Positions 1-64,000 of a DNA stretch of 64,000 nucleotides are shown here, one piece after another. The stretch comes from Ministeria vibrans ATCC 50519 (Eukaryota > Protista > Filasterea). The position numbers and the translations under genes were made by a program. A model generated the notes under the pieces. That model worked only from the letters and a program-made list of their open reading frames with translations. It was not told the DNA's origin and made no database searches. Where the stretch lies: the NCBI GenBank assembly GCA_943704425.1, contig CALSCP010001993.1, positions 23,777-87,776 of the forward strand. The letters are read 5' to 3'. Positions within the stretch are counted from its first letter, which is position 1. Each line of letters opens with the position of its first letter.

Positions 1-3000
1 AGAACAGAATGCGACGACACGGCACCAAAGCGAACACGGGTTATCTTGTGTAACTCCGCCAAGCTTGAAACAGACGCATGTGTTAACTGATGAGTGCCAT
101 GATGCAGACGCACAGTCACCGAACCGCTCATTGAGTCCAAATCAAACACGCCTAGAGCTGTGAGTCGCATGACACGTCGTACACGAAACACAAAACCCAC
201 GGTTCGACTGGCACTGTTGCTGACAACAAGTGACGAGGCAGGAGCCGCCAACAGCGCCGGTGAGCCGTGTCGGTGAGGCGAAGCAGCCAGTTTCCATCGC
301 GTTGGGTTTGAGCCGCACGTTGACAAACCAACGCTGGCGGTGCCTATCGCGTGCACACACTGGCCCGTGGCCACTTGAGCCAAGGCACCATTGCGCGTCA
401 GTCGGAAGGTGCGCTCGGCAACCGGCAAGCACTGGCAAGCGCCAACACACTGAGCTTCGGTCGGGCCCGCACAAGGCTGAGCTGGTGGCGCAACCGTTGT
501 GCGTGCGGGCACCTGTGCCAGGGCAAATGTGTCCTCGGTGTCCTCCATGGACCAGGCAGCAATTGAGCTCTGACACGACACAAACCCAAGGGAGAAGTGA
601 CCCAGAGCTGAGCCTGACACAACCGCGAGGCAGGAGCGCGCCCGGCTGTTGTGCAGTACAAAGTCATTGACGGAGCTGGGCGTACTCATGCTTCTGCGGA
701 ATTGCCATGACTGCTCTTGCGCCAGGGAATCTGAGCATGCAACCGCTCGCACAGCGCTGCTGGCGGCCACAAGGCACGACGCACCAACCACAAGTTGTTG
801 CACGTCGCCTGAAACTAGCACATGTGCGTGCTGGGTACCCGCCCATCTCATACACGACTGGACTGTGAGAATGTGATTTATCACATCCAAACACAGTCCA
901 AATTCATCGTGCTGCAGCGAGAATACCCGTCCGACCAATTGAGCACCCAACTGAAGCTGGGCCAGCTGTGGCCGACTGGGCAGCGTCATGATCAGTTGTG
1001 AAAAGTAACAGGGTCCGCTGAGAACACTGCCGTCAATCAAGGCTCGAGCACACGCCGCCAATCCCCGTGCCCCGTTGACAACACGCACAAGGTTGGGAAT
1101 GGGCTGCAGTGGAAGCAGCTGGGTGCTCTTGCCAAAGTGACCGGTGTACATGCGCAGTTCGGTCAGCCATCCAGGCAGTTGTTTCTTCGACGCGTTCGTC
1201 ACGCGAATCCGCCGCACACGTAGATTGGTCTCTTTGCGCGGATAATTGAAGGGACGCAAAGCGAATCCATTGTGCATCGCCGGCTTGACAGCGTGCCACG
1301 ACGTCTCCGTCCACAAGGTATGCCACGCATCGCCATCGGTCGCACATTCTGTGTGCAGCTGACCTTCGATCCGCTGGATGCATTGGAACGCATCTGTGGT
1401 AAACTGCTGCATGTGCATCGCAGAGGGACACTTGAGCAACACCTCCGAGACGCCCTTGGCCACAGTCACACCGCTCTGCGAATTTAGGAAATCCAGCGAG
1501 ACGCCATTAGACAGGGTGCAGTCGGAAGGGAGAGCAAGAGGGGCCGGACTCTGTTTTCGGAAAAGCATAAGCCACTTGGGGCGACACGAAAAGCCTGACG
1601 CTTGAAACACGATGCGCAGGGCGCGCAAAGCAAACTCCGTCTGACACTCTGCATCCGCAAGCGGCTCACCCGTCTCGTCGACCGTGTCCGTGGCACACCA
1701 CTCGTAGGAGCGACCCAGCGTGGTGCAGCCGGAAAATCTCTGGTTTCCCACCCGGAAGGGCACGCAGGGCGAGCTGGACACGCTCATGCGCTCACTCAGG
1801 TGCTCTCGTTGTCGGCTGTCCGCGTACAACAGAACATCCTGACGCTCACTGTGTGACAAATGTTCCTCCAAGGTCACACTCTCACGCAGATCACCGATAA
1901 GTCGCGAGAGGCGACTGTGCGGCGCGACGCCACTGTACAGTTGAATATTGTTAAGCTGATCGCGTAGTTCGGCCATACGTTGGATGTACACCTCGGCGGC
2001 GCCAAGGGCACACGACTTGACCTGCTGAACTTGGCGGCGCAAGCACAGCGCACGAGCACGTTCAATTTCTTCGGTGCGACCCTTGCACACTGCGCCGTGC
2101 AATCCCTTGATCATGTTGTCGATAAACCGGCTATAGCGCTCCACGGGCACATCACGACGTGCCACCGCCATCAGTACGGCTCCGTGCGTGCGGTAACGAC
2201 GCACCAGGTCACCGGCGTCCGTGTCACCCCGCATCTCAAGGAGGGCACGCGTACGTCTAGCATCGTGCACGCGCAAGACGACCATCTGGGTGCTACGCCG
2301 CTTCAAGTGGTTGTAATAGGGCGAAAATTTCTTTTCGATGGCCGCGGCGACGTCAATAAGCAGCTCACTTCGCGCCGACATGTCGTTTGCCTCGGCGCGA
2401 AGATTGCCAATGTCCGAATAGAAACGCATCCCTACAGCATGTGCTTCGCTCAACATGTCGGCCACACGCTGCAGGTGCGCCATCTTGGTGTTGTACGAGC
2501 CGGTGACCGGAAACTTTTCTAGCTCGGCTGCGGCTGCGTCGACCTTGGCAGCGTATTCTGCCTCGGCTGTGCCCAGGCTCGCCTGTGCCTTGGCCGTGAT
2601 TGACTCGATGAGTGCGTCCGTCTCCTCGACCGCCTTGTTGACCTTGTCTACACAGTCAATTTCGTCGCAGGTGATCTCGTCGTCGCCACAGAGCACATCG
2701 ACAGCAAAGTCTCCCACAGCTTCCGTGACGTCAACCACAAAGGAACCCACGGCGTCAGCAATTGCCTTGAAATCACCATCGCGCAATGCCTTTACTAGCT
2801 TCTGCGACACTTCTTGAGCGGCCCTCTTGAGCTTATCACCCAGCTGCTTGCCTGCCGTCGCAATGGACTGTGTCACTTGCTTGACGGCTGTCGCGACCTC
2901 GCGAATGGCTGTCTGCACTTCCTGCACCGTCATCTTTACACCTTGCTGTACGGCCTGACCAACGTCACGCAGGAAGCCAGCACAGTCGTCCTTGGCGCCT

Positions 3001-6000
3001 TCCATTTTCAGATTGAACGAAATGCTCGCCTTGCGCAAGTGATCCAGAATTTGTGTGGTCACCTTGCCAAAGTTGGTGTTGGCCTGTACAAGCGCGTGCA
3101 GTCGTGGGGACGAAATGGACTGCAGATCGAGATCCACTGCAACCTTGACCGACAGGATTGACCAGATGGTCAATTCGAAGCGGAAGCTCGTTGGCGAGAA
3201 CTTAATGTAAATCGAGTTCCAAAGACCGAGGAACTACAACAAACAGATGATTATTTAAAATTATTAATAATTATTATTATGAATAATATTATAGCCATTC
3301 ATAATTCTTACGTCCTCACCTCTCTCTCTCTCAAACACTATGCTCTCTCTCTCAAACACTATGCTTGCTCTCTCACAGACTTCTCTCAAACACCATGCTT
3401 ACCCTCTCACTCTATGCTTTCTTTACGTTACTCTCTTCCCTCCCCTCTCTCCACTTTGCACTCTCAATCTCCCTCTCATTCTCACCTGAATGGCACCGGC
3501 AACCTCAAGTTCAAGCTTCTTTGGCAGGTCCATATCGAGGTAGAACGAAGGACCCCTGTCTTGCTCAGTGATGGTGCGCACGACGTTGATAACACCGAGC
3601 TTGATGGGACACAGCTTGACATCTATCAGGACGCGCTTGGGAGGGATGCTGATAATGACGTGAGCATCAATCTCACAGCCGAACAGATTAAGCAGCCCCT
3701 TGAGGGAGAAGCCGGCGGGAATATGGACGTTGCCCAGCACAGATGTACGATCGGCAAAGGCAAATGAGACTTGCAGGCCCTTGGGGAAGCCCGTGTCGCG
3801 GATTGGCTTGGGTAATTTGTCGACACTGAACGACGGCACCATCACGTCGAAGACCTTGGCCACCGTGATGGTGCTCAGCGCAAAGTAAAAGTAGTTGTTC
3901 TTGTAGTTGCCCACGTCAACACCCAGTGCCAATTGCATGCTGATTGTCTTGTCGCTGTCGACAAAGCCTGTAGGCGCTGACACATCGTAGGTGCAGGCGT
4001 TGTTGAGACCAAAGCACATACTTGCCTGGAACTCGATCGCCTTCAGTGACACAGGTCCCAGCGCGACCGAAATGCTTCCACCAATATTGGCAATGCTCAA
4101 TGGGCTGATGCCAAAGGGTGAGTGCCATACACCGACGAGGCCAAGCTTCACGCCAATCACGAGCGGCGGGCCAATTTCGAGGTAGAGACCGCCGACAAAC
4201 TTGGGGGCGCCCTTCAGACCGGGCACTGACATCTCACCGCCAAACTCGAGGCGTAACAAGGGCTGTTTGCCAAACGCCAGGGCAAAGTATAAACGCTCGA
4301 TGGTGACAGGTCCCAGTTCGAGGTTAAAGCTCAGCAAGACTTTCACTTCAAGCGCACCGCTGATCTTGCTCAGCTCTAGATCCATGGAACCCTGCAGGAA
4401 GCCCAGGAATTTACAGGCAGCGCCGTGCGTACACGCACCTGTGTCGACGCTGACACGCGTGGCCACAGTGAATCCTTTGGCCCACACCGAGGTCGAGGAT
4501 GATCGCTCAAAAGCCTCGGGGTGCAGCAAATCGACTTCATCAGGAGAGAATTGTCGCGGTGTGCCTGAATTGATGACAAAGCGGAAATTTTGCACGGTAA
4601 ACGCCCCGAGAACACCCTGCACAAGACTGTTGCCTGCGTCACCCGGAAGAATCGCTCCCAAAAGGGTGCCCAAGTTGGCATTGCTCGACATGAACAGCGA
4701 CAACATCAGCGTCTGCTTGGTCGCACCACTTGGCTTCATGATGACGGCGGCAAAGCCAAGTGTCGTCGACGACGAGACGGTAAAGTCACCGCCAAATTGC
4801 ACAATACGCGGCTTGCCCAGCGTGATGCGGATCTGTATCGCGCTCTGAAGCGCACTACCGACACCACGGCGACGGCTGATTGCGCTGGTGGGAAGACCTG
4901 AGCTGATCAAGCTCTGGAAGGCACGTAGCGTTGGACCGCCCTTGGCCAACAAGTAGGCAACGAGGTTGTCACGGTCGAACTCGACCGATTCGGGATCCGG
5001 CTCGAAGTTGAGGCTTCTCCACTTGCTTCCCTTGACCAAGCACTTGGACGCGGATGCTACGCCGCCTGCCGAAAAGATTTCGTCTCCCTCCGTCGACGGT
5101 CCAAAGTGCACGGTACCACCGGCGAGCAGCTCGACAGTCCAGCCACAACATTTGGCCTTGTTGGTACCACTCGGTGGACTGGGCGGTGTTGACACACAGG
5201 GGCGTTTCGCCTTCTTGTCAATGAGGTACTGCCAGCGGGCGTTGAACGTGACGCCCACCTGCAGCTTAGAAAAGGACAGGGTTTCGTCCTCCTCTTCGCC
5301 AATGGCAATGCAACGACCGCCGTTTAGAGCACACTTTGGCTGCGCAATGACGGAGAGTTGGGTGAACTTGAGCGTGTTGATTTGATTGTAGACAGGGTCC
5401 TTGTCCAGAGACTTGGGTCGGCGTTCGTACTGGCCACGAATGTCCGCACCAAGATCAAGCAGGCTCATGTCGCCCAGAGCATCGCTCATTTTGGTGGCAA
5501 TTCCCTTGTCGGAGTCGGTCGAGCCATTGGTGGCGCAGGAGAGAATCTGACCGACCGTGATGATGGCAGCATTTTCCGCGCCGGTTTCCTCGTCGACAGA
5601 GCCATCGGGACGACCTGTCAGAGAAAGCATCACGACCTGGTGCGAATCCTTGTCAATGATGGCGCGCCCTTCAAGGCCCGAGCACTGAAAGTCCATGGAA
5701 GCCGCGAAGTAAAATTCTGGCTTGTGGTCATGCAAGGGTAGCGCGTCGTACTCGGCCTGTGCCTGGGCACACTTGCTGGACGTGGCGCGTGCCTCGCGTG
5801 CCAAAGAAGGCGCACTGTCTAGGTCGTCGTGTCGGGGTTCCTCCTCCTCCGTCTCCTTGGTGACGTGGTAGTTGTTATCGTTGAGAGAGAGGTCAAGAAG
5901 ACTACGACGGCCCGATGGCGGTGAGTCTGATGCTCCGCCAGTCTTCTTTTTCTTCTTGATGGGTGTTGTTGAACGAGGCCCGATTTCAGGATCAAACGGC

Positions 6001-8371
6001 GCCAAAAAGTCGAGGTAGCGCGTCTCGATGAGGGGGCGTGTCTCAATCTCGTTGCTGGTGGGAACCGGTTGATATATGCCCTTGAACGCGGCGCCCGTGT
6101 ACGTGGGCTTGGCGATGATGGAGCCGACGGGCGGTTTCTTCCAGTTGCGTGGGCGCGACGAGTTGTAGTAGCGAGCAAAGCTCAGGGTAAGGTTGGAGAG
6201 GGCAAGGCGATCGTTGAACAACAGCTCGGGTCGGTCGGTGGCCGCATCGAGGAGAAACTCGACGAGGAACATGCGCTTTTTGGGCTTGAGTACACACCCA
6301 TCCATGTTGTGCACAGTGTTGTTGCGGCTTCTCTGAATCAATAGCTTGCGCAGACCAAACGAGTCGGCAATATCCGACTCGAATGGCAACATATTCGACT
6401 GGGAAAAATCCGCAGCAGCCTTGCGGTCGAGCACAGCAAGGAGCGATGCGAGATTTAGTCCGTGACCATCGTAGCCGGCGGCATCTTGAGCCTGTGTAAG
6501 AGTCGAAAACTCGAGCGACAAGCCCCATGCCTTGGCTCCACGACGGCCCATTGCAATAGCCGTCGTCTTGATACCATTGACCATGAGCGAAATGTCGGCG
6601 CGCATGACAAAGTTGAGCTTGAACGGGATCTTCTTGGCGGTACCGCTGCTGGAGGTCGCACGACGCCCCTTCTTCCCGAGCTTCTTGCGATCAAGTTGGA
6701 GTCCCAGGAAGACACCCTCGATGGCAAACGCGTTCTTTTCGGTGTCGTTGAAGCTCCACGACTTGGACGGAAATTGCACAATGATGCCCAGCTGTTCGCA
6801 ACGTTCGTGCGCGTACGACTTGAAGTCAGTGTCGCGCGAGAGGTCAAAGTTTTCCAGACCGGCGTCGTTACTGACGGTCACTTCGCCAAAGGTGACCCAC
6901 CATGTGTAGTTAACGGAACCGATTGCTGTGTGTTTGGTGAGACCACCGTTGATCTTTTCGAGCAGCATGTCGTTGAGCGATTCGATCATCTCGTCAATTT
7001 TTCCATTAGCCTGTTTGACGGCCTGATCACGCGCCAAATCTTGTGCCACTTGACGCTTGCCAAGCGACGTCGGGAGCGAGGACAGCAGTGGCTCGAGCAA
7101 TTCGTCGACAAGACCGCTGAGACCGACGCTGTCGAGGTCGTGGATAAGGCTGTCCCACGAGAGGCCGGCCGGAGCGGTGAGCAACGAGCGCGGGTCAATG
7201 TCGCGCAGGGTCATTGTTAGATCATCATTGTCGTTGTCGTCGATGTTGTTGTTGTCGCCATCGATAGCATCGTCGAGGTCGTCATTTTTGTCGTCGAGGG
7301 AGCGACGACGTGATTGGGAGTTGTCGTTGTTGTTGTCGTCGTCGTGCTCGGGAGGGAGGTGACGGTGCATAGTTTGAACAAAATCGGTTGGCGGCGCGAC
7401 CTTTGGTTGGCCCAACGCAAGGGTCAGGCGTGAGCCACGAAGGCCGGACACTGAGTGAGCATTGTACGTGTTGGCACCGAGACGAATTGCGGTGGCACCG
7501 TTGCATGGATCGGTGCATGGTGCGCCCGCTTTACAGCCGGTACAATCGCGAAAGGCCGGAGGCTGTGAGAGCGACAAAGAACAAGTGGAGCCAATGAAGC
7601 CAGGCGCGCATTTGCAGGTAAATGATTTCACACCGTCGACACAAGTGGCGCCATTGAGGCAGGGCGTTGGCGAGCAGTCGTCAATGTTGGTTTGGCAGTG
7701 AGAGCCGGAGAAGCCAGCAACGCACGAGCATTTGTACGAGGCAACACCGTCGAGGCACGTGCCGCCGTTCTGGCAGGGATCCGACAGGCATTCGTTAGTG
7801 TTTCTTTGGCAGGTGCCGCCCGTGAAGCCCTGGTCACAATTGCAACGGTATCCAGCGCGTCGGCGACGACGGTGCCCGGTGGTGCGATAGCCGTTGCGAG
7901 AGCAGGAGGTGGTGCGGCGTCGTGAGGAGAGGCGATAGGAACGTGTCACAGGCTGATATTCAATGGCGGCGAGCACTTGTGAGGGTTGGTTCTTGAGGGA
8001 GCAGAGGGAAACGGTCGCGTTACCGACGAGTCTTTCAACATTGCCGTACACGAGCAGACGACAAGTACCGTCGTGCGACACACTGAAATGTTCGCACGTT
8101 GACTCGACGTGACATTGGTGAGCACACGTGGCCATCTCGGCGGCGTGGACGCCCTTGAGTGTGTTAGGGACACATGAAAAGGGTAGGTCCGTCAGAGTCG
8201 GCCGAGCAGCCACTAGCGCGGTAAAAAGTACCACGCTCTAAGTAGGAGTGATGGGTGAACATATGTGGTGGGTTACTCTGGTTAGCCATTAGAACAGGCT
8301 GAGAAGAGTTAATAAATAGATTACTTTAAATTTTTTCGACTTACGAGCGAAATAAAGGCGGTTAAGCGCAT
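1..8371 (-). CDS. Giant secreted mosaic protein (>2,600 aa, runs off the window's left edge): signal peptide, PAN/apple, 3 EGF repeats, acidic linker, long beta-strand-rich region, amphipathic helical region, fibronectin type II-like motif, ricin-B-like repeats
   Basis: Exons 8371-8345 (MRLTAFISL|gtaagt), 8237-3486 (the 1603-aa ORF minus its intronic tail) and 3233 to <1. The last exon has no stop when translated by hand, which is why the ORF track lacks it. All joins are GT-AG and phase 0. Spliced N-terminus MRLTAFISLSVVLFTALVAA-RP is a classic signal peptide. EGF: NTNECLSDPCQNGGTCLDGVASYKCSC. PAN: CAHQCHVESTCEHFSV..GTCRL. FN2-like: PCVPFRVGNQRFSGCTTLGRSYEWCAT (about 1690-1770). Confidence 0.85.
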
Positions 8372-9397
8372 TAAATTTGTCTTCAATATGTTGATGCGTT
8401 GATCTATTTTTAGAAAAAAGAGAATTAGAGAAGGGAGGGGCGAGGAGGAGGCGTCTGTAGCAAAAGAGATGGCGCAAGTGTTTCACTGAATCAGATCGAT
8501 ACAATTTTGCCACGAGCGTCGGGTGCGCATGCTGTGGTGTGGCATACACTCGGTTTGAAATTATGAAGACAAAATACTCCCGACGAAGAAGGAAAAGAGG
8601 GAAAACTACAACAAGGACTCGGCGACATCAGACGACTAGCAGATAGAATAAACGGTAGAGAAGAGCAAATGGAACAAAGAAGCGAAAGTGGAGGAGAGCA
8701 AGCTGACTAAAAAATGAGACACTAAAAAACAAACACGGCTAATCTACCGTTAAGAAGAGTATGGGAAGGCCAGCTGAGCACGCAGGGAACTGCTCAATAC
8801 TCTTTCACAATTCACACCAATGTCACGTTGTGATTGGGAGACTGGGAGAAGCTGAGGATGAAGGGGAGAGGTCGTTCGGCTATTCCCGAGGGAGTTGCTT
8901 TTTTTTGTTGTTTTTATGTGGACAGCGACAAAAAAGGAGAAAAAGAGGCCAAGTTCGGAATAGACAATAAGTGCACTTGTGTATCATGCTGTTTTGGTAC
9001 GAAGAAGGAAGTAGTATCACACGCGAGAAACGAGAGAAAAAGCAGAAAAAAAAAGGCACACAAGTTTGGAAGAGGGAGAGAATGCAAGGGCGTGCTGTCT
9101 CAGATGCAGCAATAGTAGGGCTGTAGTCTCACCAGGGTATCGAAGCAAAAGAAAAAAAGAGTGAGAACTGAGTTCAGAGTTACTGAGAACTGAGAGTCTG
9201 AGACGTCAAAGAGTTAACAACAAATGTAGCGGTTCCTCTCTCACCTCCCTGGGCAGCTGGTGGGGGCAGCATGGCGGGTGTGGCCGGTTTCAACAAACAC
9301 ATGAGCCCATCTCCGCCTGAGCGCTGCGTTGCGCGCTCGAGCTGTTCATGGTTGAAAGATTTAAAGCAAGAGTGGGAGTAGTTCCCCCTGTTTTGTT

Positions 9398-10130
9398 TTA
9401 TTCAACATTGGCGCCTTCATGTGTGGAAGCGACAGTCGCATGCGACGTAGAAGACGATGCATTGCCAACGGCATCGACAGGCACATCCGCCACAGGGCTT
9501 GGCGTGCGTTGTCGAGATGGAGAACGAGAGCGTGAGCGAGACGGAGAGCGAGAACGCGTGGACCGACGATGGCGCGGAGGGGAGCGCGAGCGCGAGCGAC
9601 GACGGCTGCGCCCATGATCACGGTCGTGATCGCGGCCACGGTCACCACGATCATGAAAGTGATCGCGATCCACGGGACGTCCACCACCTCGTTCGCCCAT
9701 TGGTCGCTTGTACTCCACTCGCACCTGATACACAGACGGTGGTTAGAAATAATAAAAAAATGCCCAGGAAAATGCGTCGCGTTGCTTACTCTTGCACCAG
9801 TGCCAAAAACATCACGGTTATGAAACATTTCCAGTGCACGCGTGGCACTGCGGGGGTCTTCATAGCGCACGTTGCCTTCGCCCTTGGGTGACCCATCGGG
9901 GCGCGTGCGTAGCATGGCGTTGGGCTCGCCAGTGCGAGTGTTGAGCGCAATCTTTCCGGCACGCGAGAACTCACGGAGCACCTGATCGAGCGTGGTCGCA
10001 TAAGAGAGACCAAATATCATAACGGTATCGCGTGGGTACGGCCCCTCTTGTCCTCCCTGATCAAATCGAGCTCCGCCACGTGAATCGAAACCTTCTTCGC
10101 CACCGAACCCTCTGGCGAAGAAGAAGAAGA

Positions 10131-10193
<63 letters not shown>

Positions 10194-11346
10194 GAGACAA
10201 GGAAGTTTTGTTGGTGTTTCGCTTCGAGTGTGAAAAGAGATGCACGCAATTGATGTCGAATTCATGCACAGAGCGCGCTCAATCTGTTCAGGCGGCACTG
10301 ACATCGCTCCACAAGTTGGCTTCTCACGTACAGAAGAACTGCTCAGGCAACCTCCATTGATGCAATACCAAAAAAAAATTGCTCAAGCAACACATACACA
10401 CACATACACATAGCACTCAGTCACACACATCCTATGCCAAAGAAATTGCTCAGGCAACACACGCACATACACGCCGACCGAGTTGTTCAGGCAAAGCGCA
10501 CACACCACCACCACCACCACTACCAACACCAAAGGAATTGTATACGCAACATGCACCACCAAAAGATGGGTTCAGGCAACACGCACACACCAACCACCAC
10601 CATCGCCAGCACCATAGGAGCAGCTCTCAGGCAACATCACAAGAACTGCTCCGGCAACACGCACAAAACACGCACAAAGAGTCCTCCTTTTCCTTTGCTC
10701 ATTTTTCTTCCTCACCTCTGTCCCCCACCGTCACGATCAGCATATCCTCCACTTGTTCTCGGCTTTGGCGTTCTGCACTTGTTGCAAATGTCACGCTTGG
10801 CAAAGTTGTGGTTGTTGCAGTCGGGACAGTCCCAGTCACCAGGTCGCCGTGTGCGAGACGGGAACTCGCCGCGAGGAGGGAAGTCATCTTGACGAAAACC
10901 ACCCTCCCTGTCACGCCTCTCAGGACCCGGACCGCCATACTGGGAGTTGCCACTGTAACTCGGCGGCCTTCCTCGGTAGCCACCACCACTATCGCCACTG
11001 CCATAATAATCGCCGCCGCCGCCGCCACCACCGCCGCCGCCACTGCCACCGCCTCCGTTGCCATACGATGCGACAGTTTGCGTGGTCACAATGGGGCGCT
11101 CATTGCCGTAGACGGGGCCCGGCGCAGGAGCGCTACGCGAGTAGTCTCCACCGCGACGAATATCGTCTCGACGATCGTACTCTTGATACGACCCTTCGTA
11201 CGCACCGCCGCCACCACCACCACCACCACTACCTCCTGCAACAGAGCCGCCTCCCGTATAGGAGGTTGATGCAGGGGCCATTGTAGGCGGCGGAGGAGGA
11301 GGGGGCGCACGAAGGAGCTCTTCGGGCTTTTGCCAACGCGACTCAT
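9398..11346 (-). CDS. FET (FUS/EWS/TAF15)-like RNA-binding protein: G/Y-rich region, RanBP2-type zinc finger, FET-type RRM, RS-rich tail; 5' end missing
   Basis: Exons 11346-10716, 10111-9790 and 9724-9398 splice in frame through GT-AG introns. ZnF: RRPGDWDCPDCNNHNFAKRDICNKCRTPKP. RRM: DTVMIFGL...GKIALNTRTGEP...PKGEGNVRYEDPRSATRALEMFHN. Tail: RSRSRSP. The first visible exon follows an acceptor (ttttttcag) and begins DESRWQKPEEL, which looks like the end of a WW domain. Confidence 0.8.
10283..10660 (-). repeat. Intronic array of 8-9 degenerate copies of a motif of about 20 nt (sense consensus GUGUUGCCUGAGCAAUUUCUU) with variable spacers
   Basis: Plus-strand copies near 10334 (aagaactgctcaggcaac), 10374, 10440, 10479, 10532, 10563, 10618 and 10641, plus a weak copy near 10283. 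Spacers are CA/CAC-rich. Confidence 0.85.
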
Positions 11347-11399
11347 CTGAAAAAAGGGCAGACAATCAATTTGTTGACAGGATTCCGATAATGGTTGGT

Positions 11400-11480
11400 A
11401 GAGAAAGAAGAAAAGAGAAGAGAAGAGAGAAGAGAAGAGAGAAGAGAAGAGAGAGAGAGAGAGAGAGAAGTGTGTGTGTG

Positions 11481-11567
<87 letters not shown>

Positions 11568-11575
11568 ATGTGTGT
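11400..11575. repeat. Compound (AGAAG/GA)n plus (TG)n microsatellite
   Basis: Directly visible; the TG dinucleotide run is about 95 bp. Confidence 0.95.
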
Positions 11576-11697
11576 GTACATGTGTGCTTATATTTAGTGT
11601 GTGCTCATGTGTTTGTTCATGATAACTATTTTGAGTCACTTGATGGAACAATTTATGCAATTTAATAATAATTAACTATTTATGGTTGCATGTGTAG

Positions 11698-12274
11698 GAC
11701 AAGGACCGTCAGTCGACCAAAGTGTGCTCTGGCTCAACCAACCCCGAGTTTAAGTTCCGCAAGCAGTTTACAGTGGATCCATGCACGGAAGGCTTTTTAG
11801 GCTACCTGCAGAGCAATGCGCTTGTTGTGGAGGTGTGGGGAAAGCAGGTAAGCAATGACGAAACAATGACTTGATGATAAAGAGTAATATTAATATATGA
11901 GCTCCTGGGGTATGTATGTGTGATTGACAGGGAGATGGGTATGGGCTTGGAGGAGCGCAGAATGGAGGGTATGCAGGTGGAGGAGTGGGTGCGGGCAAGG
12001 CACGACAGCACAAGATGGACCATTTGGACGAGCAGATGCTGGAGATTGAGAAGGAGGCGGATCTGATCAAGAAGAACCAGCTTCTGATCAACGTAACGTC
12101 GGAGCAAAACGATACAATACAGATGCTCAAAGTGGAGAATGAGGAGCTGGCTAAGCAGACGCAGGATCTGGCGTCGCGCATGGAGCGCCTGCAAACGGGC
12201 AATGTAACGGGTCTGAAGCGCATGGCTTCCACTCTGCCCCACGACGATACTTACCAGTACGCAACAAATTTGTG

Positions 12275-12347
<73 letters not shown>

Positions 12348-12789
12348 GGGGATTAATAATAATAAGGGATAGAGAGATCTAGAGATGAGAGAGGGAGCGA
12401 TTCGGGAGAGAAGCAAATTAACCAAAATTATTATTCTGATCCCGTCTTAACAATAATGTGTCCCTATTTCCACTCTAGTCAACTCGCAGATGCGTTTGAG
12501 AAGTTTTTACAGGGAGCGCAGTCGACCAAACAGGACATTCGGGCGTGTTTTGAGTCCAACCAGAAAGTGCCAAGAGGTAATGTTGAAAACTATGACTTGT
12601 CAATCACCGTCACCCACTAAATTCAATGTTCCTTTTTCTCCCCCTGTAATTTACTTAGACGATATGAAGCATCTCAAGGCTCGATTTGAAGAACACAAAG
12701 CTCTTGTATCACAGGTTGAGAAGTTGATGGTCAGAGGTCTCACTGAGCTCAGAGATGAAATTAGCGAACTGGCAAAAATTAAAAATTGA
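11698..12789 (+). CDS. C-terminal fragment of a kinesin-3-like (KIF28/KLP-6-type) protein: end of a C2-like domain plus coiled coil; 5' part absent
   Basis: The exon after the acceptor at 11697 reads DKDRQSTKVCSGSTNPEFKFRKQFTVDPCTEGFLGYLQSNALVVEVWGKQ|gtaagc, which resembles the TxNPxF...FLxYL...VEVWGxQ end of KLP-6/KIF28 C2 domains. In-frame exons follow (about 11931-12256, 12479-12576, 12659-12789) and encode coiled coil. Confidence 0.6.
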
Positions 12790-12914
12790 ACACACGTCTT
12801 TATTTGGCACTCTCTATCTGTTTAAACCTATAATAATTCTTTTTAACACTATCGGATCTTTTAAAGTGAGTCACATTCAATAATCCAAACAAATACACAC
12901 TCGTGTAATCAAAC

Positions 12915-14382
12915 TCACTGCATTCGACAGTTCTCCTGGTCCTCCCCCTCATCATCAAGAGCCGTCGTTGTGCGCATTCGCTTCACTCCCCCTATTCCGC
13001 CTGTGCTCTCCTTCTCTTTTGCTACATCTCCATCTTCTTCCCCAACGCATTCTCCCACGTGTCCTTCAAGACTCTTTCGCTTTCCACCACTATTCTCCTT
13101 CTCCGCCACACTCGCTGCTCTGAGCTCCAGCTCGGCCCTCTCATTGTGCCTTGCCGACACACATTCTTCTTCAAGTGTGTGTTCCTCCCTCTTTTCCATC
13201 TTGCGCTCCAACAAGTAATGTTCATCTTCACGTGAGAATGGCTTGGTATGCTCAGATGGCACCGGTGACGATGTGTGTGTGGGTACGTGCGTGTGTGGGT
13301 TTGTGCCTGCGCTGTCCTTCTTCTTCTCCTCGTGTCCCCTCAACTCCCCCCGCTTCACCATTTCCATGGCACTGTCAAGTTGTCCTTGAAATTGAACCTG
13401 AAGTGCTTCCTTTTCTTGCGCCACAATTTTCGCAGTCTAAAATCAACAAAATTGCACAAATAAAAACTTAGTATGCTTTTTTAAAATCGTTCCAAACTGA
13501 AATAGGTTTCGAACCTCAGCATGAGCTTGTTTTAGTTTCTCTATCAGCTCGCCATTTTGTTGCGTAAGATTCTTTTGCACTTCTCTGAGCACCTGCAAGT
13601 GTGAGGAATGTTAGCAGAGATATCAAATAAAAAGAGTACACAAACACATACCGCAATTTCGTCTCTCTGCTCACTCAGAGCTTCGAGCTGCTCCTCAGCA
13701 CGCTCGGCACGCTTGATTGCAGCCTGTAAAGCACCACTTGCCTCGTTTCTCTCGTCCGCTGCTCTCGTGTTGGCATCGTCCCGTGCGCGTTCCACTGATG
13801 CGCACTTGGCGCGCTCTTCCAGCACCAGCGCCTCCAGCTCGCCAACTCTGTCCATCAAGCTTGTCGCAGCCGCTTCAGCCGCCTGAATAGCCGGCACTAG
13901 CTCGCCGTACTTTTGCCTTTCGGCCTCGCGACTTGCCGTGAGGCGCTGTGCCTTCCCCTGCAGACGCACGACAAGAGCACCGCGTCAAAGCCACTCACGA
14001 CTCTCTCATCGTTTGCCCCCCCCTCTTCCCTACCTCGCACTCATTCAGCGCCTTTTTCAGCTCAGTCGTCTACAAAGTCACATCAAAAGTGTCATGTTAA
14101 TGCAAGCGGCAACTCTGCGCGTCGATCAGTGGTCTTTTAGACATGTCATAATTTCAAATACAAAAAATAAAATTCAAAACGTAAACGAACACAGATTGTG
14201 TACTCTCGCTGAAAGCCTGTCGATCGAGTCGGTCGCGTCGTCAAAGTCCATTTGAAGAATCTGCATGAAGTTGCAATGGGGTTGATGGGGGAGTCAAGAT
14301 CAGAACGAGTCGAGCGGGAGTGAGTGTTGCGCGTTTATACCTCGAGTTGCGCTTGAGCGCCACACTCACAAGAAGAGGTCAT
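12915..14382 (-). CDS. Coiled-coil protein (about 350 aa, 6 exons) ending in a CaaX-type motif (ENCRMQ)
   Basis: ATG at 14382 (MTSSCECGAQAQLE|gt). The hand-spliced exons are in frame with E/A/R-rich heptads. There are basic NLS-like patches (GKRKS, VKRMR) and the protein ends CRMQ-stop. Confidence 0.7.
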
Positions 14383-14574
14383 TTTGATCCAATGGGTTGG
14401 GAGTGCTTAGTGATATTGAGCTCGCGGAAGACAACTGAATTACTGAAATATCAAATAAGTATTAAGATTTAAGTAAAAATTCGATGTCGAATGAATAATG
14501 ATGAGCAACGAGAAAAAGGGACAAATCAAAAACTTGATTAGAAAGTTGAAATTATTATTTAATATTTATCATCC

Positions 14575-15787
14575 ATGGTTCGAACTCGCTCACAGCTTGG
14601 CGCTGAGTCATCGCTGAGTCAGGGCCATGGCCCGCCGTCGTCGCTGTCCGCCCCGGCGACGCGCAAACGACTCCCGCTTGCGAACAACATCTTCGGCGCG
14701 CTTCTCGTCGTCCTCGTGCCTCTCCCTGCCATCTATTTCATGCAAACGTTTACAAGCAAGTGTGCAGGCGAGATTGCCAGTGCGGCGACGGCTGCCGAGG
14801 TCGCCACAGCGGACATTTTCACATGGGACTTTTGGTCGGGCGACGCCACCCTTCTGCGCTGCAACTGGGCCCTCCAGCACCCCTTCTGGCTTCTCAACGC
14901 CATCTACATGCTCAACGTCAATGTCCTCTTTTGGATCATAAGGTAGCGCCCCGCCCCGCACGCCCCTCTCAAGCCTGAAGGTGTTTGTGCCGCTGTGTAG
15001 TGTCTTTCAGAATTCCTGCTGGCTCATTGATCCGTACTGGACGCTGATCCCCGTTCTCGTGGGCCACTACTACGGGGTGCATCCATTGGCACATGGCGAT
15101 GCGACGCGCACCGCCGTCATGCTGGTGCTAGTGTATGTCTGGTCAGTGCGTCTCACCTACTCCTACTTTCGCCGAGAAGAATGGCAGTTTGGCGCATACG
15201 AAGACTGGCGCTTCACCGATTACCGCCGCCAATACGGATCACTCTGGCGTTACTGTCTCTCCTTTTTCATCTGCTACGTTTCACAACAACCCATGCTCAT
15301 TGGTATCACCACACCCTTCTTTGCTGTGCACTTCCCCGCCGAGACCACACCGGTGCCCTTCAAGGCACTCGACGTACTCGCCGCTTGCTTGGCCCTTGGT
15401 GGCGTTGTCATTGCTCACGTGGCCGACACGCAATTGCGCGAGTTTATGGTGCGCAACGAAAAGCTTAAACTGGAGGGGCGCGCAAAGATCCCCGTGCTCA
15501 AGACGGGTCTGTGGCGTCTGTCGCGTCATCCCAACTACTTTGGCGAGCAGCTTTGGTGGTGGGCCTTTGCGCTGTTCGCCTGGGACTCGGGCTACTTTGC
15601 GCTTGTGTGTCTGGGTCCGTTTATCAACTCACTGGTCCTTGCTTACGTCACAGTGCTCACTGAGCAACGCATCATCGAGCGTGCGCCCGCCAGACGAACT
15701 CTCTACCAACAGTACCAACGTGAGACGTCGGTGCTCATTCCCTGGCCACCCTCCTCATCTCGTCTGGTGCACGACAAAGACAAATAA
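14575..15787 (+). CDS. DUF1295-family multi-pass membrane protein (steroid 5-alpha-reductase/ICMT-like superfamily)
   Basis: Two exons (14575-14942 and 15001-15787). Motifs IDPYWT, WSVRLT, EDWRF, ADTQL, GLWRLSRHPNYFGE and YQRETSVLIPW. Confidence 0.85.
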
Positions 15788-16421
15788 AATTCTCTCCGTT
15801 TGATCTTTGGGTTCTCAGTCAACTGATCTAATTTCTAAGTGAGTCAGTGAGAGAGTAGAGACACGCTTTCTTTTGGAGATTCAGAGAAAGTGGTTAAAAT
15901 CCGAAGATCAAACTCACAAATATTTTTATATCCACGCTGTGCCTTATCTTTCCTACCCCATCATACCAATCAACGCGCCAACGTAACGCCCATCGAACAC
16001 ACTGCGCACTGCACGTAAGATTTGCGTTGAAGCTTTAGCGACTAACTCATCTCTGGCTGTCATTAAAAATCAAATTAATTTCAAACTGTCTTCCCTTTGC
16101 ACAACTTCGGAATTGTACTTGCTACGTCACAAAACTCACAACATCCACTCTTGACAGTATACGCAGCTACATACTTCGATCAACCACTTTCGGGCTATCG
16201 AAATTGTTGTGAGTGATTTCTCAAAAAAAAAAAAAACGACTCTTCGCATTCTTTGTTGTCGACCGCGCTAGGTCGTCTAACCCTTCCAGCGTGCCCTAAA
16301 ACACACGTTCACAACCTGCGAGTGGATAGGCCTGTTTGTCAGTTTTTTTTTTTTTTTTTTTTGTGTTTGTCATTGGCTGATTTTTTTTTCTTCTTTTTTT
16401 CTACGTTTGACAGGAATTGAC

Positions 16422-17331
16422 ATGAATGTGGACGCGCTGTCGTTTCATGCCGACGGAGACGCCGCAGCGTACCACATGGTAGACGATGAAACGATGGCTG
16501 CGGCTGCGGCTGCGGAGCGGAAAGCGAGGCAAATCGAGCAGCAGCATCAAGTGAACATGAACGCCAATGGGCGGCAGAGGGTCAGCGGCCTGTACAAGAC
16601 GGAGCTGTGCCACTCGTGGGAGGAGACCAGCGCATGCAAGTACAAGGACAAGTGCCAGTTTGCGCATGGCCACGACGAGCTGCGCCGCGTCTCACGCCAC
16701 CCCAAGTACAAGACGCAGCTGTGTCGGACGTTCCACACGACCGGCCAGTGTCCCTATGGCCAGCGCTGCCACTTTGTGCACACCCTCGAAGAACTGCGCC
16801 CCTCCTCCGACTCCAGCGTTAACGATGCCGCCGACGACCTCAACCGTGCCCCAAGCGCCGGCGAGCCTGTGTCGACGTCACCCGAGCGAGCGTCGTCGAC
16901 TTCGTTGCCACCGGCCGGGTCGATGTCTCCTTCGCACGCTTCGGCAGTTGATCGCCCCAGTACGGCTGTCACTCACGCCATGGCTGGTGCAATGGCCACG
17001 GCTGCCGCTGCCGCTACTAGTACCACCGCTGCTCAGCAGAAGGGTCACTCGATGCGTCGTCGTTCCACCTCCACACCGCCCGTCACTTTTCCTTTTCCCG
17101 ACTTCACCTCCTCAGTTGCCATCACTCCTCCCAGTCTTTTTGCCGCTGCCGCAGCCGCCTCCAACTTTTACGGCAGTCATTCACCCCATGAAGTCTATCA
17201 GCTACTACTCGCTCAGGCTCAACAGCAACAAAAGCACCACCACCAGGCGGCACTCGCAGCAGTCGTCGCCCACCAGCAGCAGCAGCAGTTTCACATGCAG
17301 CGACACCAGGGCCAACAACAACAGCAGCAGC

Positions 17332-17422
<91 letters not shown>

Positions 17423-17462
17423 GCAGCAGCAGCAGCAGCAGCAACATCATCATTACCATCAA

Positions 17463-17493
<31 letters not shown>

Positions 17494-18632
17494 CGCATCA
17501 TCATCATCATCATCCTCATAATGAGCAGCATCAGCATATGGCGACACCATCGGCACAACGTGCCTTTGCTGCCTTCCCACCCAATTCGCATGCCGACTGG
17601 TCTACCTCGTCCCATAGTAACGCTCACATGAACCCGAATCCTTCCCCCGAGTTTACTTTCGTCTCGAATTCGTCGTCCACCAATACGGCCACAGATCGAG
17701 ACACCGCCACGTGCAACTCTGGCTCGTCACGCCAATCACCAACTTACCCGACTGCACTCTATCCCTCGTCATTTGTCAGTGCTTCCTCTGTCTCCAGTAC
17801 TCCTGCAAGTCCCCTGGCCAGTTCATCCGACACACTGCAACAGCAGCAGCAACAGCACGATCAACAGGCTCCGTCGCCGTACAGTCATCACCATCACCAC
17901 CACGTGCATCAACAACGACAACAACATCAGCATCTTCCCGAACGACCCAGCTCGCAGACTGCCTGGCCATCCATATCATCGAGCGACGGTATCACTGCCT
18001 TGTTCACCGCCTACACGGGTCTCGCTCGGCCGTCCACTGCCAGTCCTTCCTTGGCAACCACATCAACGTCGACACAACATGCCGACGCGGGCGACGTTCC
18101 CTCCCCCTCATCGTTGCTTAATCACACGCTTGTCTCTGGCACCGGTCCGTCATCTCTCTTGCGAAGCGTCGATCAGCCCACATCCTTCAGCGCTGCCTCT
18201 TTTGACGAGGACGATGTTGACCAGGGGGACGACGCTCGCTTTGCCGTTGAAATAGCTACGTCGGTCATCCACGACCCGCACCACGACGCAGATCTTAACA
18301 GCGACACACACGTCGACGAGACGCTCTTCTCGTCGTCACCTCGCGGTTCCTCAGATACGACATCATCCAGCACGCACACTAGTCCGTCCGGCGCGTCCAC
18401 CATGTCATCCAACGCTCCTTCCCATTCCAACCCCATTCTTCCTCCTCAGGCACCTTCTTCCTCCTCTTCACTCCTTCCCTCATCCTCACACAACCCATTC
18501 CTCTGGGACTCCTTCAACGACACCACCGCATCTTCCGACGCATCTCCTCTGCTCTCACGCCTTCTCCCTCTTATCAAACGAGATCCGTCTTCAACGCACT
18601 GCGATACTCGCGACGGCTCTCTTTCCCCTTAG
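16422..18632 (+). CDS. ZFP36: Tristetraprolin/TIS11-family tandem CCCH zinc-finger mRNA-decay protein with polyQ
   Basis: LYKTELC-x8-C-x5-C-x3-H and KYKTQLC-x8-C-x5-C-x3-H fingers with the canonical spacer; single exon. Confidence 0.92.
17313..17444 (+). repeat. Coding (CAA/CAG)n repeat encoding 44 consecutive Gln
   Basis: 132 nt of uninterrupted CAA/CAG codons in frame with the ZFP36-like CDS. Confidence 0.95.
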
Positions 18633-18794
18633 TTCTTATCTATTTTATTTTAAATTATTATTATTATTATTATTTTCTAACTTATTATTTCAACGCAAAA
18701 ATATTTAATTATTTTCTTATTAAGAATAAAATATTTATTTTTTGCGAACATGAGGTTATTTTAACATTTTTTTTCAAAACCAAAGAGAAGATAA

Positions 18795-21700
18795 TTACTG
18801 AGTCAGAGTCAGCGCAGACTCAAGCAATCGCTGGACAGTGCGCGGGCGCACAAGACGGCTGGCGAGGGCCTTGGACGCAACGAGGGAGACAGGAGAGGGC
18901 AGTAGAGCGCGCACTGAGTCGGAGTCCCACGCGTGCATGACATTGGCGACGGTTGCGCCAAAGACGGTCTTGGCGAGTCGCGCATGCAGCGTTGTATCGT
19001 CAAGCGTATGCTCTTCAATGTCCGCCGCGAGCGCATCCCATGCGTCCGCGTTGCACGCCACAGCGGCACTCCAGATGCCTTCGAGCAGTGTCGCCGTGGT
19101 GTCGTGAGCACGCGACGTCTGAGTGCGCGACAATACCTCAAGTGCCACAACAAAGTGCGCCCAGTCATTGCCCACTGATGTGTATGCACGCACAAGGTTG
19201 TCCGCAGATAGAGGTACCGTGCGCATCGCCGACGTGACGGCGGGAACGTCTGGCAAACGCTCCTGCGACTTGACCAGGTACAGCAGCGTGTCAATGTGAT
19301 CGATAGCCGATGCGACGTCACTGGTGTCCTCTTGGTCGCGCGTGCTGCTGAGCAGTGATAATTTCGCGATGGAGAGAAGTGTCTTCTTCTTGGCAAGCGA
19401 CGCACTCTCACGCGTTGCCTCGGCAACCAGAGTCGCATGAGCACCGCCATACGCACCGCGTTGCAAATCGTGAAGCCAAGCGAGCGAAGGATGGGCACGT
19501 AAAAAGGCCGTGAGTGTGTCGTGGTGACGCGGCGGCTGCGAAAGAAGTTCGCGACGTCGATCGTGTGCCAGGTACCAGCGAAAGAGAAACTCGGCAAAGC
19601 CTTGCGCGGCAAACATGTCCATGTAGCTATCAAGGCGCACCGTGTCAACTCGGTCGGGCTCGCCGGTGCACAGTTGGACGAGCGTTGCAAAGTGGCGATA
19701 GCGCTCGGCGAGATCAAAGGCACGCTCGCGCTGGTGCACCATCTGCGCAAAGGGCGTAATGACGGTGGAGCACACCTCGCTGAACTGTTGGTGGAGTGCC
19801 GACGATGCACCAACTGACTCGTGCTGTTGCTGCCACGCAAGCTCCTCGTCAAAGCCAGCAAGGTAGAGGTCACCGAGTGTGTACAGTTGCTTGAGCAGTG
19901 CCGCATCGCCAGGGTGGGCACGCACTGCTGTCAGGGTGAGCGAGTGTTGCGCATCGAGAGTCTGCCGAACAGTAGCATTTGCAAGGAGCGAGGGAACGAC
20001 ACCCCGCGCCCCACCATGCGCGGATGTAATGTTCTCGTCGAGATGATACGTGGAGCGGTGGGCCGCAGAATAGCCTTGCGCGGCCGCCAACATAGCTGTG
20101 GTGGTACCGTTGAGAGCGCTGAGCAACTGCATGGGTCGATCCTGCGGCTGGTCGTGACGGTGCTGTTGTTGTTGCTGCAACTTGGCGAGGTGAGCGTGCT
20201 CGACAAGCAGCGCCGACACAAGTGACTCGATGCGCGATACTTCGCGGTAGAAGACGTCCTGGGCGCCAAGACCGGTGCCCATCCAGCGATTGGGGGCAAT
20301 GTGACGGGTCTCGAGACAGCGACGCATCGCACCTTCGAGCAGCACGCGTGTAGTGTCGTCGTGTGCCAAGGTGCTCTGGTACTCGCGCAGCGCCAGTGCC
20401 ACGGCCAACTGCTGTGCATGCACACAGAGACGGGCGCGCGCCGACGCGTCAAGGACGGGCCACAAGGCGAGCGTGTCAACGAGCTCAAGAAGAACCTGAT
20501 GGCGACGGTGCTTGACCTGCAACTGACGCATTAGAATAACCGAGGCAACATCCGACGTGCCCAGCGACTGATCGACCATGGCCGCGTGCATGGGACCGAA
20601 AAGACCGCTTTCAGCCCAGCGAGGATCAGCGCCAGGGAACGCATCGAGCACGCAAAAGGAGCTCAGGTGGACAATGGCAGAGGACACGTCGGTGGCAGGT
20701 GTCGCTTGCAACAGTTGAGTGACGGTGTGACCTGCACGAGTGTCACCATTGCAACGTGCTGTGAATGCCGCCACAAGCTGCTGTTCGCGTTGCTCGCGTG
20801 CATCCAACGATGCCGCTGTGGTTGTTGTCGTGGCGCCTGCAGGGATCGCAGTTGTGGCAAGGGAAGTAGTAGTGGGAGGCGATGCAGGAGCAGGCGCCAC
20901 TGTGTCCTGGTCGAGATCGGGTTGAGAGACACGCACGACACCCATGCGGGCACTGACGGCAACAATCGATGACGATGACGACGACAACGACACTGTTGTG
21001 TTGCTGCTTGACGACAGGCCCAGCAGGGTGTCGTTAGCGCGCAGGGTGAGCATGTCGAGTGGAAGGTCGTCGGCTGCTGCTGCGACTGCGCTCATAATGA
21101 CCGAGTCGACGCTGTAGACAAAAGCAGCAAGACTGGAGTGAGCAAGACAGAGACGCCATCCAAGCAATTGGTCAAGATGAAGCGGGTCGTAGTCGGGCGA
21201 GTGAGCGAGGTTGGTGATGTCGCCGAGGACGAGTGCGCGTGAGGAGGCCGAGCCGTGGATGGGGGGCGCCGTTGCCCCACTGTGAGCCTGCACGAGCGAG
21301 TACACGACAATGGCATCGGGGGTGTCGACAATGGACGCGGCAAGCACGACAAGACCTGCACTGGGACTCCATTGCAGATCGAGCAGCCACACGGTGAGCT
21401 CGAGTGACTTGTTTTCCTCTTCCTCGAGCAGACGGTCCATTACGAGACGTCGCAAGTCACACTCGAGCACAAACTCGGCACTTGCCGCCTGACCACGCAT
21501 CGCCGGCGTAAATCCACCGCCACGCACGGCAACATCTTCGCGGGCGCCAGTCACATGCCACTTTTCCAGCTTATGCCCGTCGCGCAAGACAAACAGCTCG
21601 CGCACGTCCTGCTCATTCACGAGCGAGTGACCGAGCGCCGCCAACGGCATGCCGTGCGCACTGCCTCCATGTTCAAGAGGATTGCGGCCACCAGAAGGAG

Positions 21701-22484
21701 TCCTTGCACCGCCGCCCGAGCCAAAGACCGAGTCAAAGACGGAGGTGAGCATGGAACGGGGTCGTTCGAGGGGACGCACAAGCAGCCGACCGTCCGAGTA
21801 CATGATGGAAATGAGCGTGGCCGAGCCCGACGGAGACATAGCAATGAGGGTGTTGTTGACGCACAAGCTCAGCTGATGGACGCCTTCGCTGAGGGGCTCG
21901 TGGACGTGCGCGTCTTTCCACACGTCGGGCCAAAACGTCAAGCCTCCGCCGTGCTGTCCGCTTGCTGCCGCCAGCGCAGTGACGCCGTTCAATTCAACGG
22001 CGCAACACGCACGCGCATCGCAAGGAAGCCGCTCGGGCGCCAAAGGGATGTGTCGACAAGCAGGATTCTGTAACGAGAAAATAATTAAAAAAAAGTTGAG
22101 GTGTTTCAAAAAAAAAAAAAAAGAAGTATCATTCTCTTTTCCGTTTCATACTCTTGACGAAGAGGCTGTCAGCGACGACGGCGACAAGGACCAGACGTAG
22201 ATACCGGAGGAGGCAACGACCCAGGCGATGGAGGAGGCACAGGCGGCGCTCAGCGACGAGGCGGTGCGTTCGTCGACGAGCAGGTCGCGCACCGGCGACG
22301 GCAACGGGCCAATCTTGTCAATGCGATGGCGCGACGTGTGCTCCAGCACGACGGGCGCCGCCGACGCTCTCGTCACTGGTGTGGCAGCAGCCGGGGTCGT
22401 GGCGGTTGCTGCTGGGGCGTGGCGTGGCGTGAAAGGCGTGGTTGCCGATGGGCGTTGGGGCGTGCGCAGTTGCGAGGTGAACAT
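18795..22484 (-). CDS. NUP133: Nuclear pore complex protein Nup133
   Basis: Exons 22484-22152 and 22067-18795. Signatures LDAFPGADPRWAES, QDVFYREVSRI, LAERYRHFATLVQLC, LAWLHDL and KKTLLSIAKL. Confidence 0.92.
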
Positions 22485-22795
22485 GATACTCTCTCAAATC
22501 CCGACACAGCGTACACACTATATGACCGAGGCGTGATTTACAATTGTGGGGTTGGACTAAGAAATATCACAAAATTTTGATTTGAATTTTGATTTTTGAA
22601 AACTGAAAATTCACAACGTAACTCACGTAAGTCGCTCGTCAATTGACAGATTTGAATTTACTTTTTCTTCATTCATTTCAATCTAAAACTCTACTAAAGA
22701 CTATCAAAATTCATACTAGAATTATTATTATAAAAGGCGTAATAATTATTATTAATACGATTGTACTAGACCAACAGTTGCTTGCGTTTCATTTT

Positions 22796-24814
22796 TCAGT
22801 CCTTCTTGGACTTCTTATGCTTCTTCTTGGCAGCCTTGGCAGCAGCTTCGTCATCTTCGTCATCTTCGTCGTCGCTCGCCTTGCGCTTCTTGCTCTCCTT
22901 CTCCTTCTTGTCCTTCTTCTTCTTCTTCTTGTCCTTGGCACTGTCGAGCGTCGAGTCGGCGGCCGCATTGTACGTCGCACTTGTGTTGCTGTACGTCGTG
23001 GGCGCCACCGCCGCACCGCCCTTCTTGGCACGTCGCACCTGCTTGCCCTCCAGCTCTTGCACTCGCATCTCAACTGCCGCCCGTGACTCGCTTCCAATGT
23101 TCTCCTCAGCAGACTACGCAAGTTATCATCGTCAATAGGCACAATGGCAAACTAAAATTGGTCATGTGTTTGGCGTTACCTTCTCGCCAAGAGCATCGAC
23201 ACGCGCACAGAGACTGGTTTTGGCCGCAAGCACACGCGAGATCTTACCCTTGTGCTTCTGCGGTGCCTGACCGACCAACGTCGCGTGGTAGATGAGACCG
23301 TACTGAGAGGATCAAGACAGAGGTCTGTCTGTGTTTTGCGATGAAAAAAAAAAAAAAAAAAAAAAAAACGATAAGAGTAAGTACGATGATTGCGTGGTAT
23401 TTTCATGAACTACGTTACCTTGGGGGTGTCATGCTTGGTCTTGAGCGCGCGGAAAAGAGCCTTCTCGGCACCGAGAATCTGAACTGTCGACGCAGGGTGT
23501 TTGGCGAGGGAGAGCAGAGAGCCGGCGTGCGAAATGAGGCGCGCACCGACAATGTTACCGACCAGTGTCGTCACATTGGGCGCAATGGCCTGCATTCGGT
23601 TCTGGAGGAAAGCACAGTGTGTTGAGTAAGAGACACATCGATAAGGGAAGATGAAAAGGTTTACTTTGAGGTAATCGTGGAGTTGTTCGCGGTACTGTGC
23701 AATGTCGATGCACTGCTGCGCGAGCATCTTCACATTGCACACATCCTCATCAGAGACCTAATAGAACGCAAAGCCCCGCAAGGATCAGCTGCCATGCAAA
23801 ACACATCATGCATAAATATATGCATGCGCGTACCTCTGTGCCCATGCTCATGCGCGCTGCCTCAACCAGCTCTGTCAGCACTTCCTCCTCAAGCACTGTC
23901 GTCAGGTCCACTGCCTCAATGTTTGCCCGAGAGCCCATCAGAAGCACACACTATTACATGGACAAAAAAAAACCATATATAAGAACCGACATGGACATGC
24001 ACTCGCAAACTCGGGGTTACCTTTGCATACGCCAGGTTGTCCGTTACAATCTTTCCCATTTCGGGGAATCCCCAGCCGAACCACTCGCGCAGTCGCATAC
24101 TGTAGGTATTGAGCTCCTTGTCCAGATCGTCCAGCAACGAAATTGCCTGCACGATCATTGTATCAACCTTGTCGGGACTACAAAGCAAACGGGAAAAGAA
24201 TAAGAAAACGACACGTGTGTATCAAAGTGTGTGTACCTGAATTTGAGCTTATAGCGCGAGAGACTGTGAGACAGACCGAGCTGCATAGCATGCACCTCGC
24301 TGTCGGGAAGACCTGTATTAACAAAGAGGAGGAATGGGAGGGTGTGAGTGTACAATCGGAGATTGTTGCGGATGAGTAAAGGAGAGCGCATTAGAGCGGA
24401 CAATTAGTGCCTCAGTGGTAGTGACAAATAAGCTTATTTTCATCTGGGATTCTTTTTAAGAGAACCATTCAAATAAAACCTTTGATTTAATCCATCATAG
24501 ACACACGCGAGAAAGAAAGAGTTTGGGGACAAAAAAGAGGGTCGTTTTTTTTTTTTTTTTTTGACTCNNNNNNNNNNNNNNNNNNNNNNNNNNNNNNNNN
24601 NNNNNNNNNNNNNNNNNNNNNNNNNNNNNNNNNNNNNNNNNNNNNNNNNNNNNNNNNNNNNNNNNNNNNNNNNNNNNNNNNNNNNNNNNNNNNNNNNNNN
24701 NNNNNNNNNNNNNNNNNNNNNNNNNNNNNNNNNNNNNNNNNNNNNNNNNNNNNNNNNNNNNNNNNNNNNNNNNNNNNNNNNNNNNNNNNNNNNNNNNNNN
24801 NNNNNNNNNNNNNN

Positions 24815-24849
<35 letters not shown>

Positions 24850-25393
24850 AGAACTGTTGACACGAGTAAAACGAATCCAAGTGGGTTTGAGGGGCACACA
24901 GTCGGCGTACCATTTGTTCGTCCATTTTCCCCTCAGAAATGGCTGTGGACGCGGCCAGGGCGACGGTGGTGTCGTCGAATTTTGAGAATGCTTTCAACTT
25001 GAACCTACAAGAGCGATCGGGCGGGTGAGACGGTGCCGCAAGACAGCGCAGAGCGGTTTGAACAGCATAAAAGTAGAGTCGGCGGCCGAGAAGGAGCGGT
25101 ACACGCCCGATTGTGAGGACCTCGCGGACAACGACGTGCGCTTTTTTTTTTTTTTTTTGTGCGTTCCACGACGGCCCACGCGCAGCTGACGAGGCCAATC
25201 CGGACGGCAGACGCGCGAAAAACACACCAGCACGAGTGTGGGTCGTGTGCAGGGGTCGACGGGGGGTGGCTTACAGTTCGGAAGCGTCGGTGGGTGATGC
25301 GAACGACTTGAGCAGCGACGCCGGCGTGGTGATCTTGCTGTCCTTCACTTTGAAGAGCATGTAGCCCGAGGCGGACTCGAAAAGGAGCAGCAT
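22796..25393 (-). CDS. NOP58: Nucleolar protein 58 (box C/D snoRNP core); multi-exon and interrupted by an N gap
   Basis: [15 protein letters not shown] start; [40 protein letters not shown]; [32 protein letters not shown]; K/E/D-rich tail. Confidence 0.95.
24407..24504 (-). ncRNA. SNORD70: Intronic box C/D snoRNA, SNORD70-like 18S rRNA 2'-O-methylation guide
   Basis: Sense strand reads GUGUCU-AUGAUGG (box C) ... UUGA (D') ... AGAUGA (C'-like) ... UUAUUUGUCACUACCA-CUGA (box D)-GGCAC, with a terminal GUGUC/GGCAC stem. The guide is antisense to the conserved 18S segment GGUAGUGAC. It lies in a NOP58 intron on the host strand. Confidence 0.85.
24568..24814. other. Assembly gap (N run) inside NOP58, flanked by poly(T)/poly(A)
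   Basis: Directly visible; probably hides NOP58 exon(s). Smaller gaps lie at 32456-32465 and 38213-38219. Confidence 0.98.
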
Positions 25394-25491
25394 TGTGATG
25401 GCAAAGAAGAAATGAAGTGACTTGAGTCTTGACTGAGTTGAGTGAGTTGACTCAGTTTAGACTTTTAGTCACTTCTGTACTTCGTATGTCC
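25394..25491. promoter_or_regulatory. Very short bidirectional promoter region between NOP58 and RTRAF
   Basis: The divergent ATGs at 25393 and 25492 have 98 bp between them, containing clustered TGAGT/ACTCA/TGACT motifs. Confidence 0.6.
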
Positions 25492-26128
25492 ATCAAGAAT
25501 TCTTTTTTCAACCCTCAAACTGATCAAAGTGATCAACATAAATCTTTTCCAATGTCGGTTTATCAGCGAAAACTTGTGGCCTTGGGCTATGCTCGTGCAG
25601 ACGTATTTGACCCTGCCTCCGACGACGAGCTTTTTCGCTTGATTGTGTGGCTCGAAGATATGCGAATCCGCCATTACAAGGTCGAGGAGCGTGCGGGGCT
25701 GCGAGACGCTTCTGACAGTGCTGCTTGGGCATCGGCCTTTAATCAGGTGCGCATCAATGGAGTGGTGACCTTGCTACGCCGCGAAACTCTCCTGAATGTC
25801 GAAAATTGGCCGATGTGTTTCGTTGTGCAATCGTTTTAACCTTTCCAACGTCTCTCCTGGCAGTACCTCAAAGATCTCGGAGCGCCCATTGCCGCCGAGG
25901 ACACCTCCTCCATTCCGGCGGCCCGTGGCACCCTGACAGACTGGCTTTTAGGGTATGGAAGGAGTGATTCGTGCGAGTTTTTGTCTGATTTTGGACATTG
26001 GTAGCTATGCCATTCGCTTAGAGTACTCTGACAACGCCGAAAAGTACACCCACGTAGCACAACAAGGAAAAGAGACGGGTGAACCCCTTCCCATTGACTG
26101 TATGTTTGTTAAAATGAGTGTGTGTGTG

Positions 26129-26181
<53 letters not shown>

Positions 26182-26759
26182 TGTGTGGTGCATTTGTATA
26201 AGGATGCTTGTGTGTGTGTGTATGCGTATAAGAATGTGTATGTGTGTGTATGTGTGAGCGTATATATATGATAGCATATGTGTGCCAAGTTGTATACCAA
26301 GCGCCCTCATATTTTTTTTTGCCTTTTTCTCTTATCTCAGTTCATGGCGACGGTTTCAAGGCGGGTCTCGCCTCCATCCTTTCACAATTGAATCTCCCAA
26401 AACATCCCGACCCACTTCTTCTGCTACAGGCGGTTGCGACTTTTGTTGGGCACCGTCTCACACAGGACGCCATTGCAGCTGCGCGGGCCAGTGCTGACGA
26501 GGAAGAGGCGCGTCTGCGTGGCACCAAGGAACGCATGCAGAACACACAAGTAGCAACGGCATCGCTCAACCTGCACGAACAGCCCTTGGGCTTCACTACT
26601 GGCGATCGTACCCTTGACGACGCTGCCAAAATTCTGCGCCTTCTTCACATTGCCGAGCTTCGCGACTTACAAACGCGCATCAACGAAGTCATCGTATCGG
26701 TGCAATCGCTCACGGCTAATCCCAAGACGGACTCCAAGTTGGGCAAAACAGGGAGATGA
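25492..26759 (+). CDS. RTRAF: RNA transcription, translation and transport factor (CGI-99/C14orf166, tRNA-ligase complex)
   Basis: RKLVALGY; LIVWLEDMRIRHYKVEERAGLR; DWLLG-YAIRLEY; C-terminal RLLHIAELRDLQTRINEVIVSVQSLTANPKTDSKLGKTGR. Four exons. Confidence 0.92.
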
Positions 26760-26864
26760 ATATAATAAACGTAAAACGTTGGATTATCCCTATTCTGCTT
26801 AGTGGTTTGTGTGCTCGTCATTGATAATGAATAAATTACTTCTTCAATAATTCAATTATTTAGT

Positions 26865-29032
26865 ATGAAACGAACAAAGTCCAGCGACGCCGAGGAAGGC
26901 CCTTGCGAAGAGGCAGCGACGAAGAAGGCCAAAGGGGATGAAGAAGGTACAGCAAGCGCGTGGGGGAACGCGTCGCTTGACGGTTCTCTCTCTTCCCTCT
27001 CTCTCTGTCTCTCTCTTCCGCCCAGTTTGGTCGACCCCTGTCGAAAATGTCGCTGTCATGTCGTTTCGATCGCCCAAGGGGAGCGATGCGGTGCTGGCGG
27101 TCGATCTGGATGGCACTATCATCGAACCGGCGAGCGGCAAGAAGTGAGACTGAGCGCAAAAACCGTTTCACACACACACACACAAACACGTCTCACTGTG
27201 TAGGTTTGCGACGGGCGCCAACGACTGGAAGCTGCTCTCGCCGGATGTCCAGAAGAAAATACAGGCCCTGGTGCCTTCCACACAGCGACTTGTGATCATT
27301 TCTAATCAGCTTGGTAGTCAACGCGTAAGGATGTTATTTTAAAGCTGTCTCACGCCAATGCTTAGGGGTCTCCAAAGGCAAGAAGACGCTTGCCGAGCTC
27401 AAGACTATGGTAGGTGGCGTTGCACGTCGGTTGGGTGTTCCGATGCTATTCATTGCCGGTTAGAACACACATACACACTTGTGAGAGGAGACAGAGAGAG
27501 AGAGTGTGTGTGTACTAATGTGGACTCCTGTTTATATTTTAGCATTGGCGGAAGGAATTCACCGGAAACCAGCCATGGGAATGTTTGACTTGCTACAGGA
27601 CCAGCTCAACGACGGCATCAAGATTGATTGCGTAACAGCCATAGAAAATACCCTGGGCCAGTCAGTCACTAAAATTGTTTTTCTTTTTTGTACGAAGTCG
27701 AAGAGTGTCTACGTGGGCGATGCGGCTGGTCGCGCAGCCCAATGGGATGGGAACAAGAAGACCAAGAAGGACTTCTCTGACTCGGACCGCAAGTTTGCCA
27801 TCAACGCCGGTCTTCCCTTTCTCACGCCCGAAGAATTCTTTCACAACAAACCCAAAGCGCCGTACAAAGAAGGGGAATAATCAGTGCAACTCATTTAAAG
27901 TTTTTGTTCTTTTTCTCCAACTGTAGGTTTACTCTCTCTGGTGTGAATCCGCGTGATTTTTCGCGCAATGCGCCTCTTTTGTTCCCAGAGACAGCACAGC
28001 TTGAAAAAAGCACTCCAGAAGTACCCCACGAGAAAGTATACGAGACACTGACTCAGTGATTCCTTCCCCCTCTATTGGTACTCTTTGTGTGTGTGTGTGT
28101 GTGTGTGTGTGTTGTAGATGATTATGGTGGTGGGTCTGCCAGGGAGTGGCAAGGACACCTTCGCACGCAAGCACTTTCCCAGTAACACTTCACACAAGTA
28201 ACATACTCAATCCTCGCTCTCATGTTCTGTCTCTCTTTGTCTCTGTCTCTCTTTGGGGTTTAGGCTATTCTGTCGTCAACAGAGACACTCTCAAAACATG
28301 GCAAAAATGCATCAAAGAGAGCACGTCGCTTGTGGCTGAGGGGCGTTCCGTTGCAGTTACCAACACAGACGTCGATGTGGCCTCCCGCGCGCGCTACGTT
28401 GAAGTTGCTAGGAGCGCGAACATCCCCATTCGGTACGAGGTGATGGATAGAGAGATAAAGTGTGAGAGAAACATAAAGTGCTAGGATTGAGAGAGAGAGG
28501 GAGAGGAGAGGAGGGAGAAACAAAGTGATAGAGAGAGAGAAACAAAATGATAGAAACAAAGTGATAGAGAAAGAGAGACAAAGTGATTGAGAGAAAAACA
28601 AAGTGATAGAAACAAAGTGATAGAGAGCGAAGGAAATCGTGATAGAGAGCGAAGGAAATCAAATTGACTGAGGAGAGAGAGAAGCAATGCGACAGAGAAA
28701 CAAACTGATTTTATTGTTTGCAAAGGTGCTTTTACTTTCTGCCAAATTTGGAGCTGTCGAGACATCTTAATGCGGTGCGAATGAAGCAGGTGGCTGTGGG
28801 GGCAGCCCCCGCACATGACAAGGTTCCTGACATGGTCTTCTACTCCATGCGCAACAAGTGGACGGTCCCCACGACTGCAGAAGTACGGGTCAATGACACA
28901 CCCATAATAATTTTTTCTCTAATTGGTCCTCTGTCATAGGGCTTTTCTGAGATAGTGCGGGTTAATTTTGTGCCTTCCTTTGGTGGTCCTAGCGCAGCGC
29001 AAGATGAAAAGACGTTCAATGAACTCACTTGA
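26865..29032 (+). CDS. PNKP: Bifunctional polynucleotide 3'-phosphatase/5'-kinase, without an FHA domain
   Basis: HAD motif AVDLDGTII, ISNQ, RKPAMGM, YVGDAAGR and KDFSDSDRKFAIN. Kinase motifs VGLPGSGK, VNRDTL and SRARY. Many short introns; stop TGA at 29030-29032. Confidence 0.9.
28515..28660 (+). repeat. Intronic minisatellite, about 7 copies of AACAAAGTGATAGA(GA)n
   Basis: Directly visible in a PNKP intron; the same unit occurs inverted at about 63820-63945. Confidence 0.85.
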
Positions 29033-29177
29033 GACATCTCAACTGCACCGAATTTAGATGTAGCAGGTTGTTTTTGTTGTATTGAAAGTTGTAGGTGAAA
29101 GTGTGTGGTAAAATAAAACAGTAAAGTGCTCTGTAAAACTCGCAAATCACCCCTTATTACGTCAAGTGAGAGGGGTC

Positions 29178-31733
29178 TCAGAGTGAGAGTTCGGCGACGG
29201 GGGGAAGATCGCCTGATAAATACTTGGACCAGAAGGAGCCAAGTAGACGGTCGGCGTATGTCGTATAGTGACCCTCGTTGTTGGTAGAGCGCTGCAGAAT
29301 GCCGGTACGGGTGGACGAGGGAACAATGCTGTTGGCGACAATGGTGACGGCGACGTTGGTGTAAGGAATGCTCTCAGTGTTGGATCCTTCTGATGGTGCA
29401 ACTGGTGGTGGCGAGACTGCGGCGATGGCGCGGTAGCACTCGGCAGTGACGGCGGCACGGATGGGTGCAAGGCTCCAAGGGCGGCGTTGGTAGAGGGCAC
29501 GTACCGCGACGGTGTTGAGGTGAGAGGTGTCGCGTGTTTCCCACAAATGGTGCGAGAGAGGCGTCCAGGCCTCATCGACGACACATGCGCCAAAGGACGT
29601 ACAGGGAGCGTCAACAAACGAGCCGTTTCGTGCACCGCCCACCAACTCAATGGCGGCAATAGTTTGCGTGCCAAACATGTGACACACGGCAACCCACTCA
29701 TCGGTGCCCTTGGGCGAGGGCGTGCGTAACGTGGCGGTGGCTTGAGTGGCAGCGAGGTGCTCAGAGAGCTTGAGGTCGGATGTGGCATTCCACACCCAAC
29801 CACGCCAGACGTTGCGAACCACATGATCAAAAGGCGGGTCGGTGATGGGAAAGTCCATAAGCGGCTCGCTCGCGGCCGACTCCGAATCGTCTTCGGCAGA
29901 CTTGGCCTCGACTTCTGCTCCGACCTTTCTCAGTTCGTACTTGTGCCAAGCGGTCACGCGCAAGAGGAACCCTTGACGGCCCTCGCGCATGCCAAGGTTG
30001 TCGCGGCCCAGCGGATTCGAGCCACCGGTGAGTGTGTGTGAGCTAGCCTGGGCAATAAGCAGCGGGGCTGTAGTCACTGAGATGATGGCATCTGGACCAA
30101 AGACAACGCCAAAGCGACGCATGAGCTCGCTATCAGCGCCCATGCTGGTGCTGTCAAAGTAGCCAACCGACGAGAGCACACGGCTACGGTCAAAGAGCAA
30201 GCAAACAAAGCAGGGGGCAGCAATAATGACGCGCGGGTTGGGCAGCTTCGCCTCTGGGTCGAGGCGCACAAGGGGCACCGACACGGCCAAGGTGGAAGCG
30301 TTGCGTTCTGCTGCGTCCATCAGCTCGAGCACCTGCAACTCAAGGCTTTGTGGGTGACGCCAGTCGTCCCAGTCCTGGAAGGTGACAAAGCGGCCGCGCG
30401 CGTGCTTAAGCCCGAAATTTTTCGTGACGTAAGGGCCGGCGGAGTGACGGGTGCGCAGCAGGCGGAGTCGAGGGTCGCCGTATGTCTTGAGCTGCGCGTG
30501 GATTTCGTTGAAGCGTTCGTCGTCACTGCCATCGTCAATCACAATCAACTCAAGGTGTTTCCACGACTGTACAAGGATGGATCGGATGGCCATGTCCACG
30601 AGTGGCTGGGTGCCGCCGGTAACCATGAGCACGCTGATGAGTGGGTAGCGGTCGTCGTGCGCGACCTTGGCCATGGCTGCAGCGCTTGCGACGGCGCCTG
30701 TCAGACGCTCCGCGTGATGTTGCGTGTCGCCACCCTCAAGCTGTTGCGGCTCGTTCGACGGCGTGTAGACGGGCAACGAGTCGCTCACAACGCACTGGAT
30801 CGAGTGGATCTTGTCCGGTGGGCATTGCCAGTGGATGCCAGTGACATTGTTTGCAAGAAAGGCAACGGAAAGTGCTTTGATCATGGCCTCGCCACCGCCG
30901 TCCAGGTGTGCCTGGATGACGTTGGAGTGAAACCAGGGCACGTTGGACTGCTTGAGCCAGATTTTCAGTTGCTGTTGAGCCTGGTCGCGTCGCCCCAAAC
31001 GATAGAGCGACATGCTGTAGAGCTGACGCACGCCCAAAGCCGGCTGTTTGTCCATCAGTGCAATGGAGTGACCATGCTCGATGAGTTTGACAATTTCGGC
31101 GTCGTTGTCGCCCAGCAAGAGGATCATCGAGAGGAGAACTCGCGTGTTGCCGCATCGCCGGTCTCGCAAACATTTGCTGGCCCATTCCTTGGCGAGCTTG
31201 TCACAGCCCAGACGACTCAGCGAGGACACCATGGGAAGCACAAGCCTGCCTTTAACAGGCGAGCCGAGTCTCTTGAGCAGCTGCGCTTGGACAAGGCCGA
31301 CTGCGGCGATCACCTTGGCCTGGCCCTTTTCGCGTGCAAACGCCATCATGTTCTCGATGGTCTGGAGCATCCGCCACGAATTCGCCTGCTTGACTGCCCG
31401 AAGGAAGTCGTGAGCAATAAGGCTGGTGGCATCGTCGAATGGAAAGCGTCGCAGCATGCGTTCCGTCACTTTTTCCGGATATTCATGCCGTGACAGGCCT
31501 ATGCGCGCGATCGCCTCCTCGCCGCCACCGAATAAGATCGCCACGTCCTTTTCGCCAGGCCAGTTGCTACAGTTGCAGCCGCGATACGAATCAAGATCGG
31601 CCTCGTCCGATGCGTCTGGCAGCGTGACCGAACCGAGCGAAAAATAAGTGCTGACAAGCGATAAGGAAATTGCAAAGAGAACGAGCGCAAGAAGGGCGCG
31701 TCTGCGACGACGAGCACCATGAAAAAACGTCAT
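29178..31733 (-). CDS. Type II membrane GT2-family glycosyltransferase, intronless (851 aa)
   Basis: Basic cytosolic tail (RRRRR) followed by a TM helix. GT-A motifs PLISVLM, SILVQSWKHLELIVIDDGS, GPYVTKNFGLKHARGRFVTFQDWDDW and VGYFDSTSMGADSE. Confidence 0.88.
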   Translation of the reverse strand: MTFFHGARRRRRALLALVLFAISLSLVSTYFSLGSVTLPDASDEADLDSYRGCNCSNWPGEKDVAILFGGGEEAIARIGLSRHEYPEKVTERMLRRFPFDDATSLIAHDFLRAVKQANSWRMLQTIENMMAFAREKGQAKVIAAVGLVQAQLLKRLGSPVKGRLVLPMVSSLSRLGCDKLAKEWASKCLRDRRCGNTRVLLSMILLLGDNDAEIVKLIEHGHSIALMDKQPALGVRQLYSMSLYRLGRRDQAQQQLKIWLKQSNVPWFHSNVIQAHLDGGGEAMIKALSVAFLANNVTGIHWQCPPDKIHSIQCVVSDSLPVYTPSNEPQQLEGGDTQHHAERLTGAVASAAAMAKVAHDDRYPLISVLMVTGGTQPLVDMAIRSILVQSWKHLELIVIDDGSDDERFNEIHAQLKTYGDPRLRLLRTRHSAGPYVTKNFGLKHARGRFVTFQDWDDWRHPQSLELQVLELMDAAERNASTLAVSVPLVRLDPEAKLPNPRVIIAAPCFVCLLFDRSRVLSSVGYFDSTSMGADSELMRRFGVVFGPDAIISVTTAPLLIAQASSHTLTGGSNPLGRDNLGMREGRQGFLLRVTAWHKYELRKVGAEVEAKSAEDDSESAASEPLMDFPITDPPFDHVVRNVWRGWVWNATSDLKLSEHLAATQATATLRTPSPKGTDEWVAVCHMFGTQTIAAIELVGGARNGSFVDAPCTSFGACVVDEAWTPLSHHLWETRDTSHLNTVAVRALYQRRPWSLAPIRAAVTAECYRAIAAVSPPPVAPSEGSNTESIPYTNVAVTIVANSIVPSSTRTGILQRSTNNEGHYTTYADRLLGSFWSKYLSGDLPPVAELSL

Positions 31734-32309
31734 GGGGTCACTGGAGCGGAAGAGAGGGCGATAACAATGCGAGCGGACCCAAAGCGGTCGCTTCCCGTTT
31801 TATCCTGTTTTTTCTTTCTCTCTCTTGCGCTTCCAATTCCACTCTTCTCAACCTTTCTCCCAATCTGCAGCACACCGAAAAGGCAAACACTACAGCTTGA
31901 GAGACGGTGGCAAGCGAGCAAAACACTGGTGACTGATGACTGATGCGTGATCCGCAAACTGAAACTAATGTTGAGCAAATTTCCAGACACGCACCGTTCC
32001 ATATAAATACAATATTTTTTTTCTTCCGTCCTGATTGAGATAAGAATATGTGAAATATTTTTAACGACTCAGCTGTCGCATGCCTTTACTGTCTGGCCAT
32101 TCAAGTAAATCAAGCCGGAACCAAGCCGCCTCCTGTTAATTCGTGGCCTTTGCCAATTCGTGAACATCAAAAAGATCTCGAAAAGTCTGTGCTGCTCTCG
32201 TTTGTCTTCGCGACGGCACGTCTTCCAGCCAACTCCCAACGCGCGACCAAGCGGCAAGCTGACCTTGCTGACACTACACTATATATAAGACGTACTGCGT
32301 GAAAGAACC

Positions 32310-32660
32310 CGCAAATTAAGTGAGTGTTAGGTCAAGGGCGCCTTGTCTTCGGACTACTGGGCCGACAGCGTCGACGGCGGAAAGCCTTGCCAACTTGGAG
32401 ATGGCGGCCTCTTGCCGAGAGCCTGGAGTGGGCGGATGTCGTGGCGATTGGTCCCNNNNNNNNNNGGGGGGGGAGGGGGGGGGCGAAGGAACTACTGAAC
32501 GGTGCGACGCTTTCACCATCTCTTCAGCACTCGGCACTTGACGGGCGAGCATACGACAGCAGTCACAGCACGGGGAATCGTCGCGAACACCACCTCGAGT
32601 ATTGTGAGCCCGATTATAGCATTCCTTCGGCGATGCTGTGTGTGAGTGAGTACAGTCTGT
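32310..32660 (+). ncRNA. Candidate structured non-coding RNA of unknown family
   Basis: TATATATAA at 32280-32288. Hairpins GUC-UUCG-GAC (32345-32354), GGC-GGAAA-GCC (32376-32386) and AUAGCAU..cUUCGg..AUGCUGU (32616-32639). GC-rich island with no convincing ORF, bounded by AT-rich DNA. Confidence 0.45.
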
Positions 32661-32828
32661 GTATTTCATATTAAAACAATAATAATTATAATAATATTAC
32701 TATTATTATTATTTTTGCTTCTTATTATTATTGCATAAAAACAAGATAAAAATTGTTTACCGTGACTCTCTCTCTCTGACACTATTTATCCTCTCCGCAC
32801 TCCACAGTTTCTCTCGTTGTCTTTTCTT

Positions 32829-34740
32829 TCAACTCTGCTGGCACTGCACACCGCCGCCGCCGTGACCCTCCTCATCTTCGTCGCTGTCGTGTCCGTGAGC
32901 ACCCGTGCGTCGTCGGCTCATACTGTCCTCGTAGGGTGACAGGTCGAACTCTTCGGTAGCATCGGCATCGTAATCGGGCAGGGAAGGGGCCGGAGGAAGG
33001 ATTTCGCGAAGCTTGGCGTACACGTCGGCCGAGCCAAAGGAGTCCTGAGGGTAGTTCACCTTGAAGGTGATAAGGAGGTGGCCCTTGGACTGGGGATCCT
33101 TGTAGTGCGGCATGCCCTCGTTGAGAACAACCTTGGTGCTGCCATCCTTGACAACGTCACCCTCGTGTAACGTGATAAGCAACTCGCGACCGTCGAGGTG
33201 CTTGACAATGCGCTGGAAGCCACAGAGTGCCTCGACCAGCTCGATTTCCATCTCCATGTGAAGGTTGTCGCGCTCGCGACGGAACACCGGGTGATCCTTC
33301 TGGTCAAGCACAATAATAACGTCGCCAGGGGTGACACCGGGCGTCTGGTCGCCCTCGCCACGAAACGTGACCTTTTGCTCGTGCATCATGCCCTTCTCGA
33401 CAAACACCTCGAGCACCTTGCGCTCCGTCGTCACCTTCTTGCCACTGCACTTCTTGCAACGATCCTTCTCCGACACAATCTCGCCCTCGCCGCCGCATGT
33501 GCTGCACGCTTGCTGAATTTGCTGCACCATGCCGGGACCAATCTGTCGGAGCTTCATCACGACGCCGCGGCCGTCGCACGCCTTGCAGTGCGTTACGCTA
33601 CCCTTCTTGCCTCCGATTCCATCACAGCCGCTACACAACACTGACTTTTGCAGTGCCAACTTGGACGTCTTGCCATTGTAGAGATCCTCAAGAGACACCT
33701 TGAGCGCGTGCGCCACATCACGTCCACGTCGCTCTCGTGGCGGTCCTCTCCCACCACCGCCACCGCCAAACAACCCTCCTCCAAACATTTGCGAGAAAAT
33801 GTCCTCGGCACTGTGTCCTCCACCGCCCTCTTTCAAGCCTGGTCAACAAAAGAAAAAAAAAAAACATCAAACACACTCGTTAAGATGGCAGAGAGTTTTC
33901 AATAGTACGCCTTACCCTGTTCGCCGTAACGGTCGTAGACTTCTCGCTTGTGCTCGTCTGACAGAATCTCATAAGCATTGGAAACTTCCTTGAACTACAA
34001 CAAGACGACGAGAGAGATAGAGAGAGAGGTGAGAAAGGGGAGACTGTGAATGGGTCGACTCATCAAACCCAAAAAAAAAAAAAGGAAAAGAATTGACACA
34101 GACGAAAAGTGCAGTGCACTATTCCAAGCGTGTGCTGCGAGAGATCGTGGAAGGGAATCACAATACACACATGCACTGAAGGTGGGTGCTGGCGAAGTTG
34201 CACGGACCGCATTGGAAGGCGCAGGAGAGTGCGTGGACGCGTCGCGAACCTTTTTTTTTTTTTTTTTTTTTTTGGGCACACATTCGCTGCGCTTTAAGGC
34301 ACATGCGGCCGTTGCGAGCGCAGTTGTCAGTCATATAGACTAGAAGAACACCCACACATGTACAGGGCGCGTTGAAAACAACTCGGCACGTCCCTGGTGC
34401 GTTTCCACGAGGATGAAACAGACGACGATAAAAAAAAAAAATCGACACGGGGAGGAGAGAGCAGTCACGAACAATCGCGCGTGAATGGCCAAGAAGGGAC
34501 AATTTCGACGAGAAAGAGAGACAAAGAGAGAGAGAGACAGGGCGGTCAACGTCCTCTGCAGCCCCCCAGGGCGCGGGGCGGGGACAGCAGGGCGGCGGCG
34601 TCGCTCACCTTGTCACCAGCGTCGGGGTTCTTGTCAGGGTGGTATTTCAACGCCAGCTTGCGGTACGCTTTTTTCAGGGTGGCTGCGTCCGCGCTGGGAT
34701 CGACGCCAAGGATGTCGTACAGACCTGTTTCTTTCACCAT
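32829..34740 (-). CDS. DNAJA1: Class A J-domain co-chaperone (DNAJA1/DNAJA2/Ydj1 type)
   Basis: [13 protein letters not shown]...YHPDKNP, G/F region, four CxxCxGxG-type zinc motifs and C-terminal CaaX VQCQQS. Three exons. Confidence 0.92.
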
Positions 34741-35229
34741 GTTACAAAAAAGAAAATTTAATTGTGAATATTTTTTCCAATAATAATTTTGGTTGAGTGA
34801 ACCACTTTTCTTAAATTGTGTCTCTGTTGACTCACATATTGCTGACACAGGACCATTTAATAAAAATAAACTTGCCATTCATCATTATTTATCGAGTATT
34901 GACCGCAGACATGTACATGAGACAGCAGACTCACTCAGGCGCAAACTGAATTTCTCAATTTGAGCATTGTTGTTGAATACGTTTAAAACATACACTGATC
35001 AATTTATTATAATAATTATTATATCATTAATAAATGGGTTGTATTCTTCTTCTTCTAATAATAATTATTATTATTAGACAAAGAAGAAGAAGTATAATAA
35101 AAGACATTATTAATAATATTGATATTAATACTAAATTATTACTATAATAATAATAATATTTATGCATAATTTGACGGCGTGATATCTGCGAGACAATATT
35201 GTATTGTTATTGACTTAATGTGATTATGA

Positions 35230-36828
35230 TTAGACCGCCTCTTTCACGGAGGCAACTCCCATCAAGGCTGTGTACTGCAGGCGAGCATCTGCATCAGACG
35301 ACGCAACGTGCACAGCATCCGATGGAGCAATCAGCGCAGACACGTCGTTTGTGCTGTGCGCCAAAAGTACACAAAGCGGAGATTCTAAAAAGCTTCATTA
35401 AATAATCTTTGTCCTCATTAAAATATAGTATCGCAATTAGTACCATTTAAGGTCAGGTACGAGTGAAACTTTGTTGAATCGTCACCAATGAGACGAATGA
35501 CATCTTCCGCTTTCATAGGAATCTAATAACAAGCAAGATTAACACAATAAAGAAAAGAGGTCATCGTCGAAAACCTGTTTTGTTGCGCCAATTGAAAGCG
35601 AGTTTTCCCGCACCAGAGACATTACTCGATGAATTTCCGACTCACCTCCAAACACAACGACAAAGGAACACTACAATATATACAACAACAAAAATATAGA
35701 ATAATAAGAAAGGTAACTATTATTGTGATCATCCGAACCGGTGTGAGATGCGCAGCGTCATCTGCAGTGCGCGTGAGAGGCACCAGAGACGCCTCAGCGC
35801 CGACTGCCACTGGTTCATGATAATCCTGAGGTATCTCAGCGTCACTGCGAGACGACTGTACGTGTAACGCTTCACAGAGAGCACCGCAAATAGCGCTCTA
35901 GTAGGGATATATATATATTAATCTATTTTTCTGGGCGAGGAAGTGTCTTTGAAGTGTCTTTTGGCTGTTACTTGAGTGCTAAGCGTATAGTGAGATTCGC
36001 CGTTCACTTTGGTAAAGTCGTGAATGCGCGACCAGTCGTTGTTGAACACAGTAATATCCGCGTGTGCCAAGTGTTCTGAGAGTGCAATATGTAAATCGAT
36101 AGATATCAACAATAATAATAAGAAGAAGAAGAATACAACCCATTTACAATGTAATAATAATTATTATTGTAATTATACCTTTAAAGTGAGGATAGGACGC
36201 TTGAAGACAGGCAAATTGCATGTCATGGCTGGACTCAATGATGGGTTGTGTGGCACACAGAAGCGATGTCGAAAAGTTGTTGCAGTTGCGTGATCTAAAA
36301 TATTATAAAAGGACAAAAATCAGAAACGATAATGATTAATAGGTATAACAGAAGTGAAAAGTCAATAGAGAATGATATTTATATCATGTTAGATATCGAT
36401 GATCATGATTATATTTTTCACAACCTGAACTGTTGACAGGCAATGAGAGCTTCACATTCGCGGCAGTCGCGGAAGAATACGCTTGCACGGACTGCCCCGA
36501 AGAAGAAGCGACACTGAACACAGTCATCAATGGTAATTGAGTCGCTGTAGTCGAGCAGGATCACGACACAGTTCTACACAAGACACAAATAGCGAATGGG
36601 CGTCACTCAACGTCAACATTTTTTTTTCTTTACCTGACAGTTTTCAATCACAAAATTGTTGCCGTTTAGACTTCCAGGGGTTCTCACAATAACCTGGTCT
36701 TGCTGGTTGGCCACGGTGAACAGGGAGGCGTCCACTTTGGTCCGTTTGTCCCAGGAATAGCCATCAGGAGATGTCGCTGCAGTCTCATTGGAATTTGCGT
36801 TAAGTTTCTTCGAAAACAGTCCTCCCAT
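35230..36828 (-). CDS. RP2: RP2/XRP2 (TBCC-domain ARL3 GAP, ciliary trafficking)
   Basis: MGGLFSK myristoylation start, YSWDKR, ITIDDCVQCRFFFG, FFRDCREC, ACQQFR (arginine finger), CATQPIIES and VFNNDWSRIHDFT. Multi-exon; stop at 35230-35232. Confidence 0.9.
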
Positions 36829-37146
36829 CACGAGTCTGCACGAGCTCACGGCACCTATATTGCACCTTTGCAAATGCGGACACACAAATTATATAAAAAT
36901 ATTTGAAAATTCAAAATTGAATTATTTGAAAGCTTTTATGGCGACTCACTCCTGTTAGCGCACCGCTCTAAGCTCTGTACAAGTGTACAGCATGAGTGAT
37001 TAGCAGACAACATACTCTTTCCTAGTGTCCTTGGAGGATCAAGGCATAACTAAAATATTTTCTCAAATATATATATAATTATATTGAAAAGATTAAAGAC
37101 TGGGCACTGTATGTCTCTTTCTCTCTCTCATTCTCTTTCTCTCTCG

Positions 37147-38192
37147 CTACGAGATCGCCTGTAAGTACATTGCCGTCTCGCGTGTGTCGCGGTGTTCCTT
37201 TCCAAGCTTGGAAATTTGAATCTTCAACGACTGCTTCAGATTGTCACGAGCCTTCTTGGTCAACCCCAGTGCCGCTTGTACACGCGCAATACTCACACGC
37301 ACCTAAATCAACAATACACAAATACATCAATCCCCCCTGACACTCGAATGCGGGGGCGGGAAGACAGCGATACCTTTGACGCCTGAAGAGAGTCCTTGCC
37401 GTCACGCACTTCACGCAATTTGAGTACATCCGTGAATGTCGCAAGTGCCTCGTCGTTGTGGCCCAGCTTACGCAGCAAGTTCCCCATGTTCATCATAGCT
37501 GTCACCGTGTCAGCGTGATGACGCCCAACCTGTCCATAGTCAGTCAAAAAGAGATAAAACAAAAGTGAGCGATTCCTTAAACACCAGACAAAAAAAATGT
37601 GTTACGTTCTTGACACGAATCTCAATGACACGCTTCATCAGCTTCTTCGCCATATCACCCTTCCCGCTGTGCATCAACACCTCAGCCAACCTGCAAAAAC
37701 ACAACGCCATCAGTCGTTATACACATAATATAATTTTATGTCAGACACACAAAAATGCACACCACACGCACCACACCACACATACTACTCACACCCCACC
37801 ACAACACACATACGCATAACTTACACCATCATTGTGGTTGCAACACGCGGATGGGATCCGCCCAGATAGGCAGTCTCAATGGACCCGACGCGCTCGAACA
37901 TACGCCCCGCGTCCTTCCACTCTCCACCCGCCTTGTACGACTGTCCCAGGTTCCATAGTGCCTCTGCGCTGCGCAGGCTCTTGGCACCATGCAGATACTC
38001 CTTGATACGCACCACACGCTTGAACGACTTGATCGCCGGCTCAATCATCGCCGCCTGCTTGTACACATTGCCTAACTCACTCACCGTGTCCGCCACGGCG
38101 TCGTGTCGAGTCCCCAAAATCCCTTCTTGTACCATCAGCGATCGCTTCAGCACACGCACAGAGCTGTCATAGTCCTTCATACATCGATAACA
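37147..38192 (-). CDS. C-terminal TPR-repeat exons (nephrocystin-3/kinesin-light-chain type); probably the 3' end of the NACHT-TPR gene at 49239-54514
   Basis: Repeats such as LGTRHDAVADTVSELGNVY, LGGSHPRVATTM and VGRHHADTVTAMMNMGNLL. The first exon follows a poly(T) acceptor next to the 38213 gap; stop TAG at 37147-37149. Confidence 0.75.
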
Positions 38193-38219
38193 CTACGTAG
38201 CGCAAAAAAAAANNNNNNN

Positions 38220-40343
38220 GCCTCGGTCGTGTTTGGCGCGATGGCAGCACCCCCGGGACACATGGAGCCATTGGGTCGCCAGTCGCGGTCGCTGGGACCC
38301 GTTGAGGAGACGGACTGGCCGATTAGCGCACGACGCTTCCACGAAGACTACGTCGCGAAAAACAAACCGTTGATCATCCGCGGTGCTGCGGTGGATTGGC
38401 CGGCGATGACTCGCTGGGCCGAGGACTCGGATATGGCCAAGCGATTTGGCGCCTTGAAGATCGAGGTAGGTGAACAGAGAGAGTGCGAAGTGTGAGATGT
38501 GGTTTCCAAAACGTTTTCATGTTTTGCCGATCGTGCACCGTTAAACAACGCCCGCTGCTTAGGCGGAGACTGTGAAAAAGGAGACACGCAACATGGGCGA
38601 GGAGAAAAAGACGGGCAGCGTGAAGAAGATGACGTTTAAGAAGTTTCTCAAAACATATCGCAAGGAGGAGTTGTATGCAGTGCAGTACTTGGTACGAAAG
38701 ACACACGATGGCCTTTGGTTGAGACGGCACACCCTCTCATTGATGTATCTGTATGTTGTACGTGTGCACGCATGTATGTTATTGATGTATCTGTATGTTG
38801 TACGTATATGACTGTGTGTGTGTGTGTGTGTGTGATCAGTGAGCTTCGTGCTTGGTGTACGTGGTGTGCGTGCGTGCTTTGTACGTCTTTGTGTGTGTAT
38901 GTGTTATTGATTGTATGGATGTAGCCAAAAGAGATGGCCAAGGATGTGCTGATTCCATCGTTTCTCATGTGCGACTACACGCTCAACCGATTCACCGAGG
39001 TGAATCTGTGGATGTCGTCTGGTGAGGGAGAATTACGAGCGCAAAGAGACGGGCATGCTAATGCACGCCTTTTTTTCTTAGGCGGGACTGTGTCGGTATT
39101 GCACATGGATGTGGACGTGGAGAACATATTAACTATTGTGGATGGCGTAAAAGAGGTACAAGAGGAATTTGTTTTATGAATTGTGTTGATTTTTGTTTGT
39201 CGCAGCTGGTTGTTATGCCTCTGGAAGAGATCAGCAATGTGCATTGTGAAGATGCTAAGGTGTTTGGCACGTCGCCCATTGATGCGGATGCGGTGGACCT
39301 GGAGAAGTACCCGCGCTTTGTCAACCTGTCGCACTACTCGGCAGCATTGCGCAAAGGCGACTCGCTGTACATTCCACAGGGCTGGTGGCACCAGGTAAGA
39401 ACACGGCATTGTGTCGCTCCCTTCCCCCCACCCAGTCTATTAAGACGGTATATGGTTTTCCATGACGGTGCAGGTGCGATCGACCGGGCGCAACATTGGG
39501 GTGAACATCTGGTGGAATCGGGTTCATGAGGAGCGACACGTTGACCCATGGCTGCGCAAGACCGGGCGCGTCGAGGAGTTTGAAGGAGACGCGTGCCTGA
39601 AGCAGCGGGCATGGAAGGAACTGTCACGGCTGCTGGAGACGCGCAGCACTTGCACGCATGCCGACTACTTGAAGTATGGCGTGTTTCAGTTCCGTGGGGA
39701 CGGGGCGCGCGTGTCGCCACGTCTCTTGTCGCTGCAAGAGTCACATGGGGTCAACCTGTGGGACAGCAAGGGTAGCGGCATTGTGTTTGACTCGCTGGCG
39801 AAGCGCAAACTCAAGCAAACCAGTCGTGTCGACTCGCACCCGTTTCCCAGTGACGACGACATTGCCAAGGTACTCGCAGAGTCCAAGACAAAGAGTTCGG
39901 CTGAGGAGAACACGAGCAAGGTCAAGGCAAGGCAGGAGGTTAAGAGGCATCAAGGCAAGGAGGAGATGAAAAAAAGGGCAAAAACAAAGGCGAATGCAAA
40001 GCCAGTTGTTGTTGCGGACGACGCGGAGCAGGAGGAGGAGGAAGAAGAGGGTAGCTTCAAGTTTGAGCTGGCGGACGAGGATATGGTGGATCCGATGTTT
40101 GCCGGTGCAGGTGTGGCATCTTCGCGAACGACTGACAAAGACCCTATGCCGGCGAATGGAGCGTCCGAGAAGAATAAGAAGAAAAAGGTGTCGTCGGGGC
40201 TTGTCTTTGACGACGACGACGACATTGATTCGGTCGTCCTTCCCGAAGGGTTCAGCGGCGCCTTTCCCGACTCCGATTATGATGTGTTTGCGCCGTTCAA
40301 CGGAAAGCCCGTACATCGCTCCAATGCTGACATGAGTACATAG
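38220..40343 (+). CDS. JmjC/cupin_8 2-oxoglutarate oxygenase (JMJD7/JMJD8-like) with a charged low-complexity tail; N-terminus cut by the gap
   Basis: PPGHMEPLG, FHEDYVAKNKPLIIRGAAVDWPA, NLWMSSGGTVSVLHMD, GDSLYIPQGWWHQVRS and NIGVNIWW. The HxD..H iron ligands are intact. Six exons. Confidence 0.88.
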
Positions 40344-40455
40344 TCTTCCTATCATTATTCTGATTGTTTTTTATATTTGATTTTGATTGATTGATTGTTT
40401 GAGCGAGTGTGATCTTGTGTAAATAACGTATTGTTGACAGTATTTTTAAGTTCAC

Positions 40456-42301
40456 ATGCTGCTTTTTTGCGCATTCTGCCTGCTACAGGTGGCGCTGGGC
40501 TCGAAAATGACCGATGGCCTCGTGTTTGAGGCACGTGCGGCGGAGAGTCGAGGAGAGTTGGCGCTGGCAGCCGAGTACGAGACGACAATGACCGCAAATT
40601 AATAGTGAATCAAACGTCAACTTGCGCTGTCGTAGAATTCAGCTGAAGGCGGTCCAAGACCAACGGTATCATCCAAAGACCACGCCCGTTGTGGTCGATG
40701 CACTTCTCTCGTCGGCTTGGATATGTATGCGGGTGGGCCGTTTTGGCGATGCAATTCACCAGTTGAATGTTGTCGATGGGAAGTCGCGCACGCCAAGCGC
40801 TGCCTCGGCACGACTGCGGCAGCTCATGTACACCATTGTTTATGGCGATCGAACGGTGGGAACGCCCCAAATGGCGACGGAGGCCCCTGCCGAGTTCACC
40901 GACGACGAGTGGTTTGCGCCGCCGACGGCTCGAGCGTTGCCGGAGGGCGTCGAGCGCACGGATTCGCACCAAGTGTCGCTGGGCACAAATGCGACGAGTG
41001 TTGGTGACTTGCGTCAGCGATTCTTCCAGTTTGTTGCGTCCGACATGTTCCGCAACGACTTTTACGAGCGCGAGCCGGTTCTGATTAAAGCGTACAATAC
41101 GTTCGCCGGCGCCTACTCGTGGTCCGTCATCGCACGGGACGTGTACGGAGGTGATCTTGAAGACGAATCTATGATTAAGGCGCCCAACGTGGGCTCGCTC
41201 AATCGTTCGTTCGAGACGGAGACACTCGTGCCGGGCGAGCCGAATGGCAAAAATCTGCAGTTGCCTTGCGACATGGATTGTGCCAAGGCACAGCTGGCGC
41301 TTAATCGAACCATCGTGTTTAACGGCGCCAATCAATGGGTAGCACGTCTGGCCGCCATGACGCGCAACATGACGCGTGCAGTGCACCAGCCGACCAACGT
41401 CAATGTGTACATGTCGCCCCCTGGCGTGCGCAACACCATCAACGTGCACAACGACCTCCAAAGTGTCTTTGTGGTGCAGCTGGAGGGTGCCAAGCACTGG
41501 CGCTGTTGGGTTGTCGACGAACTAATGCGTCCGCTGCTGCCCTCATCGGCCGTGGGTAAGTCGGCGGAGACACGCCCAAGCTTCACACCCACGACGCCCC
41601 CGACCATCGACCTTGTCCTGCGCCCCGGCGACATTCTGTACGTGCCCCGCGGCGTGCTCCACACCACTAGCACCGATGTCGGCGACGGACCTGGCGCCTC
41701 GCAGACCTCCATGCACCTCACTTGGGGTGTAGAAGTCTTGTGGGAGGTACATCAAAATTATTATCAAGAAGCTCTGCTGTACATTATTTTAATAATATTA
41801 ATCTTCATTACGTCTTAGATTGGAGCAATGTTTAATTGGGCGTCGCTGCTGATGGCAAGCATGGGAGAGGTGTCGGTCAGCATGACGGCGCTGACGGACG
41901 ACGGACAAGAGACTGAAGAAGCAATGGAGCTGCTGGGTGGAGACTGGTCCGATGCAACGATGCTGACGCCCGTGTGGGCTCAAGCATGGAACCGCGCCGT
42001 TGAGTCGCTCGAGAACAGCGACATGCGCTTTCGCCAACTTGTCTCTCCAGCACTGTCCAACCCTGAATTACCAGTGCGCAATCTTTCCAAGGACGGCGAC
42101 GACAACGACGACTGGAGAGACGCAGCGCGCCTTCGACTGCGTCTCCTTGTCGACGCCATGCTCGACGATCCGCAGCTCGAGAAGGATTTGCGGCTTGAGA
42201 TATCCACCAACCTCAATCGCGAGACTCGTTTCCAGGATCTCCTGGCTTCTCGAGCGCATCAACACGACTTGAGCTGGTCTGTCGACGGAGTCGACGTGTA
42301 A
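40456..42301 (+). CDS. RIOX1/NO66/ycfD-type (cupin_4) JmjC hydroxylase with an N-terminal signal peptide
   Basis: Exon 1 from ATG 40456 (MLLFCAFCLLQVALG...) splices in phase to 40636. Motifs NVYMSPPG, VHNDLQSVFVVQLEGAKHW, LRPGDILYVPRGVLH and SMHLTWG. Last exon 41819-42301. Confidence 0.85.
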
Positions 42302-42458
42302 TAAAGAATATCAACCTAAGAACGAACTAAGAACAACCTAATTCACATTTCATCAGAAAAATATCTATTGAAAGGATCAAATTATTGACATGTCTTAAAA
42401 CTCGTGGACTGTCAGAACAGAATCGTAGTGTGCACTTGTGCGGCGCGAAACGACGATA

Positions 42459-42501
<43 letters not shown>

Positions 42502-43080
42502 GCATCAGAATACAAAACGCACACGGAGATAAATATATAAAAACACACCATGCGGCCGTATTACCGTGCTTACTAGCAATGGAATGGATTATTAAAATGC
42601 ACAAAAAGTTGTTCAACAAATCAAAATAGAAATATATAGCACAAAAGGAGCAACTCCTCGCTGACGTCACCTGAAGATTATGGGTTCAAGAGATGAAAAG
42701 AATTTTTTCTTTTGTGACTCCCATCACGGAATATCCAATTTTTCCGTGTGGCGAAATGGATAACGCGTCAGGCTTCTACGTTTTTTTTCTTCTTTTTTTT
42801 TGCACTTCTTAATAATAAGTTTTATGTGTTATTTTCCGTTTTGACATGGAATATTTTAGTGTTAGTCACTAGTCAGCTATTTCGATTCAGTTACTCAGTC
42901 ATAAGTGGTCGTCTCTCGTCTCTCGTCTCGTCGATCAATTGGCACAATTGCTGTTATTGATCTGGAGACACAGACTAGAGTTTGGCCTCTGAAATCTGAA
43001 TCAATCATAAATGAATGGTCTGAGTCTCTGAGACACTATTATTCATTGGTGATTGCTCCATTCACCTATTTCAAACAAAA

Positions 43081-44840
43081 ATGTTTCTCTTTCTCTGCCT
43101 CTGCCAATTCGCATTTCTCGGCAGCACTCGCTCGCGCAAGTTTGAAGGCACGGTGACTGACAATGTCTTGCTTATCGTCGTGGACAACCTCCGCCCCGAG
43201 TTGACCAGCTTTGGAAGCAAATTTGCGCTGACACCAACATTGGACAAGTTCGCGTCACAGCCCAACACTACGACCGTGACACGCGCCTTCTGCCAACTGG
43301 CGTGGTGTGCCCCGTCGCGTTCGTCGTTTCTGACGGGTCGACGACCTGACGCAACACATGCCTGGACGTTTACCCGCTCGTTTCGTGACGGGCCCAACGG
43401 CACGTCCATTGTGACTCTTCCTCAGTACTTCAAGCAGTCCGGCTACTACACAACCTCCATTGGCAAGGTGTTCCATCCCCACCTGCCGGCGAACTTTGAC
43501 TACCCTGCGTCGTGGACAGACGAGCCATTCTTTGAAGACAAGCCAGAGTGTCCGCACAACACAATGTCGTGCAGCTACAACGGCACTGAAGCGTCCACGT
43601 TTGACGTGGACACTCGTGCAACAGACGTTGCCATTCAACGACTCGAGCGCGCCGCAGCCAATGCTTCGTCGTCGCCTTTCTTCATTGCCGTTGGCTATCA
43701 GTCGCCTCGTCTCCCCTGGTCGTTTCCCGTCTCCGTAACCGCACGCTATCCGCCCGTCGACCAAATGCCCACGCCGCTCCATCCCAATGCCACACGAAAT
43801 TCCCTTGAATGGTTTCGTCCAACTGAAATTGATCTCTACTCGGACGTGCGCAATGTATCTCACGACGCGCCCATGCCTCTCGCGCAGCAACAACGTGTGC
43901 GTCTCGCCTACTATGCTACTGTCTCGCACGTCGACGACCAAATTACGCGATTGCTTGCCTCCCTCTCATCACTGGGCCTTGACGAGCGCACCACCATTGT
44001 TATTTGTAGCGATCACTCTCAAAGCCTTGGCGAAGAGAACATGTTCTCGATGATGAATCTTCTCGACACCGCTCTCAAAGTGCCCCTGTTCATGTATGAC
44101 ATTTTTTTAAAAAAAAAACACACAAACATAAACGTGTGCACTCACGTTTGCTCACTCGCGCCCATATGAGCATTCTCTTCTCCTGGACTTCCCCTCACTT
44201 TTCTTTTTAGCCGCTCGCCGCGTGTGCCTCGTCCATCTTCGCAGTATACGTACCCAATTGAACTGGTGGACCTCTTCCCTACAATAGTGTCTCTTGTTGG
44301 TCTACCTCCACCGCCTTTCCCTCTACCTGGAACAGATCTCACGCCGGCACTGACACACAACACGCCCGTAAAGCCTCTCAATGCCTCCCTCAGCCAGATC
44401 ACCCGCTGCCACAATTGCAAGCTGGCCTACTACCTGTCCAAGACACACGAGTGCAAGTGGGACGCTGTCGCCGATCGCAACTACACCGTACCTTGTTGCA
44501 TGACGCCTGTTTACCTCTTTGACTATATGGGTACTTTTCAGCAGCCGACGAAAAAGTGTGTGTTGTGCCAGTTCACAGATACATTGCAAATGTAGGAATG
44601 TCAATTCGGACTCTGGAGTGGCGCTACACGTTGTTTTGCCGGTGGGACGGACTCCGTCTGACGGCCGACTGGGATGCGTGTCACGATGCGGAGCTGTTTG
44701 ACCATCGCAACGAAACTCAAGCATACACGCCGAACAACGTGTTTGAGCATGTGAATGTTGTCGGCGAGCACCCTGACGTCGCCTGGGACATGCGTCGTCG
44801 TCTCCAACGCGCATTTACGCCACACGACGTAAATGTATAA
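43081..44840 (+). CDS. Secreted/lysosomal iduronate-2-sulfatase-like sulfatase
   Basis: Signal peptide; NVLLIVVDNLRP; formylglycine motif CAPSRSSFLTGRRPD; TLPQYFK; GKVFH; SDH; ELVDLFPT; MGMSIRT..WRYT. Three exons. Confidence 0.9.
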
Positions 44841-45178
44841 GTGTGTATGTGTGTCTTACATGTTGCCGACGACGATGTATCCCAATTGTACATCATAATA
44901 ATTATGCAAAATAGAATACATATTCTTCTTTGCTGAGAACCCGAAGCCATAAGCCAATAGTATATAATTTATACGTATATAATATAGATAAGTGTCGTTT
45001 GAGAGAGTTTTTGTTTCTTTTTTTTTAAAAAAAAAACAATAAAATTAATAATAATAATTATTATTATTATGATTAGTATTAGTATAATAATAATAATAAT
45101 GATAATAATTATAATAATAAATTTATTATACTTTCTGATTGGTATTGTAAGTTGTACTTCAAAAAAAATATAGTAATG

Positions 45179-47730
45179 TTACTTCATTGCATTCCTTGCA
45201 AGATTCACCGCCACCACGACGCCCATAATAGCAAGGGTGCCGAGCAGACCACGAAAGAGGACGTCTGAGCCAGCAGATGATGAGCGCGCAGGACGCACAC
45301 CAGCCCTGGCGCCCAAGGCAGCACTCGCCGTCTTCACAGGGGCTTTAGCGCCTTCGCCAGTGCCCACCGTTTTCTTTTGGCGGATCTCCATGTGAATAGC
45401 AGCCGCCATCTTTTGCAACTCTTCAGGCTGCGGCGTGAAAGGCTCGGTGATGAGTTTGCGAATGCCAATAGCACGATTGATGGCTGCAATGGCGCCGTCA
45501 AAGTCGCCCTGGTCGAGACGCATCGCAGCAAGGGGGCAGAGCGTGCGAATCAACGATGAGTGGTCGCTACCGTGAGCCGCCTCTTTCATGGTGAGTGCTC
45601 GCTCGAGCGCCAACAACGACTCCTCTTGCTTGCCAGGCTGGCCCATGCAAATAGCGCCAATTTGATGGAGAACAGTGCCCATGGCGGCGGCGTGACTGTC
45701 GCCCGGCTGTGCCCGTAGAATGCTCAACATGCGTTCATACTGAACACAGGCCTCGTCGACGCGCTTTGCGGTCACAAGACAGGAGGCAAGGCCCTGCAGA
45801 GGCTCGATGAGCTCAAGCGACATGTCGTTGGCGCATGAAGCCGTGCGCATCGCCAGGGACTCCTCGCAAAGACGCACCGCCTCGTCGTTGTTGCCGCGCA
45901 GCTGCTCGAGCTGGCCCAGCTGCAACGTCACCAAGGCCACAGCGGTGTTTTCCGGAACCTTGTCGACAACCTTGACCTTCTCGTTGATGGATCGAGTAGT
46001 GGCGTCATTCTCCAAGTACATGGAGCGTGCAAGCGAGAAGTGATGGAGTGCGTCGTCGACGAGTGCGCGCACGGCTTCGTCCGAGCCACCGGCGGACTGT
46101 GTGGCATTGATCATGCGCATTTGAATGTTACCAATGGTGGTGTGCGTATCGGCAACACGCTCATTGTTGCGCCCAAAACTCTGTTCGAGCGACCCCACCG
46201 CACTCTTGAGCATTTCCAGGCCCTTTTCGTACTGCCCCAGACCCTCCGCGTACACTTGGCCCACGCGCATGAGCGTCACCGACGCCTGCTCGCTATCTTT
46301 GCCAAACACGGCGGCAAGCACCGAGTAGGCATCCTGCAACAACTGCGCCGCCGTCTCCACGCGGTTCAGTTGGAAACAAAGCGCCGCCATGTTGTGCAGC
46401 AGACGTGCATACATGGCGACATCGTACTCGCACACCTTGTGTGCAACCCCCGCCCGCGCACCTTCCAGCTCCAGTAGCACACGCGCCTCTCGCATCAGAT
46501 CCATCGATCGCTCAAACTCGCCCATGGCCTCGTATGCACCACTCATGCCAACCAGTGCCTTGACCTCAAAGTGCTATACGAAAAAAGAAAACAAAGAAGA
46601 AAAAAAAAAGAGTAAAATAATGATCGTACTGCGTTGGCTACTGTACAAATGCTTACCGTCTCTTTGGTCGCCTTGTAAATTTGATGGGCGCGTGTAAAGG
46701 CGCGCATGGAGTCGGCGTGACGTGCAAGTGAAATAAGCGTGCCGCCACGTGCGAAGCAGACGTGCGCCACTGCCATGGAATCGACGCCAAGCATCTTCTC
46801 GTACTTGTCGAGAACCGAATCAAGAGTACGCAACGCTGCTTCGGACTGGTTCGACAAGCGGTCGCGTGTGTTCGCCCAGTGGAACATGGCCTGTGCGTGG
46901 ACCAGTTGGGCGAGGGTGGGAGGTGACGAGAGGCTCCCGCGCGAGTCCAGGGCTGCACCCGTGCGCTTTGCAACATCGTCGGCCATGCGTGCCGCTTCGG
47001 CAACGTTGCCCTCCTTGAGCAAAAACGCGCTGAAATCAAGCAGCATATCGACAAAAAGGTCGGTCTTGGGGTCAGCATTGGACACCGCCTTGTTGGCCAG
47101 CTGAAAGGCATGCCCGTACAGCTTTGCCGTCATGGTGGGCGTGAGTGTGGCACTCGTGCCGCGCGTAGCAAAGAGTCGGCTTTGTGCCTGGACGACTCCC
47201 GAGAAGCGTGCAGCGTCGACGGCGAGCATGCGCTTCATGGTCGACTCTGTCGCCTCCTGCTCGCTTGCCGACGCACTTGAGGGCGACCCGGCGGACGAGC
47301 TCGTGCTTCGTTTCTTCTTGCGTGGCGACTGTTCCTGTTGAGTGCGCAAGTCGAACGCTTCGTCAATAGCCTCCTATTAGAGAGAGAGAGAGAGGGAGAG
47401 GGAGAGAGAGAGAGAGAGGGAAAGAGAAAGGAAGAAAGAGGGAGAGAGAAAACGTCAGGTCAAAATGCTTTTTTTTTTGGAGTCCTTCTTCGTTGATGAA
47501 AGGGTGGTATTCGTGTTGAGACGTACCTGCGCATCGTCGAGACGACGAAGAGAGCAGAGAACGAAGGCACGGCCTTCGGCAATGCGAGCATGCAGCTCAA
47601 CGACTGATTCTTTGGCGAGAGTCGAGTCGGCACTGACGGCTGCTTTCGCCTCGTCGTACTTGGCCAGGGCCTCCGCCGGCTTGTGTTCGTAGCGTAATCG
47701 TCGAGCAAGAGTGATAAGAGCTTCAGCCAT
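45179..47730 (-). CDS. TPR-repeat protein with a C-terminal transmembrane (tail-anchor) segment
   Basis: Three exons (47730-47527, 47372-46657, 46573-45179) with multiple KLC-type TPRs. Ends LLGTLAIMGVVVAVNLARNAMK. Confidence 0.75.
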
Positions 47731-47827
47731 GGTTGAGAGTGAGATTTTTAAATGAGACGTGCGATCGGAGATGATCAGCGAATGATCGAATGGCCATGCC
47801 ATGTGAGTGTGCCAGACACGAGTAATG

Positions 47828-47867
<40 letters not shown>

Positions 47868-47913
47868 GCGAATCACTTTGTGGGATGATCAGAAAATCTT
47901 TTGTAGTGCAGCC

Positions 47914-49202
47914 ATGGTTCCGTTTCGTCGACTCTTTGTTTCGGCTCTTCGGTCGTGTCCACGGCCGTCGCGAGCGAGCGCCGCCCGCGGTGGCGGTGCG
48001 ATGTCTTTCGTTGCTGTCGAGATGCAACGCTCTCGCACTGTCGCCACAGCGACAGGAAGCGCCGTGGGGCCCACGACGTCGATGTTCTTTGGGAGCCGTC
48101 GTGGCCGCATGCTGGGCACGGCGGGTCTGGCGGCTGCCGCGTCCCTTGGGGCGCTGTCGCTGCGACATGCTGTCATCGATCCGCATGCCGGCGACGCACC
48201 GGCCGACGGCGCCCCGCGCGGCTGGTTCGCCTCCTTCGTGGCTGCAATACTCCCCCATGCACCCATGGTTGCGTCGAGTGCTCTGAGCGACGACGACGAC
48301 GCCGACGACGACGAGAGAGGCGCCGACGCCGACGCACAAAGGAAAGCCGCTCTTTTGCTGAGCGGCAAGACCAAGTTTGACCCAACCGTGCTGTCGCCCA
48401 CGGCCCACCTGCGACCCTCTGGCTTTGTACACGTGGTACTTGTGATTGCGCGTGCCTTCCAGCTGGCAATCAACTTTACGCCCGTGATCATTGTCTACGT
48501 TGCGTCACGGCTGTACGCGCCGCTGGAGGACACCTTTGCCCGCATTCTCATCCACACAATGCAGTCGAATGGAGCGGCGCTCATCAAGTTTGGTCAGTGG
48601 GCAGCGAGTCGTTCTGATCTTTTTGGTCAGCTGCTATGCGATCGCTTCGCCTTTTTGCATGCACGAGCGCCGGCACACTCCACCGAGACGACCATGAGAA
48701 CGATTGAGCAGGCGCTGGGTCGCGAGAAACTCGAGCGTCTCGAGGGGCTGTCATCAGAGCCACTGGGCAGCGGCTGCGTGGCACAGGTGCACCAAGCGTG
48801 GTTGCGATTTAGCGAGGAGGAGGCGCGTGTCATTGACCAGGAGCACTACCACGAGAAGCTGCAGTGGCGCGTGGAGGAGAACGAGGACGGCACGCGCGAC
48901 CGCCTTACCCCAGTCGTCGTCAAGGTGATCCATCCGGGTGTACGACCGCTCATTGAACGCGACGTTGAGCTCATGATCTTCTTTGCTCACCTGCTTGAGA
49001 TGCTACCGGGCGGCAAATGGCTCTCCTTCGTCGACGCCGCTCACCAGTTCCGCGAGGTGCTTGTGTCTCAGCTGGATCTCACCGTCGAGGCTCGCTCTCT
49101 CCAGCGCTTCCGTCGGAACTTTGCCACGAACAAGCATCTTGTCTTTCCGCGACCCTTTGAATCTTTTCTTGCCAGCGAGGTCATTGTTGAGTCTTTTGAA
49201 GA

Positions 49203-49203
<1 letters not shown>
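47914..49203 (+). CDS. ADCK2: ABC1/UbiB atypical kinase, ADCK2-like; C-terminal half missing
   Basis: R/S/A-rich transit-like N-terminus, IKFGQWAASRSDLF (KxGQ), LGSGCVAQVH, VVKVIHP, QLDLTVEA..L.RF and VESFEE, then a gt donor into poly(A) with no downstream exon. Confidence 0.8.
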
Positions 49204-49238
<35 letters not shown>

Positions 49239-49240
<2 letters not shown>

Positions 49241-52200
49241 GTGAGCTTGAAAACAAATTTCCTTTGCATCGCGACCTCTCCCATGTTGCGCAGCGTGACG
49301 GTGACGCGCAGTGGCGTAGCTTGACGCGCCCGTCGACACAACTCCTCTCCAATATCCAGATCTCGCTGGTACAGCTCAATCGCGCGGTTGAACTGTCCCA
49401 TGGACTTGTACACAGTAGCAAGATTACTCACTGCAGTCGCCACCTACCACCAAAAAAGAAAAAAAAAACAAAACCAAAAAGGAAAATTAATAATTATTAT
49501 ACACAAGGACGTTTCAACATTATACCTCCCAGTGCGTTCGGCCAAGAGTCTTCTCGCGAATGGCGAGCGACTGCTTGTGCAGCTCCAGTGCGCGATCCAG
49601 GTTGCCCAGGTTGCGCTCCAGAATCGCCATGTTGTTCAGTGTCTTGCTAATTTTGATGCTTTCCACCCCATTTTCTGCAATCTGCACCTCAAGATTCCGC
49701 TCGTACAGCGGTAACGCTTTCAAGTGCTATTCACAACAACACACCAAAAACAATAAAAGTACAATAACAAACAAAATTAATATTAATTGCAACAAAAGAG
49801 TTATCTGAATGTTTCAAGCCTTATATTTTTTACCTCTCCTGCTCGCCAGTAGACAAAGGCAAGTTCTTCAAGAGCAGGCCCAACAGCGGGATGACGCTGA
49901 CCCAACTCGCTGGTGAGAATGGCGAGAGAACGGTCCAGGAAGAAGCAAGCCTTGTTGAGGTACCCGCCGCATACAAGCAGACGACCTACGTCGGCATTGC
50001 GCGCCGCAAGCTCTAGCGGTGACATCTTCGCCTGCCGTGCATCGTCAAGAGACTTGCGATAAAACATGGCCATCACAGAGGATGTGGTTGGCTCGGGATC
50101 ACACGCACGCCTACCAATCACACAAATAATAATTTTTAAAAAAGCAATAACAAAAATTAATATTTATAATGAGTGAAAAGTCAATATTGACAGTCATTGT
50201 TTGTTTGCTCTGGTTCTCTCTCGGTACATACCAGCATCGAAGAAGGTCGGCCGGCGACACATTTCTGAGGTGCTTGAGAACGCGCAACCGCGAGAGACAC
50301 GAGCGAAGAGTGTCGCGTCCCTCGGCGCCCGTCGTCTGGCCTAGAAGCCAGGGGAGCTCGTCGGCCGCACGCGACACGGTCACCTGGCCGCCCGAGTTGC
50401 GTTCGACGCGCGAGTCCATCACCTGCAATTGGCTCTGGAAATAGCTACACAGCGTCCGTTGCGTCACGGCCATCTGCTCTGCGACCGACGTCTCGGTGTT
50501 GCCTCCCATATACTTGGTCATGGCGACCGCCTTGAGTTGCTCGTGCCAGAAACTCAGCACGCCGCCTTGCTCCATAAGGAACGGCTCGAGCGACAGCAAA
50601 ATCGGCACTATCACCTCCGACGGCAGTTTAGAGATTTCTGCAATCTCGCGTGGCACCAGGCCGTAGCGCGCACTCACCAACAGACGCACGACAGTGGCAA
50701 AGGCACCACGACGGCTGTCGCCAGCCTCACGTGCGTGCAGGTGCTCAAGATGGCCCAAAATCGCGAAGAACAAGTGACGCGTGTCTTGCGCGTGAAGCAA
50801 CACGGCAACACGACTCTCAATCGACGCAAACAAATCGTGAAGCGGCGCGTTGTCACGCACCTCAGGGAGCGCACGTTCAAAGTAGAGAGGCGCACAAAGT
50901 TCCTCAATCATGAGACGCAGGTAGAGTGGTGAGCCGGAGCCGGGCGCCGAAACAAGGTCACGCATGATATTGCGGGGGAAGGCGAGTCGTTCGCGCTCTT
51001 GCAAGTGATGTGCAACCAGCTCGCGTCGTTCGTCCATGCTCAGCTCGGGAATCTCATGCGCCTTCCAGCCATTGCGCACAATCTGCTTGGCAAACGCCGA
51101 GCCCTTCGTCAGGCCAACAATCACTCGCAGACGACGCGACGCACCCGGTGTCGCCTTCTCCCAACTCCCCGGATCCGGCAACCTAAAAACACACGAGGGA
51201 AGACGCACAAAGAAAAAAAAATATTAATGAAAGCATTAATAAGAATTGGAACGATACAATCATCTTTTTTGAAACGAAAATGCATCAAAATGCAATGCAG
51301 TATACCATCGAACGTTGTGCGCCTCGGCGACCTTTTCAATGGCATCGAGTGAGTCGACAATGAGATAAACACGAGGGCCACCTCGTCGACCAGCAATGAG
51401 GCGGAGGCACTCAGCAAAGCGACGCGTGATGGTGCGCCAACTCGTGAGCTGTTCGCCCACGTCGCTACCAAGGACATGCTGGAGACAGAGAGTGAAACGG
51501 CGCAACATGGACATGAGAGAGGAGCCAGTGACGGGTCCGCTGACACCGTGATAGAGTACAACGGTGCGGCGGTCAGGTGACTCGCGCAGATGCACGGCCA
51601 AATTAGCGAGTAACGTGGATTTGCCAAGGCCCTTGGGCGACGTCACCACCACACCACCCGTGCTGCGTTCGATCGACTCCATCACGGCATCGAGACGTGC
51701 GCGTTTTCCAACAAAACACTGCGTGCGCGACGTCATAAACGCCTCGAGATTGCGCCACTCCGGGTCGTCCTCGAGACGCGTTTCGTTGAGCGACGCATGG
51801 TCACGTGGCACAATTTCGGACACAAAGCGAATAAGAGCATTGCTGAGCATGCGAGCACCGTCGAGCGTCGAACGAAACTGCAGGTGATCCACTGTCGCAG
51901 TGGAGCCTCGAGATGTCTCGCGACACAACTGTTTGAGTGCCGCCAACTTCTCCACGGCACTCGTCTGCTTGCGGTCGCCGGCGGCCGAAAAAGCATCGTC
52001 GCGACGCGACGCATTACCCGTGGTGCCAAGCGATTCGCTCTGCTCGAGAATGACCGAGCGGCGCAGCGTAGGCGTGTTCAGCGAGCCACAACGCGTCTCA
52101 ATCTCCAGCATGGATCGATCGCGCATTCGGCCGAGCCAGGCCCAGCGACTTTCACTGATGGCATCGTCAAGATTCTTGTCAAAGACGGCGCCACTGACGT

Positions 52201-54004
52201 CGTTGCTCGACCAGCCGTAGTGGTCACCGATAAACGACACATACAGATCGCATCGTTCGATCTCGGTGAGGGCGGAACGCAGCACGTGTACATTGCGTGG
52301 ATTAGAGCCGGGGTCTTCGCCAAAATCCATGGCACACACCGACAAGTGTAGGCGATGCTCTTCGCAAAAGAGGCGAATGAGTGGCAGGTAGTCATCCATG
52401 AACATTTTGCGCACAGCACCCATGCGCGAGTCGTCGGTCGATAGGTAGAGACGAAGTGTTGACCAGGGGAGCATGCGACCCGGCTCGGGCTCGCGACGTT
52501 GCATGGACGAGCGCTCCTTCTTCACCTCGGGCACCGGCTTGAACGTCGCATACACGGCCGTGTCAAAGTTGGCCTGACCACTCTGGTTTACCAGATAGAT
52601 GTCCTCTTCCTGCTGCATCGCCGAGGCGGCCGCACTGCCACCCTTCTTCATCTTGTACGCATGGACGGCAGCCTCAATGTCGTTGCTGCCCGCGCCGGCA
52701 CCCATCTCGCCATTTTTGGACGCATCAAAGTCGTGCAGCTTGAGGTGGAGTGCGGCGCGCTCTTCGAGAAGCGTCGTCATGTCCGCGCTCGGCGCTTGCG
52801 ACGCGCCCGGTTTCATACTGTTACGGCGCGACGCAGGATCGAGCTGCTCGTAAATGACCTCGCACGACTCACTGTAGGCGTAGGAGGTAGTGGAGAGGCG
52901 CGATCCGGGAGCCACCATAGTATTGGGGGTATCGGGATCGTACAAATCGGTGTACTTGTGGTTGGCCGGAGACGACGCGGCGGGCGGGGTGTTCAAGTTA
53001 GGACGACGACGCGCCTGGAAGATGCCATAGCCACCGCTCGGAGCGGAGATGGGCAGGGGCGTGCCACCTGGCTGGTAGAACGCCGAGTGTTCATCGGGCG
53101 AGTTGTCTGGCTTGCGAAGTGGTGTCGTCGATTTGGGCATGGGTGGTTTGGGGGGAGGAGCATCGCGTGACGACGACGACGCGTCGGCAACCGGATCATA
53201 GATTCCGCTGGCCCGCGCGCCATTCTTGGCATACTGACCGCGACGCGATGACGACGGAAGTGGAGGAACCTCGTCTTGGGCTGCATCGCCACCACGACGG
53301 GGCACGGGAGGTGGGGCTTCTCCAGCGTTCTGACGTGCCTCTGCGACAGTTTCATAGTCGGGAATGGTCGCTGATGGAGGCAAAATGGATCGTCGCGTGG
53401 GCGGCGCGGGCGCTTCGTTGGGATTAGGAGTGGCATCGGGGGCTTCGGGGAGCGGCGCATAGTCGTAGAGATTCGATGAGTTAGTGGTCGTCGACGACGA
53501 CGCCGCTGCCGCGCGCGTTCCTGGAACCGGGGGTGGGGCGTCGCTGTTGAAAGCATCATCGTAATCATCCTCGTCGTCATCATCATCAAACGTTGTGCGT
53601 CCTTCGTCATCGTCGTCGTCAGCAGCAGCGGCAGCGGCGGGGGATTGTTGCACCATTCCCAACGATTCGTACAGTTCCGACTCGCCGCCACTCTCGCGTG
53701 CTGTCGAGCTACGCGCCGAGGAAGTTGCCGAAAGACTCGAGGCAGTTGACATACGCTGGGGCACTGGAGGCGGCTCGTCGGCGGATGTTCGAGGTACCGG
53801 ACGAGCGCGACGACTGTGACTCGACTCCTTGGTACGATCAAAGCCAAGTCGATCGTACGCATCTTCGGGAGCCGAACTGCTCCCGCTGTCCTCGCCATCG
53901 CCCCACTCCTCCTCATCGGAGCGTGGAGGCAAGTAGTAAGGATTCTATTGACAGGGGAGGGAGGAGTGTGTCAGACACAAAGAAGGTTTGAGATATACCA
54001 AAAA

Positions 54005-54053
<49 letters not shown>

Positions 54054-54514
54054 ACGATGATTGATAAGTGTGGTTGGTTCGCTAAATCAAATGTGGTTTG
54101 GTACCTCATCGGCGACACTGCTGGACGAGCTGCTTGTCCTTGCACTGGCTGATCCGGCAGTCGGGAGGGTTATGGTCTGCTCTGGAGTGTACGTTTCGTA
54201 CGCGGGGGCCGTGGACGTCTCGATAAACGACGAGAGACGGCCGCCCGGCGACGCCAGCGGCGGCTCGGGGTCCAAATCCTTCATGCCCGCCTGGACATTG
54301 TCGTAGACGTCCTGGTCGTCGCTGTCAGGCGCTACACAGCAGAGAATGTCAGACGCTGCGTGGACACAGGGCCCAGTGCGACGGCAATCGGCACCCGTGC
54401 GTGTTTGACAAGGGAAAAGTTCATTCTGGCCAATTGCACTCATTTTTCTACGGATCTCTCTCGCGCGCGCCATGAGCCCCAATACGCCTCAGCAGTTGCG
54501 TAATCATACGCCAT
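49239..54514 (-). CDS. NPHP3/TEP1/NWD-like protein: Tyr/Pro-rich disordered N-terminus, DUF4062-like domain, NACHT-type NTPase, TPR repeats; 3' end interrupted
   Basis: LRLYLST..., LTEIERCDLYVSFIGDHYGW, RSMLEIE; Walker A SPKGLGKST; Walker B VYLIVDSLD; GSPLYLRL; LSFWHEQL; ELPWLL; TPRs such as SKTLNNMAILERNLG. The start at 54514 is tentative. Confidence 0.8.
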
Positions 54515-55059
54515 GCGACAGTTCTCGCAAGGAGACCGTTCTTGAGCACGCCGGCCGTCGCGAGAGAGCCACAAGAGACCCACAAAGTGCGATTGTTTTT
54601 TTTTTTTTTTTAGGAGATCCAACAGGAAAAAAAGAAGATAAAAACGCTCCTCTCTTACCAAGCGCCGAACGACCAAAAAGCGTCATAGATCGCTTCGACA
54701 TGGCGACAGAATGGCCGAAGAGACGAGTTTGAGAAATAATTTTGAGGAGAATTGTCAATTGTCAATTGAGAGTTATCAGTTAAGTTTCATTGATAAGTCT
54801 TCTTTATCAGTTTAATGTCTTCTTCTTCTTCTTCAGTTGATTAAACATAATCATTTATCTGTGGGTCTATGGGCTTGTTTCGGGACATTCTCGTCTTGAA
54901 GTCTACGGCGGAAGTATTGCGCTGCGTTTTGTTTTGTATACAGTTTTGTTTTGACATTGCGTTTACAGCTCTCGATTCTCTATTTATTTTCTCAAACATT
55001 GACTTTCATTTAACATTAATTATTTTGATTTTATATAATTATTGCTGCTTTGTTTGTTG

Positions 55060-58000
55060 ATGAGCGACGGGGTTGTGTTCTTTCGGCCCCTGTCGCCGTC
55101 GGCGTCGACGCGCGGCGATGACAAAAAAAGCGAGATGGGAATTTTTGGACGATTCTTCGCGTCGAGCAGCAGCAGCAGTGCAGCGGCCGCCCCAGCGCCT
55201 GCCAAGACGACCCACGCGTCACAGACATTCCAGGACATTGTCAACACGGCCAAGCGGCCCCCTGCAACCAGTGCACAGCCGGAGAGTCGTCGTAAAACGG
55301 CAACGGTGACGGGCGCCTCTGCAGCCGTTTCGTCGGCCCCTTCCCCTATTTTCTATCCGAGCGGCAAACGCCGCCGGGAGCTCACCGCCGCCGGCTACAG
55401 CAACACCAGTGGCAACAGCGACAACAGTTTTGGCTATGACGATGGCGAGCACTCGCCGTCGTCGCCTCAGGGCGGCCTACTCTCGCGGCAGAGTAGCAGT
55501 GCCGGAGTGGTCATGGCGGCGTCGGCGGAGGCGCGAACTTCATCTGTGTTTGCACATGCCGACGGCGACGAGGATCATTACGGTGGCGGCACGCCCGACG
55601 CTGACTCGGCCTCGGTGAACATCAGCGAAATGGGCAGTCTCAGTCAGTTGTCATCGTCGTTTCGCAATCCCCCTCCTGTCCAGCAACACCGCACGCTCAC
55701 ATCGGTGTTGCGTCGCATGAAAACGGTCAGCGGTGGTGGCGATCAACAACAATTTTGGATGCCAGACGACAATGCCAAGGCGTGCTACGAGTGCGGCGCC
55801 GCCTTCCACACCTTTCGCCGTCGACACCACTGTCGCGTGTGCGGGCAAATCTTCTGTGCCAAATGTGCCTCACAATTCATTCCAGGCGACCTGATTGGCT
55901 CGTCGGCAAGCGTTCGCGCCTGCGCCTACTGCGTTCGCGTCGTCGAAGAGTACTCACATACCTTTGCTGACAACGCCATCTCCCTGCTCGATCACGAGCC
56001 ATCCTCGTCGCTTGCCCAGCCCAGCAGCGGTAGCAGCGGCAGTCACGCCCTCCCCGCACCCTCTCCAACGCCACCCATCACGCCAACGCCGTCAACCGCC
56101 TCTCAATTTCCCACCACAACTAGCCCGCTGTCGTTGTCGTCCGCCAATACCAATGCAGTCGACGCCACCTCTCCCGTCGGCGGCGGCGGTGCCAACATGG
56201 TCTCGCCCGTGCGCACTTCGGCAGTTGGGTATCAGACCGCCCACTTGTTTGGTGAACGACGTCAGTCTGCCCGTCTTGAACGCCCCCAGTCCTTCAAGTC
56301 GGCCAGCACCATTGCTCAACAGATTCAACTCGCGCAACAAATGCAACAACAACAACAGTGGGGCCAGGAACCTTTGTCGTCGCCTCAGCAGCACTTCTCG
56401 CCCGGTCAAGCGCAACAACCACAATCACAACAGCAGTCGCAGATGGGACACTCGCAATCGCTAATGAGCGTCTCGTCCCTTCCCAAGGGCCGTCGAAGTG
56501 TTCCCACACCGCAATCACCAGGTGCGCCTCAGTCTGGCGCACAAGACGCTCTCTCGTCGTCCGCCACCAATGTCGTCAATCCTCCCCTGTCGTCTTCCGT
56601 CTCCTCCAATATTGCATCCAAATCTGCAGTTCGCTCGTCACGTCCCCTCATCTCACGCGGCTTCTCCGGCCTCTTTCGTGCTACTTCGGATTTCAGCGAC
56701 GACGAAGACGACGCCATTGGCGAGGAGCTGCGCGAATGCTACATGGCCGTTGCCGCCGAGATCCACACGCGTCTTGTCTCGGTCGATTCGGGTTTGGAGG
56801 TGAAAAATCATCGATACCGCTTTCGAAACTACCCCGACACGCTGGTCGCGAGCGAATTGGTCACCTGGCTTGAAGAGAACTCGTACGCAAATGTGCGCGA
56901 TGACGCACGTGCCATGGGCCAGATGCTGCTCGACGACCGTCGCATCGAGTCGGTTGTCAGTGGCACCATGACCTTCCGTGATGAGTACCAGCTCTTTCGT
57001 GTGCGCAGTCGCACCACGGCTGCCGCTGCGGCTGCTGCGGCCGCGGCTGCCGCAGTTGCTTCGCTGGGCACCGACCAGCAGAGTCACACGTCTGCGGCTG
57101 CGTTTGCCTCCACTGCGCCATCATCCTCGAAGACCCAACAATCGCCTTCCTTGACCAGTACCATAGACAGCATTGCGAACACCAAGGGAGGCGGCGCTGC
57201 CGGTAGCGTGCACGGTGCACCCAACCCACTCTCTCTCTCGCCGACAGCCACTCGTGCTGCTGCTGCGGCCAAGGGCAACACAGGTGCCACTCAGTCGCTT
57301 CCTATTGGTTCCAACACCGCTGCGCCATCGTCCTCATCGTCATCCGGAGTTGGCGGAACGTCGCGCCGTCCATTGCGCAGCCAGCGCAGCCTCTCAGGAC
57401 GCGGTCCTGAGGCGGGCGTCGACGAGGGTGTTGTCGATGACGACGAGGATGTCGTCGATGACGACGACGAACTCTTGCCCAACTGGTTCCGTCAACTGTC
57501 ACCCGACGTGAGCCAACAGCAGCAAGCCTTGCAACAGCAACAGCAATATCAACATCAACATCAACAGCACCAGCTGTCACAAGCACAACAACATCAGCAA
57601 CAATTGCAAAAGCAATCATTCTCGGCTCAGCAACAGCAACAGGCGGTGGGTGGGCTCGCCGAAGAGTCTCACTTCAACTCCACCAAGGCACAGTTGTTGC
57701 GTGGCAAGACACTGGAGCAACGTAGCAGTGTCATTGCTCCCTCTGTCACCCCCTTGTCGGCGGTTGCATTGGCCACCAAAACGTCGGGCCCGCGGCTTCG
57801 ACGCAACGCCAATTCATACGACAACATTTTACTCGCAGACGAGTCGACGCGTGACGACGCCTCGAGCATTTTACGACGCATCACGGCCGATTCTCGTACG
57901 TCACCGTCGGCGGGCACGGGTACGTTGGGTGTGCGCGCGGATGTACGCAATCGAAGCAAGTCGACGGGTTCGTCGTTGCCGTCAGCTCACAATTTGATGT

Positions 58001-61000
58001 CCCTTCACGACAACCGAGATGCGCTGCAGACTGAAGAAGATGATGACGATGCGTTGTCGATGAATGCTAATGCGTCCATGGCACCGTCAAGTGGCGCTGA
58101 CGATTTACCGCTACCAACTGCATCGTCGGTCAGCGCCGCGCCCGTTCTGCAGACCGTCATGCATCTCACAGAGACGGGCGTATTTCAGCAGCTTGCTGTC
58201 GGCGAGTGGTTGCCCATTGATGGCTCGGTCTTTTACGAGGCGCCTCCGTCGACTAGCCATTGTCCTGCTGTGGATCATGCCAAACTCGACACTACCTATT
58301 GTGAGTTTCGCGACATTTTTCACGAGTATATGTGTCGACTGGCGCGTCAGATTCTCCTTGTGAGCGGCGTGCGCGAGTCCGCTTGGCTTGACACGGTTGT
58401 GCGCTTGGCACGTCACATTGGCGAGACCCTCATGCCAGACGTGCGTCATGGCGACGCCATGGATGTGCGGCGCTACATCAAATTCAAGAAGGTGCGCGGT
58501 GACGTCTCGCCCGAATCGAGTTTCCCCATTTCGGGATTTGCCTTCACCGGCGACCTCGTTGACCGACGTATGCCTCGCTACATTGAGTATCCGCGCGTGC
58601 TCATTCTGCGTTTTGCCCTCGAGTACCTCAGTCATCGCATGCAATCGACCATCTCCAACTTTGACGTGCTGTTGCTGCAGGAGCGTGAGTACCTTCGTCT
58701 GATGGTCGCCAAGATTGCGGCGCTCAAACCCAACGTGGTGCTTGTGGAGAAGTCGGTGGCTCGCATTGCACAAGAGTACTTTCTGGAGGAGGGAATTTCG
58801 CTTGCGATCAACCTCAAGAGCAGCGTACTTGATGCGGTTGCACGGTGCACCGGTGCCGATCAGCTGGGCTCGCTCAACATGCTCAACTTTGACCCGAAGC
58901 TCGGCTCGTGCGGCCTCTTTCGCCTGCAGACATACGTCCACGATGTCGTCACGAATGCCCACAAGACAGTGGTGAGTTTTGAAGAGTGTCCTCCCGAACG
59001 CCTTTGCACCATCATTCTCCGTGGCAACTCCGACTTGGATTTGATGCGTGTCAAGCGTGTCATCTCGTTTGCTTCGTTTGTCTCCTTCTCGCTCAACCTC
59101 GAGGCTTCCGCTCTGACCGACTTTACCGTGCGCCCCACTCCCCTCCCACCGGCAACCACTCCGCAGTTACCCGTGCCGCCCGCGTACGACTTGCCGGCTG
59201 CCGATCGGTTTACCGCTGTCTTTACCAGTCTCCTTTTGCTGGGCTCGCCTTCCACACGCATTTCCGTGCCTTTTGTGTACTCGCCGGAGGGGCGCCTGAA
59301 CAAGACGCGTCGTCTCCTTCCCGAGGTCATTTTTTATTCGCAGTTTCTTTTGCGCGCCTATGTGAATCGCTACGTATCGGTGAAGCGAGATTTGGACGCG
59401 CGACTCGCCGCGGGCGAGCTTGACGCTACCGAGATGGCCTTTCAGCTTAACTCCATCATGGCGTTGCCAATGGCCATGCTGAAGAAGGGCACCATCTCGC
59501 TGCGGTCGTTGCTCATCAAGCGACGTCTCTTGTTGCCGCAAGAGAAGGAACTGGTGCGTCTCGTGTGTCGCACGGAACTCTCGCGCCAGCAGCGCATTGC
59601 CCGACAACTTACCGACGAACCTATCGCCGACTATCCATACGGTGCGTCGTCCAAGGCGGCCGCCCAGGCTCTCATTGATCTGCAGCAGTACCTTATTGCC
59701 GAGGGCGTTGCCGAACGACCTGTCACCACACCTGCGCCCGCCTCGGTGCTTTTATCGCCCCCTACGGAGCGACGTAGCAAAAAGCACGATGCATCGACCA
59801 CGAACGCGACCAGTACCTCGACATCAGACGTGAGTGCAGGTGTCAGCGAGGGCCAAGCGAAAATGACGTCAACGTCAGCTAAGACGACCGCATCCGCATC
59901 CGTGATCCTCACACCCTCGTCTACATCAGCAGCAGCAGCAGGGACGGGTGTGACGACCACAGTCACAGCGGCGGCATCAGTCGTACCCGGTAGCAAGACA
60001 GCAGCCGCTGTCGGTCGACCACCAGAGGCACTAGAGCCGCATCGTCATCAGCACATGACAGTCCTTTTTTGCTCGTGGGGCAGTCTGGCGCCCAAACCGT
60101 GTGTACACCCGCACTCGGTTGAGATGCAATTTTACGGCGAGAACGACATGACCATTGGCGAGTACCTCGAGCTGTGTTGGTTCGGCAGCGGCTTTGTGTG
60201 TCCCGACCGCGCGTGCAAGCTGTCGATTCTTGAACACAAACAGTCGTATGTCCACGCGGGCGGTCGTCTGCTGGTGAGCATGGAGGTGTCGCCCGTTGCG
60301 TCGCCCATGAACACTATTTTCACATGGGCGTCGTGTTTGGTGCACGGTTGTGTGACACCTGCTGTCCAGGTGGGCAGTGAAACGTGGAACCTAAGCCTGG
60401 CCAAGTTTCTCGAACAGATCTGGTACACCGAGCATGTGTGTGCCATGATCGACAAGTGTCCACCCTCTGCCGGCTGTTCTCTTCAGAGTCACGCGCGTCA
60501 CTTTGCGTGTGGCAATCTTGTTGTCAAGTTTGTGTACGAGCCCATTCGATTGCTCGAGGTTTCCGTGCCTACCGTCAACATTGTGTACTCGGAGGAGTCA
60601 GCGGACTTTGAGGTGGACGTCACAGCTTTTGAGCATGCCGCTGCCAATCTATTTGATGCCGCTCGCTGCAAATACGAGCTTTTTCTCATTCTCGCCGACA
60701 ACGAGTCGCCCACCACAGCAGCAACGTCATCCTCGACAACTGCCTCGACACACAGCGTGCACAGTCCGGCACCGCCCGTCGGCACGCCCTCTTCGATACC
60801 GTCTACACCACAGTTTCCTCGAAGCGGTTTGCACGTCGACGGCATGCATCTGGGCGTGTCAACCAACACCGCCTCGACCCCTTCCTTGTCACCGTCGCCG
60901 TCGGTGTCGTCGACATCACTTGTCCACGAGGATTCGGTGTTTTCAACGACTTCAGTGTCGTCCTCGGCGGGTTGGTCCATGCGTGCGGATGATTCGGGAC

Positions 61001-63770
61001 GCTCGTCGTCGCGTCCATCCTCGTCGTCGACCATCACCCATGAGAAATCGGCTGGGGGCATTGTTGAGACGGATCCCACTACACCAAAGGTGGTGCCTGC
61101 GGGCGGTGAGTCGGATGCCGGCGAGACGATGACACCGAAGACACGTTCGGGCAGCACGTCGGCCAGTGTGGCGGCGGTCTTGTCGGTGACTGCCACGCCG
61201 AATGCCAGCAAGACGGGCAGCGGTGCAGTGGTGCACTTTAGCGATCTCGCATGGCACCGACTGCGCGAGTTGGACACAGCAGAGCGCGCGCTGGGCGAAG
61301 AAACGCTGCGGGTGCGCGGTCTAGTGGAGAGCATGCGCGACGACACCAAGCGTCGCGTGTTTGAAGAGCAGTTGTGCATTGTCGAGGAGATTCGAACTCT
61401 CTACTTTGTACTGATGGACCTGGTGCACACGGTCAATGTCGAGTTGCGTGAAGTGGCCGGTCTCTACTCGCTCGAGCGCCACCGTCGCTCGGGAGATGAG
61501 AAGTCGGCCAATATAAAAGCTGCGACGGCTGCCGCACACTCACAACTGATCCCCACGACGACGACAACATCGACGACGACAACATCGACGACGACAACAT
61601 CGACGACGACACCGGGAACGCCCACGACAACCTTGCATTCACCGCCGTCCTTTACGGAGGCCACAGCCGGCGCCAGTTTTGCTGCGCCTTCCTTTGGCGA
61701 CGACCATTACAGCGCAGCGGCCGCGGCGGCGGCTGCCGTTGTGGCTGTGTCCCCCAACGACACTGCTCCGTCGACTCCGTTGAATGTCTTGTCGAGTGCG
61801 GGGACAATTGGGGGCGGAGCGACACCGACGTTTGGACAGATGTCATCGATGAGCACGCAGAATGTGCGTGCGAGTTTGGACGTGGCATTGATGATTGCCA
61901 ACTCTTCCAGCAGTGGCATGTCGATGGACACTTCTTCTAGTGCAGGGGTCTCCTCTTCAACTACCGGTGGTGGTGGTGGTGGTGGTGGTGGTGGTGGTGG
62001 TGGTGGTGGCTCGCGTCTGCTCAAAGTGCTCAACCGACTCAAGTTGCGTCGTCTGCGAGGACCGGCACACGACAAGTGGAGTCTGGCGCGCACCGACGAT
62101 AGTGACAAGGTGTATGCGCGCGCATCCAAGGACGCACAGACCGAACTGCGACGACGTGTGGACAAGATTAATGCGGCAGGCGGCGCCGCGCTGTATTTTT
62201 TGAACGAACCAGACGCGCTCTCTGGCGGTCGTGCCCCTGAAGGATCGGCTGTGGCGCTGATCCGCGAGCGTCGGCGAGAGCTTCTCACGCGCTACACAGC
62301 CCACCTGCCACCATCGGCGCTGGCACAGCAGCTCACGCTTCTCGAGTATCCCTTCCCGCCCACGGTCCACCTGTTTCCGTCTGGCAAGGTGAATGAGGCC
62401 GAAGAGAGCACAATTGTTGCGTGTGCGCTTTCCTCCGACGAATACCGCGCCTTTTTGCGTGCGGCCTCCACAGCAACCGCGGCAGCGACGTCATCCAATG
62501 CAGCGGCAAGTACGAGTGCAACTGCGACGACAACGACTGCTTCGTCGCCCGCACTGTCTCGCTCCGCTTCCATCTCGTCCCATGCCGAACACACAACGAC
62601 GCAACACGCGCGATCCCACTCGTCCACGTACGCTAACACACACGTTCCCCAACAACATCAGCAACAAGCAGCACCTGCACCGCCATCATCCTCGTCATCA
62701 TCAACCACACCACCAACCGCAGCAACAACGAATCAGGCAGCTCCGCCCACAGCGACTTCCTCCTCCACCGACGCTCCTCAGGCGCCACAGGACGACTCAC
62801 TGGTACCCACAGCGGGCACAACTGAATCTCTCCATTTCCATTTCCAATTCAACAACGAGACCACCAAATTCTACTGCAAGGCCTACTTTGCGCACAGCTT
62901 CAACCGTCTTCGTCGTAGTATTCTTGAAAACGTAAGACACCTTTACAACATTAATAATTAGTATTGTTTTTTTTTTTTTTTTTTTTTTTTTTGGAAACAC
63001 ACGAACGTGAATAAATGAAAAAATGAAATGAAAATGCAATTAATAGGGCGACGAGGCGTTTGTGCTGTCGCTGCAGCACTGTCTTGAGTGGAAGGCGTCG
63101 GGAGGTGCATCGGGCTCGGCCTTCAGCAAGACGTCCGACGACCGCTTTGTTATTAAACAAATGGGACGGATGGAAGCGAGCTCCTTCATTGACTTTGCGC
63201 CCTTCTATTTTGCGTACATGGATGCAGTTCTTGCGCACAAGGTCAGTATACGCACACACACCTCCACACACGTCCACACACTAAGTGCATGCACTAAGCA
63301 AACCCGCCTATACTACACTCACACACCAAGCACACACACTAAGCGCACTCACTCGAGTCGTACCCATTTTGTGTGTTCACACTTTTCTCTATGTATGTCT
63401 GTATGTATATTTGCGTGTGTGGCTTTGGTCGTTTTAGCGTCCCTCTGTGCTTGCAAAGATTGTTGGGGTGTTCCGCATTGGGTTCAAGAACAGCGTGACG
63501 GGCAACTCCACAAAACAGGATGTCATTGTGATGGAGAACCTTTTCTACAACAGAAAGATCAGTCGAGTAACACAAAATAATATTTTTTTCTCCTATTCTT
63601 TGTTCATGCATGTGTAGATTAAATTGTCTCTGTTTCTCGTTTTTTTTTTCCTTTTTTTTCCTTCTTTTTTTTAGGTGTTTGATCTGAAGGGATCGATGCG
63701 AAACCGATTTGTGAAGGAAGGAGATGTGCTGTTGGACGAGAACTTTGTCAACAGTACCGAAACACACACA

Positions 63771-63811
<41 letters not shown>

Positions 63812-63951
63812 GACACCTATATCTCACTTTGTTTCACACACACACACACTCTCTCTCTCTATCACTTTGTTTCGATTTCTCCTCTCTCTCTATCACGCTG
63901 TTTCTTTCTCCTCTCTCTCTATCACTTTGTTTCTCTATCACTATGTATCTT

Positions 63952-64000
<49 letters not shown>
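55060..64000 (+). CDS. PIKFYVE: 1-phosphatidylinositol-3-phosphate 5-kinase (FYVE, DEP, CCT-like, Cys-rich and PIP kinase domains); runs off the window
   Basis: FYVE: WMPDDNAKACYEC..FRRRHHCRVCGQIFC. DEP: HRYRFRNYPDTLVASELVTWL. CCT-like: MDVRRYIKFKKV. FYGENDMTIG. Kinase: WKASGGASGSAFSKTSDDRFVIKQM, MENLF, FDLKGS and LLDEN. The first coding exon is about 7.9 kb (to 62931). Confidence 0.96.
63770..64000. repeat. Intronic (CA)n/(CT)n microsatellites with the CTCTATCACTTTGTTTC minisatellite unit
   Basis: Directly visible. Confidence 0.9.

What the first reader, a model, noticed from the sequence alone, without database searches (positions are those of the whole stretch)
10283..10660. Hairpin plus GGU array in the intron of a FUS/TAF15-like gene: candidate autoregulatory RNA element
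Seen: the 604-nt intron carries 8-9 copies of a motif whose sense core UUGC-CUGA-GCAA folds into a 4-5 bp stem with a tetraloop. Several variants keep the stem (UUGC-UUGA-GCAA, UUGC-CGGA-GCAG, UUG-CGUAUA-CAA) while others break it. Spacers vary in length and include GGUGGUGGU tracts (10501-10520, 10588-10602), so this is not a simple tandem repeat. Established: FUS binds RNA in a bipartite way (RRM on a stem-loop, RanBP2 finger on GGU) and regulates its own pre-mRNA through intronic binding. Inference: this is a multivalent binding array for the host protein controlling intron retention or NMD, which would be an unusually explicit feedback element in a non-animal lineage.
Basis: partly seen in the sequence, partly recalled or inferred. 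Interest (0 to 1): 0.78.

Follow-up and report, generated by a model that had tools for sequence, protein, structure and literature searches.

The report
Repeated motif in a retained intron
A gene for a FUS-like RNA-binding protein, likely in a single-celled relative of animals, has a 604-base intron with nine decayed copies of one short motif; public transcript contigs hold this intron both spliced and unspliced, and the copies likely act as unfolded protein-binding sites that slow splicing rather than as the hairpins first proposed.

Summary
The array is real: 7 close and 2 loose copies of GUUGCCUGARC in a 604-nt GT-AG intron (10715-10112, minus strand), far above shuffles. Contigs of four guessed-RNA runs (four studies) reproduce it at 99% identity or more; three show the intron spliced out, all four also hold intron sequence, and one bridges the donor. 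Retention puts a stop at the donor, ahead of the RRM.

The hairpin reading fails: only 4 of 9 copies keep the 4-bp stem, covariation equals shuffles, the region folds no better than shuffles (z -0.06), and GGU runs cluster at the broken-stem copies. What is kept is a linear core inside a decayed tandem unit.

The host is not a canonical FET protein: WW-ZnF-RRM-RS order, several FUS RNA-contact residues changed, RRM outside the core FET clade. No orthologous intron could be obtained, so conservation is untested.

Best reading (0.40): a single-stranded binding array that favours unproductive retention, possibly self-feedback. Rivals: neutral minisatellite in a long weak intron (0.33); RFX-like DNA half-sites (0.10). 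The logic is known from FUS and SR genes; the explicit array and lineage would be new.

The parts
10716..11346 (-). Exon: C-terminal half of a WW-like domain, Pro run, Gly-rich region, RanBP2 zinc finger
   Evidence: ORF 10712-11365; both boundaries seen as loose ends in laid contigs
10760..10846 (-). RanBP2-type zinc finger (PF00641, 31 bits, cut-off 27)
10112..10715 (-). 604-nt GT-AG intron, donor GTGAGG, no YTRAY branch-type motif, long TC/TTC tract before the acceptor; in-frame stop at 10714-10712 if retained
10646..10657 (-). Copy 1, TTGCCGGAGCAG (four pairs possible; predicted to pair instead with copy 2)
10623..10634 (-). Copy 2, TTGCCTGAGAGC (stem broken)
10568..10579 (-). Copy 3, TTGCCTGAACCC (stem broken)
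10538..10549 (-). Copy 4, loose, TTGCGTATACAA (three pairs, +1.8 kcal/mol)
10483..10494 (-). Copy 5, TTGCCTGAACAA (three pairs, +1.8 kcal/mol)
10446..10457 (-). Copy 6, TTGCCTGAGCAA (consensus; the only hairpin with appreciable predicted probability, 0.43)
10379..10390 (-). Copy 7, TTGCTTGAGCAA (four pairs possible)
10339..10350 (-). Copy 8, TTGCCTGAGCAG (four pairs possible)
10284..10295 (-). Copy 9, loose, CCGCCTGAACAG (stem broken)
10477..10613 (-). GGU-rich middle of the array: 15 of the intron's 17 GGU, mostly as (GGU)n runs
10134..10190 (-). (TC)n microsatellite forming the polypyrimidine tract
9790..10111 (-). Exon with FET/Tat-SF1-type RRM (PF00076 at about 9802-10023)
9725..9789 (-). 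65-nt intron, spliced
   Evidence: joint in 3 of 4 laid runs
9398..9724 (-). Last exon: RD/RS-rich tail, stop at 9400-9398 overlapping an AATAAA
   Evidence: contigs end at 9378-9410

Best explanation
The intron carries a decayed tandem array of a linear GU-rich motif (core GUUGCCUGARC, nine copies) and is found both spliced and unspliced in transcript contigs; the copies likely act as single-stranded binding sites for an RNA-binding protein that slows splicing of this long, weakly signalled intron, so that part of the transcripts keep a stop ahead of the RRM and would be detained or degraded. Shown: the array, the splice sites, intron sequence in contigs of four runs, the stop, the lack of structural support. 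Inferred: that the unspliced form is a mature regulated isoform, that a protein binds the array, and that binding changes splicing. The host protein is the likeliest single candidate binder (its finger is of the GGU-binding type and the array holds all 17 GGU of the intron), roughly even odds against another factor such as an ELAV/CELF/MBNL-type protein.
For: Seven close copies against at most 3 in 1000 shuffles, all on the sense strand. The 5' eight bases are kept at 65 of 72 positions while positions 9-12 vary regardless of pairing; a neutral uniform-decay simulation matched to the mean conservation gives this in 1.5% of runs (14% at a lower rate), a weak hint of constraint on the linear core. 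Intron sequence lies in contigs of 4 of 4 laid runs from four studies; X17 bridges the donor with over 280 letters on each side, the other three reach 30 letters into the exon; three of the runs also show the spliced junction, and three show the 65-nt intron spliced. Retention gives a stop after 210 codons of the exon frame, before RRM and RS tail, with a further intron downstream. The finger aligns with those of FUS and ZRANB2 through D-W, N-F-A-K-R and C-N. FUS autoregulates through retained introns 6 and 7, and Ewsr1 and Taf15 have FUS-responsive retained introns (PMC7337901, passages).
Against: No orthologous intron was found, so conservation is untested; 80 distant FET-type loci show no such array (at most 2 matches in 520 nt). 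Length (604 nt against 65-220 for five other confirmed or guessed introns), donor GTGAGG and the missing YTRAY could cause retention alone; in Capsaspora 11.6% of introns reach 20% retention and long weak ones are favoured in cysts (PMC3870316, passages). Another decayed tandem array of similar copy number lies at 28.5 kb of the same window. Shared flanks show that the copies arose by duplication, which explains similarity without selection. No binding data.
Confidence: 0.4

Rival explanations
1. Neutral decayed minisatellite: a 30-60-nt unit was duplicated locally and its GGU/GU spacers slipped; the intron is retained only because it is long and weakly signalled.
For: Flanks are shared as well as cores; the genome is full of microsatellites and has another degenerate array at 28515-28660; 3 of 245 windows of 520 nt reach 7 or more copies of some 9-mer family; fold z -0.06; no YTRAY and a non-consensus donor; simulations with frequent indels reproduce the fall-off beside the core in up to 19% of runs; retention of long weak introns is common in a filasterean (PMC3870316, passages).
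Against: The core is kept across spacers of 23-67 nt that have diverged strongly (P 0.015 in the matched uniform model); the host is a splicing-factor-like gene, a class known for unproductive splicing (PMC4379411, abstract).
Confidence: 0.33
2. DNA-level array of transcription-factor sites: the near-palindrome GTTGCC-TG-AGCAAT resembles an RFX X-box, one strict half-site plus one loose half, which would explain the hairpin look and the tolerated G/A change at position 9.
For: RFX monomer site GTTRCY and X-box GTNRCC-N0-3-RGYAAC with one stricter half, in opisthokonts (10.1101/2022.11.11.515474, passages); 6 of 9 copies carry GTTGCY, 1 fits the 14-mer with one mismatch and 4 more with two.
Against: No copy is a perfect X-box and 4 of 9 have four mismatches; two-mismatch sites occur at 1.5 per kb in the window; the choanoflagellate motif is GTTGYCA where these copies have T at the seventh place, and such sites cluster at transcription starts, whereas this array lies behind at least two exons; all copies face one way; an RFX gene in this organism could not be checked (no genome).
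Confidence: 0.1
3. One reading: hairpins with CUGA loops bound by the host RRM and neighbouring GGU bound by its finger, as in FUS.
For: Four copies can form a 4-5 bp stem and do so in short context; GGU is enriched; protein binding could stabilise weak hairpins; the long alpha1-beta2 loop of the FET RRM is present.
Against: 73% of cells paired, covariation 0.133 vs 0.152 in shuffles, inner C-G pair broken in 4 of 9; hairpin probability at most 0.03 in 8 of 9; GGU clusters at broken copies; FUS contacts N284, F288 and K315 are R, M and T here (residues from PMC7733473; alignment); the loop CUGA has no YNY at its 3' side.
Confidence: 0.08
4. The intron cover comes from something other than retention: an antisense RNA, a transcript ending inside the intron, or plain pre-mRNA of a well-expressed gene; the array then belongs to that RNA or to nothing.
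For: Contigs are unstranded; no contig was seen crossing the acceptor into the intron; three contigs end at 10196-10212 or just inside the TC tract.
Against: No AATAAA or ATTAAA in the intron although the gene's own 3' end has one; the X11 contig runs on into the TC tract, where assemblies break; no internal acceptor has a pyrimidine tract as good as the used one.
Confidence: 0.09

Closest known systems
FUS autoregulation through retained introns 6 and 7 (PMC7337901; passages seen)
   Same: FET-type RNA-binding gene; long intron upstream of the RRM-coding exons (FUS position recalled) present unspliced; GU/UG-rich content; unproductive isoform.
   Different: FUS introns are conserved as long blocks and the feedback was shown by mutants and CLIP; here there is a discrete nine-copy motif, no conservation data and no binding data; host has finger before RRM, a WW-like start and an RS tail.
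Bipartite RNA recognition by FUS, RRM on a YNY stem-loop and finger on GGU (PMC7733473; passages; Loughlin 2019 seen only as cited there)
   Same: Finger of the same class; RRM with the long alpha1-beta2 loop; GGU-rich target.
   Different: Stems not supported, no YNY in the CUGA loop, N284/F288/K315 equivalents changed, domain order reversed.
Unproductive splicing of SR and other splicing-factor genes (PMC4379411; abstract) and fust-1 exon-skipping loop in C. elegans (10.1101/2021.03.22.436400; abstract)
   Same: Splicing-factor-like host with an isoform that cannot make the full protein; such events arise repeatedly and turn over.
   Different: Those rest on conserved poison exons or exon skipping; no poison exon was seen here (no internal joint in 4 runs).
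T/G-rich motif in stage-specific retained introns of Capsaspora, tentatively ELAV-bound (PMC3870316; passages)
   Same: Unicellular holozoan setting, T/G-rich retained intron.
   Different: That motif is low-complexity and spread over many genes; this one has a defined core and, within the window, is confined to one intron.
RFX X-box (10.1101/2022.11.11.515474; passages)
   Same: GTTGCY half-site followed by a looser inverted half.
   Different: Intronic, single orientation, no perfect site, seventh base T rather than A.

Membership tests
FET proteins (FUS/EWSR1/TAF15) | RRM with long alpha1-beta2 loop and PKG[ED]..V.[YF][ED]DP | tested here: met
   Top six solved-structure matches are EWS, TAF15, FUS RRMs, E 5e-11 to 2e-8; alignment A1
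FET proteins (FUS/EWSR1/TAF15) | RanBP2 finger of the RNA-binding class | tested here: met
   PF00641 above cut-off; aligns with FUS and ZRANB2 fingers; which residues touch RNA is recalled
FET proteins (FUS/EWSR1/TAF15) | Order RRM then finger | tested here: not met
   Finger exon precedes the RRM exon; finger follows the RRM in 31 of 31 fetched loci with a finger and 21 of 22 proteins with one. A finger-first order in plant TAF15b is recalled, not confirmed
FET proteins (FUS/EWSR1/TAF15) | SYGQ-rich N-terminus, RGG boxes, C-terminal PY signal | tested here: not met
   In the 425 residues readable here: 2 [SG]Y[SG], 3 RGG, 25 RS/SR, no terminal PY; the first exon(s) are missing from the window, so the extreme N-terminus is unseen
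FET proteins (FUS/EWSR1/TAF15) | RRM groups inside the FET clade | tested here: inconclusive
   Quick tree, 91 rows, 84 columns: inside a FET plus Tat-SF1-like group (support 89) but outside the 55-row core FET group (support 90); no starred set holds it; careful search unfinished
Structured RNA hairpin array | Stem kept across copies with compensatory change | tested here: not met
   covariation 0.133 vs 0.152; 277 of 500 shuffles as high
Structured RNA hairpin array | Hairpins favoured in the folding ensemble | tested here: not met
Autoregulatory retained intron | Unspliced isoform exists beside the spliced one | tested here: inconclusive
Autoregulatory retained intron | Retention removes the functional protein | tested here: met
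   Stop at the donor, before RRM and RS tail
Autoregulatory retained intron | Host protein binds the intron and retention follows host level | not testable with these tools
   needs CLIP/EMSA and over-expression or knock-down
Autoregulatory retained intron | Element conserved in orthologues | tested here: inconclusive
   No close orthologue found; absent from 80 distant loci, many of them probably transcripts
RFX X-box array | GTNRCC-N0-3-RGYAAC match | tested here: inconclusive
   0 perfect, 1 with one mismatch, 4 with two, 4 with four; 6 of 9 GTTGCY half-sites
Known Rfam family (snoRNA, miRNA, cis-element) | Match to a covariance model | tested here: not met
   Three matches in 9300-11700, all far below gathering scores and none on the array

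The most novel reading that the evidence does not exclude
A divergent FET-type splicing factor with WW-finger-RRM-RS architecture in a unicellular relative of animals throttles itself through nine discrete copies of its own RNA recognition word in a retained intron: FET feedback by intron retention would then predate animals, and the array would spell out the altered specificity (UUGCCUGA plus GGU, single-stranded) of an RRM that has lost FUS's aromatic contacts.
Probability: 0.2. Interest if true: 0.7.

Novelty: new variant of a known kind. Interest (0 to 1): 0.42.

Why it matters
Self-limiting splicing of RNA-binding-protein genes is well known in animals, plants and fungi, and FUS does it through retained introns, but the elements are usually long conserved blocks whose working parts are hard to name. 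A nine-copy word in one intron would be an unusually legible, directly mutable case, in a lineage that informs on what the ancestors of animals could already do. If the neutral reading holds, it is an ordinary decayed repeat in a poorly spliced intron.

Tried and rejected
No whole genome is held, so the genome-wide motif search was limited to the 64-kb window. No RNA holder listed: none of the 24 runs is on record as RNA; the four laid are guessed RNA. Contig depths cannot give a retention level and are not used as evidence (intron vs spliced-side figures: X4 43.7 vs 459-584, X11 31.3 vs 15-56, X17 7.9 vs 5-9.5, X19 2.3-3.1 vs 2.7-4.4). Parts without cover, which prove nothing alone: the first 44 nt of the upstream intron, the inside of the 65-nt intron and the stretch 8425-9324 have none in 4 of 4 runs; the last was the silent-stretch control for DNA; assemblers drop short side paths (own knowledge), so the two intron controls are biased towards absence. 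No DNA run was laid, so strain variation in the array is unknown (one G>T in a spacer at 10560 in X11). Homologue searches with the RRM exon and with the finger found nothing in the word-indexed collection or by single protein in metagenome contigs; the full HMMER scan gave 102 hits, none closer than about 40% over the domain and none with a WW pattern. A two-copy DNA pattern in viral contigs gave 21 loci, many with 27-nt periodicity; not read further. Coding origin (the core reads L-P-E-Q and several changes are synonymous): rejected because the copies fall in all three frames and are flanked by stops; 10 of 19 changes at third positions is weak. Box C/D snoRNAs from the CUGA words: no Rfam support, a C-box-like word precedes only copy 2. 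Branch-point decoys: no CTRAY in the intron, CUGAR fits poorly. Poison exon: no joint inside the intron in 4 runs. Earlier-finding look-ups by place, sequence and FUS words were blank. Paper searches that found no description of this element; bioRxiv supplements were closed and none was read.

Full report
Gene model. On the minus strand an exon at 11346-10716 encodes the end of a WW-like domain, a Gly-rich stretch and a RanBP2 finger; a 604-nt GT-AG intron follows (10715-10112), then an RRM exon (10111-9790), a 65-nt intron and an RD/RS-rich last exon ending at 9398. Contigs of four guessed-RNA runs from four studies confirm the junctions: loose ends at 10716 and 10113 in 3 of 4, the 65-nt joint in 3 of 4, and a shared loose end at 11346 in 4 of 4. 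That last loose end reads as the first half of a WW domain and is not in the window, so the window is probably misjoined in the GA/GT microsatellites at 11400-11577. The array itself is not an assembly artefact: contigs match it at 99% or more.

Host protein. The RRM's best solved relatives are EWS, TAF15 and FUS and the finger aligns with those of FUS and ZRANB2. But the finger precedes the RRM, the tail is RS-rich without a terminal PY, the FUS contacts N284, F288 and K315 named in PMC7733473 (passages) are R, M and T while T326 is kept and K316 is R (alignment), and a quick tree puts the RRM beside, not inside, the core FET group without firm support. None of 102 HMMER hits has a WW pattern and 21 of 22 with a finger carry it after the RRM. 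It is best called FET-like, not a FUS/TAF15 orthologue. A DnaJ gene of the window has its highest identities (55-60%) with unicellular holozoans such as Capsaspora, so a non-animal holozoan is likely; the species was not determined.

The array. Nine copies lie between 10284 and 10658. Seven match TTGCCTGAR with at most one mismatch; shuffles give 0.33 on average and at most 3 in 1000. All face the sense direction, and no other cluster of this motif exists in the window. Flanks are shared too (GUGYGUG before, UUYUUUGG after), so the array arose by local duplication of a longer unit with slippage of GGU and GU runs. Of 245 windows of 520 nt, three reach seven or more copies of some 9-mer family: this one, a coding CAA/CAT run and a tandem repeat at 28.5 kb.

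Hairpin test. Four of nine copies keep four pairs, each worth about -1 kcal/mol; five have positive energy. In the whole intron the proposed pairs have probability 0.03 or less in eight copies and 0.43 in one; with a 60-nt span limit all are 0.03 or less. The region folds no better than shuffles (z -0.06). Across copies 73% of cells pair, the inner C-G pair is broken in four by the same G-to-A change, and covariation is 0.133 against 0.152 in shuffles. Copies 1 and 2 are predicted to pair with each other (-20.1 kcal/mol). Changes fall mostly on the 3' arm (12 of 19) while the first eight bases are kept at 65 of 72 positions. GGU is enriched (17 vs 10.5, P 0.005), yet copies with intact stems have 0, 1, 2 and 2 GGU within 30 nt, and broken ones 4, 6, 8, 7 and 0. 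The kept feature is a linear word, not a stem. Whether it is kept by selection is only hinted at: P 0.015 in a matched uniform-decay model, 0.14 at a lower rate, and 0.002-0.19 for the fall-off beside the core when indels are allowed; the copies were chosen by their cores, which biases all of these.

Retention. All four laid runs hold intron sequence: X4 10196-10745, X11 10195-10745 and on into the TC tract, X17 10420-10999, X19 10212-10493 and 10660-10745. Only X17 bridges the donor by the tool's 31-letter rule; the others reach 30 letters into the exon, as expected where spliced and unspliced paths meet in an assembly graph (own knowledge). X4, X11 and X17 show the 65-nt intron spliced, X4, X11 and X19 the 604-nt one. 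Contigs give neither strand nor level. Retention places a stop at the donor, after the finger and before the RRM. No joint inside the intron suggests a poison exon, and the intron has no AATAAA. The intron is long for this window, has donor GTGAGG and no YTRAY, unlike four of five other confirmed or guessed introns (three of those five are my own unverified calls), so it may be retained for plain reasons, as reported for long weak introns in Capsaspora, where a T/G-rich motif also marks one class of retained introns (PMC3870316, passages; PMC6142364, passages).

Conservation. No close orthologue was reachable. Of 131 FET-type loci found in metagenome contigs the tool kept 80; none has more than two motif matches in 520 nt, and matches are as common antisense (53) as sense (62). 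These are distant genes, many probably transcripts, so this shows only that the array is not a general FET feature. Rfam has no match on the array.

A DNA reading. The near-palindrome resembles an RFX site: GTTRCY half-site, X-box GTNRCC-N0-3-RGYAAC with one stricter half (10.1101/2022.11.11.515474, passages). Six copies carry GTTGCY; one fits the 14-mer with one mismatch, four with two, four with four. This would explain the asymmetry, but position, single orientation and the seventh base argue against it.

Mechanism and odds. Most likely (0.40) the array is a set of single-stranded binding sites that favours unproductive retention; the host is the best single candidate binder, giving about 0.2 for true self-feedback. 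A neutral decayed minisatellite in a weak intron is close behind (0.33); RFX-like DNA sites 0.10; non-retention sources of the cover 0.09; the hairpin-plus-GGU model 0.08.

Comparison. It would work like FUS introns 6/7 (PMC7337901, passages), the fust-1 loop (10.1101/2021.03.22.436400, abstract) and unproductive splicing of SR genes (PMC4379411, abstract). It is not filed as a canonical FET gene or as a hairpin array, since defining features were tested and not met. Nine paper searches listed no description of this element; PMC7154859 (passages) did not give the domain order of plant TAF15b. Verdict: a real, expressed, unexplained repeat array in a splicing-factor-like gene; known logic, possibly new wiring; interest 0.42.

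Noticed in passing
window 11400-11577: Probable assembly misjoin in the GA/GT microsatellites: the upstream WW-coding exon seen as a loose end in 4 of 4 runs is absent from the window, and the plus-strand gene beyond starts in mid-protein.
   Followed up: partly
window 11698-12790 (+): Fragment with a C2-like exon (weak PF11618, E 0.0013) and coiled-coil exons; resembles the C-terminal part of a kinesin-3 (recalled), with no motor domain upstream in the window.
   Followed up: partly
window 9398-11346 (-): Domain order WW-finger-RRM-RS was not found in any of 102 protein hits or 80 loci; may be a lineage-specific splicing factor.
   Followed up: partly
window 9378-9402 (-): AATAAA overlaps the stop codon and contigs end 0-20 nt past it, suggesting a very short 3' UTR.
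   Followed up: partly
window 10295-10657 (-): Six of eight start-to-start spacings (55, 55, 37, 67, 40, 55) are 1 modulo 3, and 55 occurs three times; probably a trace of duplication plus triplet slippage.
   Followed up: no
window 3426-8398 (-): 1570-codon single-exon ORF with two EGF domains near the start and a long unannotated remainder; a 107-nt intron at 8238-8344 is spliced in X4.
   Followed up: no
window 16422-18629 (+): Tandem CCCH zinc-finger protein of the tristetraprolin type with a very long poly-Gln run.
   Followed up: no
window 28515-28660: Another degenerate tandem array (14/22/56-nt periods) in a GA-rich stretch.
   Followed up: no
window 51263-53752 (-): STAND/NACHT-like NTPase with DUF4062, all Pfam scores below cut-off.
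   Followed up: no
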